Positions 1 to 64,000 of a stretch of DNA of 64,000 nucleotides are shown one piece after another. Numbering within the stretch: the stretch's first letter is position 1; every line of letters starts with the position of its first letter. The stretch comes from Gammaproteobacteria bacterium. Lineage in GTDB: Bacteria > Pseudomonadota > Gammaproteobacteria > Arenicellales > Poriferihabitantaceae. The DNA is taken from positions 9,965 to 73,964 of the forward strand of contig JAJEAV010000005.1 in assembly GCA_022822625.1 (NCBI GenBank), read 5' to 3'. The translations under genes were made by a program, and so were the position numbers. The notes under the pieces were generated by a model. That model saw only the letters and a list, made by a program, of their open reading frames with translations, ran no database searches and was not told the origin of the DNA.

Positions 1-42
1 GCTGTAGGGAAACCAAAAGCCAATTTTCCCTGATTGACAATC

Positions 43-920
43 ATGTTTGCGCGAGTCGGTTATTTTCTGGCAACAAATCTGGCAATTCTTGTCGTGCTGA
101 ATGTCACGGCAAGATTGTTCGGGTTTGATCAATACCTATATAGTGCTGGCCAGAACATGGGTTCGCTATTGATCTTTGCAGCCGCGTTTGGAATGCTGGG
201 GTCATTCATATCCCTGGGATGTCGAAGCGCATGGCTAAAAAGTTCTCTGGTGCAAGTGTCATTGAGGCACCTCGCAATTCTCAGGAACGGTGGTTGCTTG
301 AAACGGTCGAAAGACAGGCGCAGAAAGCCGGAATCGGAATGCCGGAAGTAGCCATCTTCAACAGTCCACAACCCAATGCTTTTGCAACCGGCATGAGTAG
401 AAACAATGCTCTGGTTGCGGTCAGTCAAGGATTGCTTGAGCGTATGTCGAAAACTGAAGTCGAAGCCGTTTTGGGGCATGAGGTCAGCCATGTGGCAAAC
501 GGAGACATGATCACGTTGGCATTGATTCAGGGTGTAGTGAATACCTTTGTGATTTTTCTGTCTCGAGTCATCGGGCAGATGGTCGATCGGGCAGTATTCA
601 AAAGTCGTTCCGGTATGGGTCCTGGGTATTGGATCACGGTGATCATTGCCGAACTTATACTTGGCGTACTGGCAAGCATTGTTGTCATGTATTTCAGTCG
701 TCGCCGGGAATTCCGGGCCGATCTGGGTGGAGCAGATCTTGCAGGCCGTGACAATATGGTTTCTGCATTAAAGAGACTTCGTGACCTCTATGAGCCGCCA
801 GTACTCCCGGAACAGTTGTCCGCATTTGGTGTTTCGGGCAAACAGGCCACGGGCCTGAAACACCTGTTTAGTTCCCATCCACCCCTTGATCAGAGAATCG
901 AGGCTTTGCAGAAGCTCTGA
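43..920 (+). pseudogene. htpX: HtpX-family M48 zinc metalloprotease, reading frame broken once near nt 217
   Basis: The N-terminal TM part (MFARVGYFLATNLAILVVL...[10 protein letters not shown]) is in frame 1 from ATG 43. The remainder (MSKRMAKK...[10 protein letters not shown]...[11 protein letters not shown]) is in frame 3 from 219. The junction ctg-gg-atg is one base short of the E. coli-type GSFxSLxMSK join. Confidence 0.75.
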
Positions 921-1061
921 TTCTTCGACATGTCCACAAAACAGGGGTTGAGGAATGAATCAGAAGCTGATTCTATAAGTCCATGAGTCGTATGGAAAGA
1001 ATTGCCCGCCCTAAACTGGCTGGGTTAGTCAGGAAATCAGGGGAATCTACGCAGACAGGTT

Positions 1062-2012
1062 ATGCCAGATAAAATCAAGGTTGCGGTTGTTGGCGTAGGC
1101 CATCTTGGAAAGTACCATGCTCGCATTTATTCAGGAATGCCAGATGTCGAGTTGGTGGCAGTTATGGATATTGATCCGGTTCGCTCAAAGGAGGTGGCTG
1201 GGGAATGTGGCACCCAGTCTCTGAGTGTGATTGCAAATCTCCCTGATAGGGTAGATGCTGTCAGTGTTGTGGTGCCCACTCGAGATCACTTGTCTGTTGC
1301 GCGGACATTTCTATCCCGGGGGGTGCACACCCTGATCGAGAAGCCGCTGGCTCCAAATGTAGAGGAAGCGCAAGAAATCATTGATATTGCCTATAGCAAT
1401 GGTGCAATCCTTCAGGTCGGGCACCTCGAGCAGTTCAATCCTGGTGTTGTCAAGCTCAAGGAGTTAGCCAAGGCCCCCAGGTTTATTGAAGCCCATCGGC
1501 TTGGGCAGTTCAGCAAGCGCAGCATCGATGTTGATGTGGTTTCTGATCTGATGATTCATGATATTGACATTATCCTGTCGATGATCAAGTCGGAGATAGA
1601 ATCGATCTATGCAAGTGGTTGCCAGGTGTTGACCGATCGGGTTGATATTGCCAATGCACGCATTGAGTTTGCCAATAAGGCGGTGGCCAATGTTACGGCC
1701 AGCCGGGTTTCAAAAAATGCGGTTCGGCGTATTCGAGTGTTTGCTGAAGACCACTATTTTGGTTTAGACTTCCAGTCCCAGCAGATCGAGGAGGTTTGCC
1801 TGGATGATTCCGGGGTCGATACGGAATTTCCGGGTCTGGTACAGAACACGGTCGAGGTTGTTCCGGCATTGCCATTGAATGCAGAACTCCAGGATTTCAT
1901 TGACTGTGTGAAAACCGGCAGGGAACCACTGGTCTCAGGTCAGGATGGGTTGATGGCAGTCAGGGTAGCTGCACAAATTCAACAGCGGATATCCGATTCG
2001 ATGATAGATTGA
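1062..2012 (+). CDS. Gfo/Idh/MocA-family NAD(P)-dependent oxidoreductase
   Basis: N-terminal Rossmann motif KVAVVGVGHLGKYH, an EKPL motif, and 316 aa, which is typical of the family. Confidence 0.75.
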   Translation: MPDKIKVAVVGVGHLGKYHARIYSGMPDVELVAVMDIDPVRSKEVAGECGTQSLSVIANLPDRVDAVSVVVPTRDHLSVARTFLSRGVHTLIEKPLAPNVEEAQEIIDIAYSNGAILQVGHLEQFNPGVVKLKELAKAPRFIEAHRLGQFSKRSIDVDVVSDLMIHDIDIILSMIKSEIESIYASGCQVLTDRVDIANARIEFANKAVANVTASRVSKNAVRRIRVFAEDHYFGLDFQSQQIEEVCLDDSGVDTEFPGLVQNTVEVVPALPLNAELQDFIDCVKTGREPLVSGQDGLMAVRVAAQIQQRISDSMID

Positions 2013-2013
2013 C

Positions 2014-2718
2014 ATGACAGAAGAACTGTTTCGTAAAGACGGCTATTTGAGGCAATGCGAGGCGACCGTTACCGATCTTGCTGGCAATGCCTTTGTGGTT
2101 GATCAAACCGTGTTCTATCCGATGGGCGGTGGGCAACCCGGTGATTCAGGTCATGTGGTGTGCGCGAATGGTCGACAGATGCGCATTCGCGACACTCGAA
2201 ACGATCGCGAGCATGGCCGCATTTTGCATGTTGCAGAAGAGGGTGAAGAATTACCGGTCCTGGGCGAGAGAATATCCCTGCACATTGACTGGGAGCGTCG
2301 ATACCGGCTGATGCGCATGCACAGCTGCATGCACATGCTGTGTGCAGTCGTTCCTGCACCCGTGACCGGTGGTTCGATACGCGATGGAAGTGGAAGACTG
2401 GATTTTGACTTGCCGAACCCCCCGTCTCGAGAAGACCTCGAAGAGAAACTGAATCGAGTCATCGCGGAAAACCATCCAATGTCGTATACCTGGATTACTG
2501 ATCAGGAAATGCGGGACCGGCCGGAACTCATAAAGACCATGTCAGTTCGCCCACCGTCTGGGGCCGGTACGGTGCGTCTGGTGCAATTCGGCGAGGCCGA
2601 TTTGCAGGCATGTGGTGGAACCCATGTTGCCAACAGTGGTGAAATTGGCAAAGTCAGGGTAGAGAGCATCAAGAACAAAGGCAGGCAAAATCGCAGAATC
2701 ACGATTGAGTTTGCTTAA
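2014..2718 (+). CDS. AlaX-type alanyl-tRNA editing domain protein
   Basis: Zinc/editing motifs HSCMHMLC and CGGTHV (Thr/Ala-tRNA synthetase second additional domain). The start overlaps the upstream stop (TGACATG). Confidence 0.75.
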   Translation: MTEELFRKDGYLRQCEATVTDLAGNAFVVDQTVFYPMGGGQPGDSGHVVCANGRQMRIRDTRNDREHGRILHVAEEGEELPVLGERISLHIDWERRYRLMRMHSCMHMLCAVVPAPVTGGSIRDGSGRLDFDLPNPPSREDLEEKLNRVIAENHPMSYTWITDQEMRDRPELIKTMSVRPPSGAGTVRLVQFGEADLQACGGTHVANSGEIGKVRVESIKNKGRQNRRITIEFA

Positions 2719-2726
2719 GGGCTGTT

Positions 2727-3335
2727 TCAATATCTGGATTGCCCGCTGGCCAGTTTTTTTCGACAGGCCTCCAGTTGCTCAGGAGTGTTGATATTCTCGA
2801 ACATGTCATCACAGTCGGTGATGATGGCTTCTGCGAAATTGGACTCGGAGAACCATCTGTCGATTTTGCGTTCGCCCGAATTTAAAAATGCTTCAAGTGA
2901 TTCATGGGTTGATATGTGGAGCAGGATATAGACGGGTTGCAACCGCTCCTGATCTCTTGCTACTGCAATCGGGGCACCAATGGACTGGGCTGCCTGAAAC
3001 ATGGATTCTGCATAGGTACTGCTCAAGAATGGTCCATCGCAAGGTGCCGTGATTAGCCATTCTGTCTGGATTGATTTCAGACCACTCAACATGCCTGCAA
3101 GCGGGCCCTGAAAACCGCCAATCCGGTCTTCGATGACTGTATAGCCAAATTGCCGGTATTGTTCCAGATTGCGATTTGCATTGATCATCACGTCCGCACA
3201 TTGATCCTTGAGTTTGTCCGTGATTCTCTCAACGATAGTCTGTCCATGAATATCGATCAGGCCCTTGTCCACGCCGCCCATGCGGCGAGCCTGTCCACCC
3301 GCGAGTACCAATCCCGTGATGCTTGATTCGACCAT
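2727..3335 (-). CDS. mobA: Molybdenum cofactor guanylyltransferase MobA
   Basis: ITGLVLAGGQARRMGGVDKGL motif. The ORF track extends to 3368; I prefer the internal Met (MVESSITG...) because it avoids overlap with the upstream ABC gene. Confidence 0.8.
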   Translation of the reverse strand: MVESSITGLVLAGGQARRMGGVDKGLIDIHGQTIVERITDKLKDQCADVMINANRNLEQYRQFGYTVIEDRIGGFQGPLAGMLSGLKSIQTEWLITAPCDGPFLSSTYAESMFQAAQSIGAPIAVARDQERLQPVYILLHISTHESLEAFLNSGERKIDRWFSESNFAEAIITDCDDMFENINTPEQLEACRKKLASGQSRY

Positions 3336-3339
3336 GGAA

Positions 3340-3996
3340 TTATTGTTCATGAATGATGTGATTCTCAATTACCAGAAAACGATCCAGCAGTCCCTCAAAA
3401 ATTTCTGGACTATGCGTGCAGACCAGTATCGATGTGCCCCTCTGCTTTAATTCTCGCATGAAGTCAAGAGCACGATTTACCGAGTCTGTATCCATGTTTG
3501 CAGTCGGCTCATCCAGAAATAGAAAGGGAGATTCGTTCAAGGATGCTCGTGCCAGAGCAACTCGTTGCTGCTGTCCGCCGGAGAGGGTTTTTGCCGATTC
3601 GTGTTTAAGATGATCAAGTTCTGCCATTTCAAGAACTTCTTCTATATGCTTTCCCTGTGTGGTCGATCTGCCGTTCTTGTTGATTGACAGCGTCAAGTTT
3701 CGATATACACTGCCGCTGAACATATACGGTGTTTGATGTAGATATAGGGTGTGTTGGATTAAATGAGTTCTGGCCCTTGTCCAGGAGAACTTTTTTTCGT
3801 AGAGGGTGATCTGACAGTGATCAGGGCGAACCAGTCCAGTCATGATCTTGAGTAGCGTGGTTTTCCCAGAACCGTTTTCGCCGCAAAGCACACTGAATTG
3901 TCCGCGAGTAGCCGTGATGTTCACGGATTCAATCAGTGGTTTCCTGTTCCATGACTTGGACAGCAAGGAGTAGGTGATCTTTTGTGGTTTGGTCAA
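3340..3996 (-). CDS. ABC transporter ATP-binding protein (TupC-like, no TOBE domain)
   Basis: Walker A GENGSGKTT, signature LSGGQQQR and Walker B LFLDEP in 218 aa. Overlaps the permease stop by 4 nt. Confidence 0.8.
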   Translation of the reverse strand: MTKPQKITYSLLSKSWNRKPLIESVNITATRGQFSVLCGENGSGKTTLLKIMTGLVRPDHCQITLYEKKFSWTRARTHLIQHTLYLHQTPYMFSGSVYRNLTLSINKNGRSTTQGKHIEEVLEMAELDHLKHESAKTLSGGQQQRVALARASLNESPFLFLDEPTANMDTDSVNRALDFMRELKQRGTSILVCTHSPEIFEGLLDRFLVIENHIIHEQ

Positions 3997-4694
3997 TGGT
4001 TAAGGCTCCCCTTACCCTGAAAGTACTGTAGCGTCGCATTCAGAAAGAAGGCGAGAAACAACAGAACCATGCCAAGTGCGATTCCCTGTGCGAAATTGCC
4101 TTTGCTGGTTTCAAGTGCAATTGCGGTCGGTATATTTCGCGTGTAATGCAGGATATTGCCACCGACCATCATGGAGGCGCCGACTTCGGCAATGATCCTT
4201 CCGAAGCCGGCGAATAGGGCTGCAAGCAGACCAAACTTTACCTCATTGACTACTACAAGAAAAGCAGCAATAGGTGATTTCCCAAGAGTTCTTGCTGTTT
4301 CCCAGACGCGTTGATCGGCCGCCTGAAAAGCGGAATGTCCCATGGAAACCAGAATCGGTACGCAAAGAATCGATTGAGCGATAACCATTGCGCTTTGCGT
4401 GAATAGAAGTTTCCAGTCTCCGAGAGGCCCTTGATTTGACAGCAAAAGGTATACCACTAGTCCGACTACCACGGCAGGAAAGGCAAGCAGTGTATTGAAC
4501 AGGGAAATCAGAACCCGCCTTAGTGGAAACTTGAAGTATGCAAGAAAGAATCCGGTCAGTAAAGCCAACGGTGCTGAAATGAGGATAGCCGTGCCGGAGA
4601 CCCTGAAGGAGATGCCTATGATCTCCCACAAGTCTGGGTCCCATGATAAAAGGAGATGGAATGCATCAAGGGTTGCATCGGTCAGGGATGACAC
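3993..4694 (-). CDS. ABC transporter permease (tungstate/molybdate TupB-like)
   Basis: Multi-TM 233-aa protein with an EAA-type loop (ETARTLGKSPIAAF) and a GASMMVGGNI segment that I associate with TupB. GTG start. Lies in an operon with mobA. Confidence 0.6.
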   Translation of the reverse strand: MSSLTDATLDAFHLLLSWDPDLWEIIGISFRVSGTAILISAPLALLTGFFLAYFKFPLRRVLISLFNTLLAFPAVVVGLVVYLLLSNQGPLGDWKLLFTQSAMVIAQSILCVPILVSMGHSAFQAADQRVWETARTLGKSPIAAFLVVVNEVKFGLLAALFAGFGRIIAEVGASMMVGGNILHYTRNIPTAIALETSKGNFAQGIALGMVLLFLAFFLNATLQYFQGKGSLNH

Positions 4695-5141
4695 GGTATC
4701 GGTACCTGGAACGAGCGATTTGCTCTAGGCTGGTATTGCAAGGGAGTTGACCGCTAGCAGAGCTGCATATGACATTTGATCAGCACGCATTCCTCAAGAA
4801 AATCTGGAACAAGCAAAATTCAATGTAACCAATGGAATTCGAGATTGACGATCGGGCTGATACGTGTTCGGGATTTTGCTTATTTTACCAAAAAGGCATA
4901 ATAGATGGGTTCAAACAGGAGATTTGCTGAGGGTGCTTCCTGGATAAGATCGTTTGCATGACAACGGAAGTCCCTGGTTTTTGGTTTTTACAGGGTAGGC
5001 CAAATTATTCCGAATCCCTGCGTAGACAGGAACCATGTGGTACGATCATAAAGTCGGTTTCCAAAACGACCTGATTATGATTTCTTTAATCTGTCAGTTA
5101 AAATTGTCTGCCAACCATAACCAATTCCCATCCACGAAATC

Positions 5142-7085
5142 ATGTCAATTGCAAGAAAATACCCAGTTAATCCTGACCTTGCCGCGTCGGCAAACATAGA
5201 TCTTCACGGTTATGAAGCCGATTATGCAGAATCCGTTCGCGACCCTGATGGATACTGGGCAAGACAGGCCGAGAAATACATGGACTGGTTCAGGCGGTGG
5301 GATACAGTACGCAATGTTGACTTTACAAAAGGTGATATTCGCTGGTTTGAGGGGGCCGAACTCAATGTCTGTGTCAATTGCGTGGACCGACACCTGGAGA
5401 CCCGAGGTGATCAAGTCGCAATCATCTGGGAATCAGATGATCCCAGTGTTGACAGAAAGATTACCTACAAGGATCTTCACGAAGAAGTCTGCAAGTTTGC
5501 CAATGTCTTGAAATCTCGCGGGGTAAAAAAAGGAGATCGCGTAAGTATCTATTTACCCATGATTCCCGAAGCAGCGGTTTCCATGCTGGCTTGTGCCCGT
5601 ATTGGGGCGATCCACTCCGTGGTATTTGGTGGGTTTTCGCCAGACGCATTGAAGGACCGGATTCTTGACTCGGACTGCCAGGTTGTCATTACCGCCGATG
5701 AAGGCCCAAGGGGTGGTAAAAATGTTCCTCTCAAGCAGAACGTTGAAAAAGCTCTGGAGAAGTGTCCCAATGTCCATACCACGATAGTCGTGAAACGAAC
5801 CGGCAACCCGGTTCCTGGAAATGCCGACCGTGATGTATGGTATGGGGAGGCTGTGGAGGTGGCTTCAGCAGATTGTCCCCCGGAACATATGGATGCAGAG
5901 GACCCGTTGTTTATTCTTTATACCTCTGGTTCAACGGGTAAGCCCAAAGGTGTTGTTCATACTTCTTTTGGCTATCAACTGTATGCGGCATTAACCCACA
6001 AGATGGTTTTTGACTATCATGACGGAGACATATACTGGTGTACTGCCGATGTAGGCTGGGTAACCGGCCACTCCTATATTGTTTATGGTCCACTGACCAA
6101 TGGTGCAACCACCCTGATGTTTGAGGGGGTGCCTACCTATCCGGATGCCAGTCGATTCTGGCAAGTGGTTGACAAGCACAGAGTGGAAATCTTTTATACG
6201 GCACCGACTGCAATTCGCGCACTGATGGGGCAGGGTGAAGAATTGGTCAAAAAAACGGACCGGAGTTCCCTGCGAATTCTGGGTACTGTGGGGGAGCCGA
6301 TCAATCCGGAAGCATGGGAATGGTATTACCATGTTGTTGGCAATGGGCGCTGCCCAATAGTCGATACATGGTGGCAAACCGAAACCGGAGGTATCATGAT
6401 TACACCATTGCCCGGAGCAATAGATCTGAAACCCGGGTCTGCAACTCGTCCGTTCTTTGGCATTCAGCCAGCCTTGATGGATGCAGAAGGTAATGAAATC
6501 AGTCTTGAAGGAGGTGCCGAAGGCAACCTTGTGATCAAGCAATCATGGCCGGGACAAATGCGCACTGTGTATGGTGATCATCAACGATTCATCGACACTT
6601 ATTTCAGTGCCTATCCAAACATGTACTTCACCGGTGATGGTGCGCGTTGCGATGAGGATGGATATTGGTGGATTACCGGACGGGTCGATGATGTTATCAA
6701 TGTTTCCGGTCACCGTATGGGTACTGCGGAAGTCGAGAGTGCGCTAGTGCTTCATGAAACCGTTGCCGAAGCAGCTGTGGTTGGATTTCCCCATGAGATC
6801 AAGGGGCAGGGGATTTACGCGTACGTTACCCTGATGCAAGGAGTTGAGGCGACTGACGATCTGAAAAAGGATCTGAGTGACCTCGTCAGAACGGAGATTG
6901 GTCCAATTGCCAAGCCAGACGTAATCCAGTGGGCACCGGGTTTGCCGAAAACCCGTTCAGGCAAGATCATGAGGCGAATATTGCGCAAGGTCGCCGCCAA
7001 TGAACTGGACAGTCTTGGAGACACAAGCACGCTGGCTGAACCTGCTGTGGTGGATGAGCTGATTGAAAACCGGGCAAATAAATGA
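5142..7085 (+). CDS. acs: Acetyl-CoA synthetase
   Basis: 647 aa. AMP-binding motif [11 protein letters not shown], a C-terminal [11 protein letters not shown] motif, and full-length similarity to Acs. Confidence 0.95.
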
Positions 7086-7089
7086 ATGC

Positions 7090-7574
7090 ATTTGCGGGTT
7101 TCGCGTCAGTAACCTGCAATATGCTGGACTGGAAGAGGTCTGGTCGGTCCGAACCCTCTGAACCAGCGTTGCACAACTCGTTACGAAAGAAAGCCTCTCT
7201 AATATGAATTGACTGGGAGCATTGACACCGTAGAGAAGTATGAAGCATGGAGGATTGACATGGCCAGGGCGGTATGGGCAAAGCTGAGAGCCAGCGATAG
7301 CCGGAAATATCGTAACTGTCATGCGTTTGAGTGCATGGATTTTACCATTCAGGAACCCCGGGCCAGATCAGACCACCAAACAGGGATAGACGAAGGACTA
7401 ATCTGCATCGACTGTCATCAGGGAGTTGCACACAAGCTGTCGTCGAACTGGCTTGAGGAATACGAGAAGTTGAAGAGCCCGGTATCGGCTTCAATATCTG
7501 GAAGGCTGTGGGTGGATGCACTGGCAAATACCGGCACCTATCAAGGTAACAATACGAGCTTACTGGCGAAATGA
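7090..7574 (+). pseudogene. Decayed NapC/NirT/TorC-family tetrahaem cytochrome c gene (C-terminal part only)
   Basis: IDTVEKYEAWRIDMARAVWAKLRASDSRKYRNCHAFECMDF...LICIDCHQGVAHKL matches the last two haem-binding regions of NapC. Upstream, another stretch reads ASVTCNMLDW...LRKKAS where NapC has ATCPDCH...IRKLKAS. There is an in-frame TAA at 7200-7202 and no N-terminal half. Confidence 0.6.
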
Positions 7575-7589
7575 ACCAGAAATTGGATT

Positions 7590-7849
7590 ATGCTTGAAAT
7601 TCTGGGGGGATCTTGGCAGGCAATGTCCTGAGTTTGCCGGGAATGTTCGGTCTGGGTATTGGCATGATGATTCGTTAACCGCATCTGGCTGGAAGTCTGG
7701 GCGGCTTTGTTGGCACATTGGTAGCCATGATATTTTCCGGATTCTCGCTTGCCCAGATCGATGTTCTTGAATTGACATTCCCGGTATGGGTTGGAATTGC
7801 TGCTGGTACGATCGGATGCATGATTCGCCATAGGGGTGCGACGGTATAG
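7590..7849 (+). pseudogene. Small glycine-rich membrane protein gene (GlsB/YeaQ/YmgE-like), disrupted
   Basis: ATG 7590 MLEILGG switches frame at a G6 run (7604-7609) to ILAGNVLSLPGMFGLGIGMMIR. An in-frame TAA follows at 7676-7678, then LAGSLGGFVGTLVAMIFSGFSL...GIAAGTIGCMI to TAG 7847-7849. Confidence 0.3.
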
Positions 7850-7917
7850 ACACCTTTTTTGGTCAGGAGTCGGGTTGGCTTCTTCCCTTGAAAGGTGACT
7901 GCGACAAAAGCGGTAGG

Positions 7918-8835
7918 TCAGAACTGTTGGTTATCGCCTTGATCGTATCCGGGGGCGATAACGAGATTTTCAACTCCATAGAGTGCTGGCCTGTTTTTTA
8001 GCCAGAGGTGGTATTCCGGTCCTTTCAGGATATGGTCTTGGGTGCAGTCCACATTCCATCTCCGAAGTGCATAGCCTGCAACCGCAGCCCTTACCTTGAC
8101 ATTCAACACGCCGTTTTTCATCGCATAGTCGGCTTCAATTGTTTCTGGATGCTTGAGATTTGGGTGCGGTACAAGTTCCAGTTCCAGAATTCTATTCCAC
8201 TGAATATCCGATTCACGAGTTTCATGTTCACCAATCGGACTGTCGATAATCATGGGGTTGGAAATGCGGGTGACAACGAAATCGGAAAATCTCGATTGTT
8301 TTCGATCATAGCTCCGGATGTGCCAGCGTAGTCCGTTATCGACCAGTACAAACGGAACAATTTCGCGGGTAGTCTTGCCGCTGCTAAGAGAGTGATAATC
8401 AATCCTTATCACTTTGTCCTGGTGTATGGCGCGGGTCAAAACCGACAGGGTTGAGAGTGATGGCCTGTTCATCTGCATGGGCGTCTCGCACGAAATTAAC
8501 GCCCGGTTTGCACCAGCAAAGTCGCTTCCAAAGCCATGTGTAAGTGCTGACAAAACCTGGTTAGACGAAGCATCGTATAGAGGCGAGAAAAGGTCTGAAC
8601 GTTCATAAGTCTTGGCCTTGGTATCGTACCTTAGATTGGTTGGGGCCAGTTCCCTGTACAAGGTTATATCCCTGGTTGCCGCTGCTCCCTTGATGCCAAA
8701 TCGGGTCACAAGGTCGTTGCGACTGATGGTTCCCAGAAAACCGATTCTGAAATCGATGTAGGCGAGACGTTCTTTCTGCGCCTTTGCAATGACTTTAGCT
8801 GGGGTAGGAGGAAGTTGATATCCGATTTCCATCAT
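7918..8835 (-). CDS. wHTH-WYL transcriptional regulator (BrxR/CapW-like)
   Basis: N-terminal ERLAYIDFRIGFLGTISRNDLVTRFGIKGAAATRDITLYRELAPTNLRYD (wHTH pattern of BrxR/CapW) and a WYL core VIRIDYHSLSSGKTTREIVPFVLVDNGLRWHIRSYDRKQSRFSDFVVTRI. 305 aa. Confidence 0.75.
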   Translation of the reverse strand: MMEIGYQLPPTPAKVIAKAQKERLAYIDFRIGFLGTISRNDLVTRFGIKGAAATRDITLYRELAPTNLRYDTKAKTYERSDLFSPLYDASSNQVLSALTHGFGSDFAGANRALISCETPMQMNRPSLSTLSVLTRAIHQDKVIRIDYHSLSSGKTTREIVPFVLVDNGLRWHIRSYDRKQSRFSDFVVTRISNPMIIDSPIGEHETRESDIQWNRILELELVPHPNLKHPETIEADYAMKNGVLNVKVRAAVAGYALRRWNVDCTQDHILKGPEYHLWLKNRPALYGVENLVIAPGYDQGDNQQF

Positions 8836-8850
8836 GTTTTCTTGATCATG

Positions 8851-8866
8851 ATATATTATAATATAT
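8851..8866. promoter_or_regulatory. Perfect 16-bp palindrome atatattataatatat in the divergent control region (candidate operator)
   Basis: Self-complementary when checked base by base. Lies 16 nt upstream of the WYL gene's ATG. The 11-mer tataatatata recurs at 8857-8867 and 8877-8887. Confidence 0.4.
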
Positions 8867-8896
8867 ACTATTACTATATAATATATAAATAATTAG

Positions 8897-8926
8897 TTGA
8901 CATACTCATATTGATTATAATATTAT
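8897..8926 (+). promoter_or_regulatory. Possible sigma70 promoter for the plus-strand cluster
   Basis: TTGACA at 8897-8902, an 18-nt spacer, then TATTAT at 8921-8926. Many alternative TATAAT-like hexamers occur nearby, so the assignment is tentative. Confidence 0.25.
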
Positions 8927-9090
8927 TGAATAACATCTTGCGGCAGTTACCGGATAAAAAGGATTTCGCGCAAGACAAGAGTCACGAAAAGGTTTTTCAT
9001 TTTTACGCACAGAATTATACATAACAAAGGCTTCGCCCTCTTGTCCAATGGAGTGTTAACTGGTGATTGCCTTCGCTGAAAGAGACAACG

Positions 9091-9549
9091 ATGGATAACA
9101 ATCAATTACGTTTCGTCCCCTGCGATGCAGGGTGTGGGATGTCCATTTGGACCAGGACTCCCAATGGAAAAGATTGCAGGATTGACCTTGGACGATCTGC
9201 CACATTCTCGCCAGTCAAGTACTTTCCAAAACACAACCTGAATCATTCGGTCGATTTCCTGACTCACCGCCATACGCCACCTGGGAGTGGTGTATATGCA
9301 AAATACCTGTCAGGACATGGGCGTCAATACAAAAACCTGACTGGAAAATTCTTGTCGTCATGCTTCATTGAAGAGGTGGCGTGCACCTGTTCCAGAATGG
9401 AGGAATGGTGTAGGGATAATATGAAAACAGCATCGGGAGGTATTGCAGCAAGGGCCTCGGGCCTTGCTTTTCGCATTAACGAACTGAAATCAGTCTTCGC
9501 CAGATTTCCTCTTAACGGAGGCCCTGCCTTGTCTGCTCTTGTACTGTAA
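9091..9549 (+). CDS. Hypothetical protein; half-length paralogue of the downstream MBL-fold-like protein
   Basis: LRFVPCDAGCGMSIWTRTPNGKDCRIDLGRSATFSPVKY parallels LHFTLWDVRRGISIWIRTPNGQDHWIDLGRIPEFSPSKY of the next ORF. It carries LTHRH and ends where the C-terminal half of the paralogue would begin. Confidence 0.5.
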   Translation: MDNNQLRFVPCDAGCGMSIWTRTPNGKDCRIDLGRSATFSPVKYFPKHNLNHSVDFLTHRHTPPGSGVYAKYLSGHGRQYKNLTGKFLSSCFIEEVACTCSRMEEWCRDNMKTASGGIAARASGLAFRINELKSVFARFPLNGGPALSALVL

Positions 9550-9583
9550 GGCCAAACCCAACCTTTATACAAGGAAAACAACC

Positions 9584-10450
9584 ATGACCAACGAACCACT
9601 TCACTTCACCCTCTGGGATGTCAGACGCGGAATATCCATCTGGATAAGAACTCCCAATGGACAAGACCATTGGATTGATCTTGGCCGCATACCAGAATTC
9701 TCTCCCAGCAAATACGTCAGAAAAAATCATTCGATAGGTTCAATAGAATTGTTGATCATCAGCAGGGCAGGCAAGACACATCTCGAAGACTTGCCGTCAT
9801 TCAAAGATCATTTCTCTTATCCATCTGTCCTTTATCGAAACCCGACAATCCCTGAAGCAGAGATATTTGGAGGCATGACACACAAATATCAGAAGCAATA
9901 TGCTGAATTGCACAGAAGATTTAACTGGCCGGGAGGCGATGATAATCCAGAAAGACCGTCAAACAATGGCGGGATAAGATACGCAATAAACTGTCTTGAT
10001 CATGGTTCCGTAGTCAGCAACCCCGCGCTTCCCGAATCTGCCGTGATTGAAAACAACAATACTTCCATAGTTGTGATGTTGCTGTATGCGGGCGTGCTGT
10101 TTGTCTGCCCGGGAGATATTGAGCCGCTTGGATGGCGCGAGCAATGGCATCACTACTCGAAAGAATATAAATACCTCATAAATCATTCACATGCGAGATT
10201 TCTGGTTGCTCCACAGCGCGGACACAAGGATGCCTACTGTGAGGAAATGATGGAGGCAATCCAGCCCCATGCCACCTTCATCAATGATGTCTGGGGAGAG
10301 TCCGAAATTCACCCGTCCTATAAAAGCGATCCGATAGGAATTCTCTATCGGGAGTCAGGGATGAAGAAGTATTTCTCGACCCGGCGAGCCGGGTCGGTCC
10401 GAGTCGCTGTCTACCCGAGTGGAGAGCACTGTATTCTTCAACGTAGCTGA
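9584..10450 (+). CDS. ComEC/Rec2-type metallo-beta-lactamase-fold-like protein with substituted metal ligands
   Basis: FTLWDVRRGISIWIRTPNGQDHWIDLG resembles FLDVGQGDxxLIxTPxGKxxLIDxG. NNTSIVVMLLYAGVLFVCPGDIE resembles NxxSLVLxxxYGxxxFLLxGDxE. LVAPQRGHKD sits in place of LKVxHHGSK. The HxHxDH position reads SRAGKTH. RBS aagga lies 8 nt before ATG 9584. Confidence 0.5.
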   Translation: MTNEPLHFTLWDVRRGISIWIRTPNGQDHWIDLGRIPEFSPSKYVRKNHSIGSIELLIISRAGKTHLEDLPSFKDHFSYPSVLYRNPTIPEAEIFGGMTHKYQKQYAELHRRFNWPGGDDNPERPSNNGGIRYAINCLDHGSVVSNPALPESAVIENNNTSIVVMLLYAGVLFVCPGDIEPLGWREQWHHYSKEYKYLINHSHARFLVAPQRGHKDAYCEEMMEAIQPHATFINDVWGESEIHPSYKSDPIGILYRESGMKKYFSTRRAGSVRVAVYPSGEHCILQRS

Positions 10451-10603
10451 CAAATGGGCAGGAGCAGGAATCTTGACTTGAAACCATGCCCTTGCCAAGG
10501 AGTATGCAATTGATAACAGATGCAAGTTGAGCAGAAGGAATGAAGAGTGTTATGAGAATGCTTCATGCTACCGACATTATGTTCATATGTTAGAGGATGA
10601 CCG

Positions 10604-10939
10604 GTGGAATATATTTATATTGCTTCCTGGACTTTCATGCTCATAGGGATTTACTACTTGTGGTCAGTAGACCGGAGGGGGAAGTTGAAGCATGAATCAT
10701 CGGAAGATATTGTTGGCTCTGGTCTTGCTGAAGACATTATTGACAGTTATATAGAGCCAGCGATGTTTGGCATCAGTCCTGCTGATCGCTTGTCCATTCG
10801 CAAGGATTTGCTTGCGCGTTTTAGCCAGAAATCTGGCGCCAAGATCGGTGAGCACAGATTCAATGGAAACATGCTGCACCACTGGATGAAATACAACGCT
10901 GCACGACTGATTGTTGAACACAGGAACGACATGCAGTGA
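10604..10939 (+). CDS. Hypothetical single-pass membrane protein
   Basis: GTG start preceded by gagga. N-terminal hydrophobic helix IYIASWTFMLIGIYYLW followed by an ~85-aa soluble tail. I recognise no family. Confidence 0.4.
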   Translation: MEYIYIASWTFMLIGIYYLWSVDRRGKLKHESSEDIVGSGLAEDIIDSYIEPAMFGISPADRLSIRKDLLARFSQKSGAKIGEHRFNGNMLHHWMKYNAARLIVEHRNDMQ

Positions 10940-11095
10940 GGATGTTCGCATTATCAGGACAAAGTCGGGCATTCTGGTGCCATCAAGAAGACTTTTACCT
11001 TGAATCGAATTATTTGACAACGAGATGAAGCAACAAGAAATGTATCCAAATTCAGAAGATCATATTTTACTCACACTATTTTTGGAGAATAGGCA

Positions 11096-11515
11096 ATGAA
11101 AAGAGTCTTATTAATTGCAATAGCTGTATCTGTGTTGACCGGATGTTTCGATGATGCAAAATTGGCATCACGAAATTTAAGCAAGGCTGCCGACAATTTT
11201 GAAGTCATGCGCCGGGTAGTATTCATGAATGGAATAACTGATGCCTACATGCTGGAGATAGTTGGTTTGTGTTCAATTACAGACCAGGAGCATCAACTCG
11301 AAGTTACTTGTAAAAACGGTGATCAGTACGTTAAGCATTTTCTGGGTCTAAGTGACAATGTGACCTATTTCACCGAGCAGCTGACCGCGATAAACGTTTC
11401 GGCAAGTCATTATCGAGTTACTTTCAAGCCGCAGGCGATTATTCCTGATTTTGATCTACGAGGTAGTTTTGAGGAGTTGATCACGAATAGTTCAGAAATC
11501 AATAGTCAAGGGTAG
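11096..11515 (+). CDS. Lipoprotein (phage/plasmid-type small beta-rich lipoprotein)
   Basis: Signal peptide with lipobox MKRVLLIAIAVSVLTG|C, and RBS ggaga. From memory, ASRNLSKAADNFEVMRRVVFMNGITD...LGLSDNVTYF...YRVTFKP resembles lipoproteins seen on plasmids and prophages. Confidence 0.6.
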   Translation: MKRVLLIAIAVSVLTGCFDDAKLASRNLSKAADNFEVMRRVVFMNGITDAYMLEIVGLCSITDQEHQLEVTCKNGDQYVKHFLGLSDNVTYFTEQLTAINVSASHYRVTFKPQAIIPDFDLRGSFEELITNSSEINSQG

Positions 11516-11577
11516 TGAAGGCCGTGACGGATTTAATTGGGCCACATCGCATAGATGAGTCATGTTTTTAACAACCC

Positions 11578-11814
11578 ATGGCAAGACCGGAACTGGTCAA
11601 ATCTCTCTATAAACTCCTTGGCATTGATCAAAGTCTGCCATTATTTCAGGAATCAGAGATATATCTAATTCTCAAAAATGTCACTTATAGAGTAGATAGG
11701 CTGAAGACTGAATCAACATTGCTGATACCGCTTTGTGAAAGCGGTGAGTTGATGATTGTCGGGGCGGAATACGATCTCAAATCCGGCGAGGTGGATTTCT
11801 CTTTGGAGAGTTGA
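11578..11814 (+). pseudogene. Possible C-terminal remnant of a beta-carbonic anhydrase
   Basis: NVTYRVDRLKTESTLLIPLCESGELMIVGAEYDLKSGEVDF resembles the beta-CA C-terminus (NVxxQVxxLxxSPxL...GxLxIxGAxYDLxTGxV). The zinc-binding N-terminal two thirds are absent. Confidence 0.3.
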
Positions 11815-12096
11815 TTAGTGATGGGCATAGTTGGTTACAATACCATTAGAAGCAACGATGATTTCTCAATCTGGTTTTGTGTAAATAATGGGACCTTGGC
11901 ATGATATCTATTGATTTATTGCCATTCTCCAATACTTGGTTTGATTATGGCCGTTTGTAGCTTTGGAGATTCACAGTGCTCTGCTGGCGATGCAAGGCAT
12001 GCTTGGTATTCAGAAATACAATATTCCTCAAAAAAATAATAGGGTTAGTTTTTTGACTCGGCAAACGACAATAATATACAAAACGAGGTCAAGTTT

Positions 12097-12737
12097 ATGA
12101 GTAAGGCGAGAGGAGTAAGGCGAGAGACGATCTTGAGAATTCTTTAAAAGGCAAGACTTTTGGAACAGTTTTAGCAGATCCGCCTTGGCGGTTTACCAAC
12201 AGGACCGGGAAGGTTGCTCCTGAGCATCATCGTCTTTCTCGGTATGGAACATTGTCCTTCGAGGAAATAAAGGATCTACCTGTTATCGACTTGATGGAAG
12301 ATGTAGCACACTGTTATCTATGGGTTCCGAATGCACTGCTGCCATATGGCTTGAATACGCTTGCCGCATGGGGGTTTCAATACAAGACCAACTTGATTTG
12401 GCATAAAGTCAGAAAGGACGGCGGATCAGACGGGCGAGGGGTTGGTTTTTACTTTCGCAACGTCACAGAAGTGGTGTTGTTTGGAGTTAAAGGGAAAAAC
12501 GCCCGGACTCTACCTCCAGGGCGAAGCCAGGTTAATTTGATTGCTGCCCGAAAGCGTGAGCATTCTCGTAAACCTGATGAGCAATATGACCTGATTGAGA
12601 GATGTAGCTGGGGCCCGTACCTCGAATTATTTGGTCGAGGCACGCGAGAGGGGTGGACAGTCTGGGGTAATGAAGCAGTCAAATATCAACCCGACTGGCC
12701 AACCTACCCATACAACTCTGCTGTTGCAGCTCAATGA
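12097..12737 (+). pseudogene. MT-A70-family DNA methyltransferase (DPPW), frameshifted by a 14-bp tandem duplication
   Basis: FGTVLADPPWRF (DPPW at 12177-12188) and downstream HCYLWVPNALL...EHSRKPDE. ATG 12097 runs into TAA 12145-12147. Removing one 14-nt copy restores a 208-aa ORF. Confidence 0.8.
12099..12126. repeat. Perfect 14-bp tandem duplication (gagtaaggcgagag x2)
   Basis: 12099-12112 equals 12113-12126, checked base by base. Confidence 0.95.
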
Positions 12738-13482
12738 AAACCATTGCGGATCTAAAGGATGTAGGATTTGACATTCATGCCGTCAATCACGCTATGGCGG
12801 TTCTAACGAAGGACTTCCCTGACCCTTTGGGAGAATTATGCTCAGCCCTTCTTGATATCCATATTCCAGATGTAGAGTTGGTCAAGTCAGGAGGTGGTGA
12901 ATCGCCGGTTACACAAAGACTGCGCAGGGAATTAACAGAATTGAACTGGCTAAAGCGAAGGGTCGTAATCAGAAAAACAGTTGACAATGTCGAGAGACAT
13001 TCAATCACACATGAGATTGATCACATGAGATTGATCACATGAGGGTGACTGAAAAAGGAGTAGTTGCATTAGAGATCGAGTGGAACAACAAAGATCCGTT
13101 TTTTAATCGTGATCTTGATAATTTCCAGCGACTGCATAGCGAGGGGGCAATTAGCGTTGGTGTCATTGTTACCCGTGGTAGTTCTCTTCAGGAAAACCTA
13201 ATCCAAATCATAAGTGCATGCGTTATGAGGCATAAAGTTGCAGAGTTCGGGGATTTGGAAATGCATTACGATTGGGTGCCGACTCCAAGACAACGTAACA
13301 ACATGAGGGATAAAAAGGGAGACTTTGGCCAGGAGTGGGTCAAGCAGTTCGTTAAAGACAAATTTGGACAATCGACCACACACTGGAAAAAATTGCAGGA
13401 TAGGATAAAGCGCGGAGTTGGCAACCCATGTCCATTACTTTTGGTCGGTATACCAGACACAGTTATTTATCAAGGGAAATAA
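12734..13482 (+). pseudogene. Type II restriction endonuclease (BamHI/BglII-like PD-(D/E)xK), split by a 14-bp tandem duplication
   Basis: HEID...VALEIEWNNKDPFFNRDLDNFQRL...GAISVGVIVTR parallels BamHI ID...VGMEFETGNISSAHRSMNKL...GEIDLAIILMP. The track shows two ORFs (12734-13042 and 13039-13482). Removing one repeat copy fuses them in frame (244 aa). ATGA overlap with the methylase stop. Confidence 0.65.
13008..13035. repeat. Perfect 14-bp tandem duplication (cacatgagattgat x2, plus a partial third copy cacatgag to 13043)
   Basis: 13008-13021 equals 13022-13035, checked base by base. Confidence 0.95.
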
Positions 13483-13601
13483 CTAACACAAAATAACGAG
13501 CGAGGCATAGCCAAAACGCTTTCCAAAAGTAGAAGTACCGCTAAACATATCGGGTCATTGACAATTGCATGTTCAGTACAGTAACTCGCTGGAAATTCGA
13601 T

Positions 13602-14378
13602 TTATTCGATAAACTCGAATAGCCATTCGGTTAATTTCCCGGGTTCTTCGGCGTGTAGCCAGTGTCCTGAATCTGGCATAGTCTGAATGCTTGAGTTTGG
13701 AAACTGTTCTGCGATGAGACTGTAGTGCTCAGGAAGAATATAGTTTGAATTGCCACCCCGAACAAAAAGAATCTCGGCATCAGAAACATTGCCTTTCGAA
13801 TATCCAAACAGTAGGCTTCGGTTATTGGCAATTGCTTCAAGGTTGATTCTCCAGGCAAACCCACTTTCGTCTCGTATCAGGTTTTGGAGCAGGAATTGCC
13901 TGATTGATTGATCTGGAATGTCCAGTGTCAACATTCGGTCTGCCTCGTTTCTTGAATGAATATTCTCAAGGTCAAGTTTTCCCAAGGCACTAATAAGTTC
14001 ATCATGATCATGGGAGTAGTCAACCGGTGCGATATCAACAATCACGCATTTGTCCACTTCAGGTTGATGATGTTGCAGGTAAGCCATCACGACCTTGCCT
14101 CCCATACTGTGTCCAATCAAAAGGGGTTTTGCTAGGTGGCTGTTATGGATGAATGCTGCGAGATCTTCGGCCATATCCGGATAGCTCATCGAGTCTCTCC
14201 ATTCTGATTTCCCATGATTGCGAAGATCAACGCAAAAAACAGAAAATCGAGCAGCGAGTTTTGAGGCGATTGTTCGCCAGTTGCTGGATGAGCCAAACAG
14301 TCCATGCAGGATAACCACCGATGGATTTGATGGCTCTCCCATGTGGATTGAATTCAGATTGACGATCATCTGTTGCAA
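13602..14378 (-). CDS. Alpha/beta-hydrolase esterase (YbfF-like)
   Basis: VILHGLFGSSSNWR, nucleophile elbow GHSMGG, a C-terminal DSGHWLH motif; 258 aa. Confidence 0.8.
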   Translation of the reverse strand: MQQMIVNLNSIHMGEPSNPSVVILHGLFGSSSNWRTIASKLAARFSVFCVDLRNHGKSEWRDSMSYPDMAEDLAAFIHNSHLAKPLLIGHSMGGKVVMAYLQHHQPEVDKCVIVDIAPVDYSHDHDELISALGKLDLENIHSRNEADRMLTLDIPDQSIRQFLLQNLIRDESGFAWRINLEAIANNRSLLFGYSKGNVSDAEILFVRGGNSNYILPEHYSLIAEQFPNSSIQTMPDSGHWLHAEEPGKLTEWLFEFIE

Positions 14379-14391
14379 AAATATTATTGGC

Positions 14392-14429
14392 TTTCGAAAT
14401 AATATCGAAATTTCGAAATAATATCGAAA
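14392..14429. repeat. Perfect 19-bp tandem duplication (tttcgaaataatatcgaaa x2), intergenic
   Basis: 14392-14410 equals 14411-14429. It lies between the stop of the SRAP gene (14430) and the start of the esterase gene (14378). Confidence 0.95.
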
Positions 14430-15107
14430 TTAGCCGGTATTTGTACCTTGTTCAGGGTTGATCAAATGTGAACCCTGATTGGCCGGCCGGTTAACCTGTC
14501 TGCTAACCGGATAAGATTCAAATTCATCAGGATGTTGTAACATTGAAATGATGTGGAGCCAGTTCCTGCCTTTTTTGAGCCAGTCAAGGGCATGATCATG
14601 ATTTACTCTGACAGGCATGCGGGAGTGAATTTTGGCCAATTCCCCCATAGCTGAACGGGTAATGATGCTGCACGAATACAGCGGTTCGGTATTTTGTGGC
14701 CAGATGTCCCAGATTCCGGCAAGCATGATTGGTTCATCAGCTGCCAGATGAATGAAGTAAGGCTGTTTTCCTGAATCTTCATTTTTCCATTCGTAATATC
14801 CCCGGATAGGGACCAGGCAGGTTCTTGATTGTTTCCATGCTGTTCGGAAAGCAGGCTTCTCGGAAAGTGTTTCGATTCTTGCATTAAAGGTGGAGAATTT
14901 TGGGTTTATTTCCCTTGACCATGAAGGCACTAGTCCCCATCGCATTGACTGACCGGTTGGCCTGTTATTGTGGTGGTCATAGGTCAGTACTGGAATGTTG
15001 CCATTCGGAGCCATGTTGTAACTGGTTTCGCAGCCGAAAGGCCAGTCGACCAGCATTTCTTCCCAGGAACCGGGGTTGTCAATTTGATTTGCGAATCGGC
15101 CACACAT
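14430..15107 (-). CDS. SOS response-associated peptidase (SRAP/YedK family, abasic-site processing)
   Basis: N-terminal MCGRF catalytic Cys2 motif and 225 aa, which is typical of the SRAP family. Confidence 0.9.
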   Translation of the reverse strand: MCGRFANQIDNPGSWEEMLVDWPFGCETSYNMAPNGNIPVLTYDHHNNRPTGQSMRWGLVPSWSREINPKFSTFNARIETLSEKPAFRTAWKQSRTCLVPIRGYYEWKNEDSGKQPYFIHLAADEPIMLAGIWDIWPQNTEPLYSCSIITRSAMGELAKIHSRMPVRVNHDHALDWLKKGRNWLHIISMLQHPDEFESYPVSRQVNRPANQGSHLINPEQGTNTG

Positions 15108-15303
15108 GAAAATCGAAAAACAAGTTCATGTTGAAAACAATCGTGGCAAGTATAACCTCTCCAATCTAGCTCAATGAAAAGTCATTGCGAGGTGAAATTG
15201 CTGGCTACATTTTGTTGGTTGGGATATATGATTGTCAGATGACATTTTGGATACTCCATTTGTGGATTCTCATAATGGAATCCATTTCAAGTACAACTGA
15301 TTC

Positions 15304-15981
15304 ATGATTGATATTTTACATTTGCACAAGCATTTGCAATATAAGTTTAAGGAACCAGCCCTTTTGCAAGTGGCCTTGACCAGACGTAGCTGGGGCGAAC
15401 CAAACAATGAACGCCTGGAGTATCTGGGCGATAGTGTTCTGGGATTATTCATTGCCGATCAACTTTACCATCGCTTCCCCAAGCTGGATGAAGGTCAGTT
15501 GTCGAAATTACGTACCACACTGGTTCAGAATGCGACTCTTGCCATAATCGGAAAAACACTAAAACTGGACGACTACATCATTTTGGGGCAATCAGACAGG
15601 AAAAATAATGCCTTTCAAATTGATTCCGTTCTGGCAGATACATTTGAGGCAGTAATCGGAGCAATCTATCTGGATGGAGGTTTTGATGCAGCGTTTGGGG
15701 TATTGAACAATATTTATGCCAAAAAACTGGACGAGGTCTCCCCAGAACTGGAAAATAGCCCCAAGTCGCAGCTTCAGGAATTTCTGCAAAAGAGAGCATT
15801 GCCACTCCCCGAATATATTTTGGAAGGCACATCTGGTCAGGACCACAACCCAACATTCACAGTAACCTGCAAACTTGAAAATCCAAAAATCAAGTCCACC
15901 GTATCCGACAAGACCCGCAAGCTTGCGGAGAAAGCGGCGGCTGAGAAAGTGTTGCTTCGACTGATTTCTACTGATGTCTGA
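15304..15981 (+). CDS. rnc: Ribonuclease III
   Basis: NERLEYLGDSVLG signature and a C-terminal dsRBD. Sits in the rnc-era-recO order. Confidence 0.95.
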   Translation: MIDILHLHKHLQYKFKEPALLQVALTRRSWGEPNNERLEYLGDSVLGLFIADQLYHRFPKLDEGQLSKLRTTLVQNATLAIIGKTLKLDDYIILGQSDRKNNAFQIDSVLADTFEAVIGAIYLDGGFDAAFGVLNNIYAKKLDEVSPELENSPKSQLQEFLQKRALPLPEYILEGTSGQDHNPTFTVTCKLENPKIKSTVSDKTRKLAEKAAAEKVLLRLISTDV

Positions 15982-16870
15982 ACACAGGTTTGGATATATT
16001 GCCCTAGCCGGGATTCCGAATGTTGGCAAGTCCACGCTTCTGAATTCCGTGATGCAACAGAAAATCTCGATAATTTCCAGGCGACCGCAAACTACGCGAC
16101 ACCGAATACTCGGAATTTTATCGGGGGACAATTATCAAATTGCCTTTGTAGATATTCCAGGCATTGAACCCAGCCCCAAAGGAGGTCTTGACCGCGTCAT
16201 TCGAAAAACCGCAATGAACAGCTTATCGGATGTCGACCTGATTTTGTTCATGATTGACCACAAAGGGTGGCAAAAGGGATCACGTAAAGCCTTGCAAGAT
16301 GTTTGCAGTGCCAATAAACCAGTACTGCTGGTCATCAATAAAATCGATAAACTTGAAAACAAGGCGCAACTTCTTCCCCTGATCGACGAATCAAGCAGGA
16401 TTCACGATTTTATGGAAATTATTCCAGTTCAAGCAATCAATCTTCCTCACCCCGATAATTTCTGCATCAAGCTAGTGTCGCACTTGCCAGCTGGTGCGCC
16501 AGGATTTCCTGATGAAATGACAACAGACCGGACCAGGGGATTCCAGGCATCAGAACTTGTTCGAGAACAGACCTATTTGCTGCTCGGTCAGGAGTTGCCA
16601 TATTCAATCAGTGTCGAGACCACGCGCCTTGAAGCGAATGAAAAAAACATCCTTAATATTGATGCGACAATCTGGGTTGAGAAAGCCTCTCAAAAATCGA
16701 TTGTGATTGGCAGCAAAGGCAATATGCTCAAGAGAATCGGTACTGGTGCCCGTCTTCAGATAGAAAAGTCGTTTTCGCAAAAGGTCTACCTTTCACTCTG
16801 GGTAAAGGTCAAAAAAAGCTGGTCAGACCGAGATCTGCAACTTATGCAGTTTGGGTATACGGAAGATTGA
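15974..16870 (+). CDS. era: GTPase Era
   Basis: G1 motif GIPNVGKST, DIPG, NKID, and a C-terminal KH domain. Confidence 0.95.
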   Translation: MSEHRFGYIALAGIPNVGKSTLLNSVMQQKISIISRRPQTTRHRILGILSGDNYQIAFVDIPGIEPSPKGGLDRVIRKTAMNSLSDVDLILFMIDHKGWQKGSRKALQDVCSANKPVLLVINKIDKLENKAQLLPLIDESSRIHDFMEIIPVQAINLPHPDNFCIKLVSHLPAGAPGFPDEMTTDRTRGFQASELVREQTYLLLGQELPYSISVETTRLEANEKNILNIDATIWVEKASQKSIVIGSKGNMLKRIGTGARLQIEKSFSQKVYLSLWVKVKKSWSDRDLQLMQFGYTED

Positions 16871-16874
16871 CGGA

Positions 16875-17633
16875 ATGTCGAAGTTTCGCATCAATCAGCA
16901 ACCAGGGTTTATCCTCCACCGTCGTCCGTATTCGGAAAGCAGTCTGTTGGTCGATGTATTTACTCGAGAGTATGGACGATTGATGCTTATCGCCAAAGGT
17001 TCAAGAAAAAACAGGCAAAGATCAGTCGGCCTGTTCATTCCATTCAAACCGTTGTTGATTAGCTGGAGTGGCAAGGGAAATCTTCCAGTATTAACCGGCA
17101 TTGAGTCGAGTCGCTTTGCCATTGATCTTTCCGTGACCGCAAGAACTTGTGCGTATTATCAAAATGAACTGCTTCTCAAGTTGCTGCACCGTTTCGATAG
17201 TAACGAGAAATTGTTTGACCGCTATCGGGATTCACTGGCCGCATTGGAAGATGGGATAAATCCGCATGTGGTTCTGCGAATATTCGAAAAGCACCTGCTC
17301 CGCGAAATCGGTTTCGGACTGATTCTGGATCATGATGCATCATCAGGCGAAGTGATAGATGAAAATGCCTATTATGACTATGTCCCCGAAAAGGGTCCAG
17401 TGCATGTGCTGACACCGGACGCCGGGGCAATTAGCGGGAAAACACTCAGGGCATTGAATGACGAGAAGTTCAAGTCGCGTGAGCAGCTTCAGGAAGCAAT
17501 GAGACTAACCAGAAAACTGATTGATCTCCAGCTGAATGGAAAAGTTCTACGTACCCGGAAAGTGGCTCATGCCATGAAAAATTTCAAGGACCAGCAAAGA
17601 TTGATCGCCCTTGAGGGTGAAGGAACCGGTTGA
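16875..17633 (+). CDS. recO: DNA repair protein RecO
   Basis: GFILHRRPYSESSLLVDVFTREYGR pattern, position after era. ATG 16875 lies just past the era stop. Confidence 0.85.
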   Translation: MSKFRINQQPGFILHRRPYSESSLLVDVFTREYGRLMLIAKGSRKNRQRSVGLFIPFKPLLISWSGKGNLPVLTGIESSRFAIDLSVTARTCAYYQNELLLKLLHRFDSNEKLFDRYRDSLAALEDGINPHVVLRIFEKHLLREIGFGLILDHDASSGEVIDENAYYDYVPEKGPVHVLTPDAGAISGKTLRALNDEKFKSREQLQEAMRLTRKLIDLQLNGKVLRTRKVAHAMKNFKDQQRLIALEGEGTG

Positions 17634-17903
17634 TTTTTCTTGTGGTGGTCCATAACAGATCAAAAACCTGGCGCATTAATATGGAACATAATGGAATGGT
17701 TCGCCCCGTTGAACATGACTGCAATCTACTCTCCCCAAGCTGAAAATCTGCCTTCCAATCAAGGGTCGGACATATATGAGCATTGTTAATTCGACCAAGA
17801 CGATTTGAACTCTAGGTGGTGAAGACGCTTCTCGCCACCCAAGTTGTTTCTTGAATGCCACTGTGATTGAGAGGAGGTGCGAAACTCAAGAATGGCTTCT
17901 AAA

Positions 17904-17934
17904 CAGGGTGTTGCGCTTCATAGTGGAATTGGGG
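17904..17934. repeat. Solo copy of the right arm of the 18835-18895 palindromic element
   Basis: cagggtgttgcgcttcatagtggaattgggg compared with cagggtgttgcgcttcggagtggcattgggg (18866-18896): 4 mismatches in 31 nt, same orientation. Confidence 0.7.
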
Positions 17935-17947
17935 CAGCATAACAATA

Positions 17948-18026
17948 CCCTAATCCATAAATAGAGGTTTTTCCGCCCCAATCCCGGACCGCAACGGGCG
18001 GAAAAACCTCTATTTATGGATTAGGG
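17948..18026. repeat. Perfect 31-bp inverted repeat (hairpin) with a 17-nt loop
   Basis: 17948-17978 (ccctaatccataaatagaggtttttccgccc) is the exact reverse complement of 17996-18026. Confidence 0.9.
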
Positions 18027-18053
18027 AGATTAGAGATATATGATATAGTTTGC

Positions 18054-18701
18054 TTGATATGTTATGAAAAGCAAGTTGCTGAAGAATCTGCCATGAAAGA
18101 AATACCACCCTGGATTTGGATTACCGCAGTTTTTACGATGACTGGAATTATTTTTGCTATTGGAAAATGGGTAGGGAATGTCAACTCCGACAGAAAATCC
18201 TTCGAGGAATTCATGAAGAGGGTTGAAGAGAAGATTGAGAAAATAAATGACAAATTTGAGAAAATGAATGACAAATTAGAAAAAATATTTCATTTTCTTC
18301 CTAATGAACCACTTGAGAAAAGAACCAGTCCAATATCTTTGACGGACTATGGCAAGAAACTATCACGGGAGATTAGTGCATCAGAAATTTCCGACATGGA
18401 ATTGACTAATGTAGCTGGGCAGGTTAAAGATTTGAATGCTTATCAAATTCAGGAGTACTGTTTTGAGTTTGCCAAAAACGAATTGCTCAAGAAGCTAAAG
18501 GAAAAGCATCTGGATTTCTATGACAAGATACATGAAGTAGCTTTTCATGAAGGTATAGAGGTAGAAAAACTTACACGAGTTATAGCTTTGGAGTTGAGAG
18601 ACAAAATTTTGTCCACTCTAAACAGGCCTCATTCTGAAATTGGAGCCCGCTTCTTAATTCTGAACATGCCTGAAGGAACGCAATGTCCGAATAATGCATA
18701 G
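18054..18701 (+). CDS. Hypothetical membrane-anchored coiled-coil protein (AT-rich orphan)
   Basis: TM helix WIWITAVFTMTGIIFAIGKWV followed by a heptad-like KRVEEKIEKINDKFEKMNDKLEKIF. ATG 18093 (MKEIPPW) is the more likely start. I recognise no family. Confidence 0.5.
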   Translation: MICYEKQVAEESAMKEIPPWIWITAVFTMTGIIFAIGKWVGNVNSDRKSFEEFMKRVEEKIEKINDKFEKMNDKLEKIFHFLPNEPLEKRTSPISLTDYGKKLSREISASEISDMELTNVAGQVKDLNAYQIQEYCFEFAKNELLKKLKEKHLDFYDKIHEVAFHEGIEVEKLTRVIALELRDKILSTLNRPHSEIGARFLILNMPEGTQCPNNA

Positions 18702-18834
18702 GGAGAAATCGTGTTTCGTAGCATGAGAATCCGATGAGAAGCAATTGGGTAGGCAAGGACCATTTAGACTGAATTTCTGAGTGCTATTTTGCCCGAAATT
18801 CCCTCAAGTTCCTGATTCACAGCGAAATTCCCTT

Positions 18835-18895
18835 CCCCAATGCCACTCCGAAGCGCAACCCCCTCAGGGTGTTGCGCTTCGGAGTGGCATTGGGG
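18835..18895. repeat. Perfect 25-bp inverted repeat (hairpin) with an 11-nt loop; possible bidirectional terminator
   Basis: ccccaatgccactccgaagcgcaac (18835-18859) is the exact reverse complement of 18871-18895. The loop cccctcagggt is itself partly self-complementary. Confidence 0.9.
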
Positions 18896-19018
18896 GTCGA
18901 ACTTTGCATAGCAATATGCCCCGTAAAAGTTTGTCAAGAAATGTTTGACTTGCTGGAATGTAGATAAATTATTTACATTCGTTTGGGGTATCTGGCTTCC
19001 AGTTCGGAGTTGTTTTAG

Positions 19019-20779
19019 TTACCTTTTCTTCGGCATATACAGGTCCGTGATCGTTCCCTCAAAGGCCTCGGCAGCAAAACCAAGAGTCTCCGCCAGAGTC
19101 GGATGTGCATGGATCGTCAGTCCAATATCTTCGGCATCGGCGTTCATTTCGATAGCGAGACCCGCCTCGGCGATCAAGTCTCCGGCATTGGTGCCGGTAA
19201 TACCTGCACCAATGATACGATTGCTCTGGTTGTCGAACAGCAGTTTGGTAACACCCTCGTTTCTGCCAAGAGCCAGGGAGCGGCCGCTGGCAGCCCAGGG
19301 AAACACTCCTTTTCCGTAGTCTAGACCTTTTGCCTTGGCTTCGGTTTCAGTTACACCAACCCACGCGACTTCAGGGTCTGTATAGGCCACTGACGGAATT
19401 ACCCTGGCTTCAAAGCTGCTCTTCATGCCAGTAGCAACTTCTGCTGCGACCTTTCCCTCATGGACGGCCTTGTGTGCCAACATGGGTTGTCCGACAATAT
19501 CTCCGATGGCAAAAACATGACCAACATTGGTTCTTTGTTGATTGTCGACCGCAATAAACCCTCGTTCATCAACATTGATACCGGCCGATTCGGCACTAAT
19601 CTCCTTTCCATTCGGCATACGTCCTACACAGACCAGAACTTTATCGAAGATCATTGAATCTGGCGCATTCTTTCCTTCCAGGCTGACTTCAAGCCCCTCT
19701 TTACTGGCATTGATGCCCTTGACTCGCGTCTCCAGCCAGATGTTCGCATATCGCGACTTGATTCGCTTCAACAGAGGTTTAACCAAATCCGGGTCGGTTC
19801 CTGGCATCAGGTTTTTCATCATTTCAACAATATGGATTTTGCTGCCTAGCGAATGATAGACCGTAGCCATTTCAAGTCCGATAATGCCCCCGCCGATAAT
19901 GAGAAGATCATCAGGAATGTCGGTTAATTCCAGCGCCCCGGTCGAATCAATCAGACGTGAGTCATCATGAGGAAAGCCCGGTAACTCTACGGGACGGGAA
20001 CCTGCGGCAATAATCGCCTGATCAAAAGTTACAGTCTGACCGTTATCCAGGCTGATCGATCTGGAAGAACTGAATCTGCCAGTTGCCTGAACTACGCGAA
20101 CCTTTCTTTTCCTGGCAAGCCCGGCAAGCCCTCCCGTCAGTTGACTGACAATATTGTTCTTCCACTTCAATGTCTGTGTGATATCCAGTCTGGGATGTTC
20201 GAAAAGAACTCCGGCTTCGCTGATCTCTTCGCTTTCGTCAATCATTTTGGCAACGTGCAGGAGCGCTTTTGAAGGGATACATCCGACATTCAAGCAGACC
20301 CCGCCCAAACTCGGGTAGCGCTCAACCATGATTACGTCAAGACCAAGATCTGCCGCCCGGAATGCAGCAGTATAGCCACCGGGCCCAGACCCCAATACCA
20401 CTAGTTGTGCATGCATGTCACCTTCAACTTCAAGTGCGTCAGAGCCGGGTTTTCGAGTTTCGACAGGAGTCGAACTTGTCTCGACAGATTCTGCTTCTTT
20501 TTCTTCAGTCGTTTCCTCTGGAGTTGACTGCTGGTCGGTAGTTCCATCGATATCCAGTTCAATCAGGGGATGACCCATGGACACCGGGTCGCCTACGGAG
20601 ACCAGTAACTTGACGACAGTACCCCCTTCAGGCGAGGGGATTTCCATGATCGCCTTATCGCTCTCAATGGCCAGGATATTATCTTCTGCTTCGACCGTAT
20701 CTCCTTCCGAGACATAGATTTCAACAATCGGGACATTTTCAAAATCTCCCAAATCCGGTGTTTTTATTGTTTTTGCCAT
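19019..20779 (-). CDS. lpdA: Dihydrolipoyl dehydrogenase (E3) with N-terminal lipoyl domain
   Basis: N-terminal lipoyl motif ESDKAIMEIPSP, FAD motif GSGPGGY, redox-active CLNVGCIPSK; 586 aa. Confidence 0.9.
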   Translation of the reverse strand: MAKTIKTPDLGDFENVPIVEIYVSEGDTVEAEDNILAIESDKAIMEIPSPEGGTVVKLLVSVGDPVSMGHPLIELDIDGTTDQQSTPEETTEEKEAESVETSSTPVETRKPGSDALEVEGDMHAQLVVLGSGPGGYTAAFRAADLGLDVIMVERYPSLGGVCLNVGCIPSKALLHVAKMIDESEEISEAGVLFEHPRLDITQTLKWKNNIVSQLTGGLAGLARKRKVRVVQATGRFSSSRSISLDNGQTVTFDQAIIAAGSRPVELPGFPHDDSRLIDSTGALELTDIPDDLLIIGGGIIGLEMATVYHSLGSKIHIVEMMKNLMPGTDPDLVKPLLKRIKSRYANIWLETRVKGINASKEGLEVSLEGKNAPDSMIFDKVLVCVGRMPNGKEISAESAGINVDERGFIAVDNQQRTNVGHVFAIGDIVGQPMLAHKAVHEGKVAAEVATGMKSSFEARVIPSVAYTDPEVAWVGVTETEAKAKGLDYGKGVFPWAASGRSLALGRNEGVTKLLFDNQSNRIIGAGITGTNAGDLIAEAGLAIEMNADAEDIGLTIHAHPTLAETLGFAAEAFEGTITDLYMPKKR

Positions 20780-20788
20780 AATTAAAGT

Positions 20789-22117
20789 CTATAAGGCCAG
20801 CCTTCTAACGTCCGAGAACGAGTGCACAAGATGTGCAGCGAAGCGAGCTGCTTCTGCACCATCAATAACACGATGGTCGTAAGATACATCAATCGGCAAC
20901 ATCATACGGGGCTCGAATTCCCTGCCATTCCAGACCGGAGTCATCTTGCTGCGGGACAAACCAATAATGGCCACTTCTGGTGCATTGATAATCGGTGTAA
21001 AACCACGGCCACCAATACCGCCGAGACTGGAAATGCTGATACATCCTCCCCTGAGATCGGAGGGTTTCAGTTTGCTATCACGAGCCCGTTCACTGACTTC
21101 TGCCAGGTCCCTGGCTAGATCAAAAATGCTTTTTCGATCTACATTTTGTATGACCGGAACTACCAGGCCATTGGGGGTATCTACAGCAATCCCGATATTG
21201 AAATATTTCTTGAGAATCAACTCTTCACCATTCGGAGACAGGGATGCGTTGAATGTCGGGAATTTTTTCATTGCATTCACCAACACCTTCATCGCAAAGG
21301 ACAGGATAGTGATTCTGAGGCCTTGACTTGCTGCTTCATCCTTGAGCGAGCGACGAAAATCCTCAAGGTTGGTAATGTCTGCTTCATCATGGTGGGTTAC
21401 ATGAGGAATGCTGACCCAGGAACGATGAAGATGTGGTCCAGAGAGTTTCTTTATGCGTGAAAGAAACAGTTTTTCGACCTCCCCAAATTCAGAAAAGTCA
21501 ATCTCTGGCATCGGTGCAATCCCAAGACCCGGGGCAGCCGATTTTTTATTTGACTCCTCTAGTTGTTGCTTGGTCCATGTTTTGACATCTTCCTTGAGGA
21601 TACGCCCTTTGGGTCCCGTTCCTCTGATTCTGTGCAGACTGGCACCGAGTTCTCGGGCAAAACGTCTTACAGCCGGACTTGCATGTGGAATCGCATCTGA
21701 TCTCTCCGTCCTCTCGGGCGTCGGAGGTATGATCGATTTGGCCGCAGTACCCGTTTTCACAGGCTCGGGTTTGGTGTCTGGAACCGACTCCTGTCGTGCC
21801 TTGTGCTGCCCGGCTTCTGGAACGGGCATGACCTCGGATTCGGACTTGCTCGGTGTTTCTGCTTTTTCTGGCGCGTCTCCTGTCGTATCTTCTTCAAGTT
21901 CAAGAACGAGCACTCCTTCCGAGACTCGATCGCCAACACTTACATGCAGTTTACTGATTACTCCGCCCACAGGGCATGGGATGGGCATGGTCGCCTTGTC
22001 ACTTTCGAGAGTCAGTAACTCGTCTTCCGGCTCAACCCGGTCCCCTACATTGAACAGGACGTCGATGATTTCAACATCCTGAAAGTCGCCAATATCTGGG
22101 ATTTTTACTTCAATCAT
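20789..22117 (-). CDS. aceF: Pyruvate dehydrogenase E2 dihydrolipoamide acetyltransferase
   Basis: Lipoyl motif LESDKATMPIP, an E3-binding domain, and catalytic DHRVIDGA. Confidence 0.9.
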   Translation of the reverse strand: MIEVKIPDIGDFQDVEIIDVLFNVGDRVEPEDELLTLESDKATMPIPCPVGGVISKLHVSVGDRVSEGVLVLELEEDTTGDAPEKAETPSKSESEVMPVPEAGQHKARQESVPDTKPEPVKTGTAAKSIIPPTPERTERSDAIPHASPAVRRFARELGASLHRIRGTGPKGRILKEDVKTWTKQQLEESNKKSAAPGLGIAPMPEIDFSEFGEVEKLFLSRIKKLSGPHLHRSWVSIPHVTHHDEADITNLEDFRRSLKDEAASQGLRITILSFAMKVLVNAMKKFPTFNASLSPNGEELILKKYFNIGIAVDTPNGLVVPVIQNVDRKSIFDLARDLAEVSERARDSKLKPSDLRGGCISISSLGGIGGRGFTPIINAPEVAIIGLSRSKMTPVWNGREFEPRMMLPIDVSYDHRVIDGAEAARFAAHLVHSFSDVRRLAL

Positions 22118-22121
22118 TCTG

Positions 22122-24860
22122 CTACACCATTCTCGGATTGGGCTTTCCAGTATCTATCTGCATGTCCTGAATTGCCCTGGCTACTGTTTTTTGGTCAATA
22201 GCCTCCTGATCGGCCAGAGCCTTCAATGCCGCAGTAGCAATGTAGCGATGGTCAACCTCAAAAAACTTTCTGAGTTGGGCCCGTGTGTCACTGCGTCCAA
22301 ACCCATCGGTTCCGAGAACACTATAACGCCCCGGCACATAGGCACGAATTTGTTCAGCATACAGCCGCATGTAGTCGGTTGCTGCAATCACGGGGCCTTC
22401 CGTGTTTTCCAGACAAAGTTCCACATAAGATTTTTGTCGAGGATTCTCGGGGTGAAGGCGGTTTTGACGCTCAACATCATTGCCGTCTCTGGCAAGCTCA
22501 TTGAAACTGGTTACGCTCCAGATATTGGTGGTTACATTGTAGTCCTTGTCCAGAATCTCGGCGGCAGCTTCCGCTTCCCGTAGAATCGTCCCGCTACCAA
22601 GGAGTTGAACCATGTTTTTATTGGAGTCTTTACCCACTTTCTTCAACAGGTACATGCCTCGCAAAATACCTTCCTCGGCATTCTCCGGCATTGCCGGGTG
22701 GGGATAGTTTTCATTCATTACGGTAATGTAGTAATAGATGCTCTCCTCTTCCTGGTACATGCGCCGCAACCCATCGTGAATAATCACCGCTAGCTCATAA
22801 CTGTAGGTAGGATCATAGGAAACACAGTTCGGTACCGTAGAGGCCAGGATCAGACTGTGTCCGTCCTGATGTTGCAGTCCCTCTCCGGCAAGTGTGGTCC
22901 GCCCGGCAGTGCCACCCAGAATAAATCCTCTCGCTCGGCTATCCCCGGCAGCCCAGCACAGGTCACCGATCCTCTGGAAGCCAAACATGGAATACAGAAT
23001 GAAAAAAGGAATCGCACAGTAGTCGTGGTTGCTGTAGGAAGTGCCTGCGGCAATCCAGGACGACATGGCACCTGCTTCACTAATCCCTTCCTGAAGAACC
23101 TGTCCGGTTTTGTCCTCCCTGTAAAACATCAACTGATCAGAATCGACCGGTTCATACAATTGACCATGCGGTGAATAAATGCCAAGTTGTCTGAACATGC
23201 CCTCCATACCGAAGGTTCTGGATTCGTCCGGAATAATCGGTACGATCCGATCTTTCAGGCTCTTGTCCCGAATCAATGAAGAAAGAATTCTCACGAACGC
23301 CATGGTGGTCGAGATTTCACGGTCACCGGTACCTTCCAGTTGCGTCTTGAAGATGTCCATCCCGGGAAGGTTTATTGCCGGTCCACTGAAGATTTTTCGG
23401 GTCGGAAGAAAGCCCCCCAGGGCATTTCTTCTCTCCAGCAGGTATCGGGTTTCTTCGGAGTCTTCCGCGGGCCGATAAAAGGGAGTTTTTGCAACCTCTT
23501 CATCGGTTAACGGGATATTGAAGCGATCCCTGAAAGCAAGGAGTGACTGTTCCCCCATTTTTTTTTGCTGGTGAGTGGTATTCTGGCCTTCTCCGGCTTC
23601 ACCCATGCCATAGCCCTTGACCGTCTTGGCCAGAATAACCGTTGGCTGCCCCTCATGATGAGTTGCAGCATGGTAGGCCGCATAAATCTTGTGAGGGTCA
23701 TGGCCGCCGCGATTGAGCCGCCAGATATCTTCATCGGTCAGATTTGCGACCATGGCTTTCAAGTCGGGATACTTGCCAAAGAATTTCTCTCGGACATATG
23801 CACCATCGTTGGCCTTGAAGGCCTGATATTCACCATCCACCGCTTCTTCCATGCGATGTCTCAGAATGCCTTTCTCGTCCCGCATCAGGAGCTTATCCCA
23901 GTAGCCTCCCCAGATCAGCTTGATGACATTCCAGCCCGCACCACGAAAATCACTCTCCAGTTCCTGGATGATTTTTCCATTTCCGCGCACAGGTCCATCA
24001 AGTCTCTGTAGGTTGCAGTTGACGACAAAAATCAGATTGTCGAGATTCTCGCGGCCGGCGAGTGCCAGGGCACCGACGGATTCTGGTTCATCCATTTCAC
24101 CATCTCCCAGAAACACCCAGATTTTCCTGTCCTTGGCATCAATCAGCCCACGATTATGCAGGTATTTCATGAAACGAGCCTGATAGATCGCCATGATGGG
24201 ACCGAGTCCCATTGAGACCGTCGGAAATTGCCAGAAGTCCGGCATTAACCATGGGTGGGGGTAGGAAGACAGGCCCCCGCCATCCACTTCTTGACGGAAT
24301 TTGCCCAGAACATCTTCATCAAGGCGTCGTTCGAGATAGGCACGAGCGTATATTCCCGGGGCAGAATGACCCTGAATAAAAATCATGTCACCAAGATGTT
24401 CGGGAGTGGCAGCTCGCCAGAAATGGTTAAAGCCGACATCATAAAGTGTGGCTGCAGAAGCAAAACTTGCGATATGTCCCCCCAATTCCGTTGAGATACG
24501 GTTTGCCCTGATAACCATGGCCATGGCATTCCAGCGAATCAATGCCCGGATTCGCCATTCCAGCGTATGATCACCCGGACTCGGTTTTTCCATATGCAAA
24601 GGTATCGTATTCAGATAGGCCGTATTCGCCTGATAGGGGATATGCACGCCTCGACGGCGTGAGTGACTGATCAGGGATTCGATAATATAGTGGGCACGTT
24701 CCTGACCTTGAGTTTCCAGCACGGCTTCCAGTGAATCCAGCCATTCTCGAGTTTCGATTTCATCAATATCAGTTGTAGTATTGGGATTGACCATGTTCGA
24801 TAACCAGTTGTTCATTTCGTTCCATGCATGAATGCCTGATACTGCATTTGCGTCAGTCAT
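22122..24860 (-). CDS. aceE: Pyruvate dehydrogenase E1 component (homodimeric type)
   Basis: ~912 aa. ETREWLDSLEAV N-terminus, a ThDP-binding GDGEMDEPE motif, and full-length AceE similarity. Confidence 0.95.
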   Translation of the reverse strand: MTDANAVSGIHAWNEMNNWLSNMVNPNTTTDIDEIETREWLDSLEAVLETQGQERAHYIIESLISHSRRRGVHIPYQANTAYLNTIPLHMEKPSPGDHTLEWRIRALIRWNAMAMVIRANRISTELGGHIASFASAATLYDVGFNHFWRAATPEHLGDMIFIQGHSAPGIYARAYLERRLDEDVLGKFRQEVDGGGLSSYPHPWLMPDFWQFPTVSMGLGPIMAIYQARFMKYLHNRGLIDAKDRKIWVFLGDGEMDEPESVGALALAGRENLDNLIFVVNCNLQRLDGPVRGNGKIIQELESDFRGAGWNVIKLIWGGYWDKLLMRDEKGILRHRMEEAVDGEYQAFKANDGAYVREKFFGKYPDLKAMVANLTDEDIWRLNRGGHDPHKIYAAYHAATHHEGQPTVILAKTVKGYGMGEAGEGQNTTHQQKKMGEQSLLAFRDRFNIPLTDEEVAKTPFYRPAEDSEETRYLLERRNALGGFLPTRKIFSGPAINLPGMDIFKTQLEGTGDREISTTMAFVRILSSLIRDKSLKDRIVPIIPDESRTFGMEGMFRQLGIYSPHGQLYEPVDSDQLMFYREDKTGQVLQEGISEAGAMSSWIAAGTSYSNHDYCAIPFFILYSMFGFQRIGDLCWAAGDSRARGFILGGTAGRTTLAGEGLQHQDGHSLILASTVPNCVSYDPTYSYELAVIIHDGLRRMYQEEESIYYYITVMNENYPHPAMPENAEEGILRGMYLLKKVGKDSNKNMVQLLGSGTILREAEAAAEILDKDYNVTTNIWSVTSFNELARDGNDVERQNRLHPENPRQKSYVELCLENTEGPVIAATDYMRLYAEQIRAYVPGRYSVLGTDGFGRSDTRAQLRKFFEVDHRYIATAALKALADQEAIDQKTVARAIQDMQIDTGKPNPRMV

Positions 24861-25159
24861 TATAAGCAATAATTCCGGGGGTTGATTGCCGAAATGGAAG
24901 TATTCGGCCTCTGTTCAGTAGTCGAAGTCGGTCTCTCAACCTGATTCGCAGCACCTCTTTACAAGTAGCATCGAACAGTTTTCCGCATGTATTCTTGTCA
25001 GGGCATTGGCCAATTTGAAGTGCCGGATATGCTATAATTCGCTTTTGAAAATGATACCTCAAAAGACCGCCTCAAGCCCTGTATACCTGTTTCATTTGCT
25101 GAACCCCCCGTATGCTGGATTTGTGAACCGCGGTCTGGGTCTCTTATGGCTTTTCTCTC

Positions 25160-27817
25160 ATGAATGACATCCCGTTTGCATTAGAAACGCTTCCAGCCAA
25201 CCTCGAGAAGGAAATGCGGCAATCCTATCTGGATTACGCCATGAGCGTAATTGTCGGCCGCGCTTTGCCCGACCTTCGGGACGGGCTTAAACCCGTACAC
25301 CGTCGTGTGCTGTATGCCATGCTTGAATCAGGCAATGACTGGAACAAGCCCTACAAGAAATCGGCCCGTATTGTCGGTGATGTAATCGGCAAGTACCATC
25401 CTCATGGAGACAGCGCAGTTTATGACACAATCGTGCGTCTGGCCCAGACCTTCTCGATGCGCTACACCCTGATTGACGGGCAGGGCAACTTCGGGTCGGT
25501 TGATGGCGATGCTCCTGCAGCCATGCGTTATACGGAAATTCGCCTGTCCAAAATTGCCCATGAGCTGCTGACCGATATCGACAGGGAAACAGTGGATTTT
25601 GGTCCGAACTACGACGACACCGAAATGCAGCCACTGGTCTTGCCTACCCGCATTCCGAATCTGCTGGTCAACGGGTCTGCAGGGATTGCCGTAGGCATGG
25701 CGACCAATATCCCGCCGCATAATCTGGGCGAGACTATCGATGCCTGTCTGGCTCTCATCAGGAATCCGGACCTGGAAGTCAGTGCACTGATGGAATACCT
25801 GCCTGGGCCGGATTTCCCTACCGCAGGCATTATTCTCGGCTCCCAGGGAATCCGTGAGGCGTACGAGACGGGCAGGGGCCGTGTGGTCGTACGTGCCAGG
25901 ACTGAAATCCAGACACTCGATAATGGGCGCGAATGCATTGTCGTTCATGAATTGCCATATCAGGTAAACAAGGCACATCTGCTGGAGAAGATCGGCGAAC
26001 TTCATCGAAACAAACGCATTGAAGGCATCGCTGCACTTCGCGATGAGTCGGATAAATCCGGAATGCGGATGGTGATAGAGGTTAAGCGTGGTGAACAGGT
26101 AGAAGTGCTACTCAATAATCTGTACTCACAGACCAGAATGCAGACCGTGTTCGGTATCAACATGGTTGCACTGAATGAGAATCAACCCAGTTTGTTTGGT
26201 CTGAAGGAAATTCTCCAGAAATTTGTTGCACATCGCCGTGAAGTAGTAACCCGAAGAACCCTGTTTGAACTCGGAAAGGCGAGAGATCGTGCGCATATGC
26301 TTGAGGGCTTGGCTGTTGCCCTGTCGAATGTGGATGAGGTTATTGCGTTAATCCGTGCGGCAGTTAATCCAGCTGAGGCCAGGCAGAAATTGCTCGAACG
26401 GTTCTGGAATCCGGGGGTTGTCGAAGAATTGGTCTCAAACAGCGACAGCTCCCTGTCGAGACCGTCCGGCCTGGATGAAGAATATGGAATCAGTGCCGGT
26501 GCTGAAGGATATCGACTCACTGTCGAACAGGCTCAGGCTATCCTTGATTTGCGGTTGCAGCGATTGACCGGGCTTGAACGTGAGAAAATCATCGGGGAGT
26601 ACACGGAGATTATCGAGAAAATCCGCGAGTTGCTGAATATTCTGGAGGATCCAGACCGATTGCTCGAAGTAATCCGTGAGGAACTGGAAGCAATCAGGGG
26701 AACCTTTGACGACCCGAGACGAACGGAAATTGCCGAAGGCATCGTTGATCTTACTTTGGCAGACCTGATTCCCGTGGAAGACCTGATTGTCACCATTTCT
26801 CGTGAAGGCTATGCAAAAGCCCAGAAAATTTCCGAATACACTTCGCAGAAGCGGGGAGGCAAGGGCAAGATTGCAACTCGTACCAAGGAGGAGGATTTCG
26901 TTGAGCGGATGTTCGTGGCCAATTCGCATGAAACGATTCTGTGCTTTTCAAGTGCGGGCAAGGTTTATTGGCTAAAGACGTATGAGTTTTTCCAGGCGGG
27001 GCGGCAAGCTCGTGGCAAACCGCTGGTCAATCTCCTGCCTCTGGCAGCCGATGAACAGATCACGGCAGTATTGCCGATAAGTGAATACGATCAGGAAAAG
27101 ACACTGGTGATGGTAACGTCCCGGGGCATCATCAAGCGTTGTGCGATGAAGGCATTCTCAAGGGCTCGCAGTACGGGGTTGATTGCGGTCAATCTTCTTG
27201 AGGACGATTACCTGATTGATGTTGCACTTACAGATGGATCCCGGGATGTTTTGTTGCTCAGCGACGAGGGCCGTGCCATTCGTTTTTCCGAGTCCAGGGT
27301 GCGCATCATGGGACGAATGGCACGTGGTGTGCGCGGGATTCGGCTTGGTGATGTTGCCCGCGTGATTTCAATGGCAATTCTACCGTCTGCGGATGAACTT
27401 CCCGACACATCGGAGGATGAGAAATCAACCATCCTGATTTGTACCAGAAACGGATACGGAAACAGGACTTCAGTCAATGATTACCCTTGTAAAGGACGTG
27501 CAGGCAAGGGAGTCATCGCCATAAAGACCAGCAAGCGCAATGGCAAGGTGGTCGCGGCGCATGTGGTCAGGAACGAGGATGAGGTAATGATGATTACCAA
27601 TGGTGGTACCTTGATTCGTACCAATGTCAGAGAAATTTCCGTGATTGGACGAAATACCCAGGGTGTTCGACTGATTTCCCTGACGCAAGATGATACTCTG
27701 GTCAGCATGACCAAGGTTGTCGAACCGGATGAGGTAGAAGTAGAAGTAGAGGAAGAGCAGAACGGCAGTGCTGTGACAAGAGACCATGCTGAAGTAATCG
27801 ACGAGTCCAGCGATTAA
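25160..27817 (+). CDS. gyrA: DNA gyrase subunit A
   Basis: AAMRYTE active-site Tyr region, a QRDR segment [10 protein letters not shown], and an acidic C-terminal tail. Confidence 0.97.
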
Positions 27818-28905
27818 TGGCAAAAGAGAGAAAAGAATCGATATCCGGTTTGCGGGACCAGATCGACAATATTGATCTGGAAATTCTCCAGTTGATGAAT
27901 CAAAGACTCACGGTGGCATCCAAAATTGCCGATATCAAGCACGGGCAGCAAAACCCCACATACTATCTCCCAGAGCGTGAGGCCCAGGTTTTACGGCGGT
28001 TGCAGGAGTTGAACGGGGATGGCCATATGTCAGACGGCGCAATCGAAAGCCTGTTCCGGGAAATCATGTCCATCACCAGGCATTCGGAATCCGAAATGTC
28101 GGTTTCCATATTGGGTCCACCGGGCACCTATACGGAAGCGGCGGCTCGCAAGCATTTTGGTCAAGCCGTACATATTACCGACCATCCGACAATCGATGAA
28201 ATCTTCAAGGCTACCGAGACGGGATCAACGGATTTTTCCGTAGTGCCGGTTGAAAATTCAACTGAAGGGGGTGTGACTGGAACGCTGGATCGTCTTTGCA
28301 GCACCATGCTTACGGTGTGTGGAGAAATCGATCTCGAAATTCACCACTGCCTGCTCGGCAACGCTGAATCCCTGGATCAGGTCAAGGTGATTTATGGACA
28401 TACCCAGTCACTTGGCCAGTGTCGCGAATGGATCGAAAAGAACTGTCCCCAGGCCGAGAGAATGCCCGTCGGCAGTAATGCCGATGCAGCGGTCAAGGCA
28501 ACGAATGAGCCTCAAAGCGCAGCCATTGCGAGTGAAATCGCGGCAGATCGCTATGAACTCAATGTTCTGGTCAGGAACATTGAAGACGACCCCGGCAACT
28601 CCACTCGTTTTCTGGTGTTGTCCAAACGGCCGACACCCCAGAGTGGCAAGGACAAGACTTCACTCATTATTGCTGCGGTCAACAAGCCGGGGGCCCTGGT
28701 CGAACTGCTGGTTCCCCTGCTGGACGAAAAAATCGATATGACTCGTCTCGAATCCAGACCATCCAGGATCGGGCTGTGGGCCTACGTTTTCTTTATTGAC
28801 ATCATCGGACACCAGGATGAAGAACATGTTGATCGGGCCCTGCAAACCCTTCGCTCCAAGGCAGGGTTCTACAAGAATCTGGGTTCCTATCCAGCTGCCC
28901 TGTGA
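27817..28905 (+). CDS. pheA: Bifunctional chorismate mutase / prephenate dehydratase
   Basis: CM domain (LRDQIDNIDLEILQLMNQR), PDT domain (TRF, ESRP motifs) and an ACT domain. The start overlaps the gyrA stop (TAATG). Confidence 0.9.
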   Translation: MAKERKESISGLRDQIDNIDLEILQLMNQRLTVASKIADIKHGQQNPTYYLPEREAQVLRRLQELNGDGHMSDGAIESLFREIMSITRHSESEMSVSILGPPGTYTEAAARKHFGQAVHITDHPTIDEIFKATETGSTDFSVVPVENSTEGGVTGTLDRLCSTMLTVCGEIDLEIHHCLLGNAESLDQVKVIYGHTQSLGQCREWIEKNCPQAERMPVGSNADAAVKATNEPQSAAIASEIAADRYELNVLVRNIEDDPGNSTRFLVLSKRPTPQSGKDKTSLIIAAVNKPGALVELLVPLLDEKIDMTRLESRPSRIGLWAYVFFIDIIGHQDEEHVDRALQTLRSKAGFYKNLGSYPAAL

Positions 28906-29157
28906 TCATGATCGGGCTTCGACTGCGTTTTTGGCATGCTCGCAGTGCCTTACCCGTCTCCAGGATAGTCGGCATGCCTGATTCTGAACCGACAGCTTCC
29001 GGCTTGCTTCCCTATGCAAAGGGGCATAACCGTGCAGCAGGCAATGTGCCGCAACACTGATGAGTAATGATTAAATACATCTGGAGCAAGACTTTGCCGG
29101 GAAGTCACGAGATTACGCTGACCGGTTCCTTCAATCGCCATGCCTTGATTGACGCGA

Positions 29158-30051
29158 ATGAGTAACGGTACTCCCCTGATACGAAAACTCGTCATTGTAG
29201 GGGTGGGCTTGATTGGAGGATCCCTGGCACTGGCATTACGCCGCGCTGGCGCAGTAAGTGAAATCATTGGTGTTGGACGCAGCAAGGTCAATCTGAACAA
29301 GGCCATTGAAGCTGGTGCCATAGACCGAGTGTCCTCTGACCTCATTGATGTTGCGCAGGATGTAGACATGATTGTTCTTGCTACCCCGGTTAATACGATC
29401 AACCTTTATTTGCACGAGTTATCAGCGAGACCGCCAAAGGACGTTATCATCACCGACGTCGGGAGCGTCAAGCAGGATATTATGCTTACCGCCAGGCAGT
29501 GCCTGAATGAGCAGTACAGGAATTTTGTGCCGGGCCATCCGATCGCAGGACGTGAAAGGCCTGGTATTGATGCGGCAAGTCCTGGACTGTTTGAAAATCA
29601 CAGTGTCGTGCTGACTCCTGACGAGGGTACTGATTCCCGGGCAATAGATCTGGTAAGGAAGATGTGGCTGGTGACGGGTGCATCAATCATTCTCATGGAT
29701 CAACAAGAGCATGATGCGGTGTTGTCCCTGACCAGCCATCTGCCGCATGTCCTGGCCTACGTGATGATGAATTATCTGGCTAATGATGCCAATGCCGAGC
29801 GTTGCTATCAGATGACTGCGGGAGGGTTTTATGATTTTACGAGAACCGCATCAAGCGACCCCGAAATGTGGAAAGACATTTCGATCATGAACAGGGATAA
29901 CTTAATGAAGGATATTCGTCAATTCCAAGTTCGGCTTGAAGATATTGCCATGATGATCCAGAACAGCGATGATGCCAGCCTGGAGAGACTGTTTCAGGAT
30001 GCTCGTCAGGCTCGATCACTGGTTATGGAGAAGAGAAATCCAGGTGAATAG
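29158..30051 (+). CDS. tyrA: Prephenate/arogenate dehydrogenase
   Basis: Rossmann motif VIVGVGLIGGS, a GHPIAG motif, and position between pheA and aroA. Confidence 0.85.
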   Translation: MSNGTPLIRKLVIVGVGLIGGSLALALRRAGAVSEIIGVGRSKVNLNKAIEAGAIDRVSSDLIDVAQDVDMIVLATPVNTINLYLHELSARPPKDVIITDVGSVKQDIMLTARQCLNEQYRNFVPGHPIAGRERPGIDAASPGLFENHSVVLTPDEGTDSRAIDLVRKMWLVTGASIILMDQQEHDAVLSLTSHLPHVLAYVMMNYLANDANAERCYQMTAGGFYDFTRTASSDPEMWKDISIMNRDNLMKDIRQFQVRLEDIAMMIQNSDDASLERLFQDARQARSLVMEKRNPGE

Positions 30052-30066
30052 CGATCGAGGGCAGAA

Positions 30067-31401
30067 ATGCGGTCAGGTCCGTTGATGAGCAATTTGATAT
30101 TTCATACACATCCTTCATGGAGTCTTCAGGGGCAATTGAGAGTTGCCAGCGACAAGTCCATATCTCACCGTTCGGTGATATTGGGTTCGATTGCCAATGG
30201 GAGGACCCGCATTGAAGACCTTCTGGAAGGCGAGGACGTTCTGGCGAATATTCGGGCATTTCAGATGATGGGTGTAAACATAGTTAGAAACATTGAAGAG
30301 CATGGCCCGATATATACGATAGATGGAGTTGGGCTGGACGGTCTTCATGCGCCAGACCGGAATCTGGACCTGGGTAATTCGGGGACAGCATTTCGGTTGA
30401 TTGCCGGCCTGCTGTCGAGTCAGCAATTTGCTTCGACCCTGACCGGAGATGCATCCTTGTCGACCCGCCCGATGTCGCGAATCATTGATCCGTTAACGCA
30501 AATGGGGGCGATCATTCGCTCGGTGGAAGGCAGACCTCCATTGTGGATCGAGCCTTGCGAGGGGGGGCTTGTGGGTATTCGGTTTCATTCTCCTGTAGTG
30601 TCTGCGCAGGTCAAGTCAGCCATGCTTCTGGCCGGTTTAAGGGCAAGTGGAGAGACACGGGTTGTCGAAATGTCACCGACCCGGAATCACACTGAAACGA
30701 TGCTGACCGGTTTTGGGTATCCGGTTTCCGTTTCCGGTACGGAAATTTGTCTTGAGGGAGGGCATGCGTTGACTGGAACGCATATTCAGGTTCCTGCAGA
30801 TATATCTTCAGCAGCGTTTTTCATCGTGGCAGCACTTATTGTTCCGGACAGTCGATTGCAGTTGAGTGATGTAGGAATGAATCCACGACGAACAGGCATT
30901 TTGACAATATTGAGACGCATGGGTGCGGATATCAAGATTGAAAATACAAGAGTGCGGGGGGGTGAAGAGGTCGCTGATCTGGTGGTTTCCAGTTCGGAGC
31001 TCGCCGGGTGTGAAATTTCCGGAGACGATGTGGCACTCGCGATTGATGAGATTCCGGTTATCTGTATTGCCGCAGCTGCCGCGAAAGGAGAAACCATCAT
31101 CCATGGTGCTGAAGAGTTAAGGGTCAAGGAAAGTGATCGGATCAAGGCGGTTACCGAAGGATTGCAGCGACTCGGCATTGAGGTTGAGGAGCGGGCCGAT
31201 GGAATGAAGATTTACGGGGGGAAGTTCAAGTCCGCAGAAATTGACAGTTATGCAGACCACCGCATTGCCATGGCGTTCAGTGTAGCGGGCATGATCGCCG
31301 AAGGAGATGTCAGGATCATGAAATGCAGCAATGTCGCGACTTCATTCCCCAACTTTGTCGAACTGGCAAATCAGGCAGGCATGAGGATTACGCTCGAATG
31401 A
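30067..31401 (+). CDS. aroA: 3-phosphoshikimate 1-carboxyvinyltransferase (EPSP synthase)
   Basis: SDKSISHR, LGNSGTAFR and DHRIAMAF motifs. The start could instead be ATG 30085. Confidence 0.95.
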   Translation: MRSGPLMSNLIFHTHPSWSLQGQLRVASDKSISHRSVILGSIANGRTRIEDLLEGEDVLANIRAFQMMGVNIVRNIEEHGPIYTIDGVGLDGLHAPDRNLDLGNSGTAFRLIAGLLSSQQFASTLTGDASLSTRPMSRIIDPLTQMGAIIRSVEGRPPLWIEPCEGGLVGIRFHSPVVSAQVKSAMLLAGLRASGETRVVEMSPTRNHTETMLTGFGYPVSVSGTEICLEGGHALTGTHIQVPADISSAAFFIVAALIVPDSRLQLSDVGMNPRRTGILTILRRMGADIKIENTRVRGGEEVADLVVSSSELAGCEISGDDVALAIDEIPVICIAAAAAKGETIIHGAEELRVKESDRIKAVTEGLQRLGIEVEERADGMKIYGGKFKSAEIDSYADHRIAMAFSVAGMIAEGDVRIMKCSNVATSFPNFVELANQAGMRITLE

Positions 31402-32081
31402 CGGAACAGTCAACACCACGGGTTCCCGTGGTAGCCATGGACGGCCCTGGCGGATCAGGCAAGGGTACGGTTTCAACTGCCGTGGCTCGTCACTTTGGCT
31501 GGCACTATCTTGACAGCGGGGCCATTTATCGAGTGCTGGGTCATCTGGCGCATATGAATCAGGTGCGAGAGGACGATGTGCCGGGTCTGGTGGCTCTGAC
31601 ACATGATCTTGACATCGAGTTCCTGGAGCAGGGAATTGCTCTGGCCGGCCAGAATGTTGAAGGCCTGATTCGAACGGAAGGGGCGGCTGATCGAGCATCC
31701 CGCATCTCTCCGATTCCAGAGGTCAGGCACTCGTTGCTGGAGTGGCAGCGCAAGCAGGCTCGTCCTCCGGGCCTGGTCAGCGATGGCAGGGACATGGGTA
31801 GTGTGGTATTTCCAGATGCGGTATGCAAGTTTTTTATCACGGCAAGTCCGGAGAAAAGAGCAGAGCGTCGTTATAAACAGTTGAGAGAAAAAGGTTTCGA
31901 TGTTAAAATCGAAAATCTGCTTCGCGAAATTGCCGAGCGTGACGAACGTGATGCAATGCGCAAGGCTTCTCCTCTTAAACCTGCTGAGGATGCCACAGTC
32001 ATTGATACTACCGACATGAGTATCAATGACGTGATTTCAGTAGTGCTTGAAGAAGTCGGTAGATGTTTGAAAATATCTTGA
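31398..32081 (+). CDS. cmk: Cytidylate kinase
   Basis: VVAMDGPGGSGKGT P-loop. ATGA overlap with the aroA stop; the track ORF from 31323 is an upstream extension. Confidence 0.9.
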   Translation: MTEQSTPRVPVVAMDGPGGSGKGTVSTAVARHFGWHYLDSGAIYRVLGHLAHMNQVREDDVPGLVALTHDLDIEFLEQGIALAGQNVEGLIRTEGAADRASRISPIPEVRHSLLEWQRKQARPPGLVSDGRDMGSVVFPDAVCKFFITASPEKRAERRYKQLREKGFDVKIENLLREIAERDERDAMRKASPLKPAEDATVIDTTDMSINDVISVVLEEVGRCLKIS

Positions 32082-32280
32082 TGGAGAGGGTCTTGTGCAC
32101 CACGAAGCATGTTTTTGGGGTGTCTGAATCGGCATGTAATTAGGTTGGGTCATTGTGCCACGCCAAATTTATGCGATCAGACATGTTTTTTCACGATTTA
32201 GCATTTCCCTACTGATTGCCTGATTCAAGAATATGCTGTCTTGCAATGGTTCGGGAAATAATTTTTTAACAAATTGACTG

Positions 32281-33969
32281 ATGGAAAATTTTGAAGCGTT
32301 ATTGAATGAGAGCATGGATGCTGTCGAGATGAAGCCTGGTGAACTGATCATGGGCGATGTCACGGAGGCCAATGATGACTATGTGATTATCAGTGTTGGC
32401 CTCAAATCTGATGCAGAAGTTCCGGCAAACGAATTCAAGAACGCATCTGGCGACTTGACTGTTTCCATAGGAGACCGTGTTGAGGTTGCACTTGAGGCAG
32501 TTGAGGACGGTAATGGAAGTACCCGGGTCTCAAGAGAAAAAGCGATGCGGGTCAGGGCCTGGACAGAAGTAGCCGAAGCCTATGAGAATGACAGGATTGT
32601 CAACGGCATGATTGTCGGTAAAGTCAAGGGTGGGTTCACGGTTGACCTTTATGGTCTGCGTGCGTTTCTGCCGGGATCACTGGTTGACATTCGTCCGATC
32701 AAGGATTCTGCGTATATCGAAGGCCGCGATCTTGAGTTCAAGGTAATCAAGCTTGACCAGAACAAGAACAATATCGTGGTTTCACGGCGCGCCATCGTTG
32801 AAAACGAACTAGTTGAGGAGAGGGAAAAACTGCTCGAAACCCTGCAAGAGGGGCAGATTGTTAACGGTATAGTCAAGAATCTGACCGATTATGGGGCATT
32901 CGTCAATTTGGGGGGTCTTGATGGGTTGCTGCATATCACGGATATTGCCTGGAAACGTATCCGACATCCATCCGAGGTATTGTCGGTTGGAGATGAAGTC
33001 GAGGTCCGGGTCCTGAAATTTGATCGTAATGAAGGCCGTGTTTCACTCGGACTCAAGCAACTCGGTCAGGATCCCTGGCTGGATTTGGCTGAATGTCATC
33101 CGATCGGAAGCAAACTATTTGGCCGGGTAACCAACATAACCGACTATGGAGCATTCGTCGAACTTCAGGAAGGTGTAGAGGGTCTGGTGCATTTGTCCGA
33201 GATGGACTGGACGAAAAAGAACATCCATCCCGGAAGAGTCTGCCACATTGGCGATGAGGTCGAGGTAATGGTCCTCGATATTGATTCGGAGAGACGCCGC
33301 ATCTCGCTTGGCATGAAGCAGTGTATAAGCAATCCATGGGAGGAATTCGCGGCGACTCACAAGAAAGGCGATCGGATTACCGGTCAGATTCGTTCGATTA
33401 CGGACTTCGGCGTGTTTATCGGTGTCGAGGGTGGAGTTGATGGATTGGTCCATCTTTCGGATCTGTCTTGGGATAGACCGGGTGATCAGGTTGTTACCGA
33501 GTTCAAGAAAGGCGATGAACTGACCGTTGTTGTTCTATCGATTGACCCAGATCGAGAGCGAATTGCACTGGGCCTCAAGCAGGCAATGGATGATCCGCTT
33601 CAGACCTACATTACAGAAAACCCGAAAGGCAGTGTAGTCAAGGGTATCGTGAGCAAGATCAAGGATCGGGTAGCGACCATCGAACTTGCACCGAGTGTCG
33701 AGGGGCAAATCCGGATATCTGAACTTTCGAAGGAACACGTGGAAGATATCAAGAGTGTGCTGAATGTCGATGATGAAATTGAGGCGAAAATCATCAATGC
33801 TGACAAAAAGGAGCGTAAGATATCGCTTTCGATCAGAAAACTTGAAGCAGATATCGAGGATGCCGTGAAGCATGAATATTCCAGGGATTCCAAGGCAGTT
33901 ACAGTTACTACGCTAGGTGACAAGCTCAAGGCTCAATTGGAACAACAGGCCACGGATTTGGAAGAGTAA
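32281..33969 (+). CDS. rpsA: 30S ribosomal protein S1
   Basis: Six S1 repeats (GxVxxxxxxGAFVxL pattern); 562 aa. Confidence 0.97.
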
Positions 33970-34009
33970 GATTCAGTTCATACCCCCCTAAAACAAGCGG
34001 AACAAGCCA

Positions 34010-34327
34010 ATGCCCACACACAAATACAAGGTCACTTTAACCAAGTCCAAACTCATCCAGAACCTGTTGAGCAAGCAGTCTCAGATGGAAGAAGAAGACA
34101 TTGAGTATGCAGTAAAATGCGTCTTGAGTCACATGATCAATGCGCTTTCCGAAGGAAGACGAATTGAAATTCGAGGTTTTGGAAGCATGAATCTTCATCA
34201 TCGCCCCCGCCGACTGAGCCGCAACCCCAAGACTGGGGAACCGGTATATGTTCCGGAGAAGTTCATGCCTCATTTCAAGCCTGGTAACGAATTGAGGATA
34301 CGGGTAAACAACAGCAAAAAAGACTAG
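34010..34327 (+). CDS. ihfB: Integration host factor subunit beta
   Basis: IEIRGFGSxxLHxRxxRxxRNPKTGE...VPHFKPGxELR signature, and position after rpsA. Confidence 0.9.
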   Translation: MPTHKYKVTLTKSKLIQNLLSKQSQMEEEDIEYAVKCVLSHMINALSEGRRIEIRGFGSMNLHHRPRRLSRNPKTGEPVYVPEKFMPHFKPGNELRIRVNNSKKD

Positions 34328-34579
34328 TTTTTGGTCCATTTATTCTGCATTGGCACAGTAGTCGAAAGCATGATCTGTACTATTCTCCGTATGCAAGAAT
34401 CCTGTGATCGATGGCATGATCGAGTTCGGGGGCTCCTGGTCAGGGACACTCTTCATTTCTGTAGCGGGCAGGCCGGGCGGGGCTGTTCGTTATTGGATAT
34501 CAGATGGTGTCGTAGTCGGGCCATGACTTAATTTGGACGGGTCGCAGAACAGTATGCGGATTCCAGTATCTATCCATCC

Positions 34580-34849
34580 TTGCCTGTTTTCGTGACCAGA
34601 CTTTTCTATTCGCTGATTGTCATCCTTATGGCGTTGATAGGGATTACATTCCCGTATATGAACAATCAGCAGGTCGATCTCCGTTATTTCGGATTTTCAG
34701 GTGAAATCAATCTTTCAGTGCTCCTGCTGTCTGTGCTGATAGCAGGTGTAGCAATCGGTTTTTTCGGCAATTTCTGGGCACTCATCCGGTGTCGAAGGAA
34801 ACTGTCTCAATCAAGGCGAAGAGCCGGAAACCTTGTTCCAGGCAGTTAA
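34580..34849 (+). CDS. lapA: Lipopolysaccharide assembly protein LapA (YciS)
   Basis: Two TM helices and an NNQQVDLRYF motif. Lies immediately upstream of lapB. Confidence 0.6.
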   Translation: MPVFVTRLFYSLIVILMALIGITFPYMNNQQVDLRYFGFSGEINLSVLLLSVLIAGVAIGFFGNFWALIRCRRKLSQSRRRAGNLVPGS

Positions 34850-35009
34850 GGCCGGATCGCTCACTATCCTGATATTCAGTTGATGCAGTTTCTGGTCCGG
34901 TCCTACGGCCGTAGCAGATGCTCTAAGTCGATTTGTTCTCGGTCAACTTAAAAGTCGGTCGGGTATAATCGACCATTCGATAAATCCCTGTTTCCTGATT
35001 GTTGTTGAA

Positions 35010-36188
35010 ATGGACCCAGTGTGGTTATTGGTTTTACTCCCTGTTGCTGCAACCAGCGGATGGCTGGTTGCGGCCTATGATCGAACTCCGAAAAAACAAC
35101 AGGCCCATATCCCCGACCGTTTCTTCGAGGGATTGAACTACCTGCTCAATGACCAACCGGATGAAGCGCTTAGAATCTTCCTTGATGCCATCGAGATGGA
35201 CAGTGGTACCATTGAAATGCACATGGCAATCGGAAACATGTTCCGCCAGCGGGGGGAGGTTGATCGTGCTACCCGGATTCATGAAAATATAGTTAAGCGC
35301 AGTGATCTTGACAACGATTTGAGAAGTCAGGCCCTGTTTGAGCTGGCCCAGGACTATTACAAGGCAGGACTATATGATCGTGCTGAAAACCTGTTTCAGG
35401 AGTTGCGAAAAATCAAGTCAGTGAAGGTCCGTGCAGGTCAACTGCTTCTGCAGATTTATGATCAGGAAAGAGAGTGGGAAAAAGCGATTGAGGTTTCCAT
35501 CGAGTTAAACAGCCATTCCGACTCCGACTACTCCCATACCATTGCGCACCTGTATTGCGAGGTTGCCGAGAGCAATATTCGAACCGGAAATTATGCGCAG
35601 GCCGAAGCCAACATAGCGTTGGCATTCCGGTATGACCAGAAATGCATTCGGGGAGTTCTTCAATCAGGTCGTCTTGCAGCGATGCATTCCAATCACAACA
35701 ATGCCATCGCTATCTGGCGGAGTCTGGAATATCTTGCTCCGGAATATTTGGGCGAAGTGGTTGCGCATATTGAAAACAGCTATAAGACTCTGGGAGACCT
35801 TGAATCCCTGCGCCAGTTTCTTGAGTCAGCGCTGGAGAAAAACACGGACAGCAGGATTATCAACTGTCTGGCTGAACTGACTCGGGAGCAGCAGGGAGAA
35901 GAGGCGAGCCAGGAACTAATGCTCAAACTGGTTCGGAAGTATCCGACTCTTGGAGGGGTATTGCAGGTTATTGCAAGTCAGAGCAGGGCCATCGGCAGTA
36001 CCGGACAGGAAAAGGATTATCAACTGCTGGCAAGTCTGATCAGTCAGGTTGTTCAGACAGGACACCATTACAGTTGCAGAAACTGCGGATTCCAGAGCAA
36101 TTCCCTGCACTGGCAGTGTCCGGGATGCAAGGCCTGGGGTGCCATGCAAAAGCCACAAGTTCCTGATCTCAAGGCGGTTCACCAGTGA
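35010..36188 (+). CDS. lapB: Lipopolysaccharide assembly protein LapB (YciM)
   Basis: N-terminal TM helix, TPR repeats, and a C-terminal rubredoxin-like CRNCGF...WQCPGCKAW. Confidence 0.85.
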   Translation: MDPVWLLVLLPVAATSGWLVAAYDRTPKKQQAHIPDRFFEGLNYLLNDQPDEALRIFLDAIEMDSGTIEMHMAIGNMFRQRGEVDRATRIHENIVKRSDLDNDLRSQALFELAQDYYKAGLYDRAENLFQELRKIKSVKVRAGQLLLQIYDQEREWEKAIEVSIELNSHSDSDYSHTIAHLYCEVAESNIRTGNYAQAEANIALAFRYDQKCIRGVLQSGRLAAMHSNHNNAIAIWRSLEYLAPEYLGEVVAHIENSYKTLGDLESLRQFLESALEKNTDSRIINCLAELTREQQGEEASQELMLKLVRKYPTLGGVLQVIASQSRAIGSTGQEKDYQLLASLISQVVQTGHHYSCRNCGFQSNSLHWQCPGCKAWGAMQKPQVPDLKAVHQ

Positions 36189-36236
36189 TGGGGTGAACGG
36201 TTCGCGCCATCATTTGCATTCATATAGCCTGATTTC

Positions 36237-37571
36237 ATGAAAGTAACCATAATCGGAACCGGTTATGTAGGTTTGGTGACTGGTGCATGTTTTGCCGATA
36301 TGGGTAATGATGTAGTATGCGTTGACTCTGATGCGAAAAAAATCGAAATGCTCAATGAGGGGGTCATCCCGATTCATGAGCAGGGTCTCGCCCCTATCGT
36401 TCATAACAACTTGACACATGGTCGTCTTCGGTTTACCACCCGGATCGCTCAGGGAATCGAGCATGGTGAAGTGAATTTCATAGCGGTTGGCACTCCGTCG
36501 GATGAGAATGGTGGTGTGGATTTGTCAAATGTCGAAAGTGTCGCAAGGTCGATCGGTGAATCACTTGAAAGATTCAAGGTGATTGTTACAAAATCGACGG
36601 TTCCGGTCGGAACAACTGATCATGTTGCGGAGATTATCCGCGAAACGCTGAACAAAAGGAAAGTTCAAGCCGATTTTGCAGTGGTTTCGAATCCCGAGTT
36701 CCTGAAAGAGGGAGTTGCCGTTCGGGATTTCATGAAGCCGGACAGGATCATTTTGGGCGGTGACGATGAACATGCCATAAACCTGCTTCGGGAGTTGTAT
36801 GCGCCATTTAATCGTAATCATGAACGATTGATCGTTATGGATGTGGTTTCTGCTGAATTAACCAAGTATGCAGCCAATTCAATACTGGCATCCAAAATAT
36901 CCTTCATGAACGAAATGTCCCAAATTGCAGAGCGGCTCGGGGCTGATATTGAATCGGTTCGTATCGGTATCGGCTCTGACCCCAGAATTGGTTATGATTT
37001 CATTTATGCGGGGTGTGGGTACGGTGGTTCCTGTTTGCCCAAGGATATTCGTGCCTTGTATCGGACGGCCGCATCAAACGGGTATCATGCACGGATTCTT
37101 GAGGCTGTTGATGCGGTTAATCACGATCAAAAGCAGGTTTTGGCCGAGCATGTCATCAATCGTTTTGGATGCGATTTATCGAAACATGCTGTTGCACTTT
37201 GGGGGCTTGCATTTAAGCCTGATACGGGTGATATGCGCGAGGCACCGAGTCGAGTCATTATGGAGACCCTCTGGAAACATGGAGCCACCATCAAGGCTTA
37301 TGATCCGGTAGCGTGTGGTACTGTTCGTGATATCTATGGTAGTCGTAAGGATTTGATGTTGTATGACGATAGTCCATTCGACGTGCTTGAAGGTGCCGAT
37401 TGTCTGATTGTCGTTACTGAATGGTCAGAGTTTCGTGGGGTTGACCTGGTCAAGGTGCGAGAAGCAATGCCTGGAAATGTGATATTTGACGGCCGCAATA
37501 TTTTCTCCCCGGAGACTGCAAAACAGGCGGGTTTTGAATACCATGGAATTGGTCGACAAAAAATTGTCTAG
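36237..37571 (+). CDS. ugd: UDP-glucose 6-dehydrogenase
   Basis: IIGTGYVGLVTGACFA Rossmann motif and the catalytic GGSCLPKD. Confidence 0.9.
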   Translation: MKVTIIGTGYVGLVTGACFADMGNDVVCVDSDAKKIEMLNEGVIPIHEQGLAPIVHNNLTHGRLRFTTRIAQGIEHGEVNFIAVGTPSDENGGVDLSNVESVARSIGESLERFKVIVTKSTVPVGTTDHVAEIIRETLNKRKVQADFAVVSNPEFLKEGVAVRDFMKPDRIILGGDDEHAINLLRELYAPFNRNHERLIVMDVVSAELTKYAANSILASKISFMNEMSQIAERLGADIESVRIGIGSDPRIGYDFIYAGCGYGGSCLPKDIRALYRTAASNGYHARILEAVDAVNHDQKQVLAEHVINRFGCDLSKHAVALWGLAFKPDTGDMREAPSRVIMETLWKHGATIKAYDPVACGTVRDIYGSRKDLMLYDDSPFDVLEGADCLIVVTEWSEFRGVDLVKVREAMPGNVIFDGRNIFSPETAKQAGFEYHGIGRQKIV

Positions 37572-37895
37572 CTCCCGCAAGCATTCTTATGGTAGGGAAC
37601 AGGATGTTTTGGCAAGGTGATATGGAAGCCGTAGGTTGGTTGATGTGCGGGTTCACGGATAATGTGAGGCTTTTTCAGTCATGAAGACAAGACGGGCTTG
37701 ATGGGCAAAAATTGGATAGGCCTTCTCTCCCGGAGGTACTCCTCCATACTGGACCAGAGTTTACACGCGAGTATCTCCTCCTTTGGTGGTGTGGAACTTA
37801 AACTTCCCCCTCGCGATCCGTGTCCAGCCTCTGGGCTTATCCTCCAAACCCGGTCAACAGGAAACACAGCCCTTATTACATGGCAAGCGGGGTGA

Positions 37896-38531
37896 TTGAG
37901 TCAGACAATAATGAGCGTTTCTTTCCAAAGACCGGTTTATGCCATGCGTGGATTAATTCATACCGATGACTGGTCAACGGACACGTCCTCAATGGGCCGT
38001 CAATTTGACGGGTCTCTGCATCAGGACTTGATCCATAAATCTATATCCGGTCTGGATCAGATGGGAGTCAAGGATATTCTAATCACTGTCAGGGCAGGAG
38101 TTGCAGGACGATTGCAGAATGTGCTTGGCAATGGGCACAACTGGGGACTTCGCTTCTCCTATGCACTCTTGAGTGAGAGTGGTGGAATTGTAGAGAGCCT
38201 GACTCTGGCAGAAGAATTTGCCGGTAGCATGAACTGTTGTCTGGTATCCGACGATGGAGCTTTTGTAAATACTGAACTCCCTGATCGGATGAAGAGCCAG
38301 CATTCGATACGTGGGGCAACGGTATTGGTTAAACCATCCTCAGGTGCTCAATCATGGCAGTCTGAGGTGGGGATGTGCATTTTTGATTCAACGGTGTATG
38401 AAAAAATCCGCACATTGGAAACCAGCGATCCAGGTATACACGATGTGCTGGGGCTTTATGAAAATGAGATGCGGCTTCGATATGCAGTGCTTGATAAAGA
38501 TGATGGTTGGCTGAATGTAGACTCGCCATAA
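37896..38531 (+). CDS. RmlA/GalU-like nucleotidyltransferase homologue with a degenerate N-terminal motif (possible pseudogene)
   Basis: GVKDILITV...LGNGHNWGLRFSY...LAEEFAGSMNCCLVSDDG aligns to RmlA GIRDILIIS...LGDGSQWGLNLQY...IGEEFIGNDDCALVLGDN. The GGxGTRL position reads HTDDWSTDT. Confidence 0.5.
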   Translation: MSQTIMSVSFQRPVYAMRGLIHTDDWSTDTSSMGRQFDGSLHQDLIHKSISGLDQMGVKDILITVRAGVAGRLQNVLGNGHNWGLRFSYALLSESGGIVESLTLAEEFAGSMNCCLVSDDGAFVNTELPDRMKSQHSIRGATVLVKPSSGAQSWQSEVGMCIFDSTVYEKIRTLETSDPGIHDVLGLYENEMRLRYAVLDKDDGWLNVDSP

Positions 38532-38759
38532 TATATTGACTAAAGCGAATGACATGATTGAAAATATCCATAGAGTCAGCCAGGAAAAAGCGGGCTGTCC
38601 AGAGAAAGCAGGCTAGTGGCACGGCTTGATTGATGAGGCTTAACTAGATGCCTTGACAGAATTGCCGGGTTCCAGGGATGGGGCCTCTTTGCCTAGTGCG
38701 CTGAACCGGAAGCCGTGTTGTCATCGGTTGATATTCAAATGAACAGGAGGGGCCACGTA

Positions 38760-39512
38760 ATGCTGGGAATTATTGGAGGGACAGGATTTGAGAGTGTTCC
38801 AGAATTTGAGGTAACCCAACAACAGGTTGTTGATACGCCTTATGGCAAGCCGTCATCAGCACTTTATCATGTATCACTGCATGGCAATCCTTCAGTTTTT
38901 CTGTCTCGTCACGGAACAGGACCGAGAATAATGCCGCACCGAATCAATTATCGGGCAAATATTTTTGCTCTTCATGATCGGGGAGTGACCGATGTGATTG
39001 CCATGGGTGCGGTAGGAGGTATAACACCGCAATTCACAGTTGGTTCAGTAGCTCTACCTGATCAGGTCATTGATTACACATGGGGTAGGGAACATACTTT
39101 TTTTGACGATACAGCGGGCCCTGATATTCCAACAGGAGAATTAGGGCATGCGGAATTTGCATATCCCTATGATCATCATTTGCGAGAGAAAATTCTCGAT
39201 TGTGCCAAAACCGCAGGCATGACGATTATTGATCACGGGGTTTATGGTGTTACCCAGGGACCTCGTTTTGAGACCGTGGCAGAAATCGACCGGATGGATC
39301 GGGATGGTGTGGACATGGTGGGTATGACAGCAATGCCGGAAGCGGCATTGGCAAGAGAGCTGGGGATGTCCTATGCAACGTTTGCCATGGTGGTCAACCC
39401 GGCGGCAGGTCGGAGTAATGAGTCAATATCAATGGAGAGCATTCGTCAGGTTCTGGAAAGTACCACAAACAAGGTCTATCAACTGTTACTTGCCCTTCAT
39501 TCAATCAGCTGA
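38760..39512 (+). CDS. 5'-methylthioadenosine / methylthioinosine phosphorylase (PNP family 2)
   Basis: MLGIIGGTGF start, HGxxHxxxPxxINYRANI, and a GMTxMPEAxLAREL motif. Confidence 0.85.
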   Translation: MLGIIGGTGFESVPEFEVTQQQVVDTPYGKPSSALYHVSLHGNPSVFLSRHGTGPRIMPHRINYRANIFALHDRGVTDVIAMGAVGGITPQFTVGSVALPDQVIDYTWGREHTFFDDTAGPDIPTGELGHAEFAYPYDHHLREKILDCAKTAGMTIIDHGVYGVTQGPRFETVAEIDRMDRDGVDMVGMTAMPEAALARELGMSYATFAMVVNPAAGRSNESISMESIRQVLESTTNKVYQLLLALHSIS

Positions 39513-40223
39513 CCAGATTCCAAGTATCACCCCGAAGGCAGGGTGATCGAAATAATGGACTTCCTTGAACCGGATTCGGCGCCGTTCGATCAGAAAATAT
39601 TCCGGATCAAGTGATTCGACTTCGGGCCAGCTATCGAACAGGTATTCATTGTTAAATTCCCATACAGGGGTTTCCTGCACATTTTCAATGGATTCTTCAG
39701 GGTAGTTGAATTCCGGTTTGACGATAGGGCTAGTGGGTGATAGCTGCAAAGCCATATCGGCAAACAGCAAGGACGTTTTATAGATGCGAAAATACGCATG
39801 GGCGAGTCTTGATCCTTCGACCCCCAGCGATATGACCGGAGCATTCTGGAAAAAAAATGCCGGTTGAATCCATCGGGCACTTGCCAGCACCGGTAAGTTG
39901 TTGTTATTCAGTCTCGGAATGAAATCATTGAGTCGCTGTAGATCCTGAGTCAAGTCATATGCTGGATTCTGCGACAACTCCAATAGATGCCGGGACTGCT
40001 TCATCTCTTCAAGACGTGCTCCATGATGGTCGAGGTGTTGTCTGGAGAAGTTCCAGTATTCCCGTTCAAGGTCTTCAGAATCCGGGCGTTCAAAGACAAT
40101 GATCTCAATCTCGTAGCTGCTGGCATGGGCATAGGATTGCGGGCCAGTAAACAGCACCAGGGAAATGCATAAAAACCGAAACAAAGGATTGTGTAGAAGA
40201 GTCAATGTGATCATGCCGACCAT
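39501..40223 (-). CDS. CsiV-family (DUF2803) periplasmic protein
   Basis: Signal peptide, YEIEIIVFER start of the mature protein, and the typical position next to mfd. Confidence 0.5.
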   Translation of the reverse strand: MVGMITLTLLHNPLFRFLCISLVLFTGPQSYAHASSYEIEIIVFERPDSEDLEREYWNFSRQHLDHHGARLEEMKQSRHLLELSQNPAYDLTQDLQRLNDFIPRLNNNNLPVLASARWIQPAFFFQNAPVISLGVEGSRLAHAYFRIYKTSLLFADMALQLSPTSPIVKPEFNYPEESIENVQETPVWEFNNEYLFDSWPEVESLDPEYFLIERRRIRFKEVHYFDHPAFGVILGIWSAD

Positions 40224-40261
40224 GAGCGTATTATGCAGTCTATCATATGCGCATGGATTAC

Positions 40262-43200
40262 TTATTGAACTGATGATGTTGTTTGTTCAATCTGGGTTAC
40301 GCTTATGTCTTCCATGAACCGTTCGATTTTATCCAGTCTTTCTTCGGGGGTCTCACATTGTTCCAGAAACTCCAGTGCCCCATTGGGCCGGAATCTCAGG
40401 CCTTGAGGGTGGTTTTGGACCAGGTTCATCAACTTCGACATGTCCAGTGCCGGATTCTTTCGAAATTCAATGGTGCCTCCCGATTCATCAATCTGGATTT
40501 TGCGGATGCCGAGACGTTCAGCATGTATTTTCAGACCGGTTAATCGAAACATGTTGCGAGCCGGACCTGGTAACAGGCCAAATCGGTCGATTGCCTCAAT
40601 CTGTAACTCGTCAAGGTCTTCGATAAAGACAGAGCTGGAGATGCGCTTGTAGAAAATCAGCCGGCTATGGGCATCCGGCAGGTACTCATCTGGAAAATAA
40701 GCGGGGACATGCAAGTCGACTACAGTCTCATCGGGGGGGGCGTTTGTGTCGCGGGCTTCGGGCAGGGTGCCTTCACGAATGGATTTGATGGCTGAATCCA
40801 GATATTGGCTGTAAATTGAAAATCCGACCTTGTCGATTAATCCGCTCTGGGTCTCTCCCAGCAACTCTCCAGCTCCACGGATTTCCAGATCATGAACCGC
40901 AAGGGTATACCCTGATCCAAGTTCACCCATTGCATGAATTGCATCAAAGCGCTTGGAGGCATCCCCGGTGATGTATTCAAGATCCGGAACCAGCAAATAT
41001 GCATACGCCTGATGGTGTGAGCGACCGACTCGGCCACGTAATTGATGAAGTTGAGCCAGGCCAAATTTGTCTGCACGATTGATAATGATGGTATTGGCAG
41101 TGGGGATATCGATACCGCTTTCTATGATCGTACTGCATACCAGAACATTGAATTGCTGATGATAGAAATCCATCATCATCATTTCCAGTTGCTGTTCCGG
41201 CATTTGTCCATGTCCGGTTCTGACGGTCGCTTCAGGTACCAGTTGTTGTAGCTCTTCGGCCATGCGTTCGATCGTACTGACCTTGTTATGCAGGAAAAAT
41301 ATCTGTCCGCCACGTCGAATCTCACGCAGACAGGCTTCACGAACAACGTGGTTTTCATATGTCTGAATAAAGGTTCGAATCGGCAGACGATTCACGGGTG
41401 GTGTAGCAATCACCGAAATTGACCGGAAACCGGATATTGCCATATTCAGGGTACGGGGGATTGGGGTTGCCGTCATCGACAGAATATCGACATTTTGTCT
41501 GAGTTTCTTGAGCCTTTCCTTTTGTCGTACTCCGAAGCGGTGTTCCTCATCAATGATGACCAGGCCCAGATTTGCAAAGCCAATAGCGTCTTGCAGTAGC
41601 TTATGGGTTCCGATCAGAATATCGACCATGCCGTTTTTCGCGCGTTGGGTGATATCCCTGTTTTGGTTTCTGGTCTTGAAACGGGACAGCACCTCAGTCA
41701 CCACGGGCCATTTTGAAAAACGACTGGTGAATGTCTCATAGTGTTGTTGGGCGAGTAGTGTGGTCGGAGTCAAGATCGCAACCTGTCTCCCATTATGGAC
41801 TGCGATGAAGGCTGCCCTTAATGCAACTTCGGTTTTACCGAAGCCAACATCCCCGCAGATTAATCGATCCATTGGTTTCATTGAGACAAGGTCCTTGATC
41901 ACGTCTTCAATGGCCTGCAATTGGTCAGGGGTTTCCTCAAACTGAAATTCACCGGTAAAGGTTGCGAAATCCCCTGCATGAACGGTATTCGCAACGCCTT
42001 CCCGGGCTTGACGCATTGCATCCATCTCCAGTAACTCGGTTGCCACGTCATGGGTTTTCTGGCGAGCCTGCTGTTTGGATTTTTCCCACTGTTTTGAACC
42101 GAGTCGATGCCATGGGGCAGTATCAGGCGTACCTCCAATATACCTGTTGACTTCCTGAAGCGATAATACGGGTATATAGAGGCGAGCCTGATTTTGGTAT
42201 TCGATAATGATGTATTCCGCCTTGTCATCTGAATTGTCGAATCGGCACAACCCCCGGTAGCGACCGACTCCGTGATCAATATGGGTTACTGGATCATTGA
42301 TATGCAGTTCAGCAAGGGATTTGATAATGGAATCCGGATCCTTGGAGAATTGACTACGCCGGCGTTGGCGTAAAACCTGCTCTCCGAAAAGCTGGCTTTC
42401 GCTGATAACTTCAAATCCGAGACCGGGCAATTTCAGGCCGCGAGAGACTGGGCAGACACTGAGGCCAATCTGACAGTCCCGAGCCTTGAGAAATTCGTCA
42501 AAATTCGAGAATATCGAAGTTGAAATCCGGTGCGAGGTCAGTGCCTGTTCAATCAGATTCAAGCGTCCTTCGCTACCAGCAACAATCAAAATCCGGTTTT
42601 TCGCAGACTGCAGATAGTTGAGAAGAGGACCGTAGGCATTGGCAATTCTTGTATTTACAGGAAGGTTGTCAATTGGCATGCTTGGTGCAGACCAGACGTT
42701 TGCAGCATCAGGGTTGTTTAATTCGAGTCTTCGAAACTTCCTGATTTTCTCGATTGCCGGACCAGGTTGAAGATACAGTTTGTCAGGTGGAAGAATCCGG
42801 TGCGTTATATCATGTCGGTAGTTCTCGTAACGCTGTTCTACATCGGCCATGAAGTCTGAAAGCTCTGTTTCGATGGTTGCCGATGTAACCAGCAGTGTTG
42901 AGTGATCAAGGTAGTCAAAAATACTCGTGGTTTGCTCAAAGAACAGAGGGAGATAGAATTCAATACCGGGTGGTGTATTGCCGTGACTTACCTCAACGTA
43001 GGTTGACTGGGTCAGTGGATCACAGTCAAGGTTTTCTCGAAATGCCGAGCGAAATTGATTAATCCCGGATTCAGTCATTGGGAATTCACGTGCAGGACGT
43101 ATCTCGATCTGTGGAACCCTGTCGATAGTGCGTTGCGTGGTGGGGTCAAAGAATCGGATTGAATCGATTTCATCGTCAAAGAATTCAAGGCGAAAGGGTG

Positions 43201-43777
43201 ATTCAACTCCGACTGGAAATACGTCGATCAGCCCGCCTCGGGAAGCAAATTCTCCAGGAGATACCACCAGATCAACCGCAACATAGTTTGAATCCAAAAG
43301 CCGAAGGCGAAACTGTTCGAAGTCGATGCTCTGGCCGACAGAAATAATAAAGGAGTGATTGTAGATATAATCGACCGGTGGCAAGAACTGTAGTAATGTA
43401 TCGGTTTGGATTAGAAGTACGCCACGTTTGAGCCTTGGTAGTTGAGAAAGAATGCGAATTCTTTCTGATCCAATTTCCTGATGCGGTGAAAGATGCTCAT
43501 AAGGGAGACATTCCAGACCGGGGAAGTGGAAGACGGGAAAGCTGGCATTGCCGAGATAATAGTGAATTTCCTCTTCCAGAACGGTGAGTTCATGTGGGTC
43601 GTCCAGTACAATAAAAACAACTCCCGAATATATTCGTGCTATTTCGGCAATTGCATAACTTGCTGCAGAACCATGAAGGTCGTTCCAGGCGATTGATTCC
43701 TTGGCAGAAAGAGGTAAGGGCGGATTTAGCAAGGTGGGGACAGGCTTGGACAAAAACAAATCGGCAATTCTACCCAA
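40262..43777 (-). CDS. mfd: Transcription-repair coupling factor Mfd
   Basis: Superfamily-2 helicase motifs (GDVGFGKTEVA, DEEHRFG), a UvrB-homology N-terminus and a TRG motif. The track ORF runs to 43894, but Mfd homology starts at about LLNPPLPLS. I chose TTG 43777; TTG 43759 and 43753 are alternatives. Confidence 0.93.
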   Translation of the reverse strand: MGRIADLFLSKPVPTLLNPPLPLSAKESIAWNDLHGSAASYAIAEIARIYSGVVFIVLDDPHELTVLEEEIHYYLGNASFPVFHFPGLECLPYEHLSPHQEIGSERIRILSQLPRLKRGVLLIQTDTLLQFLPPVDYIYNHSFIISVGQSIDFEQFRLRLLDSNYVAVDLVVSPGEFASRGGLIDVFPVGVESPFRLEFFDDEIDSIRFFDPTTQRTIDRVPQIEIRPAREFPMTESGINQFRSAFRENLDCDPLTQSTYVEVSHGNTPPGIEFYLPLFFEQTTSIFDYLDHSTLLVTSATIETELSDFMADVEQRYENYRHDITHRILPPDKLYLQPGPAIEKIRKFRRLELNNPDAANVWSAPSMPIDNLPVNTRIANAYGPLLNYLQSAKNRILIVAGSEGRLNLIEQALTSHRISTSIFSNFDEFLKARDCQIGLSVCPVSRGLKLPGLGFEVISESQLFGEQVLRQRRRSQFSKDPDSIIKSLAELHINDPVTHIDHGVGRYRGLCRFDNSDDKAEYIIIEYQNQARLYIPVLSLQEVNRYIGGTPDTAPWHRLGSKQWEKSKQQARQKTHDVATELLEMDAMRQAREGVANTVHAGDFATFTGEFQFEETPDQLQAIEDVIKDLVSMKPMDRLICGDVGFGKTEVALRAAFIAVHNGRQVAILTPTTLLAQQHYETFTSRFSKWPVVTEVLSRFKTRNQNRDITQRAKNGMVDILIGTHKLLQDAIGFANLGLVIIDEEHRFGVRQKERLKKLRQNVDILSMTATPIPRTLNMAISGFRSISVIATPPVNRLPIRTFIQTYENHVVREACLREIRRGGQIFFLHNKVSTIERMAEELQQLVPEATVRTGHGQMPEQQLEMMMMDFYHQQFNVLVCSTIIESGIDIPTANTIIINRADKFGLAQLHQLRGRVGRSHHQAYAYLLVPDLEYITGDASKRFDAIHAMGELGSGYTLAVHDLEIRGAGELLGETQSGLIDKVGFSIYSQYLDSAIKSIREGTLPEARDTNAPPDETVVDLHVPAYFPDEYLPDAHSRLIFYKRISSSVFIEDLDELQIEAIDRFGLLPGPARNMFRLTGLKIHAERLGIRKIQIDESGGTIEFRKNPALDMSKLMNLVQNHPQGLRFRPNGALEFLEQCETPEERLDKIERFMEDISVTQIEQTTSSVQ

Positions 43778-43789
43778 GTCGAGGGTGAT

Positions 43790-44524
43790 ATGGTAAGGAA
43801 ATCCGGAGCGGGTTTGAACTCCCGGGAAGTTTGGGCAGTTGTCCCTGCGGCGGGCCGGGGTGTGCGCATGGGTGGTGCTCTTCCCAAGCAGCATATCGAT
43901 TTATGCGGAAAGAGCATGCTGCATCATACCTTGTCAAGGTTGTGCGAGATGCCATTCATTACGGGTGTGGTTGCCGGTTTGGCCGAGTCAGACCCATGGT
44001 GGAAAAACAACCCTTTTGAACATCCAAAATTTCATGGGGAATTTTGGGGAGGTGAACGCAGGCAGGATACGGTCAGGGAGGGGATACTGTTTTTGACTGG
44101 CGCTATTGGAGTTCACTCGAGAGAGTACGTTCTGGTTCATGATGCTGCTCGTCCATGCATCACACAGGAAGATGTACTCAAGGTGATCATGGCGGCAATG
44201 AAACATGAAGGTGGGGCGGTGCTTGGGTCACGAATGAAAGACACGATCAAGTCAAGTACTGCAGATGGTGTTATTTCAGGCACTCTGGACCGAAATAGTT
44301 GCTGGCGGGCTTATACTCCTCAGGTATTCAATGCGGCGAATTTGCTTGACGCGCTTGATGCGGCGCTGGATAACAGCGTTATGGTAACTGATGAGGCAAT
44401 GGCGATGGAGTATGTGGGTCGGTCACCGATCATGGTTCAGGGCAGTGATATGAACATCAAGGTCACCGAGGAAGCCGACCTGCGTCTGGCTGAGGCTTTT
44501 CTTGATGGGAGCGACCGGCCATGA
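43790..44524 (+). CDS. ispD: 2-C-methyl-D-erythritol 4-phosphate cytidylyltransferase
   Basis: VWAVVPAAGRGVRMG motif. Followed by ispF with a 4-nt overlap. Confidence 0.9.
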   Translation: MVRKSGAGLNSREVWAVVPAAGRGVRMGGALPKQHIDLCGKSMLHHTLSRLCEMPFITGVVAGLAESDPWWKNNPFEHPKFHGEFWGGERRQDTVREGILFLTGAIGVHSREYVLVHDAARPCITQEDVLKVIMAAMKHEGGAVLGSRMKDTIKSSTADGVISGTLDRNSCWRAYTPQVFNAANLLDALDAALDNSVMVTDEAMAMEYVGRSPIMVQGSDMNIKVTEEADLRLAEAFLDGSDRP

Positions 44525-44991
44525 GAGTAGGGATTGGACTGGACGCACATGCCTTGGTCAAGGGCCAAAAACTGGTTCTGGGCGGGGTTGAGATTGACTG
44601 GCACAAGGGATTGGAAGGGCATTCAGACGGTGATGCATTATTGCATGCGATTTGTGATGCATTGCTAGGTGCTGCCGCTCTGGGCGACCTTGGACAGTAC
44701 TTCCCGTCAGATGATGAGGCCTTCAAGGGTATTGACAGTCGTATTTTGCTGAGGCGAGTCAAGAAAATACTGGATGAAAAGAGTTGCAGGGTTGTCAACA
44801 TTGATGCCGTGATCGTTGCTCAAAAACCCAGAATGTCCAGATATGTCAAAGCGATGATTGCCAACATTGCCGAGGATACGGGTTTGCCCGTATCGGCAGT
44901 CAGTGTCAAGTCAACAAGCACTGACCATTTGGGGTTTGTCGGGCGAGAAGAGGGTATTGCCGCCCAAGCGATTGTAATGATCGAGATGTAG
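44521..44991 (+). CDS. ispF: 2-C-methyl-D-erythritol 2,4-cyclodiphosphate synthase
   Basis: MRVGIGLDAHAL...GHSDGDALLHA zinc-site motifs. Confidence 0.95.
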   Translation: MRVGIGLDAHALVKGQKLVLGGVEIDWHKGLEGHSDGDALLHAICDALLGAAALGDLGQYFPSDDEAFKGIDSRILLRRVKKILDEKSCRVVNIDAVIVAQKPRMSRYVKAMIANIAEDTGLPVSAVSVKSTSTDHLGFVGREEGIAAQAIVMIEM

Positions 44992-45027
44992 GTCGGGTGG
45001 CTGGTTGATTCTTGACCTATCCAAAAA

Positions 45028-45390
45028 TCAGACTCTCCCGATCATTCCGCCAAGTGGGCGTCCACCAAACAGGTGCATATGCAGGTGATAGACTTCCTGC
45101 CCTCCATGATCTCCGCAATTGATCAGTAGGCGATAACCGGACTCGGCAATTCCTTCCTGCCTGGCAATATTCCGGGCGACAACCAGCAAATGACCGAGCA
45201 ATGCTTCATCTTCTTCACTGACTTCGTTGACACTCGGAATGAGCTTGTTCGGAATTATTAGAATGTGGGTAGGTGCCTGTGGGTTGATGTCTCTAAAAGC
45301 CGTAACCCGCTCATCCTGAAACACAATATCGGCAGGGATTTCCCGATTGACGATTTTCAGGAAAAGTTCATCGCTCATGGGTGTTCTCAA
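45028..45390 (-). CDS. HIT-family nucleotide hydrolase (HinT-like)
   Basis: Histidine triad HLHMHL; 120 aa. Confidence 0.9.
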
Positions 45391-45688
45391 TTATTGTTTG
45401 AAGAATTTTAACCGAAACCGGATGGCATGTATTCACGAGAATTGCCCATATCGATAAATAAAGTCAGGCAAAAAAGACAATTTCCATTCGTTTCATTTCC
45501 ATAGGTACTGAACATTGACCCTCACCACGTGGATGTTTGTCACTCCTGATGGAATTGGAAGGTTGGAAAGCGCGACTATGACTGCATACGGGAGCATGTG
45601 GTTTGCTTGATTCCCACCGATAGATATTCGGACTATCAGAGAGTAAAAAATTTACTGTTTGTCGGGATTCGGACTCGTCACCAGGGTT

Positions 45689-46273
45689 CTATGAGATAGT
45701 GTTCAGGCGTTTTGCAATTCTGTATAACCGTGAATCATGAATGCCGGCTTTTTCCAGGTGTGTGACGGTATTGATGACGTAATCAGCATTGGTCCCCATT
45801 GGGCCTTCGGCTCCCTTGATAATGTTGATGACCTCATTGTCCGAATTCAGTGATGCGAACTGTTTATGGTCCTTTTTTGAAACAAAGGTCAGGGCTTCAA
45901 CTTTGTTTCTGTTTCCCAGATATACGCTCTTGACGATAGGGCGATAGGCATAACTGGTCATTTCTCGATCATGGAGATACTGCAAGGTTTCCTCGCGGTA
46001 ATTCTCTTCAACCTGAAATGCCATGCCATGACAGGACCCGCCCGGAATCAATCCAACAACCAGGCCTGGTTTCTCTGGCGTTCCTCGATAATGAATTGAC
46101 CACAAGCACAACCTGCGACTGAATCCATACAGCCGGGCAGGTCCGGAATCACGATATCGAAATCCCGGTTTCCACATCAACGAACCGTATCCGAATACCC
46201 AGAGGTTGTCGCAGGGCAGGGATATTGCGAAAGGGTTGTTCGAGTGATAGCGGTTGCGGGTAAAATCATTCAT
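45689..46273 (-). CDS. chaC: ChaC-family gamma-glutamylcyclotransferase
   Basis: LWVFGYGSLMWKPGF motif. Confidence 0.8.
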   Translation of the reverse strand: MNDFTRNRYHSNNPFAISLPCDNLWVFGYGSLMWKPGFRYRDSGPARLYGFSRRLCLWSIHYRGTPEKPGLVVGLIPGGSCHGMAFQVEENYREETLQYLHDREMTSYAYRPIVKSVYLGNRNKVEALTFVSKKDHKQFASLNSDNEVINIIKGAEGPMGTNADYVINTVTHLEKAGIHDSRLYRIAKRLNTIS

Positions 46274-46299
46274 TATGAAGATGCTTGATGGTTCGATTC

Positions 46300-46917
46300 A
46301 TGATTGATGTTTTTTGTGACAGTTCACCAAATGGGTACAAGGTATTGATTATGCTTGAAGAGATCGACATCAAATACCGTCTTGTTTCCGTTGATCTAGG
46401 CACTGACCCTGCTGCCATCCCCGGGTTTCTCGATATCTCTCCTGACGGCAAAATTCCAGCTATTGTAGATCATGATACAAGGTCTGGAGGAGAGTTCGTT
46501 CCACTTTTTGAGTCCGGTGCGATCATGCTCTATCTTGCCGAGTTATCTGGACAGTTCCTTCCAGAGAATACCGTTTCACGAATTGAGGTACTCAAATGGC
46601 TGTTTTGGCAAGTTTCGAATTTGGGGCCGACACTGGGACAGTTAGTGCATTTCAGGGGCGACCCGGAATCTCCATCAAAGACCCTGGATTATTTCTTTTC
46701 AAGGGCAAAACGCCTGTACCAGTTTCTGAATCGGGAACTTGAGCATCGTGACTATATCGCACATGAATACAGTATAGCGGACATGGCTATTTACCCATGG
46801 ATTGCAATTCATGAAAATCAGGGCTTGAATATTCGTGATTTCCCGAATCTGATGCGGTGGTATTTCAATATGGAAGATCGTGAGGCGGTTGAGCGGGCTT
46901 ACGATCTCAAGATATGA
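46300..46917 (+). CDS. Glutathione S-transferase family protein
   Basis: Thioredoxin-like N-domain (SPNGYKV...KIPAIVD...ESGAIMLYLA) and a helical C-domain. Confidence 0.8.
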   Translation: MIDVFCDSSPNGYKVLIMLEEIDIKYRLVSVDLGTDPAAIPGFLDISPDGKIPAIVDHDTRSGGEFVPLFESGAIMLYLAELSGQFLPENTVSRIEVLKWLFWQVSNLGPTLGQLVHFRGDPESPSKTLDYFFSRAKRLYQFLNRELEHRDYIAHEYSIADMAIYPWIAIHENQGLNIRDFPNLMRWYFNMEDREAVERAYDLKI

Positions 46918-46922
46918 ATCTG

Positions 46923-47414
46923 TTATTTTTCGGGTACGATATGTGAAAAATTCTCGAGATCGGGTGATACCTCATAGGCTTGACCAAAACCGACTACGAA
47001 GGAACCGGATTCGGGTCGTAGTCGATACAGCCGGAAATCGGCCAGTGTGCGAAGTGTCTGGATAATCGCTCCATGACGTTCTTCCAGCCCTTTCAGGATT
47101 TTCCCGTATAGGATGTTGTCAGTCCTGACTTGCTGGCAATTGCAGTGGAATCCCAAACGATTACGGGCGTAAATCTGCGATTTTCTTGCCTCGTCATCAA
47201 TGATCAATATACTGGCTGTTCCAATTGCCAGATTACTGGTATGCGAAGACAGGGTACTTACGAAAATGAAATAATCTCCATTATCGGTACGATAAAAAGG
47301 GGCGTAGCTTGCAAGCGGTTTTCCATGTTGATCTACAGTTGCCAGTTGCAAGGACCTGCAACGCTTGAGAAGTTCAGAGGCACACGTTCTTAATTCTGTT
47401 AACTCTTCATTCAT
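46923..47414 (-). CDS. HutZ/HugZ-like pyridoxamine-5'-phosphate-oxidase-fold protein
   Basis: LATVDQHGKPLASYAPFY...FVSTLSSHTSNL...DFRLYRLRPESGSFVVGFGQAY pattern. Confidence 0.6.
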   Translation of the reverse strand: MNEELTELRTCASELLKRCRSLQLATVDQHGKPLASYAPFYRTDNGDYFIFVSTLSSHTSNLAIGTASILIIDDEARKSQIYARNRLGFHCNCQQVRTDNILYGKILKGLEERHGAIIQTLRTLADFRLYRLRPESGSFVVGFGQAYEVSPDLENFSHIVPEK

Positions 47415-47920
47415 GCCGTTCTATTGATTTATAAGTAGAATTCGTTCAACCCCGATTCCAAGTGGGAGGGGAGATATTATCCGTCCCAGTCCTTTCGGAT
47501 TTTAACAGTCGGTGCAATGAGTTATGAATCCTGTACGTGTTTTGTCCGTCCGACTCCAGGCAACTAGGCATGAACTGGATGCCATGGTGAATAGACATAT
47601 TTTATTACCCCCTAGTTCTATTCTGGAGCAGTACCTGTTGTTATATTGTATCAGTATGCTTTTTGGGATGTTCCTGATGAATATCCAGCAATCTGTTGCC
47701 GACAGTAACCACAATCAGGGCTTTCTGCGGGCGGCTTTACCAGTTTCTATCTTCCTATTCCCTTTTTCCGCTCGCAATGATCGCTGCAATCATGGGAGAA
47801 TGGTATGTTTTGCTTCCCTTTTGGACCGTGTTGGAATACTGGAAATCATGGTTGGAGACAATCATCGTAACCAGGACGCCAATACGCCTGGAAACAGTTT
47901 TTTCTCCAATTACCTTCTGG

Positions 47921-50900
47921 TTATTTGATGGATTCCAACTCGGCTACGATCACGCTTAGCATGGAGTAATCGATAATTGCCTCCTGTTTCAAGGATACGG
48001 CTTTTCGTTCAAGTGCCTTGATATAGGTTTGGTTTTTTTGCGACCATGTTGCCAGTGCTTCTTTGGGCTGGCTGTTTCCGGAGCTTGCCAGTATCGAACT
48101 GACAATTTCGGTGTGGTGCTCTCGCAGGGTGCTTAGCAGACTGAACTTTGCTCTTTCATGCCAGGTGTTGTCTGCTTCAATGGAAACAATCTGCTTGTAG
48201 ATCCAGTCGATTGAAAGTACTTCAGAGACCCCGAACAGTATCGCGCTTGTTTCCACAACCGGTCTTGCATGGGTAAGCGACAATTCTGCAACATCAATGC
48301 CATTATTCAGAATATCCCTGCAGGCAATGTCATGAGCCAGCACTTTCGGGAAACCCGCCTTTATCAAGCGGTTGTTAATGTCGTCATAACGTTCCCTGGT
48401 GGTCTTTCCGAGAATTTTCCTTAGATTCCTGCAAAGTTCGAGATAGGGTTTGGAATACCGGTTTACGAGGGATTCAATATTATCTGTCTGTCTGATTTTC
48501 TTCAATATCCAATTGATTGTTGATTCAAGTGACCGGCAGAGTCTGTTGAATGCCTCAATCTGGAGAGTAGCATCCACCTTGTTGTCAAGTCTGATAATTC
48601 TTCTTCTGATTTCCTGGTAGTTGGAGGAATCGCGCGCAATCAGATATGCCGCACAGATGTCTTCGATCGGCCTGCCGGTTAAATCCATGACTCTCAAGTG
48701 GAACGAGGACCCCATGCATCCGACCAGGTCATTGGTAAGTTGGGTAGCAATGATTTCGCGTCTTAGACGATGGTCGTGAATCCCGGCCAAATTGTTTTTC
48801 TGAACATGATCTGGAAAGTAACGCTCGATTTCCGCCAGAAGATAGGGATTCTCCAAAAACTCCGACTGCACCAGCCTCTGATAAAGGTCCATTTTACTGT
48901 AGGCAAGAACCACGGCAAGTTCGGGTCGGGTCAAGTAATTGTTCGTTTCAAGGCGCTCAAGCAATTCTTCATGAGATGGCAGAAATTCTATATCCCGGTC
49001 CAGCATTCCACCTTCTGCCAGCATGTTGATGGTACGTATGTGCTGGGACATCAAGGGCTTGCCGCTTTCTGCTTCAATACTGATGATCTGGGTTTGCTGA
49101 TAGTTGTTTGACAGAACCAGTTCTGCCACATTCCTTTCCATTTTCGCCAATACCCTGTTGCGTTCACTCATGGTTAGCGCACCATCCTTGACTTCGGCAT
49201 TCAACAGAATCTTCAGATTAACCTCATGGTCAGAGGTGTCGACACCTCCAGAGTTGTCAATGGCATCGGTATACGAACGTCCACCGGCCATGGCATATTC
49301 GATTCTGGCTAGTTGAGTTACCCCGAGATTGCCACCTTCACCAATTACCTTGCAGCGAAGGTCGAGAGCGTCAACCCGCAGGTTATCATTGTTCCGGTCC
49401 TGTGCATCGGAATGGGACTCTTTCGATGCTTTGACATAAGTCCCAATTCCGCCATTCCACAATAAATCCACTTCACATTTCAGGATTGTATTTATCAGTT
49501 TATCGGGAGTGAATTCCGGAGTTTGCGTGCCAAGCAACTGCATGGCCTGTGGTGAAATCGTGATGGACTTGTCTGCCCTTGAGTAGACTGCACCGCCGGG
49601 CGATAGGCATTCGGAGGCATAGTCAGTCCATGATGATCGGGGCAGTCTGAACAGCCTTTCTCTTTCCTGATAACTAATTTCGGGATCAGGATCAGGGTCA
49701 ATCAGGATATGAAGATGATTGAAGGCGGCAACCAGTCGGGTTTTTCTGGACAGCAACATGCCATTTCCGAACACGTCACCAGCCATATCGCCAATACCGA
49801 CTACCGTAAAAGGCTGGTTCTGGATATCCTTGCCCAATTCCCGGAAATGTCGCTTGACTGATTCCCATGCCCCGCGCGCAGTAATTCCCATGCGTTTATG
49901 GTCATATCCATCAGAACCTCCCGAGGCGAAGGCATCGCCCAGCCAAAATCTGTACTCTTTCGCGACACTGTTGGCAATATCCGAAAATGTGGCTGTGCCC
50001 TTGTCGGCCGCTACCACCAGATAAGGATCGTCTTCATCGAGGCATCTGACATTTTCCGGAGGAATGATATCCGTGCTTGAGACATTGTCGGTGATATCGA
50101 GTAATCCGCGAATAAATGTCTTGTAGCAGGCGATAACCTGATCCCAAACCGAGTCTTGTGGAATATCGGACAACTGCTTGACCACAAATCCTCCTTTTGA
50201 ACCGACTGGAACAATGACTGCATTCTTGACGCGTTGTGCCTTGACCAGCCCTAGAACTTCAGTACGAAAATCTTCATATCGATCCGACCATCGCAGTCCT
50301 CCTCGCGCCACCTTTCCTCCCCGCAAATGTACGCCTTCTACATCCGGAGAGTACACAAAAATCTCATACAGCGGAATCGGCTCCGGAATTCTTGGGATTG
50401 AGTTGCAATCAATCTTGAAAGAGATATATTTTTTGGGAGTGCCGTCTTTTTCCGGTTGATAGAAGTTGGTTCGCAAGGTTGCGGTGACTACATCAATCAA
50501 TGCAGCCATGATGCGCTCTTCATTCAGGGTACTTACGAGATTCAGTTGCTTGTGGATTTTGCCGAGAAGGATTCCATCATCTTGATCAGCAAGACTGGGG
50601 CTTAGTCGAACCTCAAACCAGTCCCATATATTTTTCACCAGTTCCGGATACCGAATCATGGTATCGATAATTGATTGCTCGCTATAGCGCAGCCTGATCT
50701 GCTTCAGATAACGAAACAAGGCACAGATTGCCATTATTTCACGCCAGTTGAGTCCGGCCAGAAGAGTCAGGGCATTGAATCCGTTGGTTTCAATTCCTCC
50801 GTTCCAGCACTGCACAAACAGATCTTCGAAGACTTTACCCTGGGTCTTGAAGTCGAAATTAATCGAGTCATTTCTGGCAATCTCAAAGTCAAGCAGTCCG

Positions 50901-52723
50901 AGCTGTTCTGTATCCATGCGCTCGATTCGGTAAGGCCTTTCCCGCAGAACACGAACTCCCATGTTCTCAAGGATTGGCAGGACATCCGAGAGGACCAGTG
51001 AGATATTCTTGCTGTAGATTTTGAATGAAGCACTTTGACTTTCAACGGAATCGGGGGTCCCTCGTTGGGAAGGCGAGAGCTTGCAGCGGACTTCGCCATC
51101 GGTCATGTTTTCGTAAATTGCTATGTCAACGACTGCATTCTGGATACTGAATGAGTCCTGATAGTTTGCCGGAAAGGCATCGGCATAGACTCCAAAAAGT
51201 TTGCGTGCTTCCTGGTATGGCTTTTTTTCCTTCAGGGTCTCAAACAGGCTGTCGTTCCAGTCTCGGGCAATATTCTGGACATCCGTTTCAATCTGCTGTT
51301 GATCATGATGGGCATCCGATCTGGGGTCAATGTGTATGGTGTAGTGGATACGGGTCAGGATGGAGTGCGAGAAGTACACGTCAAACTCGACTTCGGTGGC
51401 TTCGAATACAACCCGCATATATTCCTGTATTCGTGCCCGTAACGTGCTGTTGAACAGGTCACGGGGGACATAGGCCAGACAAGAGTAGAAGTGACCACAG
51501 ACATTCCGGTGCAGGTGTACTCGTGTCTTGCGTCGTTCCTGATTGAGCAGGGTCATTCCCAGTCGGTACAAGTCCTCCCTATCCATCTGTAGCAGCTTGT
51601 CTCTTGGCAGGGTGGTCAGCAAGGCCCGCAATTCCTTAAAGGCGTGTCCGTCTCTTCTCATCCCACTGTGGTCCAATATCCAATCAATTTTGTCTCTGAC
51701 ATAGGGGATTAGCATATGTCCCTGAATTTGACCGTTTCTGGATAGAAAGCCGATTACGCAACTGATGCGGGTTTTTCCCTTGCGAGTTTCGGGGTCATGC
51801 CGGATCAGAATACAGTCCATATAACTTGGATAATAGATTTCAGCCTTGATCCTGGCCTTGGTATAGACCACCCGCTTGGGATTGGAATAGGTGACCGGGG
51901 GCAATGCAGTGTCGATGAGATTGTTTCCCTTTTCGTGGATGGGCAGGAGATTGCCAAGCAGGGTGTTTTCAACCAGTATTGGTTGGTTGGAACGCTTGCT
52001 GGTATCGACCTCAACCTCGCAATAGCCGAGGTATACAAAATTCTCCTGTTGAATCCAGTCCAGGAAATGAATAAGTCCGGGTAATTCCGGATCCGGACTG
52101 TCCTCAAGTTCATCGATCAGCTTGCTGACCTTGCTCCGGATTTTCAGCCAGTCATCGACGGAAGTTCGAATTTGAACAATGACGTCCAGCAAGCCTTCCT
52201 TGATGGCCTGATGTTCGTCTTCAGGTGTGTACTCGATTGCGCATTGAATAAAGCTTTCATTGCTGGAGTTGCCGTTTCCCCGTGTCTGCAGGCATTCTGT
52301 AAATGAAAGTGCTTCATGATTCGGATCCCGTTCTACCGAAAAAACCGGGTGCAGGAACCTCTCCGGAGTTTTGTACAAGGAGTTCAATTTCATCAACAGG
52401 GAGTTGATGAGAAAGGGGATGTCGTCCACGACCAGCAGAAGCAGGGTATATTCCGTGTTCCGGTTCGAAACCTCCTTGATCCTCGTGTTGTAGGACTCAA
52501 TGATGACTTCGCCGGGTTTCCGGGTTTTTGCGAACTCCCGATGCTTGATGGCAATGTCGTAGTATTCAAGGGTTCGGGAGTCGTCGTAGTCCTGCGATGA
52601 CAGGCGGCGAAAATAATTTCTCAAATAGTCCCTTTCACTTTTTTCCAGTGGCTTCTCGAGTGACCTGTCGAGATTTTTCAGGAAAGATTCGGTAACGTTG
52701 TTCTGGATGGGCTGCATCATCAA
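47921..52723 (-). CDS. gdhB: Large NAD-specific glutamate dehydrogenase (GdhB type, ~180 kDa)
   Basis: 1600 aa. KGGLRWSDR... catalytic core and the family-typical length. Confidence 0.9.
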   Translation of the reverse strand: MMMQPIQNNVTESFLKNLDRSLEKPLEKSERDYLRNYFRRLSSQDYDDSRTLEYYDIAIKHREFAKTRKPGEVIIESYNTRIKEVSNRNTEYTLLLLVVDDIPFLINSLLMKLNSLYKTPERFLHPVFSVERDPNHEALSFTECLQTRGNGNSSNESFIQCAIEYTPEDEHQAIKEGLLDVIVQIRTSVDDWLKIRSKVSKLIDELEDSPDPELPGLIHFLDWIQQENFVYLGYCEVEVDTSKRSNQPILVENTLLGNLLPIHEKGNNLIDTALPPVTYSNPKRVVYTKARIKAEIYYPSYMDCILIRHDPETRKGKTRISCVIGFLSRNGQIQGHMLIPYVRDKIDWILDHSGMRRDGHAFKELRALLTTLPRDKLLQMDREDLYRLGMTLLNQERRKTRVHLHRNVCGHFYSCLAYVPRDLFNSTLRARIQEYMRVVFEATEVEFDVYFSHSILTRIHYTIHIDPRSDAHHDQQQIETDVQNIARDWNDSLFETLKEKKPYQEARKLFGVYADAFPANYQDSFSIQNAVVDIAIYENMTDGEVRCKLSPSQRGTPDSVESQSASFKIYSKNISLVLSDVLPILENMGVRVLRERPYRIERMDTEQLGLLDFEIARNDSINFDFKTQGKVFEDLFVQCWNGGIETNGFNALTLLAGLNWREIMAICALFRYLKQIRLRYSEQSIIDTMIRYPELVKNIWDWFEVRLSPSLADQDDGILLGKIHKQLNLVSTLNEERIMAALIDVVTATLRTNFYQPEKDGTPKKYISFKIDCNSIPRIPEPIPLYEIFVYSPDVEGVHLRGGKVARGGLRWSDRYEDFRTEVLGLVKAQRVKNAVIVPVGSKGGFVVKQLSDIPQDSVWDQVIACYKTFIRGLLDITDNVSSTDIIPPENVRCLDEDDPYLVVAADKGTATFSDIANSVAKEYRFWLGDAFASGGSDGYDHKRMGITARGAWESVKRHFRELGKDIQNQPFTVVGIGDMAGDVFGNGMLLSRKTRLVAAFNHLHILIDPDPDPEISYQERERLFRLPRSSWTDYASECLSPGGAVYSRADKSITISPQAMQLLGTQTPEFTPDKLINTILKCEVDLLWNGGIGTYVKASKESHSDAQDRNNDNLRVDALDLRCKVIGEGGNLGVTQLARIEYAMAGGRSYTDAIDNSGGVDTSDHEVNLKILLNAEVKDGALTMSERNRVLAKMERNVAELVLSNNYQQTQIISIEAESGKPLMSQHIRTINMLAEGGMLDRDIEFLPSHEELLERLETNNYLTRPELAVVLAYSKMDLYQRLVQSEFLENPYLLAEIERYFPDHVQKNNLAGIHDHRLRREIIATQLTNDLVGCMGSSFHLRVMDLTGRPIEDICAAYLIARDSSNYQEIRRRIIRLDNKVDATLQIEAFNRLCRSLESTINWILKKIRQTDNIESLVNRYSKPYLELCRNLRKILGKTTRERYDDINNRLIKAGFPKVLAHDIACRDILNNGIDVAELSLTHARPVVETSAILFGVSEVLSIDWIYKQIVSIEADNTWHERAKFSLLSTLREHHTEIVSSILASSGNSQPKEALATWSQKNQTYIKALERKAVSLKQEAIIDYSMLSVIVAELESIK

Positions 52724-52803
52724 TGCTCGCTTAATGATTCTTTAGGAAATTATATATTCACCCCAATTCCACCATGAAGTGCAACACCCTGCGGAGAATT
52801 GTC

Positions 52804-53030
52804 ATGACAAGCATTCACCACTACCTGACTCATGCTGAACGATGCCAGATAAATGTCTTGTTGTCCACAGGAGAATCGTGTCGCGGGATTGCGAAGGCGC
52901 TGAAGCGCAGAGCACGATCAGTTGGGATTCTGAATTCTTCGGTGCGAAAGTTGTCCCATATGGCACTTTTGCAAGACGGGTGGGTGAGGTCGAACAGGAG
53001 TGAATCAAGTCCATGTTGACTGAAGTGCAT
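52804..53030 (+). mobile_element. IS30-family transposase N-terminal (HTH) remnant
   Basis: YLTHAERCQINVLLSTGESCRGIAKALKRRARSV resembles IS30 HLTLSEREEIRAGLSAKMSIRAIATALNRSPSTI. The STIS... continuation is in another frame. No DDE domain or terminal repeats were found. Confidence 0.55.
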
Positions 53031-53114
53031 CTGCTACACTTGCGGTATGCCCAAAAACATTTATGCAAATGTAGCATATCGATAATTTCGTACTATCCAG
53101 GTAGAGTAGAGTAG

Positions 53115-53480
53115 GTGAAAATCACAAGAATCTCAATCTATGGGACTGTCCTGAACTATGGACATGGTGATTATAGGTGGGGACGCGGCAACGCAATTCG
53201 GCAAAGTATTTCTACAGCAGTTGTTGTTGATACGGATGCCGGGATTTCAGGTTGTGGAGAGAACTACATGGTGGCACATGGTGAAGGAGTCGAAGCTGCT
53301 GTGCGCTTGATCGCCCCTGCACTTTTGGGTCAGGACCCGAGACAGGTTTCCGTAATGGAAGCACTCATGGATCACATTGTTCTGGGGGATGGATATGCCA
53401 AGGCTCCATTTGATGCTGCGTGCTGGGATATTCTCGGCAAATCCTGTGATCAGCCAGTTTGGATGATGCCTGGCGGTCGG
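53115..53480 (+). pseudogene. Mandelate racemase/muconate-lactonizing (enolase superfamily) N-terminal domain only
   Basis: MKITRISIY...VVVDTDAGISGCGE...LLGQDPRQV...APFDAACWDILGKSCDQPVWMMPGG is a typical MR/MLE N-domain. Homology ends at PGG, and the barrel domain with its metal ligands is absent. Confidence 0.7.
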
Positions 53481-53553
53481 CATTGTGATGGTATTCCCAC
53501 GGGATTCATGTTCCTTCATCCACTTTTCTTCATTTTTCAATGCCCTCAACTCT

Positions 53554-54336
53554 ATGAGTATTCTTGTATTTGATATTGAAACCATCCCGGATACTGAACT
53601 CGGGAAGCGTTTATATGGTTTGGAAGGCCTGTCGGACGATGATATTGCCAAGGCAATGACCACCAGGCAAATACAGAAAACCGGTGGGTCAGATTTTCTG
53701 CCGCCGCATCAACATCGCGTGATTGCTATTTCCGTGCTTTACCAAAGAGAGGGCAGACCCATCAAACTATGGTCTCTCGGAACGGAAGAGTCCAATGAGA
53801 AGGACCTGGTTCATAGGTTTTTTGACGGTATTGCCAAGATGACACCCACTCTTGTAAGCTGGAACGGGACCGGTTTTGATCTCCCGGTGCTGCATTATCG
53901 ATCGTTGTTGCACGGGGTTGATGCAGCTCGATATTGGGAAAGAGGGGAACGTGATCAGCAATTCCGATACAGTAACTACCTTAGCCGCTTTCACTGGCGG
54001 CATATTGATCTGATGGATGTACTTTCGGGCTATAACTTGCGTGGTGCGGCACCGCTCGACCAAATATCCGTAATGATTGGCCTGCCCGGAAAAATGGGTA
54101 TGGAGGGTAAACTGGTTTGGAAAACCTATCTCGAGGGAAACCTCCCTGCGATCAGGAACTATTGTGAGACGGACGTGTTGAATACCTATCTGGTTTTTCT
54201 TCGATGGAAACTGATTTCAGGGGGGATGAGTGCCAAGAGCCATGCAAGTGCCTGTGCAGATGTTCGAGCAATGCTGTCGAATTCAGGCCAGGAGCATCTG
54301 CTTGAATATCTGAAGGCCTGGCAGCAACCCGCATAG
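53554..54336 (+). CDS. Predicted 3'-5' exonuclease related to the PolB exonuclease domain (RNase H-like fold)
   Basis: DEDD-type motifs ILVFDIETIPD, SWNGTGFDLPVL and NYCETDVLNTY. Confidence 0.7.
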   Translation: MSILVFDIETIPDTELGKRLYGLEGLSDDDIAKAMTTRQIQKTGGSDFLPPHQHRVIAISVLYQREGRPIKLWSLGTEESNEKDLVHRFFDGIAKMTPTLVSWNGTGFDLPVLHYRSLLHGVDAARYWERGERDQQFRYSNYLSRFHWRHIDLMDVLSGYNLRGAAPLDQISVMIGLPGKMGMEGKLVWKTYLEGNLPAIRNYCETDVLNTYLVFLRWKLISGGMSAKSHASACADVRAMLSNSGQEHLLEYLKAWQQPA

Positions 54337-54433
54337 TCCGGACAGACAGGTTAACCAATAGACACCCTGGCTTGGTTATTCAAAAGGTGAATTGCTTTCG
54401 GCCCTTGACTCTGAATCGGGTACTTAAACTCAG

Positions 54434-54958
54434 ATGAATACCTCAACCAAAGGGATTTACATCGTGGTTGTTGTCTTGAGTCTGGCTGCCGGACTTTATC
54501 TTGGCTGGGTCAATTATTCTGACAAGCCCGGGGCCACATTAGGCGATATCAATTTGCCGGACATGGACAAGCAACTCCGTTCCGGTGACGAGTGGCTTGG
54601 GAAAATTGTCGTGATTAACCACTGGGCGACCTGGTGTCCACCTTGTCGCGAGGAGATTCCCATGCTGGTTACCTTTCAATCCCGGATGGCCGAAGCCGAT
54701 GTCCAGGTTCTGGGAATTGCTCATGACCTTCTGGATTCAGCCCGATCATTTGCGGCTCAGGCAGGCATGAATTACCCATCCCTGGTTGCTATTACTGGTG
54801 GCAATGAACTGCTGGATGCACATGGTAGCACGAGCCGGGGAGCGTTGCCCTATACGGTGATATTCAATAAACAGGGAGTGCAGGTAGACAGCAAGCTGGG
54901 CCTTCTTACTTACGACGAACTCTACGAATTGGTGAAACCGTATCTGGCTCTGGAATAG
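54434..54958 (+). CDS. TlpA/ResA-family thiol:disulfide oxidoreductase (membrane-anchored)
   Basis: N-terminal TM helix and a WATWCPPCREE active site. Confidence 0.8.
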   Translation: MNTSTKGIYIVVVVLSLAAGLYLGWVNYSDKPGATLGDINLPDMDKQLRSGDEWLGKIVVINHWATWCPPCREEIPMLVTFQSRMAEADVQVLGIAHDLLDSARSFAAQAGMNYPSLVAITGGNELLDAHGSTSRGALPYTVIFNKQGVQVDSKLGLLTYDELYELVKPYLALE

Positions 54959-54995
54959 AATGAGAAATGGCGAATGGGAATTCGAGTTCGTACCG

Positions 54996-55442
54996 TTAAG
55001 GCATCGCTTTTCGATTGTCGACCCATCGTTGGTCTTCGGAGTGTTCAAGACTTTCCCTTTTCCAGAAGGTGGCTTTCGCCTTGAGGTATTCCATCATGTC
55101 GCGACACCCATCAAAGGCTTCAGCCCGGTGTGCTGACCAGGCTGCGACCAGTACAATTGGGTCCTCCGGGTAGATCGTGCCGACTCGATGCATGATCAAT
55201 AATTCTGCGAGAGCATATTGCTGATGAACTTTTTCGGCATAATCCGTGAGTAGCTTTTCGGTCATGCCATGATAGTGCTCGAGTTCCATGTATCGCACTT
55301 TATCGCCCAGGTTGAAGTCGCGCATGAATCCGACAAACACCGAGCATGCTCCGTAACTGCCCGGCTTCATTTTCGAGCGGGCGGGATAATCGGCAACCTC
55401 AGACCAGGGGTTGAATGTTTCCGGACAAATCTTGATGTGCAT
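54996..55442 (-). CDS. moaE: Molybdopterin synthase catalytic subunit
   Basis: 148 aa. GACSVFVGFMRD...HYHGMTEK pattern. Lies downstream of moaD. Confidence 0.9.
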   Translation of the reverse strand: MHIKICPETFNPWSEVADYPARSKMKPGSYGACSVFVGFMRDFNLGDKVRYMELEHYHGMTEKLLTDYAEKVHQQYALAELLIMHRVGTIYPEDPIVLVAAWSAHRAEAFDGCRDMMEYLKAKATFWKRESLEHSEDQRWVDNRKAMP

Positions 55443-55444
55443 TG

Positions 55445-55675
55445 CTACCCTCCATTGACGGGGGGAAAGAAGGCAACTTCATCGCCGTCCCGGACAGCGC
55501 TGTCGAATCCCGCATATTGGTGGTTGACGGCACAGAGCAGGTTATCCGGTGGTTTTTTATCGGTTAGGCGTTTCCAGACGTCCAATGTAGTCATGTTGTC
55601 AGATGAACGTATATTGGCACCATCAATTCCCAGGTCTTCTCTGAGGCTGGCGAAAATTTTGACGGATACAGTCAT
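55445..55675 (-). CDS. moaD: Molybdopterin synthase sulfur-carrier subunit
   Basis: 76 aa, ubiquitin-like, with a C-terminal FFPPVNGG (Gly-Gly). Confidence 0.85.
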   Translation of the reverse strand: MTVSVKIFASLREDLGIDGANIRSSDNMTTLDVWKRLTDKKPPDNLLCAVNHQYAGFDSAVRDGDEVAFFPPVNGG

Positions 55676-55750
55676 GAAATGATTAGGATATGAATGGCTT
55701 CTGGTAGTATAACCACTTTCGACAATTGCGAGTTAGACAAAAACGGAAAG

Positions 55751-56269
55751 ATGAGTGAGCGTGAGTTTGTTGCGACAAATATAGCAGTATTGACTATCTC
55801 GGATACGCGGACGGAAGATGATGACCGCTCGGGTTCTGCAATCGTCAATCGATTGACTGAAGCAGGACACACTCTACATGAGAAAGCCATCGTCAAGGAC
55901 GATATTTACCAGATTCGTGCTGTCGTATCTGCATGGATCGCAAATCCTGGCATTCAGGTGATTATTACATCTGGTGGAACTGGAGTGAGTGGACGGGATG
56001 GTTCTCCAGAAGCGGTCAGTCCACTACTGGATAAAGTACTGGATGGGTTCGGGGAAATGTTCCGTGATTTGTCGTATGGTGATATTGGCACATCGACACT
56101 CCAGTCTCGAACGATCGCCGGGGTCGCAAATGGAACCTATGTCTTTGTTCTTCCGGGGTCTCCAGGCGCCGTCAAGCTTGCATGGGAGAAGTTAATTTCC
56201 CATCAACTGGATTACCGGACTCGTCCCTGTAATCTGGTCGAAATGATGCCAAGACTGCTTGAAAAATAG
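55751..56269 (+). CDS. moaB: Molybdenum cofactor biosynthesis protein B
   Basis: IAVLTISDTR...ITSGGTGVSGRD...LPGSPGA motifs. An internal Met was chosen by comparison with E. coli MoaB. Confidence 0.85.
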   Translation: MSEREFVATNIAVLTISDTRTEDDDRSGSAIVNRLTEAGHTLHEKAIVKDDIYQIRAVVSAWIANPGIQVIITSGGTGVSGRDGSPEAVSPLLDKVLDGFGEMFRDLSYGDIGTSTLQSRTIAGVANGTYVFVLPGSPGAVKLAWEKLISHQLDYRTRPCNLVEMMPRLLEK

Positions 56270-56295
56270 GTCGGCCCTGATTCGCTCGTGTTTAC

Positions 56296-57801
56296 TCAGA
56301 AGGTGATGTTTTCTGGGAATGCCCAGTCGTTATAGCCTCCTTCCCCCCGATACCACAACACGTGCTCTCCAGTATCTTCGCCGTGATTCCAGCGGGGTTT
56401 GCCGCCATTGGCATGTGCGTTGAGAATCTTGTGACGGCGACGCTGGCTCTGGATAACCTGTCTTGTGAGCAGCGAGCAATCCCATTTTTGCCTGATTTCA
56501 TCAACAAACGAATTCACGGTACTTGAATGTTGAGGATCATGGGCAAGATTGATCAGTTCCCCGGGGTCATTATCCAGATGGTACAACAGACAGGGATCGT
56601 TATTGGACCAGATGAACTTATAGGGCTTTCGCAATATCATGAACATCGGCGAGGTAGTGCTTTCCGCCAAATACTCCGCATAAAGGGGTCTGTCCAATTG
56701 GGCATGTCCATTGACTAGTTCGATGAGGTCAGTACCATCGAGTTCTTCAAGATCACTTGACCAGCCATTGCCTTCGGCAAGTCCCATGAGCGTTGGCAGA
56801 AGGTCGACAAGTGAGACAGGGGTGGTGACCGTTTTTGCCGGTTGACCGGGAATGGCCATGAACATTGGCACTCGCAAGGATGATTCAAAAAAGTGTTTCT
56901 TGAACCACAGGCCTTTCTCGCCGAGCATGTCTCCATGGTCGGATGTGAAAATTACCACAGTATCTCGAGTCATATTGATATCGGACAAGGTCTTCAGGAT
57001 CTTTCCGATTTTTTCATCAAGGAAACTGATCGAGCCAAAATAAGCCCGTCTTGCACGGGCGATGTCGGTGTCGTCAAACACGGTGTCCAGCATCGAAAAA
57101 TCCGTCAGCAGGCGGCGCGAATGCGGGTCATGCTGTTCCGGGCAAAGTGCCGGGACTGAAGGTGGCGGAATTTCCCTTTTCCCGTAAATATCCCAATATT
57201 CCCTTTGGCATAGATAGGGTTCGTGAGGGTGAGTGAAAGATACCTGAAGAAAGAAGGGATCGGGATTCTTGAAACGGCCAAGGTTTTCAAGATACTTGAT
57301 CGCCTCTCTTGTGACCATTTCATCGAACTGGATTTGTACGGAGTCTTCACAAATTCCCGATATCAAGATACTGCGGGCATCGTTGGTATCTCGTTCTCCT
57401 TCGTCGCCCCAGTTCGGTACCCACGAGAAATCAGCAGGATAGATGTCGGGTGTCAGCCTTTCTTCAAATCCATGGTATTGATCAGGCCCGATGAAATGTA
57501 TTTTCCCTGATAGCGTTGTCTGATAACCGGAGTCGCGGAGGTAGTGGGCATAGGTTGGCACAGATGCGGGCAGTTCGGCCGCATTGTCATAGGCGCCGAT
57601 TCGGGAGGAAAGCTGGCCGGTAGCCATTGAGGCTCTTGATGGCGCACATAACGGAAAGTTGCAGTAGGCATTTTCGAACAACATGGACTGTCTGGCAAGT
57701 CGATCAAGATTGGGGGCATGACAGATTGGGTTTCCATATGCACAGAGTGCCATGGCCATGAGTTGATCTGCCTGAATCAGCAGGATATTTGGTTTTGCCA
57801 T
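56296..57801 (-). CDS. betC: Choline-sulfatase-like type I sulfatase
   Basis: NILLIQADQL and the formylglycine motif LCAPSRAS; 501 aa. Confidence 0.7.
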   Translation of the reverse strand: MAKPNILLIQADQLMAMALCAYGNPICHAPNLDRLARQSMLFENAYCNFPLCAPSRASMATGQLSSRIGAYDNAAELPASVPTYAHYLRDSGYQTTLSGKIHFIGPDQYHGFEERLTPDIYPADFSWVPNWGDEGERDTNDARSILISGICEDSVQIQFDEMVTREAIKYLENLGRFKNPDPFFLQVSFTHPHEPYLCQREYWDIYGKREIPPPSVPALCPEQHDPHSRRLLTDFSMLDTVFDDTDIARARRAYFGSISFLDEKIGKILKTLSDINMTRDTVVIFTSDHGDMLGEKGLWFKKHFFESSLRVPMFMAIPGQPAKTVTTPVSLVDLLPTLMGLAEGNGWSSDLEELDGTDLIELVNGHAQLDRPLYAEYLAESTTSPMFMILRKPYKFIWSNNDPCLLYHLDNDPGELINLAHDPQHSSTVNSFVDEIRQKWDCSLLTRQVIQSQRRRHKILNAHANGGKPRWNHGEDTGEHVLWYRGEGGYNDWAFPENITF

Positions 57802-58106
57802 GAGTCTGTGGTGTCCTGCAATGGGAAATTGTGGGCCATAATCAGGCCTTATTGTATTCGGTCATGGGTCAAGATGGCGCAAACTGCGATTCCTGTTCGC
57901 TGACCTGCTACCAGCCCAACGATTAAAGTGAGTGGCAGATGATCATTGTCGGAGAATGATGAGGGTTTCGGATGTTAAAGTATGACCATACGGCAGTAAA
58001 TCGCATATCTGCAAGGCGTACCCATGAAGGAAGCGATTAAAATATGAGGATTGAGATATTGCCATCCCCGCATAATCCACCTTTCGTCTGGCTTTAGGCA
58101 TATTTA

Positions 58107-58544
58107 ATGAAAGTCCTGTTTCTATTGTTTTTGATCGTCCCTCTTGTGGAGATTTATTTTCTGATACAGATCGGGTCTGTGATTGGGTCACCCATGACAA
58201 TTCTGCTGGTTGTACTGACTGCACTGATTGGGGTTTCGCTGGTTAGGGCTCAAGGTGTAATTACCATAAATCGAATTCGGAAACGGCTCGATAGCCGAAC
58301 AGTGCCGGGCCTTGAAATTATGGAAGGTTTTGCCCTGTTTCTCGCAGGGGCCTTGTTATTGACACCGGGTTTTGTGACTGATGCAGTGGGCTTTATCTGC
58401 CTCACCCCATCGCTCAGAAGGTGGATCATCTTTCGCTTGTTTCATGCCGTTTCAATCTCGAATAGTGAAGATGTACGGAACCAGACGGGTCAGACAAGCC
58501 GTGACTCACGTGTGATCGATGGAGAATATCGTGAAATCGATTAG
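58107..58544 (+). CDS. fxsA: FxsA-family inner-membrane protein
   Basis: LFLIVPLVEIYFLIQIGSVIG and LLLTPGFVTDAVGF motifs. Confidence 0.8.
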   Translation: MKVLFLLFLIVPLVEIYFLIQIGSVIGSPMTILLVVLTALIGVSLVRAQGVITINRIRKRLDSRTVPGLEIMEGFALFLAGALLLTPGFVTDAVGFICLTPSLRRWIIFRLFHAVSISNSEDVRNQTGQTSRDSRVIDGEYREID

Positions 58545-58696
58545 ATGACTTGATCGGCTGTCGATTGATTGGGGCTTCTCGACCCCGCTATGAAGGTAAC
58601 ACTCCGGGCGGTGCTCATCATTGGCTATATGAATTATCGGTAATGGCCATGGATGCCTGATCCGGGTAATGAATTCACAAAAATTTCCGATCACTA

Positions 58697-58725
58697 CTTG
58701 AAATCTTTCAGGCAATCACCACTAT
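58697..58725 (+). promoter_or_regulatory. Possible sigma32-type heat-shock promoter of groESL
   Basis: CTTGAAA at 58697-58703, a 13-nt spacer, then CACCACTAT (imperfect CCCCATnT). Confidence 0.3.
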
Positions 58726-58751
58726 TAGCACTCACTCGTTGAGAGTGCTAA
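58725..58751. promoter_or_regulatory. CIRCE operator (HrcA binding site)
   Basis: TTAGCACTC-N9-GAGTGCTAA is a perfect match to the consensus inverted repeat, about 100 nt upstream of groES. Confidence 0.9.
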
Positions 58752-58851
58752 CAGGCGGTTTATCCTACTTCTGTCTGTTTGTCTCTGTCGAGTGTGAATA
58801 GTTCTATCACTTATCAATAATTTACAAATCATAAACAGGAGATTTGATCAA

Positions 58852-59142
58852 ATGAAAATGCGTCCACTTCATGATCGGGTTGTCGTAAGACGAACCGAAG
58901 ATGAGCGTACTAGCCCTGGTGGCATTGTGATTCCGGATACCGCAACAGAAAAACCCATGAAGGGTGAAATTATCGCTATTGGAAACGGCAAAAAACTTGA
59001 TAACGGTGAAGTCCGGGCACTTGATGTCAAAGTTGGCGATACGGTTCTATTTGGAAAATATTCGGGTACGGAAGTCAAAATTGACGGAGAAGACATACTC
59101 GTGATGCGCGAAGACGACATTATGGCCGTCTTGGAAGGTTAA
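58852..59142 (+). CDS. groES: Co-chaperonin GroES
   Basis: [14 protein letters not shown]...GGIVIPD pattern; 96 aa. Confidence 0.97.
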
Positions 59143-59150
59143 TCAGTTAA

Positions 59151-60812
<1,662 letters not shown>

Positions 60813-60837
60813 TAGTCATACCGTTCATTTTGAAACA

Positions 60838-60867
60838 GAAAAGGCCCCGTATGGGGCCTTTTCTGTT
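60838..60867 (+). terminator. Rho-independent terminator after groEL
   Basis: Stem gaaaaggcccc / ggggccttttc, loop gtat, followed by a T-rich stretch. Confidence 0.85.
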
Positions 60868-61237
60868 GGGTTGTGCCATGCATGGTGCATCAAACCTGAT
60901 ACTGGCATTACCGTCCCCCCTGTAAAGGACGTTGCAGCTACTGGATTTTCAGAGAGTCCGGCATCCTAGCTGACGCGGTGCAATGAGTGCTTGTAAAAGG
61001 CAAGGTACTGAGGGATTGTTCTGTTATTATTGTTGGAAATGGTAATACGTATTCACTCTGGATTCCCTGTGCATGACTGATAGATCCTTACCTTCACGCC
61101 GGACTCGGAAATACAGGGTCCCGGCCGCACAAGCACGACTGATCGGCATGGTCGCGTCTATTGCAATTGGGATAGCTGTTTCCGTTTATCTGATACTGGA
61201 CAGAACGATCGATGTCGACCAATAGGTCCTTGCGAAT

Positions 61238-61639
61238 GTGAAGGTCTACAAGAATCCGTCTTGTGGTTGTTGTGATAAATGGGTGGAGCATCTGGAGCAT
61301 AGTGGATTTGCAGTCGATGTTATCAATCAGTCGGACATGGTAGTTCACAAGCGCAAGTTTGGAGTTCCGGAACAATTCTTTTCCTGTCACACGGCAGAAG
61401 TAGACGGTTATGTCATAGAGGGCCATGTACCTGCGAAAGACATCAAGAAGCTGCTGGTGGAAAAACCGGCCTACAGGGGGCTGGCCGTACCCGGAATGCC
61501 TCAGGGATCTCCAGGCATGGAGACAGGTCGCATCGATAACTATGATGTCCTTGCCTTTGATGCGGGGAAACCGGGAAAAGTCTTCAGTCATTACCCAGAT
61601 AAAAACGCTGACCGGAGTGACATGGCACCGGATTCTTGA
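61238..61639 (+). CDS. DUF411 (CopG-family) metal-binding protein; export signal separated by an in-frame stop
   Basis: VYKNPSCGCCDKW...CHTAEVDGYVIEGHVP...GMPQGSPGME motifs. GTG start. In-frame upstream is MVASIAIGIAVSVYLIL...DQ followed by TAG 61223-61225. Confidence 0.8.
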   Translation: MKVYKNPSCGCCDKWVEHLEHSGFAVDVINQSDMVVHKRKFGVPEQFFSCHTAEVDGYVIEGHVPAKDIKKLLVEKPAYRGLAVPGMPQGSPGMETGRIDNYDVLAFDAGKPGKVFSHYPDKNADRSDMAPDS

Positions 61640-61657
61640 ACCTATTTCTGTTTAACC

Positions 61658-62134
61658 ATGGAAAAACAGTCAGGTTTCGTGTTGAGAACAGTAGCGTCGG
61701 TTTTGGGCATCGGGTTCGTTGTCCTGTGGTTTTTTCCTGTAGCCTCATACGCCAGCGAAAGATGGTACAGCAAACAGCAGGCCGAAGCAGGGGAAGCGAT
61801 CTACCGTGCTAACTGCATGTCATGTCACCTTGAAGCGGGCGCAGGGGCTGAAAACTGGTGGGAACGGGATACCGAGGGTAGACTGCCGCCTCCGCCTCTA
61901 AACGGGACAGCTCATACTTGGCATCATGATCTGTTTACCCTGGTCAAGATCGTATTGGATGGGGGTTCCAGATTTGGTGGCAACATGCCCGGATTCAGCA
62001 GACAATTGAGTGCACGGGAGATTGTCGATGTGATTGCCTACGTACAATCGCTATGGCCAGATGAAATTCATGATATTTGGGCTGAATCTTTTCCAGAAGA
62101 CGCTTCTCGTGGAATTCCGATTCCTGACGATTGA
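61658..62134 (+). CDS. Monohaem c-type cytochrome (membrane-anchored or exported)
   Basis: N-terminal hydrophobic segment, a single CMSCH haem site, and a distal GNMPGF Met ligand region. Confidence 0.8.
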   Translation: MEKQSGFVLRTVASVLGIGFVVLWFFPVASYASERWYSKQQAEAGEAIYRANCMSCHLEAGAGAENWWERDTEGRLPPPPLNGTAHTWHHDLFTLVKIVLDGGSRFGGNMPGFSRQLSAREIVDVIAYVQSLWPDEIHDIWAESFPEDASRGIPIPDD

Positions 62135-62135
62135 C

Positions 62136-62708
62136 ATGAAAGTCATGTTTCCCCGGGTGAATTGCTTCAGCACCAGATTGCGCAGCCGCCTTGAGAGTCT
62201 TGCCGGGGCAAGCCTGCAGGGAAGACTGGGCCAATCAACCGTCAACGCTACACATCTGATCAAGGCAGCATCAGAAGCGGCCTGTGGACTAAGGTCCGGC
62301 CTGTCTGTTTTCGGGGACGACTATGACACACCGGATGGCACGTGTATCCGGGACTATATTCATGTGGATGATTTGGCCGATGCACACTTGAAGGCGTTGG
62401 ATTACATGGAAGTTCAGGATCAGGACATCACACTGAACTGCGGTTACGGACATGGCTACAGCGTCAAGGAAGTCATTGACTGTGTCAAGTCAGTAAGCGG
62501 GCGTGATTTTCCTGTCAATATCGAGGCACGGCGTCCCGGCGATCCGCCCCGGTTAATTGCCAATTCCGACAAAATCCAGAATCTTGTGAAATGGGTGCCG
62601 AAATACAACAATCTTGAAATGATCTGTCAATCTGCAATTGACTGGGAAGCAAGATTGCTTGAAGGCACCCCGGAGCGATTCAGCTTGTCCGATTTAGAAT
62701 CGTTGTAG
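62136..62708 (+). pseudogene. galE: UDP-glucose 4-epimerase, C-terminal half only
   Basis: GRLGQSTVNATHLIKAA...FGDDYDTPDGTCIRDYIHVDDLADAH...NCGYGHGYSV...RRPGDPP matches GalE residues from about 170 to the end. The Rossmann GxxGxxG and the catalytic YxxxK are absent. Confidence 0.75.
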
Positions 62709-62724
62709 TGTAGATACGCGCTTC

Positions 62725-63177
62725 CTATTCGGGATCGGGAATCACTGCGGTCGCCTCAATCTCCATCACCCACTCAGGTCTTGCCAGGCCCTGGACAATG
62801 AGCCCGGTCGATACCGGGTAGATGCCTTTCAACCACTTGCCAATTGCCTGATAGACATCATCGCGATACTTGCGATCGATGATATAGACCTGGATTCTGC
62901 AGATGTGTTCCAGTCTGGCGCCCACTTCCTCGAGTAATTGTTGCACATTCTGCATCGCTCGATCGGCCTGTGCATAGGCACCTTGTTCAGCAATGCTCTT
63001 GAAGTCATCGATATCCTGACCAACCTGTCCCCGTACAAAAACCATGGTGCCTTTTGCGCAGACCACCTGGCACAGATCGTTGTCGAGTTTCTGGTTGGGA
63101 TAGGTATCTCTTGTATTGAATTTGCGATGGCGGTAATGGATGCGATGGCGGTAATGGATATCACTCATGACGGACAT
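62725..63177 (-). CDS. RidA/YjgF-family protein with an internal 6-aa tandem duplication
   Basis: C-terminal ...VSTGLIVQGLARPEWVMEIEATAV is typical of RidA. The N-terminus contains IHYRHR-IHYRHR. Confidence 0.75.
   Translation of the reverse strand: MSVMSDIHYRHRIHYRHRKFNTRDTYPNQKLDNDLCQVVCAKGTMVFVRGQVGQDIDDFKSIAEQGAYAQADRAMQNVQQLLEEVGARLEHICRIQVYIIDRKYRDDVYQAIGKWLKGIYPVSTGLIVQGLARPEWVMEIEATAVIPDPE
63124..63159. repeat. Perfect 18-bp tandem duplication (gcgatggcggtaatggat x2), in frame within the RidA-family gene
   Basis: 63124-63141 equals 63142-63159, checked base by base. Confidence 0.95.
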
Positions 63178-63234
63178 TTGGGTAGTTGAATGAACTGGAT
63201 TTCAGTGTATTTCAAATAATGAAAGTGGCGATGC

Positions 63235-64000
63235 TCAGGGTGATTGGTATATTTTCAGTAACTGCTCTCGACTCAGCACAGGACTGATCGGGTGCAATTC
63301 GACGTTCAGGCTGAAAAGCCATCTCTTGATTCGTCTCAACCTTGGGTCATGTAACGATCTTGAAATATAGTCGATAACGCGGGGCATGTATTTCAGGTAA
63401 ACCGGCTTGTTGTCTCTTACCCAAAGCCTGGTAAATATACCGGCAATCTTCATGTGTCGAGCAGCACCAAATACAGAACAGTGTTGCAGGAAATCCCTGC
63501 GATCAACTTCATTGTCTCTTAGTGACAGATACAGTTCCATCATGCTGTCGAACAGCTCACGTGAAACATCTCTGCGCGCATCTTCGAGCAGAGAGACAAA
63601 ATCATAGGCACAGGATCCAATCAGTGCATCCTGATAATCCAGTACTGCACAATCATTTCCGACCTGCATCAGATTATCGACATGATAATCGCGGAGTACG
63701 AGACTGTCTTCCAGTGGCGATAGTCTGTCATGGATTTCAGACCACTCTTCAATAAAAGTATCCCGGGCTACCCGAGGTACTCGTTCTTCCGCGAGCAATG
63801 GCAAGTACCAGTCCACGAACAATAGCGCCTCATCAATGAAATGCTTCCAGTCATAGTATGGGAGTTTAATGTCACAAGCCTTTTGGTTGTTATGCAGATC
63901 GGCCAATATACGGATCGCTTGTGTGTACAACGCAGTTTCGTCAGCACCTTCATCCAGAAGTCGTGTAAAGGTCAGATCACCCAGGTCTTCGATCAAGGCA
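63235..64000 (-). CDS. Aminoglycoside-phosphotransferase-fold kinase (AmgK-like), 5' end outside the window
   Basis: IEDLGD, LRDYHVDNLM (catalytic loop) and LDYQDA (DxxD) motifs. The ORF stays open to the window edge. Confidence 0.65.
   Translation of the reverse strand, partial: ALIEDLGDLTFTRLLDEGADETALYTQAIRILADLHNNQKACDIKLPYYDWKHFIDEALLFVDWYLPLLAEERVPRVARDTFIEEWSEIHDRLSPLEDSLVLRDYHVDNLMQVGNDCAVLDYQDALIGSCAYDFVSLLEDARRDVSRELFDSMMELYLSLRDNEVDRRDFLQHCSVFGAARHMKIAGIFTRLWVRDNKPVYLKYMPRVIDYISRSLHDPRLRRIKRWLFSLNVELHPISPVLSREQLLKIYQSP

What the first reader, a model, noticed from the sequence alone, without database searches (positions are those of the whole stretch)
7918..11515. Divergent BrxR/CapW-like WYL regulator facing an uncharacterised four-gene cluster: candidate novel regulated defence/exclusion module
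Seen in the sequence:
- A 305-aa wHTH-WYL protein (7918-8835, minus strand) is transcribed divergently from four plus-strand ORFs across a 255-nt spacer. The first ~100 nt of that spacer are about 85% A+T by my count and carry a perfect palindrome.
- The four ORFs are a half-length and a full-length MBL-fold-like paralogue (9091-9549, 9584-10450), a single-TM protein (10604-10939) and a lipoprotein (11096-11515). None has a housekeeping identity I can recognise.
- The block lies between acs and a ybfF-like esterase, is surrounded by gene remnants, and is followed by a disabled R-M pair. This is typical defence-island context.

Established knowledge: BrxR/CapW-family wHTH-WYL proteins repress BREX, CBASS, R-M and other anti-phage operons, and they bind palindromes in the adjacent promoter.

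Inference: the MBL-like pair, with or without the membrane and lipoprotein genes, is an effector module under WYL control. I do not recognise this gene combination as any named defence system.
Basis: partly seen in the sequence, partly recalled or inferred. Interest (0 to 1): 0.82.

Follow-up and report, generated by a model that had tools for sequence, protein, structure and literature searches.

The report
Decaying BrxR-controlled MBL and lipoprotein cassette
A real BrxR-type repressor faces a small mobile cassette that probably once served phage defence, but here one of its two enzyme-like genes is a deletion remnant and the other has lost its catalytic metal-binding residues, so this copy is an eroded variant rather than a clean new system.

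Summary
The interpretation needs four corrections.

1. The "half-length paralogue" (9091-9549) is a pseudogene. Two internal deletions removed about 550 nt of a full-length gene, A.
2. The full-length gene B (9584-10450) has a ComEC-like metallo-beta-lactamase (MBL) fold. It resembles PADLOC's untested candidate family PDC-M48B. B and its tandem-duplicate clade have lost the HxDxDH and HHG metal ligands that about 100 other family members keep.
3. The "lipoprotein" belongs to Pfam Phage_VG64, a very widespread family of phage lipoproteins.
4. The four genes are not one obligate unit. A sister strain at the same site keeps BrxR and VG64 but has deleted B. Another genome keeps A and B but has lost BrxR and the VG64 signal peptide.

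The parent MBL family has intact active sites and is usually coupled to a patatin phospholipase. It sits in defence islands and is preceded by interchangeable BrxR or CapH/CapP regulators. A conserved promoter at 8897-8926, with a dyad in its spacer, is the likely operator. The AT-rich "perfect palindrome" is at chance level and not conserved.

Verdict: a decaying new variant of a known kind of candidate. Interest is moderate.

The parts
7918..8835 (-). brxR/capW-family wHTH-WYL transcriptional regulator, 305 aa, intact
   Evidence: Pfam WYL E 3e-11. Matches PDB 7qfz BrxR at E 3e-90 over residues 14-299, and also CapW 7tb5/9c5g/7tb6 and BrxR 7t8k. Orthologues in L002, L021 and L041 give dN/dS 0.14-0.17.
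8897..8926 (+). Conserved sigma-70-like promoter (TTGACA, spacer, TATTAT/TATAAT) for the plus-strand genes
   Evidence: Scores 11 of 12 in the promoter scan. The -35 and -10 boxes are conserved in L001, L021 and L041; the L002 stretch aligned covers only the -10 side.
8901..8917 (.). Candidate BrxR operator: dyad ATACTCA-N3-TGATTAT inside the promoter spacer (consensus TAATCA-N3-TGATTA)
   Evidence: A dyad centred on the same alignment column occurs in W, L021 and L001. Binding has not been tested.
8851..8866 (.).
   Evidence: It is present, but equalled in 84 of 500 shuffles and not conserved in relatives. It is probably just AT-rich brxR promoter DNA.
9007..9073 (+). Nearly invariant 5' leader block of unknown role (RNA helix or second operator)
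   Evidence: It is almost identical in 5 loci whose coding dS is 0.5-1.7. RNAalifold proposes a helix pairing AAGGC with GCCTT, with one compensatory change in L001.
9091..9549 (+). Pseudogene: remnant of MBL paralogue A (~290 aa when intact)
   Evidence: Window and L002 are colinear at 7203-9257 and at 9504-10510, but about 550 nt are missing between these blocks. Against L001 A, only codons 1-57 and ~90-122 survive. The motif-2 region and the whole C-terminal half are gone.
9584..10450 (+). MBL paralogue B: intact ORF, ComEC-like MBL fold, metal ligands substituted (SRAGKTH for SHPDKDH; APQRG for APHHG)
   Evidence: PADLOC PDC-M48B E 8.6e-22. AF2 pLDDT 90.6, Foldseek top hit ComEC 9ic4 E 1e-12. 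Family profile against ComEC gives E 2.8e-9 with motifs aligned. Motif table of 109 homologues. dN/dS 0.13-0.19.
10604..10939 (+). Small protein with one N-terminal hydrophobic helix, 111 aa, no family assignment
   Evidence: Homologous ORFs occur in L002/L003 and L001/L012 (HMM E 1e-70 to 2e-40). dN/dS 0.26 against L003. It is truncated in L001 and frameshifted in L041.
11096..11515 (+). Phage_VG64-family lipoprotein, 139 aa
   Evidence: Pfam PF25682 E 1.3e-52 and phrog_478 E 4.7e-50. It matches 934 phage records and more than 7,245 protein clusters. The L-x-G-C lipobox is invariant, including in a mycobacteriophage and a roseophage. dN/dS 0.10.

Best explanation
Window 7918-11515 is a small, horizontally mobile cassette headed by a BrxR repressor. 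It carries two separable payloads.
- Payload 1 is a tandem pair, A and B, of ComEC-like MBL-fold proteins. They descend from a defence-island MBL family, but both have lost the binuclear-metal ligands.
- Payload 2 is a small membrane protein plus a phage-type VG64 lipoprotein.

Shown:
- The anatomy described above.
- A is a deletion pseudogene in this window, while B, TM, VG64 and BrxR are intact and under purifying selection.
- The MBL part is eroding in this host lineage.

Inferred:
- A BrxR dimer sits on the conserved dyad within the promoter at 8897-8926 and represses the plus-strand operon until phage infection or DNA damage relieves it, as described for BrxR and CapW.
- B, and formerly A together with B, no longer hydrolyses nucleic acid. 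If it does anything, it acts as a non-catalytic binder of nucleic acid or phosphate, or as a scaffold. Arg replaces His at two ligand positions.
- VG64, with the TM protein, acts at the envelope, most plausibly in superinfection exclusion.

In this window the original A/B function is probably lost or reduced. The part best maintained is BrxR plus VG64.
For: - BrxR identity.
- Promoter and dyad conservation.
- A is a remnant.
- B fold and ComEC relation.
- Clade-specific ligand loss: only 8 of 109 homologues, all from the tandem clade, lack the ligands.
- Purifying selection: B 0.13-0.19, A 0.20-0.30, BrxR 0.14-0.17, TM 0.26, VG64 0.10.
- The cassette is a discrete unit. Homology between the window and Ca. 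Poriferihabitans (L001), which has different flanking genes, starts inside brxR (8599) and ends 23 nt after the VG64 stop.
- The payloads are separable. L041-L044 keep an intact BrxR and VG64 but retain only 112 codons of A fused to a TM remnant, with B gone. L001 keeps A and B, but BrxR is cut to 79 residues and VG64 lacks its signal peptide.
- Defence-island setting and regulator swapping in the parent family.
- Characterised defence MBLs (HamM and the Avs2-associated MBL) are ComEC-like DNases whose activity requires the MBL active site (PMC12799240, PMC12642450, PMC13069673).
Against: - No member of this family or of PDC-M48 has a tested phenotype. PDCs were defined by guilt-by-embedding only.
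- Loss of activity is inferred from motifs alone. The motif-4 Asp and the last His of motif 2 are retained, so a non-canonical activity cannot be excluded.
- BrxR binding to the dyad is untested. The dyad has 6-7 bp arms with a 3-nt spacer, whereas the characterised operators have 10-11 bp arms with a 5-nt spacer (PMC9122601).
- Co-transcription of TM and VG64 with B is not shown. The gaps between these genes are 153 and 156 nt.
- The function of VG64 is unknown. Its AF2 model was poor (pLDDT 59).
- All the loci of the tandem clade come from metagenome assemblies.
Confidence: 0.55

Rival explanations
1. The locus is a functionally dead graveyard. The MBL genes are relics on their way to deletion, and only BrxR and VG64 matter. 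BrxR regulates itself and the phage-derived lipoprotein, which excludes superinfecting phages. B has no role.
For: - A is destroyed in W, frameshifted in L002 and deleted in L041. B is deleted in L041, while BrxR and VG64 stay intact with dN/dS 0.10-0.17.
- B lacks its catalytic ligands.
- The neighbouring nap operon, carbonic anhydrase and R-M genes are also decayed.
Against: - B keeps a full 288-codon ORF. Its dN/dS is 0.19 against L002 and 0.13-0.17 against more distant copies.
- The ligand substitutions are shared by the whole tandem clade and therefore predate the decay, in genomes where A and B are both intact (L001, L011).
- In L001 it is BrxR and VG64 that decay, while A and B persist.
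Confidence: 0.25
2. The MBL family is not immune. It is a phospholipid or phosphodiester-processing enzyme that works with patatin, in the manner of the MBL-fold phosphorylcholine esterase Pce. It would serve membrane remodelling or host interaction in sponge symbionts, and BrxR linkage would be incidental island neighbourhood.
For: - Foldseek hits 2-4 are the phosphorylcholine esterase Pce/CbpE.
- The commonest partner is a patatin with an intact Ser-Asp dyad, translationally coupled to the MBL gene.
- Most hosts are sponge-associated MAGs.
Against: - The best match by both fold and sequence profile is the ComEC nuclease domain, with its catalytic motifs aligned.
- PADLOC relates the family to PDC-M48B and, more weakly, to the MBLs associated with Lamassu, DRT and Avs.
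- All annotated loci sit beside defence or mobile genes, and are preceded by BrxR or by CapH/CapP-like pairs.
- The patatin partner is absent from the window's clade.
Confidence: 0.12
3. A and B still form an active enzyme with non-canonical chemistry, or a composite active site across a heterodimer. The intact cassette would then be a working nuclease-type effector system, merely broken in this window.
For: - The motif-4 Asp (CPGDIE), the final His of motif 2 and two downstream His residues are invariant even in the degenerate clade.
- Both paralogues are under purifying selection.
Against: - The first His of motif 2 and the second His of the HHG motif are replaced in every A and B sequence.
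- The remaining ligand positions then drift (D to G, N, T, S or M), which is the pattern expected once metal binding is lost.
- In characterised defence MBLs, active-site mutants lose function (PMC12642450, PMC13069673).
Confidence: 0.08

Closest known systems
BrxR / CapW wHTH-WYL repressors of defence operons (BrxR of E. fergusonii pEFER, PDB 7qfz; BrxR of Acinetobacter, 7t8k; CapW, 7tb5/7tb6/9c5g)
   Same: Full-length sequence homology (E 3e-90 to 2.5e-21). Divergent placement next to an accessory cassette in a variable island. A conserved dyad lies in the adjacent promoter.
   Different: The controlled genes are not BREX, CBASS or R-M. The candidate dyad is shorter (6-7 bp arms, 3-nt spacer) than the 10-11 bp arms with 5-nt spacer reported for BrxR (PMC9122601). 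Binding and ligand response are untested.
PADLOC candidate PDC-M48, component B (an untested 'phage defence candidate' two-gene cassette, FAM_01875>>FAM_00178; Payne et al. 2024 preprint)
   Same: Both B and A-type proteins, and all family members tested, match the PDC-M48B HMMs (E 1e-8 to 1e-37). A strong PDC-M48B member (E 2e-137) lies two genes downstream of a family member in L006.
   Different: The scores are those of a related subfamily, not a member. No PDC-M48A match was found in the window ORFs scanned or in the neighbours examined. PDC-M48 itself has no experimental support.
Defence-associated ComEC-like MBL nucleases (HamM of HamMAB Hachiman; the MBLs paired with Avs, Lamassu and DRT)
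   Same: Stand-alone ~290-370-aa ComEC-like MBL fold encoded in defence islands. There are weak PADLOC matches to the LmuA, RTasMBL and Avs1a MBL models.
   Different: Those MBLs are zymogens cut by an adjacent trypsin-like, caspase-like or subtilisin-like protease, and they need an intact active site (PMC12799240, PMC12642450). Here no protease gene is adjacent, the usual partner is patatin, and the window clade lacks the metal ligands.
ComEC beta-lactamase-like nuclease domain (PDB 9ic4, 9vcb)
   Same: Best fold match (E 1e-12, TM 0.64-0.68) and best profile match (E 2.8e-9). The family consensus motifs HPDxDH, GDIE and PHHG align with the ComEC motifs.
   Different: This is a soluble single-domain protein with no competence or membrane domains. 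The window protein has SRAGKTH and PQRG at the ligand positions.
Pfam PF25682 Phage_VG64 / PHROG 478 phage lipoproteins
   Same: Full-length match at 55-65% identity to proteins of Mycobacterium, Bacillus, Gordonia and Roseovarius phages. The lipobox and two further Cys residues are invariant.
   Different: Here the gene is chromosomal and sits behind a BrxR-controlled promoter. The 'recombination directionality factor' label in some phage records does not fit a secreted lipoprotein and was not verified.

Membership tests
BrxR/CapW family (wHTH-WYL-CTD repressors) | Three-domain architecture (N-terminal winged HTH, WYL, C-terminal dimerisation domain), homologous over the full length to solved BrxR/CapW structures | tested here: met
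   Matches 7qfz at E 3e-90 with residues 14-299 aligned to 8-294, and also CapW and BrxR-Acin. Pfam WYL hit. Orthologues carry precomputed WHD_BrxR, WYL and BrxR_CTD hits.
BrxR/CapW family (wHTH-WYL-CTD repressors) | Located next to phage-defence genes or inside defence islands | tested here: inconclusive
   It sits next to PDC-M48B-like MBL genes and a decayed R-M pair. None of the adjacent genes is an experimentally validated defence gene.
BrxR/CapW family (wHTH-WYL-CTD repressors) | Binds inverted repeats in the adjacent promoter and represses transcription | not testable with these tools
   Only a conserved candidate dyad at 8901-8917 inside a conserved promoter is available.
Metallo-beta-lactamase superfamily, ComEC-like branch | alpha-beta/beta-alpha MBL fold | tested here: met
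   AF2 pLDDT 90.6. Foldseek top hit ComEC 9ic4 at E 1e-12, followed by Pce, CPSF73 and RNase J.
Metallo-beta-lactamase superfamily, ComEC-like branch | Metal-binding motifs: HxDxDH (motif 2), Asp (GDIE) and HHG | tested here: not met
   Window B has SRAGKTH and APQRG where the family and ComEC have SHPDKDH/THPDADH and PHHG. Only the GDIE Asp and the last motif-2 His remain. B is therefore a structural member but probably not an active enzyme.
PADLOC PDC-M48 (candidate two-gene system) | Component B (MBL family FAM_00178) | tested here: inconclusive
   B matches two of the PDC-M48B HMMs at E 8.6e-22 and 1.2e-15. A true member in L006 scores 1.9e-137. This indicates a related subfamily.
PADLOC PDC-M48 (candidate two-gene system) | Component A (FAM_01875) encoded immediately upstream of B | tested here: not met
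   No PDC-M48A hit for any window ORF scanned or any neighbour examined. The upstream gene is another MBL paralogue.
Protease-activated MBL nuclease modules (HamM, Avs-MBL) | Adjacent trypsin-like, caspase-like or subtilisin-like protease that cleaves the MBL zymogen | tested here: not met
   No protease domain was found in the window cluster or next to family members. The partners are patatin, a second MBL or small proteins.
Pfam PF25682 Phage_VG64 | Full-length match above the gathering score, with a conserved lipoprotein signal | tested here: met
   177 bits against a cut-off of 27, residues 4-121 on profile positions 8-126 of 127. The lipobox is conserved in phage homologues.

The most novel reading that the evidence does not exclude
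The tandem A/B proteins are ComEC-like MBL 'pseudo-nucleases' in which Arg or Tyr replace the metal-binding His residues. They would have been repurposed as non-catalytic sensors or binders of nucleic acid or nucleotides in a previously undescribed BrxR-controlled immune cassette. Its output would be delivered at the envelope by the TM protein and the VG64 lipoprotein. More broadly, the parent MBL-patatin pair would be a new two-gene anti-phage system common in sponge symbionts.
Probability: 0.15. Interest if true: 0.65.

Novelty: new variant of a known kind. Interest (0 to 1): 0.42.

Why it matters
If the intact cassette defends against phages, it would show that an immune MBL nuclease fold can be kept after its catalytic site is lost. 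It would also give the very widespread but uncharacterised VG64 phage lipoprotein family a regulated, testable context.

The more useful lead lies outside the window. A stand-alone ComEC-like MBL is translationally coupled to a patatin phospholipase and recurs in defence islands behind interchangeable BrxR or CapH/CapP regulators. Neither PADLOC v2 nor the papers I searched describe this pair.

The window's own copy mainly illustrates how such cassettes erode in a symbiont lineage.

Tried and rejected
- NCBIfam and PHROGs gave nothing for A, B or the TM protein.
- A single-sequence PDB search of B gave only noise. The family profile was needed.
- Rfam found no family in 7000-12500.
- I could not learn what PDC-M48A is. 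The preprint supplement gives only family numbers, and a text search for 'PDC-M48' found no paper.
- The AF2 model of VG64 was too poor (pLDDT 59), so I ran no fold search on it.
- I planned a systematic PADLOC scan of about 150 neighbour ORFs, but dropped it. My crude ORF caller picked wrong-strand ORFs in high-GC loci. I used called genes with Pfam hits for ten loci instead.
- dN/dS values for the L041 remnant of A were internally inconsistent (amino-acid identity 0.64-0.76 but dN above 1), so I discarded them.
- I rejected the reading of TM plus lipoprotein as a spanin pair, because VG64 is equally common in phages of Gram-positive hosts.
- I rejected the 'RDF' label for VG64, because the lipobox is invariant.
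- The host organism could not be named.

Full report
**1. Observation**

The six-frame ORF list confirms the following features:
- a 305-aa minus-strand ORF at 7918-8835;
- a 255-nt spacer;
- plus-strand ORFs at 9067/9091-9549, 9539/9584-10450, 10604-10939 and 11096-11515.

The first 100 nt of the spacer are 85.0% A+T. They contain a perfect 16-nt palindrome, ATATATTATAATATAT, at 8851-8866. In sequence this AT-rich, palindromic arms of 8 or more appear in 84 of 500 shuffles. That stretch also does not align with the relatives. I therefore give the palindrome no weight.

The flanks are as described. They are acetyl-CoA synthetase at 5142-7085 and an alpha/beta hydrolase at 13602-14378, followed by SRAP and rnc.

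**2. The regulator**

The 305-aa protein carries a WYL domain. It is homologous over its full length to solved BrxR and CapW structures:
- 7qfz (BrxR of E. fergusonii), E 3e-90, residues 14-299;
- CapW 7tb5, 9c5g and 7tb6;
- Acinetobacter BrxR 7t8k.

Membership of the BrxR/CapW family is established by sequence. DNA binding and repression could not be tested here.

**3. The two 'MBL-like' ORFs**

ORF2, which I call B, has no Pfam or NCBIfam hit. It does match PADLOC's PDC-M48B models (E 8.6e-22). An AF2 model built on 35 homologues is confident (pLDDT 90.6). Its best PDB fold match is the beta-lactamase-like nuclease domain of ComEC (9ic4, E 1e-12). The next matches are the phosphorylcholine esterase Pce, CPSF73 and RNase J. 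A family profile also finds ComEC by sequence (E 2.8e-9). In that alignment the family consensus SHPDKDH, GDIE and PHHG line up with ComEC's THPDADH, ADIE/GDIE and PHHG. 'MBL-fold' is therefore correct.

ORF1 resembles B only over its first ~58 residues. Related loci show why. In L002/L003 (B 83% identical), L001/L012 (Ca. Poriferihabitans), L011 and L021, a gene of 268-292 aa, which I call A, sits immediately upstream of B. It is full-length in L001, L011 and L021, and frameshifted near the C-terminus in L002/L003.

DNA comparison shows that the window is colinear with L002 at 7203-9257 and again at 9504-10510. About 550 nt of A are missing between these two blocks. Against L001, only codons 1-57 and ~90-122 of A survive. 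ORF1 is therefore a deletion pseudogene, not a half-length paralogue.

**4. Loss of the catalytic site**

I aligned all 109 homologues found in the 5.8-billion-protein search. About 100 of them keep WDVGHG, SHPDxDH, CPGDIE and APHHG. Only the eight protein clusters of the tandem A/B clade depart from this:
- B proteins read SR(A/E/P)(G/D)K(T/M/N/D)H and AP(Q/Y/H)RG.
- A proteins read SYPD(R/W/K)(N/S)H and APRRG.

Two changes are shared by every A and B sequence. The first His of motif 2 is replaced by Arg in B and by Tyr in A. The second His of HHG is replaced by Arg. The remaining ligand positions then drift. The window's B is the most eroded copy (SRAGKTH, APQRG).

Characterised defence MBLs need an intact MBL active site (PMC12642450, PMC13069673). 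I therefore infer that B is not an active metallo-nuclease. This rests on motifs only.

The genes are nonetheless not neutral. dN/dS is 0.13-0.19 for B and 0.20-0.30 for A.

**5. The other two genes**

The 111-aa protein has one N-terminal hydrophobic helix and no family assignment. It has orthologues in L002/L003 and L001, with dN/dS of 0.26.

The 'lipoprotein' is a full-length member of Pfam Phage_VG64 (E 1.3e-52) and of PHROG 478. The family is very large:
- It matches 934 phage records, from Mycobacterium, Bacillus, Gordonia, Streptococcus and an N4-like roseophage, at 40-65% identity.
- It matches more than 7,245 protein clusters in the large database.

The L-x-G-C lipobox and two further cysteines are invariant, even in the mycobacteriophage and roseophage copies. 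The 'recombination directionality factor' label carried by some records is therefore doubtful. The function of the family is unknown. My AF2 model was poor (pLDDT 59).

**6. Is it one module?**

Homology between the window and Ca. Poriferihabitans (L001), whose flanking genes are different, begins inside brxR (8599) and ends 23 nt after the VG64 stop codon. The block from brxR to VG64 therefore behaves as one transferable cassette.

Its parts, however, are lost independently in different genomes:

| Locus | brxR | A | B | TM gene | VG64 |
|---|---|---|---|---|---|
| L001/L012 | cut to 79 codons | intact | intact | lacks first 28 codons | lacks signal peptide |
| L002/L003 | intact | frameshifted near codon 227 | intact | intact | intact |
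| Window | intact | two internal deletions | intact | intact | intact |
| L041-L044 | intact (311 aa) | only 112 codons remain, fused to the TM remnant | deleted | frameshifted remnant | intact (91% identical) |

L041-L044 come from a sister lineage and occupy the same acs-nap site as the window.

BrxR (dN/dS 0.14-0.17) and VG64 (0.10) are constrained in every comparison. The cluster is therefore better described as a BrxR-headed mini-island with two separable payloads. In the window's host lineage the MBL payload is eroding.

**7. Regulatory DNA**

Alignment of the intergenic regions of five loci shows a conserved TTGACA-N16-18-TATAAT promoter, at 8897-8926 in the window. The -35 and -10 boxes are conserved in L001, L021 and L041. 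The L002 stretch aligned covers only the -10 side. A dyad lies in the promoter spacer. Its consensus is TAATCA-N3-TGATTA, and the window reads ATACTCATATTGATTAT at 8901-8917.

This dyad is the best operator candidate. It is shorter than the 10-11 bp repeats with a 5-nt spacer reported for BrxR (PMC9122601).

Downstream, a ~45-nt leader block at about 9007-9055 is almost invariant, although synonymous divergence in the coding regions is 0.5-1.7. RNAalifold proposes a helix pairing AAGGC with GCCTT, with one compensatory change in L001. Rfam has no match. The role of this block is unresolved.

**8. The parent family**

In at least 13 distinct loci, the intact-motif MBL gene is followed at once by a patatin gene, often with a 4-nt overlap. 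The patatin partners keep the GGGxR, Ser and DGG catalytic motifs. They have no PADLOC match.

Other loci carry a second MBL paralogue or a small 154-171-aa protein instead.

The annotated loci lie beside:
- SIR2-HerA (L007/L008, L040);
- type III or type I R-M (L004, L038);
- E1-E2-JAB genes (L005, L039) and a Prok-E2 gene (L038);
- an AAA_15 ATPase, integrases and transposases.

The MBL gene is preceded divergently by a CapH/CapP-like HTH plus M78 pair in L006 and L040. A similar pair lies just downstream of it, on the opposite strand, in L039. In the window clade that upstream position is held by BrxR. BrxR/CapW and CapH/CapP are the two known interchangeable regulator types of defence operons. 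This swap is the strongest indirect argument for an immune role.

The hosts are mainly sponge-associated MAGs from many phyla. An exhaustive HMM search finds 94 clusters (at 50% identity) at E of 1e-30 or better, and 789 at 1e-10 or better.

PDC-M48 itself is an untested 'guilt-by-embedding' candidate. I found no component A match here.

**9. Comparison and verdict**

The regulator is a member of a known family. B is structurally a ComEC-like MBL and is related to a listed but untested candidate defence component. It fails the catalytic-motif test. It also lacks the protease partner that defines the characterised HamM and Avs MBL modules (PMC12799240, PMC12642450).

The window's copy is a degraded variant. 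A is dead, B is probably non-catalytic, and the neighbours have decayed too:
- the nap operon is deleted between 7085 and 7203;
- a carbonic-anhydrase remnant lies at 11578-11814;
- the MT-A70 methylase is truncated;
- the BglII-type endonuclease is split.

I rate the finding as a new variant of a known kind, of moderate interest (0.42). Most of that interest comes from three leads: the pseudo-enzyme idea, the BrxR-VG64 linkage, and the uncharacterised MBL-patatin module found in the relatives.

Noticed in passing
L004 8001-10000; L005 8001-9964; L007 8001-10000; L009 8001-9974 (and L013, L018, L019, L025, L027-L030, L032): A stand-alone ComEC-like MBL with intact metal motifs is followed at once by a patatin phospholipase with intact catalytic motifs; in L005 and L007 the two genes overlap by 4 nt. 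The pair recurs in defence islands of sponge-associated MAGs from many phyla. The patatin partner has no PADLOC hit. This looks like an undescribed two-gene candidate defence module.
   Followed up: partly
window 9007-9073: The 5' leader upstream of the A remnant is almost invariant in five loci, although coding dS is 0.5-1.7. RNAalifold suggests a helix pairing AAGGC with GCCTT, with one compensatory change in L001, plus a 5' hairpin with a few compensatory pairs. There is no Rfam match.
   Followed up: partly
window 7085-7574: Relative to L002 and L041, about 4.5 kb carrying napF, napD, napA, napB and the 5' half of napC has been deleted. Only the 3' part of napC remains (7209-7574, Cytochrom_NNT profile positions 96-172).
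   Followed up: yes
window 11578-11814: A 78-aa ORF matches only the C-terminal ~45 residues of beta-carbonic anhydrase (Pro_CA / PRK15219). It is probably a gene remnant.
   Followed up: no
window 12252-13482: An MT-A70 methyltransferase begins ~27 residues later than a 192-aa Rhizobium plasmid homologue. Its BglII/BstYI-type endonuclease partner is split into two overlapping ORFs. The sister strain L041 instead carries an intact N6_N4 methylase and XcyI-type endonuclease at this position, so the site is a variable R-M slot.
   Followed up: partly
L005 13232-16644; L039 11378-16104; L038 4447-9861: Near several family members lie a 372-377-aa protein and an E2/E1/JAB fusion; the L005 copy of the 377-aa protein matches the LmuA/RTasMBL/Avs1a MBL models. 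In L039 these are followed by a patatin-like protein. In L038 a family MBL lies downstream, on the same strand, of a Prok-E2 gene.
   Followed up: no
L036 3001-3423 (Roseovarius phage 1 orf37); L037 1950-2330 (Mycobacterium phage Ellie gp51): VG64-family proteins annotated 'site-specific recombination directionality factor' in several phage records carry an invariant lipoprotein signal (L-x-G-C). The RDF label is probably a propagated mis-annotation.
   Followed up: partly
window B versus L001 B, compared with the flanking genes: Between the window or L002 and L001, B is much more diverged (dS 1.7-1.8, 65% amino-acid identity) than the adjacent A (L002 versus L001, dS 0.6) or VG64 (dS 0.6, 89% identity). 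This hints at faster evolution or replacement of B within the cassette.
   Followed up: no

What the first reader, a model, noticed from the sequence alone, without database searches (positions are those of the whole stretch)
9091..10450. Tandem paralogues: a half-length copy keeping HxH and a full-length ComEC-type MBL fold with most metal ligands replaced
Seen in the sequence:
- The two ORFs share 25 of their first 48 aligned residues by my hand alignment (MDNNQLRFVPCDAGCGMSIWTRTPNGKDCRIDLGRSATFSPVKY vs MTNEPLHFTLWDVRRGISIWIRTPNGQDHWIDLGRIPEFSPSKY).
- Weaker collinear matches follow: GHGRQYKNLTGKF vs THKYQKQYAELHRRF; GGI...FRINEL vs GGIRYAINCL; GPALSALVL vs NPALPESAVI.
- ORF1 stops exactly where ORF2 continues into NNTSIVVMLLYAGVLFVCPGDIE. 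The two are 34 nt apart, and ORF2 has its own RBS.
- Against the ComEC/Rec2 MBL pattern, ORF2 reads SRAGKTH where HxHxDH (HADxDH) is expected, and APQRGHKD where VxHHGSK is expected. ORF1 retains LTHRH.

Inference: this is either a pseudo-enzyme plus an ancient partial duplicate, or a two-subunit arrangement in which the conserved motifs are split between two polypeptides. The divergence is too great for a recent duplication, yet both frames remain open.
Basis: partly seen in the sequence, partly recalled or inferred. Interest (0 to 1): 0.7.

Follow-up and report, generated by a model that had tools for sequence, protein, structure and literature searches.

The report
Decayed copy beside inactive MBL-fold gene
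The short ORF is the wreck of a once full-length sister gene, broken by two deletions and a frameshift. It sits next to an intact ComEC-type metallo-beta-lactamase-fold gene that has lost most of its metal-binding residues, so this is mostly ordinary gene decay in a sponge-symbiont genome.

Summary
ORF1 (9091-9549) and ORF2 (9584-10450) are real paralogues at the N-terminus (29/54 identical, E 1e-14).

**ORF1 is a pseudogene.**
- Related sponge-symbiont Gammaproteobacteria carry a full-length ~290-aa "gene A" at this position, followed by "gene B", the orthologue of ORF2.
- In the window, gene A has a 78-nt in-frame deletion that removes the metal-motif segment. It also has a 1-nt frameshift and a ~470-nt deletion that fuses it to the A-B spacer.
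- The "HxH" (THRH) aligns with LHRN downstream of the motif. It is not a retained ligand motif.

**ORF2 is an intact MBL-fold protein with a degenerate site.**
- Its fold is ComEC-type (AF2 pLDDT 89; Foldseek top hit is ComEC domain 9ic4; family profile vs ComEC E 1e-8).
- It reads R-A-G-K-T-H and Q-R-G where about 80 homologues read H-P-D-x-D-H and H-H-G.
- All members of the A/B tandem clade lack the same two His residues, so the motifs are not split between the subunits.
- A and B are nevertheless under purifying selection (dN/dS 0.13-0.23).

**Context.** The pair sits beside a divergent BrxR/WYL regulator in a small portable module. Canonical relatives are instead followed by a patatin phospholipase. 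The surrounding window region is full of other pseudogenes.

**Verdict.** This is a decayed instance of a rare, undescribed pseudo-MBL pair. Interest is low to moderate.

The parts
7918..8835 (-). BrxR-family WYL transcription regulator (305 aa), divergent from the MBL genes; appears intact
   Evidence: Pfam WYL 3e-11 and PADLOC WYL 6e-17. Orthologues 85-88% identical carry precomputed WHD_BrxR + WYL + BrxR_CTD. dN/dS 0.15-0.17.
8897..8926 (+). Sigma-70-like promoter candidate (TTGACA-18-TATTAT, 11/12) in the BrxR / gene A intergenic region, flanked by AT-rich palindromes
   Evidence: This is a consensus match only. The region is partly conserved in L002.
9091..9261 (+). ORF1 codons 1-57: N-terminal segment of gene A, still in frame. 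Family-conserved residues are replaced (FTLWD to FVPCD, HW to CR).
   Evidence: BLASTP to intact gene A (P0070): 73/177 identical overall, E 2e-32. Alignments A2 and A3.
9259..9262 (+). Junction of a 78-nt (26-codon) in-frame deletion that removes the gene A segment IVSYPDxxHL...RS(L/M), the H-x-D-x-D-H-equivalent motif region
9262..9376 (+). ORF1 codons 58-95: gene A segment still in frame (THRHTPPGSGVYAK...SSCFIE). A 1-nt deletion lies at 9376|9377.
9377..9423 (+). Frameshifted gene A sequence (read as VACTCSRMEEWCRDNM), ending at the junction of a ~470-nt deletion that removes the whole C-terminal half of gene A
   Evidence: The gap is 470 nt against L002 and 472 nt summed against intact L001.
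9424..9549 (+). ORF1 tail (KTASGG...ALVL*), homologous to the A-B spacer / micro-ORF X of relatives and ending at a premature stop. It is not MBL sequence.
9584..10450 (+). ORF2 = gene B: an intact 288-aa standalone ComEC-type MBL-fold protein with a degenerate metal site (R61 A62 G63 K64 T65 H66; D178 kept; Q211 R212)
10604..10939 (+). 111-aa protein with a hydrophobic N-terminus by inspection; co-travels with the module
   Evidence: tblastn 65-72% identity at the same position in L002 and L005. dN/dS 0.17-0.28. No family hit.
11096..11515 (+). VG64-like putative lipoprotein; co-travels with the module
   Evidence: Pfam Phage_VG64 1e-52. phrog_478 5e-50. About 90% identity in L002 and L005. 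dN/dS 0.10.

Best explanation
ORF1 is a dead remnant of "gene A". Gene A is the upstream member of an ancient tandem pair (A, B) of standalone ComEC-type MBL-fold proteins, found so far only in a few sponge-symbiont Gammaproteobacteria (the one named genome is Ca. Poriferihabitans, Arenicellales).

In the window, gene A suffered a 26-codon in-frame deletion, a 1-nt frameshift and a ~470-nt deletion. The last deletion fused it to the A-B spacer, and the 152-aa open frame is an accidental mosaic.

ORF2 is gene B. It is full-length and folds as an MBL. It lacks three of the five residues that coordinate Mn2+ in ComEC (H61R, D63G, D65T) and both His of HHG. It is therefore inferred not to be a binuclear metallo-nuclease.

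The first motif-2 His (H61) and the second His of HHG (H212) are replaced in every member of the A/B clade. H212R is shared by all of them and so probably predates the duplication. H61 became Tyr in A and Arg in B, so it may have been lost before the duplication or independently in each copy.

The A/B clade has evolved under purifying selection as a non-catalytic or differently catalytic protein pair. It belongs to a small portable module (BrxR regulator, A, optional micro-ORF, B, a 111-aa protein, a VG64-like lipoprotein).

By inference, BrxR represses the operon from the shared intergenic promoter region. The module is a candidate defence or stress cassette derived from a commoner MBL + patatin-phospholipase operon.

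In this genome the cassette is eroding, along with its neighbours: the nap operon, an 85-aa gene and an R-M pair.
For: **Syntenic relatives**
- L002/L003 have acs-napFDABC-o85-BrxR-A(279 aa)-B-o112-VG64.
- L001 has intact A (P0070, 290 aa) plus the start of B.
- L004, L005 and L032 have both A and B full-length.

**Decay of ORF1**
- ORF1 matches P0070 better than ORF2 (E 2e-32 vs 1e-14).
- DNA alignments locate the 78-nt, 1-nt and ~470-nt lesions.
- The ORF1 tail is homologous to the spacer micro-ORF.
- The same ORF1/ORF2 sequence occurs in two other assembly records, so it is not an artefact of one assembly.

**Fold of ORF2**
- AF2 pLDDT 89.3, pTM 0.91.
- Foldseek top hit is ComEC domain 9ic4, E 6e-12.
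- Family profile vs ComEC structures gives E 1.4e-8, with H-P-D-x-D-H, GD and HHG aligned.
- ComEC H598A, D602A, H603A and D700A are virtually inactive (PMC12455585).

**Motifs, phylogeny and selection**
- About 80 of 90 full-length homologues keep SHPDxDH/HHG. Only the tandem clade is degenerate, and the window copy is the most degenerate.
- The tandem clade is monophyletic (1.0), with A (0.89) and B (0.94) as sisters.
- dN/dS is 0.13-0.19 for B and 0.20-0.23 for intact A.
- Window-branch N:S is 17:19 against 13:24 for L002, which is not clearly relaxed.

**Context**
- Neighbouring pseudogenes are documented.
- The module occupies a different chromosomal site in L005/L032.
- The defence link rests on PADLOC hits to PDC-M48B and weaker hits to the MBL models of RTasMBL, LmuA and Avs1a, and on the BrxR neighbour.
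Against: - No experimental or expression data exist for any member.
- Loss of canonical ligands does not prove loss of all activity. D178, H66 and H243 remain, and Arg residues now sit at positions 61 and 212.
- The defence assignment is by association only. The ORF2 hit to PDC-M48B is moderate (7e-22, against 2e-137 for true members), and no PDC-M48A partner was found.
- Pairwise dN/dS averages over time, so recent relaxation of ORF2 after the loss of A cannot be excluded.
- Only 3-4 independent lineages carry the intact pair.
- The A frameshifts in L002 could in principle be assembly errors, although two assemblies agree.
Confidence: 0.82

Rival explanations
1. Two-subunit enzyme. ORF1 supplies the missing His ligands (HxH) and ORF2 supplies the rest of the MBL fold, rebuilding one active site from two polypeptides.
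For: - The two ORFs are adjacent, co-oriented and share a homologous N-terminus.
- ORF1 contains H-R-H and ORF2 lacks the motif.
Against: - H-R-H aligns with LHRN / LYRN downstream of the motif, and the true motif region is deleted.
- Intact gene A reads Y-P-D-x-x-H and RRG. It lacks the same ligands as B.
- ORF1 lacks the whole C-terminal beta-sheet half of the fold, and 40% of it is frameshifted or spacer-derived.
- Family-conserved W11, H29 and W30 are replaced.
Confidence: 0.03
2. The whole locus is dead. ORF2 is also a pseudogene in waiting. It is still open by chance after its partner A was destroyed, and it has no remaining function.
For: - ORF2 has the most eroded motif of all 90 homologues, including unique G14R, H15R and D63G.
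- Its window-branch N:S (17:19) is higher than the L002 branch (13:24).
- The surrounding 6 kb holds at least five other pseudogenes.
- Partner A was lost independently in the window and in L002.
Against: - ORF2 is full-length, with no frameshift or premature stop.
- Its RBS is kept.
- dN/dS against L002 is 0.19, similar to BrxR at 0.17.
- The N:S difference is small, and BrxR on the same branch is 24:35.
- 12 deviations at >=90%-conserved columns is within the range of intact clade members, which show 10-24.
Confidence: 0.25
3. ORF1 is a new functional small protein, for example an N-terminal decoy or regulator of B, or a new fusion with micro-ORF X, selected after the deletions.
For: - The frame stays open for 152 codons across three lesions. 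It keeps the promoter-proximal start and a weak RBS.
- An identical sequence appears in two further assemblies.
Against: - No other genome has this architecture.
- The N-terminal piece shows raised dN/dS (0.37-0.44, and 0.43-0.91 for codons 58-94) compared with 0.20-0.23 for intact A.
- The three assemblies are essentially one population, with 0-1 mismatch.
Confidence: 0.04

Closest known systems
C-terminal beta-lactamase-like (MBL) nuclease domain of ComEC/Rec2 (e.g. Moorella glycerini BLACT, PDB 9ic4; PMC12455585)
   Same: - The fold is the same: Foldseek E 6e-12, TM 0.65.
- The motif layout is the same in the canonical relatives (DVGxG, H-P-D-x-D-H, GD, P-H-H-G), and the family profile hits ComEC at E 1e-8.
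- There is a precedent for a degenerate copy. The paper states that S. pneumoniae ComEC probably has an inactive domain lacking some metal ligands.
   Different: - ORF2 is a standalone ~288-aa protein with no channel or OB domains.
- It has R-A-G-K-T-H and Q-R-G in place of the ligands whose Ala mutants kill ComEC nuclease.
- Its genomic context is a BrxR-linked cassette, not competence genes.
PADLOC candidate defence protein PDC-M48B, and the MBL modules of Avs1a, LmuA and DRT 'RTasMBL'
   Same: - Sequence-profile similarity: ORF2 7e-22 and canonical relative 5e-34 to PDC-M48B models.
- Weaker hits to RTasMBL, LmuA and Avs1a MBL models.
   Different: - The scores are far below true PDC-M48B (2e-137 for a neighbouring gene in L015).
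- No PDC-M48A partner was identified.
- The usual partner here is a patatin phospholipase with no PADLOC model hit.
- No paper mentioning PDC-M48 was found.
BrxR / CapW-type WYL repressors beside defence systems (PMC9122601, PMC9122589, PMC9122588)
   Same: A divergent wHTH-WYL-CTD regulator lies immediately upstream of the A/B operon.
   Different: - Regulation of these MBL genes by BrxR has not been shown.
- The Picton et al. main text does not mention MBL or ComEC-like cargo.
- In L005, BrxR itself is reduced to a remnant while A and B are intact.
Paralogous MBL heterodimers with one inactive subunit (CPSF73/CPSF100, INTS11/INTS9). This comparison comes from general knowledge and was not tested here.
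   Same: A duplicated MBL-fold pair in which metal ligands have been lost while the fold is conserved.
   Different: - Here both paralogues lack the same ligands.
- There is no beta-CASP domain.
- Heterodimerisation is only conjecture.

Membership tests
MBL-fold superfamily, ComEC-type beta-lactamase-like domain | Alpha-beta/beta-alpha sandwich fold resembling solved ComEC BLACT | tested here: met
   AF2 model pLDDT 89.3, pTM 0.91. Foldseek top hit 9ic4, E 6e-12, TMq 0.65, followed by Pce, CPSF73 and RNase J.
MBL-fold superfamily, ComEC-type beta-lactamase-like domain | Significant sequence-profile similarity to ComEC MBL domains | tested here: met
   The family profile A1 hits 9vcb, 9vcf, 9ic4 and 30bt at E 1.4e-8 to 9e-7. 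ORF2 alone gives no Pfam or PDB sequence hit.
MBL-fold superfamily, ComEC-type beta-lactamase-like domain | Motif 2, H-x-D-x-D-H metal ligands (ComEC H598, D600, D602, H603) | tested here: not met
   ORF2 reads R61-A-G63-K-T65-H66, so only the last His is kept. About 80 of 90 homologues keep H-P-D-x-D-H. In ORF1 this segment is deleted.
MBL-fold superfamily, ComEC-type beta-lactamase-like domain | Motif 4 Asp (ComEC D700, in GD) | tested here: met
   CPGD178IEP is invariant, including in ORF2. It is absent from ORF1 because the C-terminal half is deleted.
MBL-fold superfamily, ComEC-type beta-lactamase-like domain | P-H-H-G motif (ComEC H725/H726) | tested here: not met
   ORF2 reads A-P-Q-R-G. 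All tandem-clade members have Arg at the second position.
MBL-fold superfamily, ComEC-type beta-lactamase-like domain | Metal-dependent nuclease activity | not testable with these tools
   This needs purified protein, metal analysis and nuclease assays.
PADLOC PDC-M48 candidate defence system | B component matching PDC-M48B models at full-member strength | tested here: inconclusive
   ORF2 scores 7e-22 (76 bits) over most of the model, whereas true members score 345-455 bits.
PADLOC PDC-M48 candidate defence system | Presence of the partner PDC-M48A | tested here: not met
   No neighbour in the window or in related loci hit a PDC-M48A model.
BrxR-associated defence cassette | Adjacent wHTH-WYL-CTD (BrxR-type) regulator | tested here: met
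   Window 7918-8835 (-) hits WYL. Orthologues are annotated WHD_BrxR + WYL + BrxR_CTD.
BrxR-associated defence cassette | Protection against phage or mobile elements | not testable with these tools
   This needs heterologous expression and phage challenge.
Pseudogene (applies to ORF1) | Truncated or disrupted relative to intact orthologues | tested here: met
   152 aa against 290-292 aa in L001, L004, L005 and L032. The lesions are 78-nt, 1-nt and ~470-nt deletions.
Pseudogene (applies to ORF1) | Relaxed selection on what remains | tested here: inconclusive
   dN/dS is 0.22-0.44 (codons 1-57) and 0.43-0.91 (codons 58-94), against 0.20-0.23 for intact A. The segments are short.

The most novel reading that the evidence does not exclude
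The intact A/B pair is a functional cassette under BrxR control, with or without the 59-aa micro-ORF X and together with the 111-aa and VG64-like proteins. In it, two ComEC-type MBL paralogues that both lost their metal ligands act non-catalytically. They might form a heterodimeric nucleic-acid sensor or scaffold, or an Arg-based metal-independent hydrolase. They would have replaced the patatin effector of the ancestral MBL + patatin operon. Gene B (ORF2) can persist and work without A.
Probability: 0.2. Interest if true: 0.55.

Novelty: new variant of a known kind. Interest (0 to 1): 0.3.

Why it matters
**For this window.** The result is mainly corrective. ORF1 should be annotated as a pseudogene fragment, not as a half-length paralogue or enzyme subunit. 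ORF2 should be annotated as a ligand-deficient ComEC-like MBL-fold protein.

**Beyond the window.** Three things were not found described in the searched literature:
- A widespread standalone ComEC-like MBL + patatin operon, mostly in sponge-associated MAGs of many phyla.
- A small derived clade in which the patatin is absent, the MBL is duplicated in tandem, both copies lack the same catalytic His residues but stay under purifying selection, and a BrxR regulator is attached.
- Repeated independent decay of gene A.

If the pair is functional, it would be a bacterial example of conserved pseudo-MBL paralogues. It would also be a candidate new defence cassette.

Tried and rejected
**Direct family and structure searches**
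- Pfam and NCBIfam on ORF1 and ORF2 gave no hits.
- Single-sequence PDB search gave only noise.
- PHROGs gave nothing for ORF1, ORF2 or gene A.
- Rfam on 7000-13600 at E<=0.1 gave nothing.

**Literature**
- "PDC-M48" and "Poriferihabitans" returned no papers.
- Searches for patatin + MBL defence found only unrelated systems: HamMAB and CBASS.

**Searches for more loci**
- A JGI metagenome scan with P0070 found no close A-type relatives.
- A scan with the tandem-clade alignment found only canonical MBL + patatin loci at <=45% identity.

**Technical failures and rejected alignments**
- The first phylogeny script timed out and a second failed on a missing id. It was redone with a hand-written NJ and bootstrap.
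- An alternative alignment placed ORF1 CCTGACT on the P-D-W codons of motif 2. I rejected it in favour of a single 26-codon in-frame deletion, because THRHTPPGS aligns in frame with L005-A VHNVTLPES.
- I considered that ORF1 + ORF2 might be one split gene. This is rejected because relatives have two separate full-length genes.

Full report
**1. The observation**

The window holds ORF1 (ATG 9091, stop 9549, 152 aa) and ORF2 (ATG 9584, stop 10450, 288 aa). They are 34 nt apart, and AAGGA lies 8 nt upstream of the ORF2 start.

BLASTP confirms the N-terminal paralogy: 29/54 identical, E 1e-14, and nothing significant after residue 54. A family HMM adds one short homologous stretch, ORF1 residues 72-103.

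**2. What ORF1 is**

A database search with ORF2 returned 109 homologues of about 289 aa. One of them, P0070, resembles ORF1 much more than ORF2 does (73/177 identical, E 2e-32, with a 26-residue gap).

The genomic contexts settle the question.
- In the syntenic relative L002/L003, the order is acs, napFDABC, an 85-aa gene, BrxR (-), a 279-aa P0070-type gene ("A"), the ORF2 orthologue ("B", 83% identical), a 112-aa gene and a VG64-like gene.
- L001 has an intact 290-aa A and the start of B.
- L004, L005 and L032 have both A and B full-length.

DNA alignments show three lesions in gene A of the window.
- A 78-nt in-frame deletion at about 9261|9262 removes IVSYPDxxHL...RS(L/M).
- A 1-nt deletion lies at 9376|9377.
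- A ~470-nt deletion at about 9423|9424 removes the entire C-terminal half.

After the last junction, the ORF runs through DNA homologous to the A-B spacer. In L001, L002 and L004 that spacer forms a 59-60-aa micro-ORF. ORF1 then ends at a premature stop. About 40% of ORF1 is therefore frameshifted or spacer-derived.

The "retained" LTHRH aligns in frame with VHNV of L005-A, ARSL / ARNL of L001/L002-A, and LHRN / LYRN of canonical members and ORF2 (residues 83-86). That is downstream of the ligand motif. Intact A reads Y-P-D-x-x-H at the motif itself.

Family-conserved W11, H29 and W30 are also replaced in ORF1.

The same sequence is found in a Logan contig (identical) and an ENA scaffold (1 mismatch). 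The lesions are therefore not a single-assembly artefact. ORF1 is a pseudogene relic.

**3. What ORF2 is**

ORF2 alone hits no Pfam, NCBIfam or PDB sequence. The family profile, however, matches solved ComEC/Rec2 MBL domains at E 1.4e-8 to 9e-7, with DVGxG, H-P-D-x-D-H, GD and P-H-H-G aligned.

The AF2 model is confident (pLDDT 89.3, pTM 0.91). Its best structural match is the ComEC beta-lactamase-like domain 9ic4 (E 6e-12, TM 0.65).

In that ComEC domain, H598, D600, D602, H603 and D700 coordinate Mn2+. Their Ala mutants are virtually inactive, except D600A, which is about 5-fold reduced. H725 and S728 are proposed substrate contacts (PMC12455585). These residues map to family positions H61, D63, D65, H66, D178 and H211.

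ORF2 reads R61, G63, T65, H66, D178, Q211 and R212. It also has RR in place of GH in the first motif.

Among 90 full-length homologues, about 80 keep SHPDxDH and HHG. Only the tandem-clade members are degenerate, and the window copy is the most degenerate. The inference is that ORF2 is not a ComEC-like binuclear metallo-nuclease.

**4. The tandem clade**

NJ with bootstrap places all A and B sequences in one clade (1.0), with A (0.89) and B (0.94) as sister groups. This indicates one ancient duplication.

A-type proteins read Y-P-D-x-x-H and R-R-G. B-type proteins read R-x-D/G-K-x-H and (Q/H/Y)-R-G. Both paralogues lack the same ligands, which excludes complementation of split motifs.

Both paralogues are nevertheless under purifying selection. 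dN/dS is 0.13-0.19 for B and 0.20-0.23 for intact A, comparable with 0.15-0.17 for BrxR and 0.10 for acs.

On the window branch, B shows N:S = 17:19, against 13:24 on the L002 branch and 24:35 for BrxR. This is at most a mild, non-significant relaxation.

Gene A was inactivated independently in the window and in L002. L002-A has frameshifts near the C-terminus. L001 is closer to L002 than to the window by BrxR identity and keeps A intact.

**5. Context and likely function**

Canonical single-copy members are immediately followed by a patatin-like phospholipase gene (Pfam E about 1e-15). The two genes often overlap. This holds in at least 22 loci from many phyla, mostly sponge-associated MAGs.

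Tandem-clade loci have no patatin gene. Instead they carry a divergent BrxR-type WYL regulator, A, the micro-ORF X (where present), B, a 111-aa protein and a VG64-like putative lipoprotein. This set occupies a different chromosomal position in L005/L032 than in the window and L002, so it moves as a unit.

PADLOC relates the family to candidate defence protein PDC-M48B (7e-22 for ORF2, 5e-34 for a canonical member). It relates it more weakly to the MBL models of RTasMBL, LmuA and Avs1a. BrxR / CapW-type regulators are known companions of defence systems (PMC9122601, PMC9122588).

The best-supported reading is a BrxR-linked candidate defence or stress cassette built on a pair of pseudo-MBLs. The mechanism beyond this is inference only.

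A promoter-like site (TTGACA-18-TATTAT) and AT-rich palindromes lie in the BrxR-A intergenic region.

**6. The neighbourhood is eroding**

Several genes within about 6 kb are broken.
- Only a napC C-terminal remnant is left of the nap operon.
- The 85-aa gene carries in-frame stops.
- The MT-A70 methyltransferase lacks its N-terminus, and the BglII-like endonuclease is split in two.

ORF1 is one more casualty of this decay.

**7. Verdict**

ORF2 is a ligand-poor ComEC-type MBL, and the duplication is ancient. ORF1, however, is a pseudogene whose HxH is coincidental, and the split-motif idea fails.

The feature is a decayed instance of a rare, undescribed variant: a tandem pseudo-MBL pair with BrxR, derived from a commoner MBL + patatin module. 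Interest is low to moderate.

Noticed in passing
window 7209-7574 (+): This is a C-terminal remnant of napC/nirT-type cytochrome (TIGR02161 4e-26, profile positions 105-182 only). The syntenic relative L002 has intact napF-D-A-B-C between acs and the BrxR module, so the periplasmic nitrate reductase operon has been deleted in this genome.
   Followed up: partly
window 7592-7849 (+): This is a homologue of a conserved 85-aa gene that precedes BrxR in L001 and L002 (72% identity). In the window it is interrupted by two in-frame stop codons.
   Followed up: partly
window 12252-13482 (+): This looks like a dead type II R-M pair. The MT-A70 methyltransferase lacks about the first 50 profile positions (TTG start). 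The BglII-like endonuclease is split into two overlapping ORFs (12734-13042 covering profile 1-78; 13039-13482 covering profile 78-162).
   Followed up: partly
L001 2420-2599; L002 7825-8004; L004 1109-1291: A 59-60-aa micro-ORF fills the A-B spacer. Its ATG overlaps the stop of gene A (ATGATGA) and its stop overlaps the ATG of gene B (CCATGA). It is open in three diverged loci (about 34% identity by eye between L001 and L004) and absent in L005. In the window it has lost its start and carries a premature stop, and it forms the ORF1 tail.
   Followed up: partly
L006, L008, L011-L013, L018, L020-L022, L024, L025, L033-L036, L038-L042, L044, L047: The canonical ComEC-like MBL with intact H-P-D-x-D-H and HHG is followed immediately, often with overlap, by a patatin-like phospholipase gene. 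This two-gene operon occurs in Alpha- and Gammaproteobacteria, Acidobacteriota, Gemmatimonadota, Planctomycetota and Verrucomicrobiota, mostly in sponge MAGs. The patatin partner has no significant PADLOC hit (one member scored E 0.013), and I found no paper describing the pair.
   Followed up: partly
L015 8406-9338; L023 8369-9478 (Bdellovibrionales MAGs): About 0.5 kb downstream of the family MBL lies a second, different MBL gene. It is a full-strength PDC-M48B (2e-137 and 8e-104). This is another kind of tandem MBL arrangement.
   Followed up: no
window 11096-11515 (+); L002 9400-9816; L005 8676-9032: A VG64-like protein with a lipoprotein-type signal (MKRVLLIAIAVSVLTGC). It hits Pfam Phage_VG64 at 1e-52 and phrog_478, annotated as a recombination directionality factor, at 5e-50. 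It is about 90% conserved with dN/dS 0.10, and it travels with the BrxR-A-B module. Its role is unknown.
   Followed up: partly
L005 5516-5749 (Ca. Poriferihabitans OZ244855): BrxR is reduced to a 78-aa N-terminal remnant while genes A and B remain intact. This is the opposite pattern of decay from the window.
   Followed up: no
window 8839-8883: A ~42-nt AT-rich palindromic insertion (TATA repeats) lies in the BrxR / gene A intergenic region. It is absent from L002 and sits just upstream of the promoter-like TTGACA-18-TATTAT at 8897-8926.
   Followed up: no
window 11578-11814 (+): A 78-aa ORF with a weak match to only the C-terminal end of beta-carbonic anhydrase (Pro_CA 113-156/156, E 0.005). 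It may be another gene fragment.
   Followed up: no
L021 415-1666 (Terriglobia MAG): The canonical MBL is split into two ORFs (profile 1-106 and 100-288) directly upstream of its patatin partner. This may be a frameshifted copy or an assembly error.
   Followed up: no

Follow-up and report, generated by a model that had tools for sequence, protein, structure and literature searches.

Type II restriction-modification (R-M) genes inactivated by frameshifts are common, for instance in Helicobacter pylori and in many other genomes. In type II systems, loss of the methyltransferase (M) while the restriction endonuclease (R) is active kills the cell, which is known as post-segregational killing. Phasevarions, involving mod and hsd genes in Haemophilus, Neisseria and Helicobacter, depend on simple-sequence repeats whose units of 1-5 nt form long tracts, and strains share these tracts as such. 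For cap3A of Streptococcus pneumoniae, tandem duplications are described that switch the capsule ON and OFF (Waite et al. 2001 as summarised in PMC11163986).

Here we describe an M-R gene pair in a 64,000-nt stretch of a gammaproteobacterial genome (the window, to which all coordinates refer), in which both halves of a type II R-M cassette, and not M alone through a single frameshift, appear from the sequence to be disabled. The locus resembles the common frameshift-inactivated type II genes in that the pair lies in a variable island, the lesions are small indels, intact orthologues occur in close relatives, and related lineages have repeatedly and independently lost the cassette. It departs from the usual causes of inactivation, namely homopolymer slips, nonsense mutations and IS elements, as M and R each carry a perfect 14-bp tandem duplication. 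Like in phasevarions, the copy number of a repeat within an ORF sets the state of an R-M gene, but here there are two copies of a 14-nt unit and the orthologues are without a tract. With cap3A the locus shares a spontaneous, perfect, ORF-internal tandem duplication that shifts the frame, abolishes function and could in principle be precisely reverted; unlike cap3A, it comprises two genes that would need a safe switching order, the target is a defence system and not a capsule, and the case is known from assemblies alone. In the literature on tandem duplication combined with restriction-modification we did not find a direct precedent. Functionally, the locus is a pseudogenised type II R-M system and thereby an event of a familiar type.

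A duplication behind the start codon closes the methyltransferase frame

An initial annotation had described a perfect 14-bp tandem duplication directly after the start codon of an MT-A70 methyltransferase gene, and our re-analysis agrees with this description. Both copies of the unit are perfect (TRF: period 14, 2.0 copies, 100% match; Table 1), and translation from the ATG at 12097 ends at TAA 12145-12147. The frame of the enzyme, which encodes ...FGTVLADPPWRF..., is open but shut on its upstream side by TAA 12102-12104, and its first ATG, GTG or TTG is TTG 12252, which lies past the DPPW motif. Removal of one copy yields an uninterrupted 208-aa ORF starting with MSKARDDLENSLKGKTFGTVLADPPW... 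The assignment to the MT-A70 family, which had been proposed for the frameshifted gene, holds for this repaired protein: it covers PF05063 completely (1-172/172, E 9e-28, 97.8 bits versus a cut-off of 23.9 in Pfam), matches MTase_II of PADLOC (E 1.7e-90) and finds MT-A70/METTL3 chains in the PDB (E 4e-20 to 1e-15). In NCBIfam, a model was absent for both the M and the R protein.

The position of the start codon matches that of intact homologues, which begin with MSxxxDDL, and over the 90 bp preceding the ATG the sequence does not differ from that of the related strain represented by contig L001. Inspection of 12097-12177 revealed neither an X XXY YYZ slippery site for a -1 shift nor an alternative or non-canonical start. 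An intact ORF with the catalytic motif is thus not found for M in this genome. Judged from the sequence, M is a pseudogene of the MT-A70 family here, and the reading frames indicate that an active methyltransferase cannot be made from the two-copy gene.

A perfect 14+14 repeat is expected by chance about 2e-4 times per window (64000 x 4^-14). Allowing 2 mismatches, a search of the window brought up no further occurrence of the unit, and 0 of 100 shuffles had at least two matches. Exact-pattern scans with the one-, two- and three-copy alleles and with the upstream 29-mer gave zero matches in genome contigs and in JGI metagenome contigs; the close relatives discussed below were found solely via a protein collection.

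Table 1. Positions of the cassette, of neighbouring genes in the island and of the tandem duplications within the 64-kb window (strand "." where no strand applies).
Feature	Position	Strand	Basis or remark
Variable (defence) island with the cassette	~7100/7850-13600	.	blastn synteny; absent between conserved flanks in L003 and L004
WYL/BrxR-type regulator	7918-8835	-	in island
160-aa ORF before the PDC-M48B-like gene	9067-9549		first ~58 residues 53% identical to the N-terminus of the 303-aa ORF, then divergent
PDC-M48B-like candidate defence gene, 303 aa	9539-10450		in island
VG64-like lipoprotein	11096-11515		in island
78-aa ORF, 3'-end remnant of a beta-carbonic anhydrase gene	11578-11814	+	weak match to the C-terminus of Pro_CA
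Shine-Dalgarno-like GAGG	12085-12088	+	8 nt upstream of the M start codon; read from sequence
Frameshifted M remnant ORF	12097-12147	+	ATG, 16 codons MSKARGVRRETILRIL, TAA
Copy 1 of the 14-bp unit GAGTAAGGCGAGAG	12099-12112	+	TRF and direct reading
MT-A70 N6-adenine methyltransferase body, without usable start	12105-12737	+	DPPW 12177-12188; TGA 12735-12737
Copy 2 of the 14-bp unit, derived extra copy	12113-12126	+	single copy in L001 and L090
R N-terminal fragment (residues 1-99 + LIT + stop), holds D96	12734-13042	+	102 aa; also in L082 and L083
Second 14-bp tandem duplication, unit CACATGAGATTGAT, 2.6 copies	13008-13043	+	TRF 100% match; one copy in L001 and L090
R C-terminal fragment from Met98, holds E109 and E111	13039-13482	+	147 aa; ATGA overlap with the stop of the N-terminal fragment
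19-bp unit TTTCGAAATAATATCGAAA, x2.1, partly palindromic	14392-14431	.	51-bp spacer between SRAP stop and alpha/beta-hydrolase start
18-bp in-frame perfect duplication	63123-63159	.	doubles IHYRHR (codons ~7-18) in the RidA/L-PSP-family ORF 62725-63177 (minus strand)

The endonuclease gene is split by a 14-bp duplication of its own

When the entire window was scanned for perfect tandem duplications, a second 14-bp case emerged about 900 bp downstream of the first. It lies in R, directly downstream of M, at the junction of two overlapping ORFs, and had been overlooked in the initial annotation. M and R are adjacent and co-oriented, and the TGA of M overlaps the start of R (ATGA 12734-12737), the arrangement of a type II R-M gene pair. 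If one copy of the unit in R is deleted, both ORFs fuse to a single one of 244 aa, which matches PF09195 (Endonuc-BglII in Pfam) from 1-162/163 with 95.2 bits.

An AlphaFold (AF2) model of R built from 34 homologues (pLDDT 87) has BstYI (1vrr/1sdo) as its top Foldseek matches with a probability of 1.00, and D96, E109 and E111 are invariant in the alignment of these 34 homologues. In contrast, phmmer against PDB sequences gave no significant match, so that the relationship to BstYI emerged at the fold level only. With profile, predicted fold and acidic motif in agreement, R can be assigned to the BglII/BstYI family of restriction endonucleases. It shares with these enzymes the full-length PF09195 domain, a predicted fold closest to BstYI and the residues D96/E109/E111, and it is unlike BstYI in its sequence identity of about 13%, its partner M of the MT-A70 type and an allele split in two.

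The split between the two ORFs does not cost R a single residue. However, the break falls within the strand spanning residues 86-100 and parts D96 from E109 and E111. In the model, this point belongs to the beta-hairpin on which the catalytic residues sit, and the nuclease is therefore most probably dead. Each of the two duplications causes a +2 frameshift of its own gene, and since both M and R carry such a lesion, the result would be a double knock-out of the defence cassette. As loss of M next to an active R is lethal, the split R should be inactive, and R would have been disabled before or together with M.

We also considered that the system might still be active, with the R fragments assembling into a functional nuclease and M being produced via ribosomal frameshifting or its protective role taken over by another methyltransferase. 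That R is split without loss of residues and that the overlapping ATGA at 13039-13042 couples the two ORFs translationally fits such a scenario, but the region behind the M start codon offers neither a slippery site nor an alternative start, the split cuts the catalytic beta-hairpin, and an active R without M would kill the cell. We therefore regard continued activity as very improbable. A search for an orphan methylation motif, as had been proposed on the basis of the M lesion, is unlikely to find one because R is broken as well. A scan of the 64-kb window for avoidance of palindromic hexamers as a trace of the recognition site resulted in counts too small to point anywhere.

The duplications recur in three assemblies

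Looking up the exact 102-aa N-terminal fragment of R, we found it recorded in two further assemblies: L082, the 95-kb ENA scaffold_422 of sample SAMN22237344, and L083, a 27-kb Logan contig of run SRR16351689. Both carry the duplications in M and R as well as a 19-bp duplication farther downstream (see below). Relative to the window, L082 has 9 substitutions and L083 has 1, and neither alignment contains a gap. The source data are Illumina metagenomes of Caribbean Ircinia sponges, for which the authors used MEGAHIT as assembler (PMC9531527). Exact look-ups of neighbouring proteins for more samples of the strain led to the same two assemblies only.

Could the real genome contain a single copy of each unit, with the second one being an artefact of assembly or sequencing? 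That the metagenomes were assembled from short reads (MEGAHIT; PMC9531527) and that the strain is present in only one or two read sets leaves some room for this idea. On the other hand, all three duplications occur in three assemblies produced by different software, a structure of 28-36 bp fits well within one read, and a de Bruijn assembler should not be able to invent junction k-mers that are missing from the reads. Besides, the lesion is not of the homopolymer type, a point made before for M and now strengthened by the agreement of three assemblies. Given the size of the structure relative to single reads and the concordance of the three assemblers, an assembly artefact is very improbable.

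Intact relatives mark the duplications as derived and recent

The best homologue of the repaired M (P0001, 98% identity) is an intact 208-aa protein encoded on the 2.5-kb metagenome contig L001, on which the unit occurs exactly once; this provides the comparison with a related strain that had been suggested for M. The gene order on L001 is the same as in the window, with M (208 aa), R (244 aa) and an alpha/beta hydrolase on the other strand, and both M and R are intact. Over 11909-14378 the nucleotide identity is about 96%, and the only sizeable indels are the two 14-bp units, each of them present once in L001. In the complete genome of a sister species (L090, OZ241374.1), the cassette is found at another chromosomal site with 84% nucleotide identity and again one copy at both positions. 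Since L001 and L090 are single-copy at both sites, the duplications are derived in the lineage of the window.

Comparison of the repaired genes with L001 gives dN/dS values of 0.10 for M and 0.26 for R at a dS of 0.08-0.10, which suggests that both genes were under purifying selection during most of their divergence from L001. These low values, the perfect state of the repeat copies and the lack of any further lesion in M and R jointly argue for a recent inactivation.

The ancestral state also helps to understand how R was hit. In the ancestral R, as in L001, CACATGAG forms an 8-bp direct repeat with a spacing of 14 bp, and since this repeat pre-existed, the R duplication can be explained by classical replication slippage. 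The boundaries of the M duplication show zero microhomology.

A relocated cassette in a variable island

The host is a gammaproteobacterium whose Era protein is 82-87% identical to those of 'Candidatus Poriferihabitans' and of sponge-symbiont MAGs of the Arenicellales. The conserved flanks directly adjoin each other in the sister species L003 and L004, and the region from ~7.1-7.85 to 13.6 kb is therefore a variable island. Besides the cassette, it holds the genes listed in Table 1, among them a 160-aa ORF (9067-9549) that is possibly a partial duplicate of its neighbour or another decayed gene of the island. Beyond the island, the window consists of dense coding sequence with long ORFs, which makes the damage locus-specific and not a sign of genome-wide decay.

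The 78-aa ORF upstream of M has 78.5% nucleotide identity to the end of an intact Pro_CA gene that precedes the M-R pair in L090. This similarity, together with the intact Pro_CA gene in front of the pair in L090, indicates that the cassette has moved with a piece of its neighbour.

Homologues of the cassette are very widespread and number in the thousands, with identities of 75-83% for M and about 60-65% for R, and the M-R pair itself is found in L001, L084-L086 and L090. In L090 (4379-5585; likewise in L089 and L091), M has a 1-bp deletion leading to a 133-aa product and R a CAG>TAA nonsense mutation leading to a 194-aa product, an independent, parallel decay of the cassette. On the sponge-metagenome contigs L084-L086, the MT-A70/BglII-like pair follows directly downstream of an IS1595-family transposase. 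Both genes are reduced to fragments in L086 (3348-4843). In L084 (1908-4218) and L085 (71-2381), the called M ORF of 152 aa starts past DPPW, and the frame containing DPPW stays open upstream. Several related copies of the cassette are thus degraded or look incomplete, with M in L084 and L085 possibly truncated.

A recently inactivated cassette or a reversible OFF state

Taking these data together, we consider it probable that the locus is a type II R-M cassette which a gammaproteobacterial symbiont of Ircinia sponges acquired horizontally, which lies in a defence island and which was recently inactivated. In this scenario, each gene would have gained an extra copy of its own 14-bp stretch and thereby a +2 shift; R would have been duplicated by slippage between the 8-bp direct repeats, and for M, lacking flanking microhomology, the origin would be less clear. 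R would probably have been inactivated first, or else together with M, or would already have been harmless, and M could then have become dispensable.

An alternative is that the two-copy state represents a reversible OFF position, in which gain of a copy turns the genes off and its precise loss by slippage turns them on again, resulting in a slow switch of the whole R-M system with which a population could toggle restriction, for example to admit foreign DNA. Perfect tandem repeats are the kind of frameshift that is most easily reverted, and both lesions belong to it; M and R are otherwise undamaged at low dN/dS, the 8-bp direct repeat at the R site favours the forward event, and cap3A, as far as it is summarised in PMC11163986, sets a precedent for an ORF-internal switch by tandem duplication. 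Nevertheless, there are only two copies of 14 bp and no simple-sequence tract, and, other than expected for a contingency locus, a tract is not conserved among the orthologues: L001 and L090 have one copy and L084 and L085 lack the sequence. The repeat-prone sequence is likewise unconserved, with CATATGAG in L090 and unrelated sequence at this place in L084 and L085. All three assemblies (3/3), which cover a single strain and sample, have two copies at both sites, and the exact repaired M and R proteins are absent from a collection of 15 billion proteins. In addition, relatives lose the cassette through irreversible mutations, and turning on R before M would be lethal, so that independent switching of the two genes would be a poor design. 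Overall, a reversible OFF state appears quite unlikely.

Further duplications and their possible origin

Two more perfect duplications with longer units are found in the window. The 19-bp duplication is located about 900 bp past the R site in the spacer in front of the hydrolase gene, where it could alter a promoter or operator. The related species L002 and L043 have 17-18 nt less here, fitting one copy, and the 19-bp duplication is therefore derived as well. Three derived duplications (14, 14 and 19 bp) thus lie within 2.3 kb (12099-14431). The 18-bp duplication at 63123 keeps its reading frame, and the exact 150-aa RidA-like product of this ORF is not on record elsewhere. As a separate observation, the ORF 18054-18701, which is without a Pfam match, contains a 21-bp tandem repeat of 2.5 copies with 87% match at 18235-18287.

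Across 1.4 Mb of related loci, we counted 13 perfect duplications with units of 10-40 bp, just 1 of them with a unit of at least 14 bp. For units of at least 14 bp, the 4 cases in the window compare to 0.046 expected per 64 kb, an approximately 90-fold excess (Poisson P ~2e-7), which may reflect an unusual mutational process or episode rather than ordinary slippage.

One way to account for this excess is a local mutational episode or special process behind the three clustered duplications and perhaps also behind the one at 63123, with the loss of R-M as a by-product or as the selected outcome. It could have consisted of error-prone gap-filling or template switching in the course of the recombination by which the island was installed or rearranged, or of fill-in of staggered nicks. 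Such an origin would fit with three of the four duplications lying within 2.3 kb at or just past the right edge of the island, with three of the four having a microhomology of 0-2 bp, and with the end of the L001 alignment at the 19-bp duplication (~14375-14390). However, the numbers are small, as about 73 kb of the genome are covered and the extra 9 kb contain no such duplication; ordinary slippage at the 8-bp repeat accounts well for R; selection for loss of function would likewise cluster frameshifts in R and M; and units of 14, 14, 18 and 19 bp do not indicate an enzyme with a fixed stagger. We consider an episode of this kind unlikely. It would account for how the lesions arose and does not conflict with the probable explanation of their effect given above.

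A stronger version would attribute the duplications of 14, 14 and 19 bp and the 18-bp one at 63123 to one lineage-specific process that generates perfect copies largely independently of microhomology, and that the bacterium or selection would employ to turn off both parts of the R-M system in a precisely undoable manner. Staggered-nick fill-in and template switching in recombination at the island borders would be candidates for it. We judge this version to be decidedly improbable. That R and M are enriched in duplications can be put down to selection for loss of function, which accounts neither for the intergenic duplication nor for the equal lengths. The equal length of 14 bp in two adjacent genes remains an unexplained coincidence, which also weighs against our preferred reading of a recently inactivated cassette, as do the third derived duplication, the excess of such duplications in the window, the lack of microhomology at the M site and the split of R without loss of residues at a translationally coupled junction.

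Footprints of transposon excision were rejected as a source of the duplications: the units differ (14/14/18/19), a transposase is absent in and beside the island, and R has its 8-bp repeat. In the 21-kb locus L007 of 'Candidatus Poriferihabitaceae', we noticed four perfect duplications of 11-13 bp (593-622, 18078-18099, 19433-19457 and 20138-20163). The rate there is far above that of the other related loci, and the sites lie partly in repetitive coding sequence. These repeats may hint at a family-wide tendency; as support for a lineage-wide signature, however, they were discarded, as units of 11-13 bp partly in repetitive coding sequence are uninformative.

Implications

For annotation, the called ORFs of 147, 102 and 147 aa are to be regarded as pseudogene fragments. 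The significance of the locus would increase in two cases. If the duplications are gained and lost within the population, they would constitute a tandem-duplication switch of a whole R-M system; and if a signature of 14-19-bp duplications holds genome-wide, the finding would also gain in weight. Under our preferred reading, the locus provides a well-polarised example of the loss of a selfish or defensive type II R-M system, in which both genes are hit, the event is recent, the intact allele is available from a sister strain and a sister species shows independent decay of the cassette. R-M genes are reported to be enriched in sponge symbionts (PMC9531527), and the loss described here bears on the turnover of defence systems in these organisms.

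Follow-up and report, generated by a model that had tools for sequence, protein, structure and literature searches.

Among characterized restriction-modification (R-M) systems, those of BglII and BamHI use N4-cytosine methylases. In phase-variable R-M systems (type III mod and type I hsdS/hsdM genes; the phasevarions), frameshifts are produced by changes in repeat length, as described in PMC5909438 and PMC7383803, and in the pneumococcal type 3 capsule gene cap3A, as the work is cited in PMC11163986, many different duplications arise in one gene and revert measurably under alternating selection (Waite et al. 2001). An earlier note on a 64,000-nucleotide stretch of gammaproteobacterial DNA (the window, to which all coordinates refer) described a methyltransferase–endonuclease pair in which each gene is disabled by a 14-nt tandem duplication, and offered two readings: very recent neutral decay in a lineage prone to short tandem duplications, or a duplication-based ON/OFF switch. 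We consider it likely that an expendable type II R-M system was recently lost here, in an effectively neutral way, through two duplications of the slippage type.

The methyltransferase pseudogene (M) lies on the forward strand at 12097–12737 and is assigned by Pfam and PADLOC to the type II, MT-A70-family enzymes with a DPPW motif. Its ATG at 12097 is followed by a stop after 16 codons, at 12145–12147, and its codons 1–6 hold the first tandem duplication, 2.0 copies of GAGTAAGGCGAGAG at 12099–12126 on the same strand, which shifts the frame by +14 nt and is flanked by no microhomology. When one copy is deleted in silico, a gene of 627 nt encoding 208 amino acids returns, beginning MSKARDDLENSLKGKTFGTVLADPPW. 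The repaired product contains a full-length Pfam MT-A70 domain (9e-28), matches the PADLOC MTase_II model (1.7e-90) and carries the DPPW motif at residues 23–26; it is predicted to be an N6-adenine-type methyltransferase of the MT-A70 family. The 90%-identity cluster of the M fragment contains only more distant methylases, with intermediate alleles absent, and neither the repaired M nor the repaired endonuclease matched an NCBIfam model. Rescue of M as found, through an internal start or a new AGGAG motif at the duplication junction, was considered and rejected. No in-frame ATG, GTG or TTG precedes 12252, and because this first start in the correct frame is itself downstream of the DPPW motif, M is not rescuable.

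The endonuclease pseudogene (R; 12734–13482, forward strand) is coupled to M by an ATGA stop/start overlap at 12734–12737 and is assigned to the BglII/BstYI family by its Pfam match and an AlphaFold model. As found, it is split into a 102-aa ORF (12734–13042) and a 147-aa ORF (13039–13482), and the second tandem duplication, 2.57 copies of CACATGAGATTGAT at 13008–13043 on the forward strand, occupies the codons for the HEID-HM segment, including those for the invariant D96. Both repeats are perfect with a period of 14, TRF and our own exhaustive scan being concordant, and the chance expectation for a perfect duplication of at least 14 nt in 64 kb is only ~0.005, which indicates that the R-M duplications are not random. 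Deletion of one copy from R yields 735 nt and 244 amino acids, and the repaired protein matches Pfam Endonuc-BglII (PF09195, 4.6e-27) over profile positions 1–162 of 163. A PDB sequence search with the repaired R, followed by one with a 29-sequence profile, gave no useful match, and a fold comparison was therefore needed. The AlphaFold model of the repaired R, built from 29 sequences (pLDDT 87), was compared with the PDB using Foldseek, and the only significant matches were the BstYI structures 1VRR, 1SDO and 2P0J (probability 1.0, TM 0.5–0.65). The acidic residues of the H-E-x-D ... E-x-E pattern are invariant across homologues. Palindrome counts in the window (TGATCA observed/expected 0.99; AGATCT 0.65 on only 8 sites) are uninformative for the recognition site.

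The duplications are not the only changes to the pair. Position 120 of R is D in all 80 tblastn homologues and in all 28 other aligned database sequences; in the window it is N (codon AAT, 13105–13107, forward strand). The codon is GAT in three relatives described below (contigs L165, L001 and L002), which shows that D120N is derived on the window branch; with this substitution in R, excision of one copy would not restore the ancestral protein. The substitution is compatible with an order of events in which R was weakened or killed first and M became dispensable afterwards. M in turn carries Q188E at a position that is 94% conserved. The central observations of the earlier note thus hold, namely a single perfect 14-nt tandem duplication in each gene, the ATGA coupling of M and R and the return of both ORFs upon excision of one copy; with both ORFs frameshifted, the locus as it stands does not encode an intact, expressible R-M system. 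Its statement that there is no other damage is correct for frameshifts and stops, of which neither gene has any more, but not for substitutions, and 'precisely reversible' applies to the length of the ORFs but not to the ancestral R protein. The second duplication also creates a new ATGA stop/start overlap at 13039–13042 (forward strand, read from the sequence), at which the C-terminal R fragment restarts at the native Met98. The overlap might in principle couple the translation of the two R fragments, but their complementation is unlikely, because the split falls inside the predicted core beta-strand that bears D96 in the AlphaFold model; D120N is present in addition.

Two further assemblies of the same sample were found by exact-protein look-ups. 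Scaffold KELL22-1_SAMN22237344 scaffold_422 from ENA (95 kb) and a Logan contig from run SRR16351689 both carry the two 14-nt duplications together with a 19-nt duplication located nearby, and both align gap-free to the window over 15–20 kb, R-M duplications included. The Logan contig is the product of a k=31 de Bruijn assembly, independent of the ENA scaffold, and because it contains the duplication junctions, the junction k-mers must occur in the reads; the presence of both duplications in two further independent assemblies means that they are not assembler artefacts. Repeats of 28–36 nt give no graph ambiguity at k=31. In neither assembly is there a break or a bubble at either R-M duplication, the paths being unbranched, and there is thus no sign of a common alternative allele, although rare revertants may be present in the sample. 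Judged by its study code, the sample is probably one of the metagenomes from Caribbean Ircinia sponges described by Kelly et al. 2022 (PMC9531527).

Sister strains preserve the state from which the window's pair departed. At 90% identity, the 147-aa R fragment clusters with a single further protein (P0121), which is of full length (244 amino acids), shares 95% amino acid identity with the repaired R and is encoded on short contigs (L165 and L166) from two other BioSamples of the same project. Over the 2.5-kb sister contig that was compared, L165 matches the window at ~97% nucleotide identity; the intergenic region upstream of the pair and the hydrolase gene downstream of it are common to both, and L165 encodes an intact M of 208 and an intact R of 244 amino acids. 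Both genes are intact in L166 as well, and neither L165 nor L166 has either R-M duplication; both duplications are also absent from L001 and L002. Because the sister contigs are intact and single-copy, the duplications in the window are derived. In a collection of 15 billion proteins, no intact allele with more than 95% amino acid identity was found. An exact 37-mer of the ancestral core had no match in JGI metagenomes or in GTDB genomes, the window's own genome not being included, and for GroES and a cytochrome c, exact look-ups found matches in the same sample only.

The substitutions that separate these alleles speak to past selection. In the comparison with L165, M has a dN/dS of 0.10 and R one of 0.26; with L001, the values are 0.05 and 0.11. 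When L001 and L002 serve as outgroups, the changes that fall on the window branch number 9 synonymous and 8 non-synonymous, which leaves no room for a long neutral phase. Purifying selection thus acted on the M-R pair during most, if not all, of the period since its split from the sister strain (dS ~0.1), and the inactivation is recent on that scale. The identity of the repeat copies says little about their age, because only ~0.4 substitutions are expected in 28 nt at the ~1.5% divergence of the branch.

The pair belongs to a large family. A scan of GTDB genomes found more than 565 loci with a relative of R, and in each of the 80 loci retrieved from these an MT-A70 gene adjoins it. The pair thus represents a type II R-M family of wide distribution, with sponge-associated MAGs carrying it especially often. 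M or R is damaged in about 4–5 of the 80 homologous loci, and a tandem duplication in either gene was found in none of them. The M-R copy of L001, an 'Arenicellales' MAG, is 84% identical to the window pair and is also inactive: M has lost 1 nt, and R is interrupted by a nonsense codon (194 aa), both lesions being seen in several assemblies. Going by these sequences, the loss in L001 is independent of the one in the window, and older.

The genome in question, that of an uncultured sponge-associated bacterium, is close to those of known sponge symbionts: its Era is 82–86% identical to the proteins of three sponge-symbiont MAGs, CAR2_bin_8, Ca. Poriferihabitans and an 'Arenicellales' MAG. In two of these relatives (L086 and L087) the sequences that flank positions 7851–13600 of the window are directly adjacent, and this places the R-M pair within an accessory defence island of ~5.75 kb that these relatives lack. 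The island is bordered by a cytochrome NapC/NirT remnant on one side and by an alpha/beta-hydrolase gene on the other, and its cargo comprises a WYL/BrxR-like regulator, a PDC-M48B-like candidate defence gene with a truncated paralogue, a Phage_VG64-family gene, a beta-carbonic-anhydrase remnant and the R-M pair itself. The carbonic-anhydrase remnant is a 3′-end (11578–11814, forward strand) recognized by its match to L001, in which a full-length carbonic-anhydrase gene lies directly upstream of the M-R pair; over 135 nt (11686–11820 of the window against 8934–9067 of L001) the two are 78.5% identical. Other relatives hold different cargo at the island site, after the hydrolase gene, for example an XcyI-type R-M system in L175, and the site is thus a hot spot at which defence cargo varies. 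Neither an Rfam nor a tRNA scan of the window gave a match.

In all, the window contains four isolated two-copy perfect duplications of 14–19 nt. The third, of 19 nt in 2.1 copies (14392–14431), is intergenic and was found by our scan as well as in the ENA and Logan assemblies; it lies just upstream of the hydrolase gene, touches the stop codon of an SRAP gene and is absent in four relatives. The fourth, of 18 nt (63123–63159), is unreliable. The ENA scaffold has a 100-N gap exactly between the copies, with one copy at each contig end, and the Logan contig stops 20 nt short of them, a pattern expected if more than one copy number occurs in the reads or if the window contains an artefactual join at this point. 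As controls, duplications of 14–30 nt were counted in 1.36 Mb around R-M homologues (10 found) and in 1.38 Mb around era in Gammaproteobacteria (none found), equivalent to 0–0.5 per 64 kb. The density in the window is 9–17 times that of the controls, and the Poisson probability of at least four in 64 kb is 1e-4 to 1.4e-3. The three solid duplications (14, 14 and 19 nt) all fall inside 2.34 kb; three of four uniformly placed events would lie this close with a probability of 0.015, or, by our own estimate, ~0.03–0.07 if only intergenic or dispensable DNA retains duplications. Apart from the unreliable one at 63123, no further duplication was found in the other 61 kb of the window, nor in ~17 kb of additional flank. 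The suggestion of a lineage prone to short tandem duplications therefore stands in so far as the window exceeds 2.7 Mb of controls by about tenfold, but the three reliable duplications are confined to 2.3 kb, which favours a local cluster or a filter imposed by selection over a genome-wide tendency. A local or lineage-specific mutational process may be at work.

The equal length of the two R-M duplications, which the earlier note regarded as unexplained, can largely be accounted for. In the sister strain, the R site reads TTA-CACATGAG-ATTGAT-CACATGAG-GG, that is, an 8-nt repeat at 14-nt spacing, and such an ancestral repeat explains both the 14-nt period and the 2.57 copies of the duplication in R. 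Direct repeats are a classic substrate for slipped-strand duplication, and the R duplication would have arisen by slipped mispairing between these two prior copies, the M duplication without the aid of microhomology. The ten control duplications measure 14, 15, 15, 15, 17, 19, 19, 21, 22 and 28 nt, and two random draws from these lengths coincide ~18% of the time. With one of the two lengths set by the spacing of the prior repeat and a chance match of this frequency, we treat the equal length as a coincidence. In the history that we favour, M and R would each have been struck by an independent replication-type error, in both cases a 14-nt tandem duplication, and R may have failed first, with its substitution at an invariant residue, and M then have become dispensable; frameshifting duplications would survive at the pair because its genes are expendable. 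The very recent neutral decay that had been proposed is supported by the intact sister strains, the low dN/dS and the independent decay in a related species.

Other explanations deserve to be weighed against this one. It is highly improbable that the R-M duplications are assembly or sequencing artefacts: the window is not free of doubtful positions, since its 18-nt duplication coincides with a gap in the ENA scaffold and it has a 1-nt deletion at ~218 that is absent from the other two assemblies, but the R-M and 19-nt duplications recur base for base in both of these, one of them a k=31 de Bruijn assembly. Another explanation is a contingency switch, in which slippage would add and remove the 14-nt copies often enough to turn the R-M system OFF and ON to some use. 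Both lesions are in principle exactly revertible, the built-in 8-nt repeat at the R site favours gain and loss, the duplication at 63123 seems unresolved or polymorphic in the same sample, and switching by duplication has a precedent in cap3A (Waite et al. 2001, cited in PMC11163986). Even so, we regard a switch as very unlikely. A single-copy allele on the window haplotype is absent from all three assemblies and from the protein collection, intact alleles being confined to a 3%-diverged haplotype in other samples, and the assembly paths show neither branch nor revertant at either site. Nor is a mutable repeat conserved: neither the 80 homologous loci nor L165 or L166 has a duplication, the 8-nt repeat at the R site is all that is common to the sister, and at the M duplication there is neither microhomology nor a repeat tract by which an evolved hot spot could be recognized. 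Two-copy 14-nt repeats revert at low rates, and the ON state would require two independent reversions in a safe order, M before R, after which R would still carry D120N. The related species, moreover, lost the pair through irreversible lesions. In a broader form, short perfect duplications might be gained and lost unusually fast in this symbiont population, and the cluster of three together with the unresolved or polymorphic fourth would then reflect either local hypermutation at the island edge or population-level toggling of accessory genes that include the R-M pair; to this we attach only a small probability. If reads showed short tandem duplications to be a dominant, reversible class of mutation in the lineage, this would bear on how defence repertoires are modulated in uncultured symbionts.

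Two further proposals concern the origin of the duplications and not their function. The occurrence of the same 14-nt length at two unrelated sites might suggest target-site duplications left by an excised mobile element with a fixed 14-nt stagger, and casposon-type integrases do make target duplications of 14–15 nt. This origin seems to us extremely improbable, as the neighbouring duplications measure 19 and 18 nt, the duplication in R is fully explained by the prior repeat and its spacing, the island contains no element remnant, transposase or Cas1 gene, and relatives show neither footprints nor an element; in bacteria, excision also normally takes one copy of the target duplication away. 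The cluster could instead have been left by one mutagenic episode at this locus rather than by independent slippage events, for example error-prone repair synthesis across a recombination or transfer tract at the island edge, or repair after self-restriction upon failed methylation. That an acquired island has three perfect duplications within 2.34 kb of its right-hand border region, whereas the controls give just 0–0.5 such events per 64 kb, lends this some weight, yet we judge it unlikely. The clustering involves four events and reaches only modest significance, selection by itself would concentrate surviving frameshifts in dispensable DNA, and the three duplications differ in length and in microhomology (0, 8 and 2 nt). 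We know of no bacterial repair pathway established to have 14–19-nt duplications as its signature, and filling in a BglII-type cut would produce a duplication of 4 nt instead of 14. The loss of an expendable pair by two separate slippage-type events is thus the account that we carry forward.

Read in this manner, the locus is a clean and well-dated case of a dispensable defence system dying in a sponge symbiont, with three stages visible: intact in the sister strains, freshly frameshifted in the window and further decayed in a related species. It also carries a caution: that a lesion is 'precisely reversible' does not make it evidence for a switch.

The pair resembles the BglII/BstYI-family R-M systems in the full-length PF09195 match of its endonuclease, in the BstYI fold of the model and in the adjacent methyltransferase found at all 80 loci; it differs from the BglII and BamHI systems in its MT-A70 (DPPW) partner, in the absence of a PDB match at the sequence level and in the inactivity of both genes. 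With pneumococcal cap3A it shares the silencing of a gene by a perfect short duplication within the ORF, exactly revertible in principle. The difference is that here two fixed duplications affect two genes with an added missense change, and neither revertants nor recurrence were seen. Phasevarions, in contrast, rely on long tracts of 1–7-nt units that are conserved across strains, and no such tract occurs in the 80 relatives of this pair. With ordinary R-M pseudogenization the locus shares the frameshifting of both genes and the loss of the pair by other lesions in a related species; it departs from it in that both lesions are tandem duplications, of one and the same length, and belong to a local group of three such events. 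The pair is best described as an ordinary case of pseudogenization in a known R-M family, its one minor oddity being that duplications cluster locally.

The M-R pair lies in an accessory island (window 7851-13600) that is missing from two relatives and that carries several other genes: a WYL/BrxR-like regulator on the minus strand (7918-8835), a PDC-M48B-like gene identified by PADLOC (9539-10450) preceded by its own truncated paralogue (9067-9549), and a Phage_VG64-family gene (11096-11515). Possibly it is a defence island of several systems, now in decay. In L175, which comes from a related species in a JGI sample, the position downstream of the same hydrolase gene is occupied by another kind of R-M pair, with an XcyI-type endonuclease and an N6_N4 methylase (L175 7712-9996). 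This marks the site as a hot spot where defence genes integrate.

Of a beta-carbonic anhydrase, only the C-terminal part remains in the window, as a 78-aa ORF (11578-11814), as seen by comparison with positions 8448-9065 of the related 'Arenicellales' MAG L001, in which an intact beta-carbonic anhydrase gene lies immediately upstream of the same M-R pair. Thus, it seems that the pair moved and took along 135 nt of the gene that once adjoined it.

Comparison with the two other assemblies of this sample, an ENA scaffold and a Logan contig, locates several differences. Near position 218, both contain one C that is missing from the window (...CCCTGG[C]GATGTC...); without it, an M48 peptidase gene of 292 aa is split and an ORF of 233 aa (219-920) remains. 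The missing base is either a strain variant or an assembly error in the source of the window. Of the 10 SNPs that separate the window from the ENA scaffold, 7 fall inside 135 nt (18616-18750) in an ORF whose function is unknown (18054-18701), a pattern suggestive of strain heterogeneity in the sampled population or of a small recombination tract there. Near this cluster lies an imperfect repeat (21 nt x 2.5, 18235-18287). The third site is an 18-nt perfect 'tandem duplication' (63123-63159) inside a RidA-like minus-strand ORF (62725-63177), where it is in frame and within the N-terminal extension. In the ENA assembly, which is independent, a scaffold gap of 100 N (L169 13962-14061) coincides exactly with this repeat, with one copy closing the left contig and one opening the right, and the Logan contig ends 20 nt short of it. 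Either the population is polymorphic in copy number here, or the copy number is an artefact of joining in the window's assembly.

A perfect duplication of 19 nt (TTTCGAAATAATATCGAAA x 2.1, 14392-14431), between the stop of the SRAP gene and the start of the hydrolase gene, is present in all three assemblies of the sample and in none of four relatives. It doubles the small motif TTTCGA-N7-TCGAAA, which resembles a hairpin. A scan of 1.38 Mb around era in other Gammaproteobacteria found no isolated perfect tandem duplications of 14-19 nt. Such duplications do occur near R-M genes in loci from several other sponge-symbiont MAGs (L001 20676-20713, and L009, L011, L021 and L025); accessory regions of sponge symbionts may generally be richer in short tandem duplications.

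Follow-up and report, generated by a model that had tools for sequence, protein, structure and literature searches.

The 64,000-nt stretch of DNA analysed here (the window) carries a two-gene Type II restriction-modification (R-M) cassette that was very probably inactivated recently, having decayed by short duplications. Each gene contains one perfect 14-bp tandem duplication. The features of the cassette are listed below, L092 being the locus of an intact sister allele and L002 that of the closest relative genome.

12097 to 12737, + strand: pseudogene of the cognate MT-A70-type (DPPW) methyltransferase, 208 aa when repaired (PF05063, PADLOC and intact L092).
12099 to 12126, + strand: perfect 14-bp tandem duplication in the methylase gene, 2.0 copies of GAGTAAGGCGAGAG (single copy in L092 and L002).
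12734 to 13042, + strand: N-terminal fragment of the endonuclease pseudogene, 102 aa, holding the catalytic D96 of HEID (ORF list, profile match and alignment).
13008 to 13043, + strand: perfect 14-bp tandem duplication in the endonuclease gene, 2.57 copies of CACATGAGATTGAT (repeat search; single-copy state in L092 and L002).
13039 to 13482, + strand: C-terminal fragment of the endonuclease pseudogene, 147 aa, holding E109-x-E111 (ORF list, homologues and alignment).

The array in the endonuclease gene consists of copies of CACATGAGATTGAT at 13008–13021 and 13022–13035, followed by a partial third copy, CACATGAG, at 13036–13043, and both the coordinates and the sequence given for it in the initial annotation were exact. 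Tandem Repeats Finder reported a period of 14, 2.6 copies and 100% matches. The derived insertion corresponds to one 14-bp unit, e.g. 13022–13035, and the pre-existing microhomology is the 8-bp CACATGAG found at both ends of the array. The resulting frameshift is +14 (+2), and the protein stops after three aberrant residues (LIT) at a TGA. The split reading frames described previously were both recovered, with the first ending at the TGA at 13040–13042 and the second starting, in an ATGA overlap, at the ATG at 13039. Deletion of 13022–13035 gave a single endonuclease ORF of 244 aa, reproducing the in-frame fusion that had been predicted for removal of one copy. The 64-kb window includes four perfect tandem duplications with periods of 10–30 bp, compared with a mean of 0.2 in shuffled sequence; hence, the endonuclease array is not due to chance.

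The repaired endonuclease matched the Pfam family Endonuc-BglII (PF09195) with 95.2 bits (cut-off 26, E 4.6e-27) over residues 19–235, a region that crosses the duplication junction. More than 6000 homologues are present in databases, typically 244 aa long and 60–65% identical. D96, E109 and E111 were invariant in 57 aligned homologues, which bears out the earlier proposal that repair reunites a D-x12-E-x-E arrangement. An AlphaFold model of the repaired 244-aa protein, built from the 57-homologue alignment, had a pLDDT of 89 and a pTM of 0.86, and placed D96 on strand 86–101 and E109/E111 on the adjacent strand 104–111 of one β-hairpin. In this model, the break caused by the duplication falls in the catalytic hairpin, between D96 and E109/E111. 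A Foldseek search of the PDB with the model, a comparison that the initial annotation had proposed, returned three BstYI entries at the top (1vrr, 2p0j and 1sdo; E 3e-6 to 3e-5, probability 1.0, TM 0.52/0.61), and neither BglII nor BamHI was among the significant PDB fold matches.

The profile match above the cut-off, BstYI as the best fold and an acidic triad on a β-hairpin are features shared with the BglII/BstYI family and, as judged by sequence and model, support assignment of the repaired protein as a putative Type II endonuclease of this family. The BglII side of the original BamHI/BglII-like label was thus retained, and the BamHI side was given up because the significant fold matches were all to BstYI and neither sequence nor fold searches recovered BamHI. 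Identity with BstYI is 13–14%, however, and searches of PDB sequences and profiles with the repaired endonuclease and the 57-sequence alignment gave no meaningful match to solved structures. NCBIfam contained no match for the repaired endonuclease or the repaired methylase. BglII carries Gln at the third motif position and BamHI carries Glu; the endonuclease described here resembles BamHI in having Glu at this position. Unlike working BglII/BstYI systems, the copy in the window is inactivated. Residue 120 of the endonuclease (window positions 13093–13110) is Asn, whereas Asp is found in at least 90% of homologues and in the intact sister; the change, from PFFDRD to PFFNRD, may reflect post-inactivation drift or be older than the inactivation. 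Counts of hexamer and tetramer palindromes in the 64-kb window revealed no significant under-representation of those with a GATC core (AGATCT, 8 observed and 12.4 expected; GGATCC, 9 observed and 7.1 expected).

The ancestral state of the endonuclease gene was seen directly in a sister allele present at L092/L093 (KELL22-1_SAMN22237347) and L094 (SAMN22237346), from samples with the same study prefix as that of the window. L092 is ~96% identical to the window, with 91 mismatches in 2437 bp (~3.7% substitutions), and includes an intact methylase gene (208 aa) and an intact endonuclease gene (244 aa), each of which has its 14-bp unit once. The sister alleles adjoin the same abhydrolase neighbour as the cassette in the window, and the endonuclease protein encoded by SAMN22237346 is identical to that of SAMN22237347. 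The single-copy state was established at both sites for L092/L093 and L002, and at the endonuclease site only for L094. L092 reads ACACATGAGATTGATCACATGAGG, in which the octamer CACATGAG already occurs twice, 14 nt apart, as had been predicted for the sequence that preceded the duplication. Thus, the extra 14 bp in the window are derived. Among 74 homologous loci, the repeat at a 14-nt offset extends over 8 bases in L092, 6 in L008 (Arenicellales MAG) and 4 or fewer in the 72 others. The 8-bp substrate is therefore lineage-specific and no conserved feature, having arisen by chance from the codons used for T-H-E and H-M-R.

The repaired window ORFs have exactly the lengths of the intact L092 ORFs, so each gene has one lesion. 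Relative to L092, the repaired endonuclease gene had a dN/dS of 0.26 and the repaired methylase gene one of 0.10; the value for the abhydrolase neighbour, a housekeeping gene, was 0.22. These low values indicate purifying selection over essentially all of the ~4% divergence and, together with the single lesion per gene, indicate that inactivation was recent.

The endonuclease event is interpreted as a derived, microhomology-mediated tandem duplication that would have arisen by slippage, as the sequence of the two alleles suggests. The octamer CACATGAG would have been present twice, 14 nt apart, by coincidence of the codons for T-H-E and H-M-R. During replication, the nascent strand may have mispaired between the octamers and recopied the intervening 14 bp. 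The +14 (+2) frameshift parts the strand bearing Asp96 from that bearing Glu109-x-Glu111, leaving a truncated endonuclease, and as these residues are separated in the sequence and in the predicted structure, no active endonuclease is likely to be produced. The methylase, which would no longer be needed for protection of the chromosome, carries its separate 14-bp duplication at codon 6. In Type II systems, loss of the methylase is lethal while the endonuclease is active. Hence, the endonuclease was presumably lost first or simultaneously, though another methylase elsewhere in the genome could have altered the order of events.

Microhomology-mediated tandem duplication has been documented in yeast (PMC8639346) and reported across bacteria (bioRxiv 10.64898/2026.02.28.708716), and the endonuclease event resembles these cases in that a segment bounded by an 8-bp pair gave rise to a perfect, frameshifting duplication. 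The duplication in the methylase gene differs from them in having no microhomology. A search of the literature gave no direct precedent for inactivation or switching of R-M genes by short tandem duplication.

The duplication at 12099–12126 in the upstream methylase gene, which had also been reported in the initial annotation, is real and derived. It begins at the G of the methylase ATG and causes a frameshift at codon 6 that takes out nearly the whole protein, the DPPW catalytic motif included; no in-frame restart codon was found ahead of this motif. The repaired methylase matched Pfam MT-A70 (PF05063) with an E value of 9e-28 and PADLOC MTase_II with an E value of 1.7e-90. The gene lies directly upstream of the endonuclease gene, and the two overlap at ATGA, which holds the endonuclease start and the methylase stop. 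In nearly all of 45 related GTDB loci, a DPPW methylase (~210–230 aa) is encoded immediately upstream or downstream of the endonuclease (~245 aa), and in ~42 of these loci both proteins, encoded by abutting or adjacent genes, are intact. Pairing of MT-A70-clade methylases with BglII-type systems has already been described (PMC4738411). No microhomology (0 bp) flanks the methylase duplication, and simple slippage therefore explains this event poorly; the ancestral GAG...GAG repeats, considered as a slippage substrate, would predict duplications of 9 or 11 bp, not 14. The shared 14-bp length of the methylase and endonuclease duplications may be a coincidence.

Two further perfect duplications were found in the window. 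One, at 14392–14431, is a 19-bp tandem duplication (2.1 copies of TTTCGAAATAATATCGAAA) containing a TTTCGA/TCGAAA inverted repeat. It was considered as a frameshift of the SRAP gene and rejected on position, as it is intergenic, following the SRAP stop codon and preceding the abhydrolase start; the relative MAG has no such spacer, its SRAP and abhydrolase genes overlapping. The other, at 63123–63159, is an 18-bp duplication that keeps the reading frame of a RidA-family gene and repeats IHYRHR close to the N-terminus of the protein. It was absent from all seven aligned homologues, one of them 95% identical, and is therefore recent and lineage-specific. The window thus has duplications of 14, 14, 18 and 19 bp, of which three lie within 2.4 kb and three have no more than 2 bp of microhomology. 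Their density, four in 64 kb, is about seven times that in 645 kb of control loci (~5–6). It is distinctly unlikely, though conceivable, that the four mark a lineage-specific mutational process (e.g. impaired Okazaki-flap processing) or a rapidly reversible OFF state that toggles the R-M barrier.

Phase-variable R-M genes of Haemophilus, Neisseria and Helicobacter carry long tracts of 1–5-nt units that are conserved among strains. The cassette resembles these loci in that a change in repeat length puts an R-M gene out of frame, and it could be regarded as a reversible ON/OFF switch in which slippage of the 14-mers toggles the endonuclease and the methylase. Each gene has one exactly reversible lesion, and metagenome samples sharing a study prefix yielded both an intact and a disrupted allele. 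Duplications of this kind also revert at appreciable rates in S. pombe, ~100 times faster than they form and at roughly 1e-4 per cell (PMC8639346). The switch is nevertheless quite improbable. The locus has a 14-bp unit present only twice and not a long simple-sequence tract, the substrate is lineage-specific, being missing from 72 of the 74 homologous loci, and the endonuclease and methylase are off together, such that reversion of the endonuclease alone would be lethal. A hypermutable multi-copy tract conserved among relatives, by which phase-variable loci are recognised, is absent from the window locus. Further, the intact and disrupted alleles come from different samples and are ~3.7% substitutions apart, and hence represent separate lineages and not phase variants. 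The exact repaired proteins, which would be the intact version of the window allele, were absent from a collection of 15 billion protein sequences.

The equal length of two unrelated duplications, one of them without microhomology, would also fit 14-bp target-site duplications left in each gene after insertion and excision of a mobile element. However, the endonuclease event coincides exactly with the pre-existing 8-bp pair at a 14-nt spacing, as slippage predicts, and a transposon would strike such a repeat pair by chance only. No remnant of an element lies between the copies, and the two further recent duplications in the window measure 18 and 19 bp. Mobile-element footprints are therefore considered very unlikely.

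As the sequence is metagenome-derived, an assembly or sequencing artefact in place of a truly single-copy genome was also considered. Both duplications are present in the 140,946-bp contig of the window and, over 6444 bp, in the ENA scaffold ERZ23491076 (99.98%, 1 mismatch) and the Logan contig SRR16351689 (100%, 0 mismatches). A single read set probably underlies all three assemblies. However, two separate artefacts 900 bp apart would be unlikely, and the junctions GATTGATCACATGAGATTGAT and GCGAGAGGAGTAAGG should assemble only if the reads contain such k-mers; an artefact is accordingly highly improbable. A junction 23-mer gave 0 matches in the JGI metagenome contigs scanned. The sole sign of within-sample variation was a single G/C difference at window position 10393, where the window and the Logan contig differ from the ENA scaffold, though a minority of single-copy genomes may be present in the same sample.

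Finally, reassembly of the two endonuclease fragments into an active split enzyme is extremely improbable, since, even though the downstream ATG overlaps the upstream stop (ATGA) and translational coupling is possible, the break lies inside the catalytic β-hairpin, a split architecture is the norm in none of the more than 6000 homologues, and the cognate methylase is also destroyed, so that any activity would cut the host chromosome.

The cassette, inactivated by duplication in the window lineage, is at the edge of a small defence island. Window positions ~7.87–13.6 kb form a lineage-specific island of ~5.7 kb with a lower GC content, which is absent from the syntenic site of the Arenicellales MAG. 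In addition to the R-M genes and one ORF between the PDC-M48B-like and Phage_VG64-family genes, the island holds the following features.

7918 to 8835, − strand: gene for a WYL-domain regulator.
9067 to 9549: truncated paralogue of the PDC-M48B-like gene, 53% identical over the N-terminus.
9539 to 10450: PDC-M48B-like candidate defence gene.
11096 to 11515: Phage_VG64-family gene.
11578 to 11814, + strand: remnant (C-terminal third) of a β-carbonic anhydrase gene, 59% identity, E 5e-23, to the Pro_CA of L002.

In the closest relative, the cassette follows an intact copy of the carbonic anhydrase gene, and thus the remnant marks the old left-hand context of the cassette. A scan for promoters and terminators over 11700–13700 revealed nothing above the expectation from shuffled sequence. 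At 7191–7607, only a C-terminal NapC/NirT fragment is found, with an acetyl-CoA synthetase gene immediately after it. The napB, napA, napD and ferredoxin genes that come next in the relative MAG (L088, 9834–13656) are missing here, which indicates that periplasmic nitrate reductase was lost in the window lineage.

The closest genome is a MAG labelled Arenicellales (OZ241374.1), in which the endonuclease is 85–86% identical and housekeeping proteins are 79–93% identical to those in the window. This genome has one copy at both 14-bp sites, and the cassette is in a different genomic context from that in the window. The OZ241374.1 cassette (L002, 5379–6585), which follows the intact carbonic anhydrase gene, is itself dead: the methylase gene has lost 1 bp and, in the endonuclease gene, a CAG has become a nonsense TAA codon. 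These lesions are independent of those in the window, and decay of the cassette has therefore happened at least twice. The two genomes are alike in bearing the same cassette in an inactivated form, but differ in that both window lesions are perfect duplications of equal length and an intact, ancestor-like allele is still circulating.

Endonucleases ~60% identical to that of the window, each with an adjacent methylase, were found in MAGs (L010–L087) of Acidobacteriota, Chloroflexota, Acidimicrobiia, Latescibacterota, Dadabacteria, Alphaproteobacteria and Gammaproteobacteria. Many of the MAGs bearing homologues have isolate labels resembling those of sponge or coral studies, and the distribution suggests wide horizontal spread of the cassette within host-associated communities. 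The host of the window sequence is probably an Arenicellales-like gammaproteobacterium living as a sponge symbiont, and the sample codes suggest an origin in Ircinia sponge metagenomes (Kelly et al. 2022, PMC9531527).

The change described here is an ordinary loss-of-function mutation. The Type II R-M system that it affects is of a known type, and no new system or mechanism is involved; the local density of perfect 14–19-bp duplications is the one mildly unusual aspect. For annotation, the two endonuclease ORFs should be treated as one pseudogene. The intact L092 locus is a ready expression template for an uncharacterised BglII/BstYI-family pair and its recognition site. The cassette provides a natural example of the death of an R-M system: closely related populations, the samples of which are probably from one sponge-microbiome study, between them show the intact allele, the substrate prone to slippage and the broken product.
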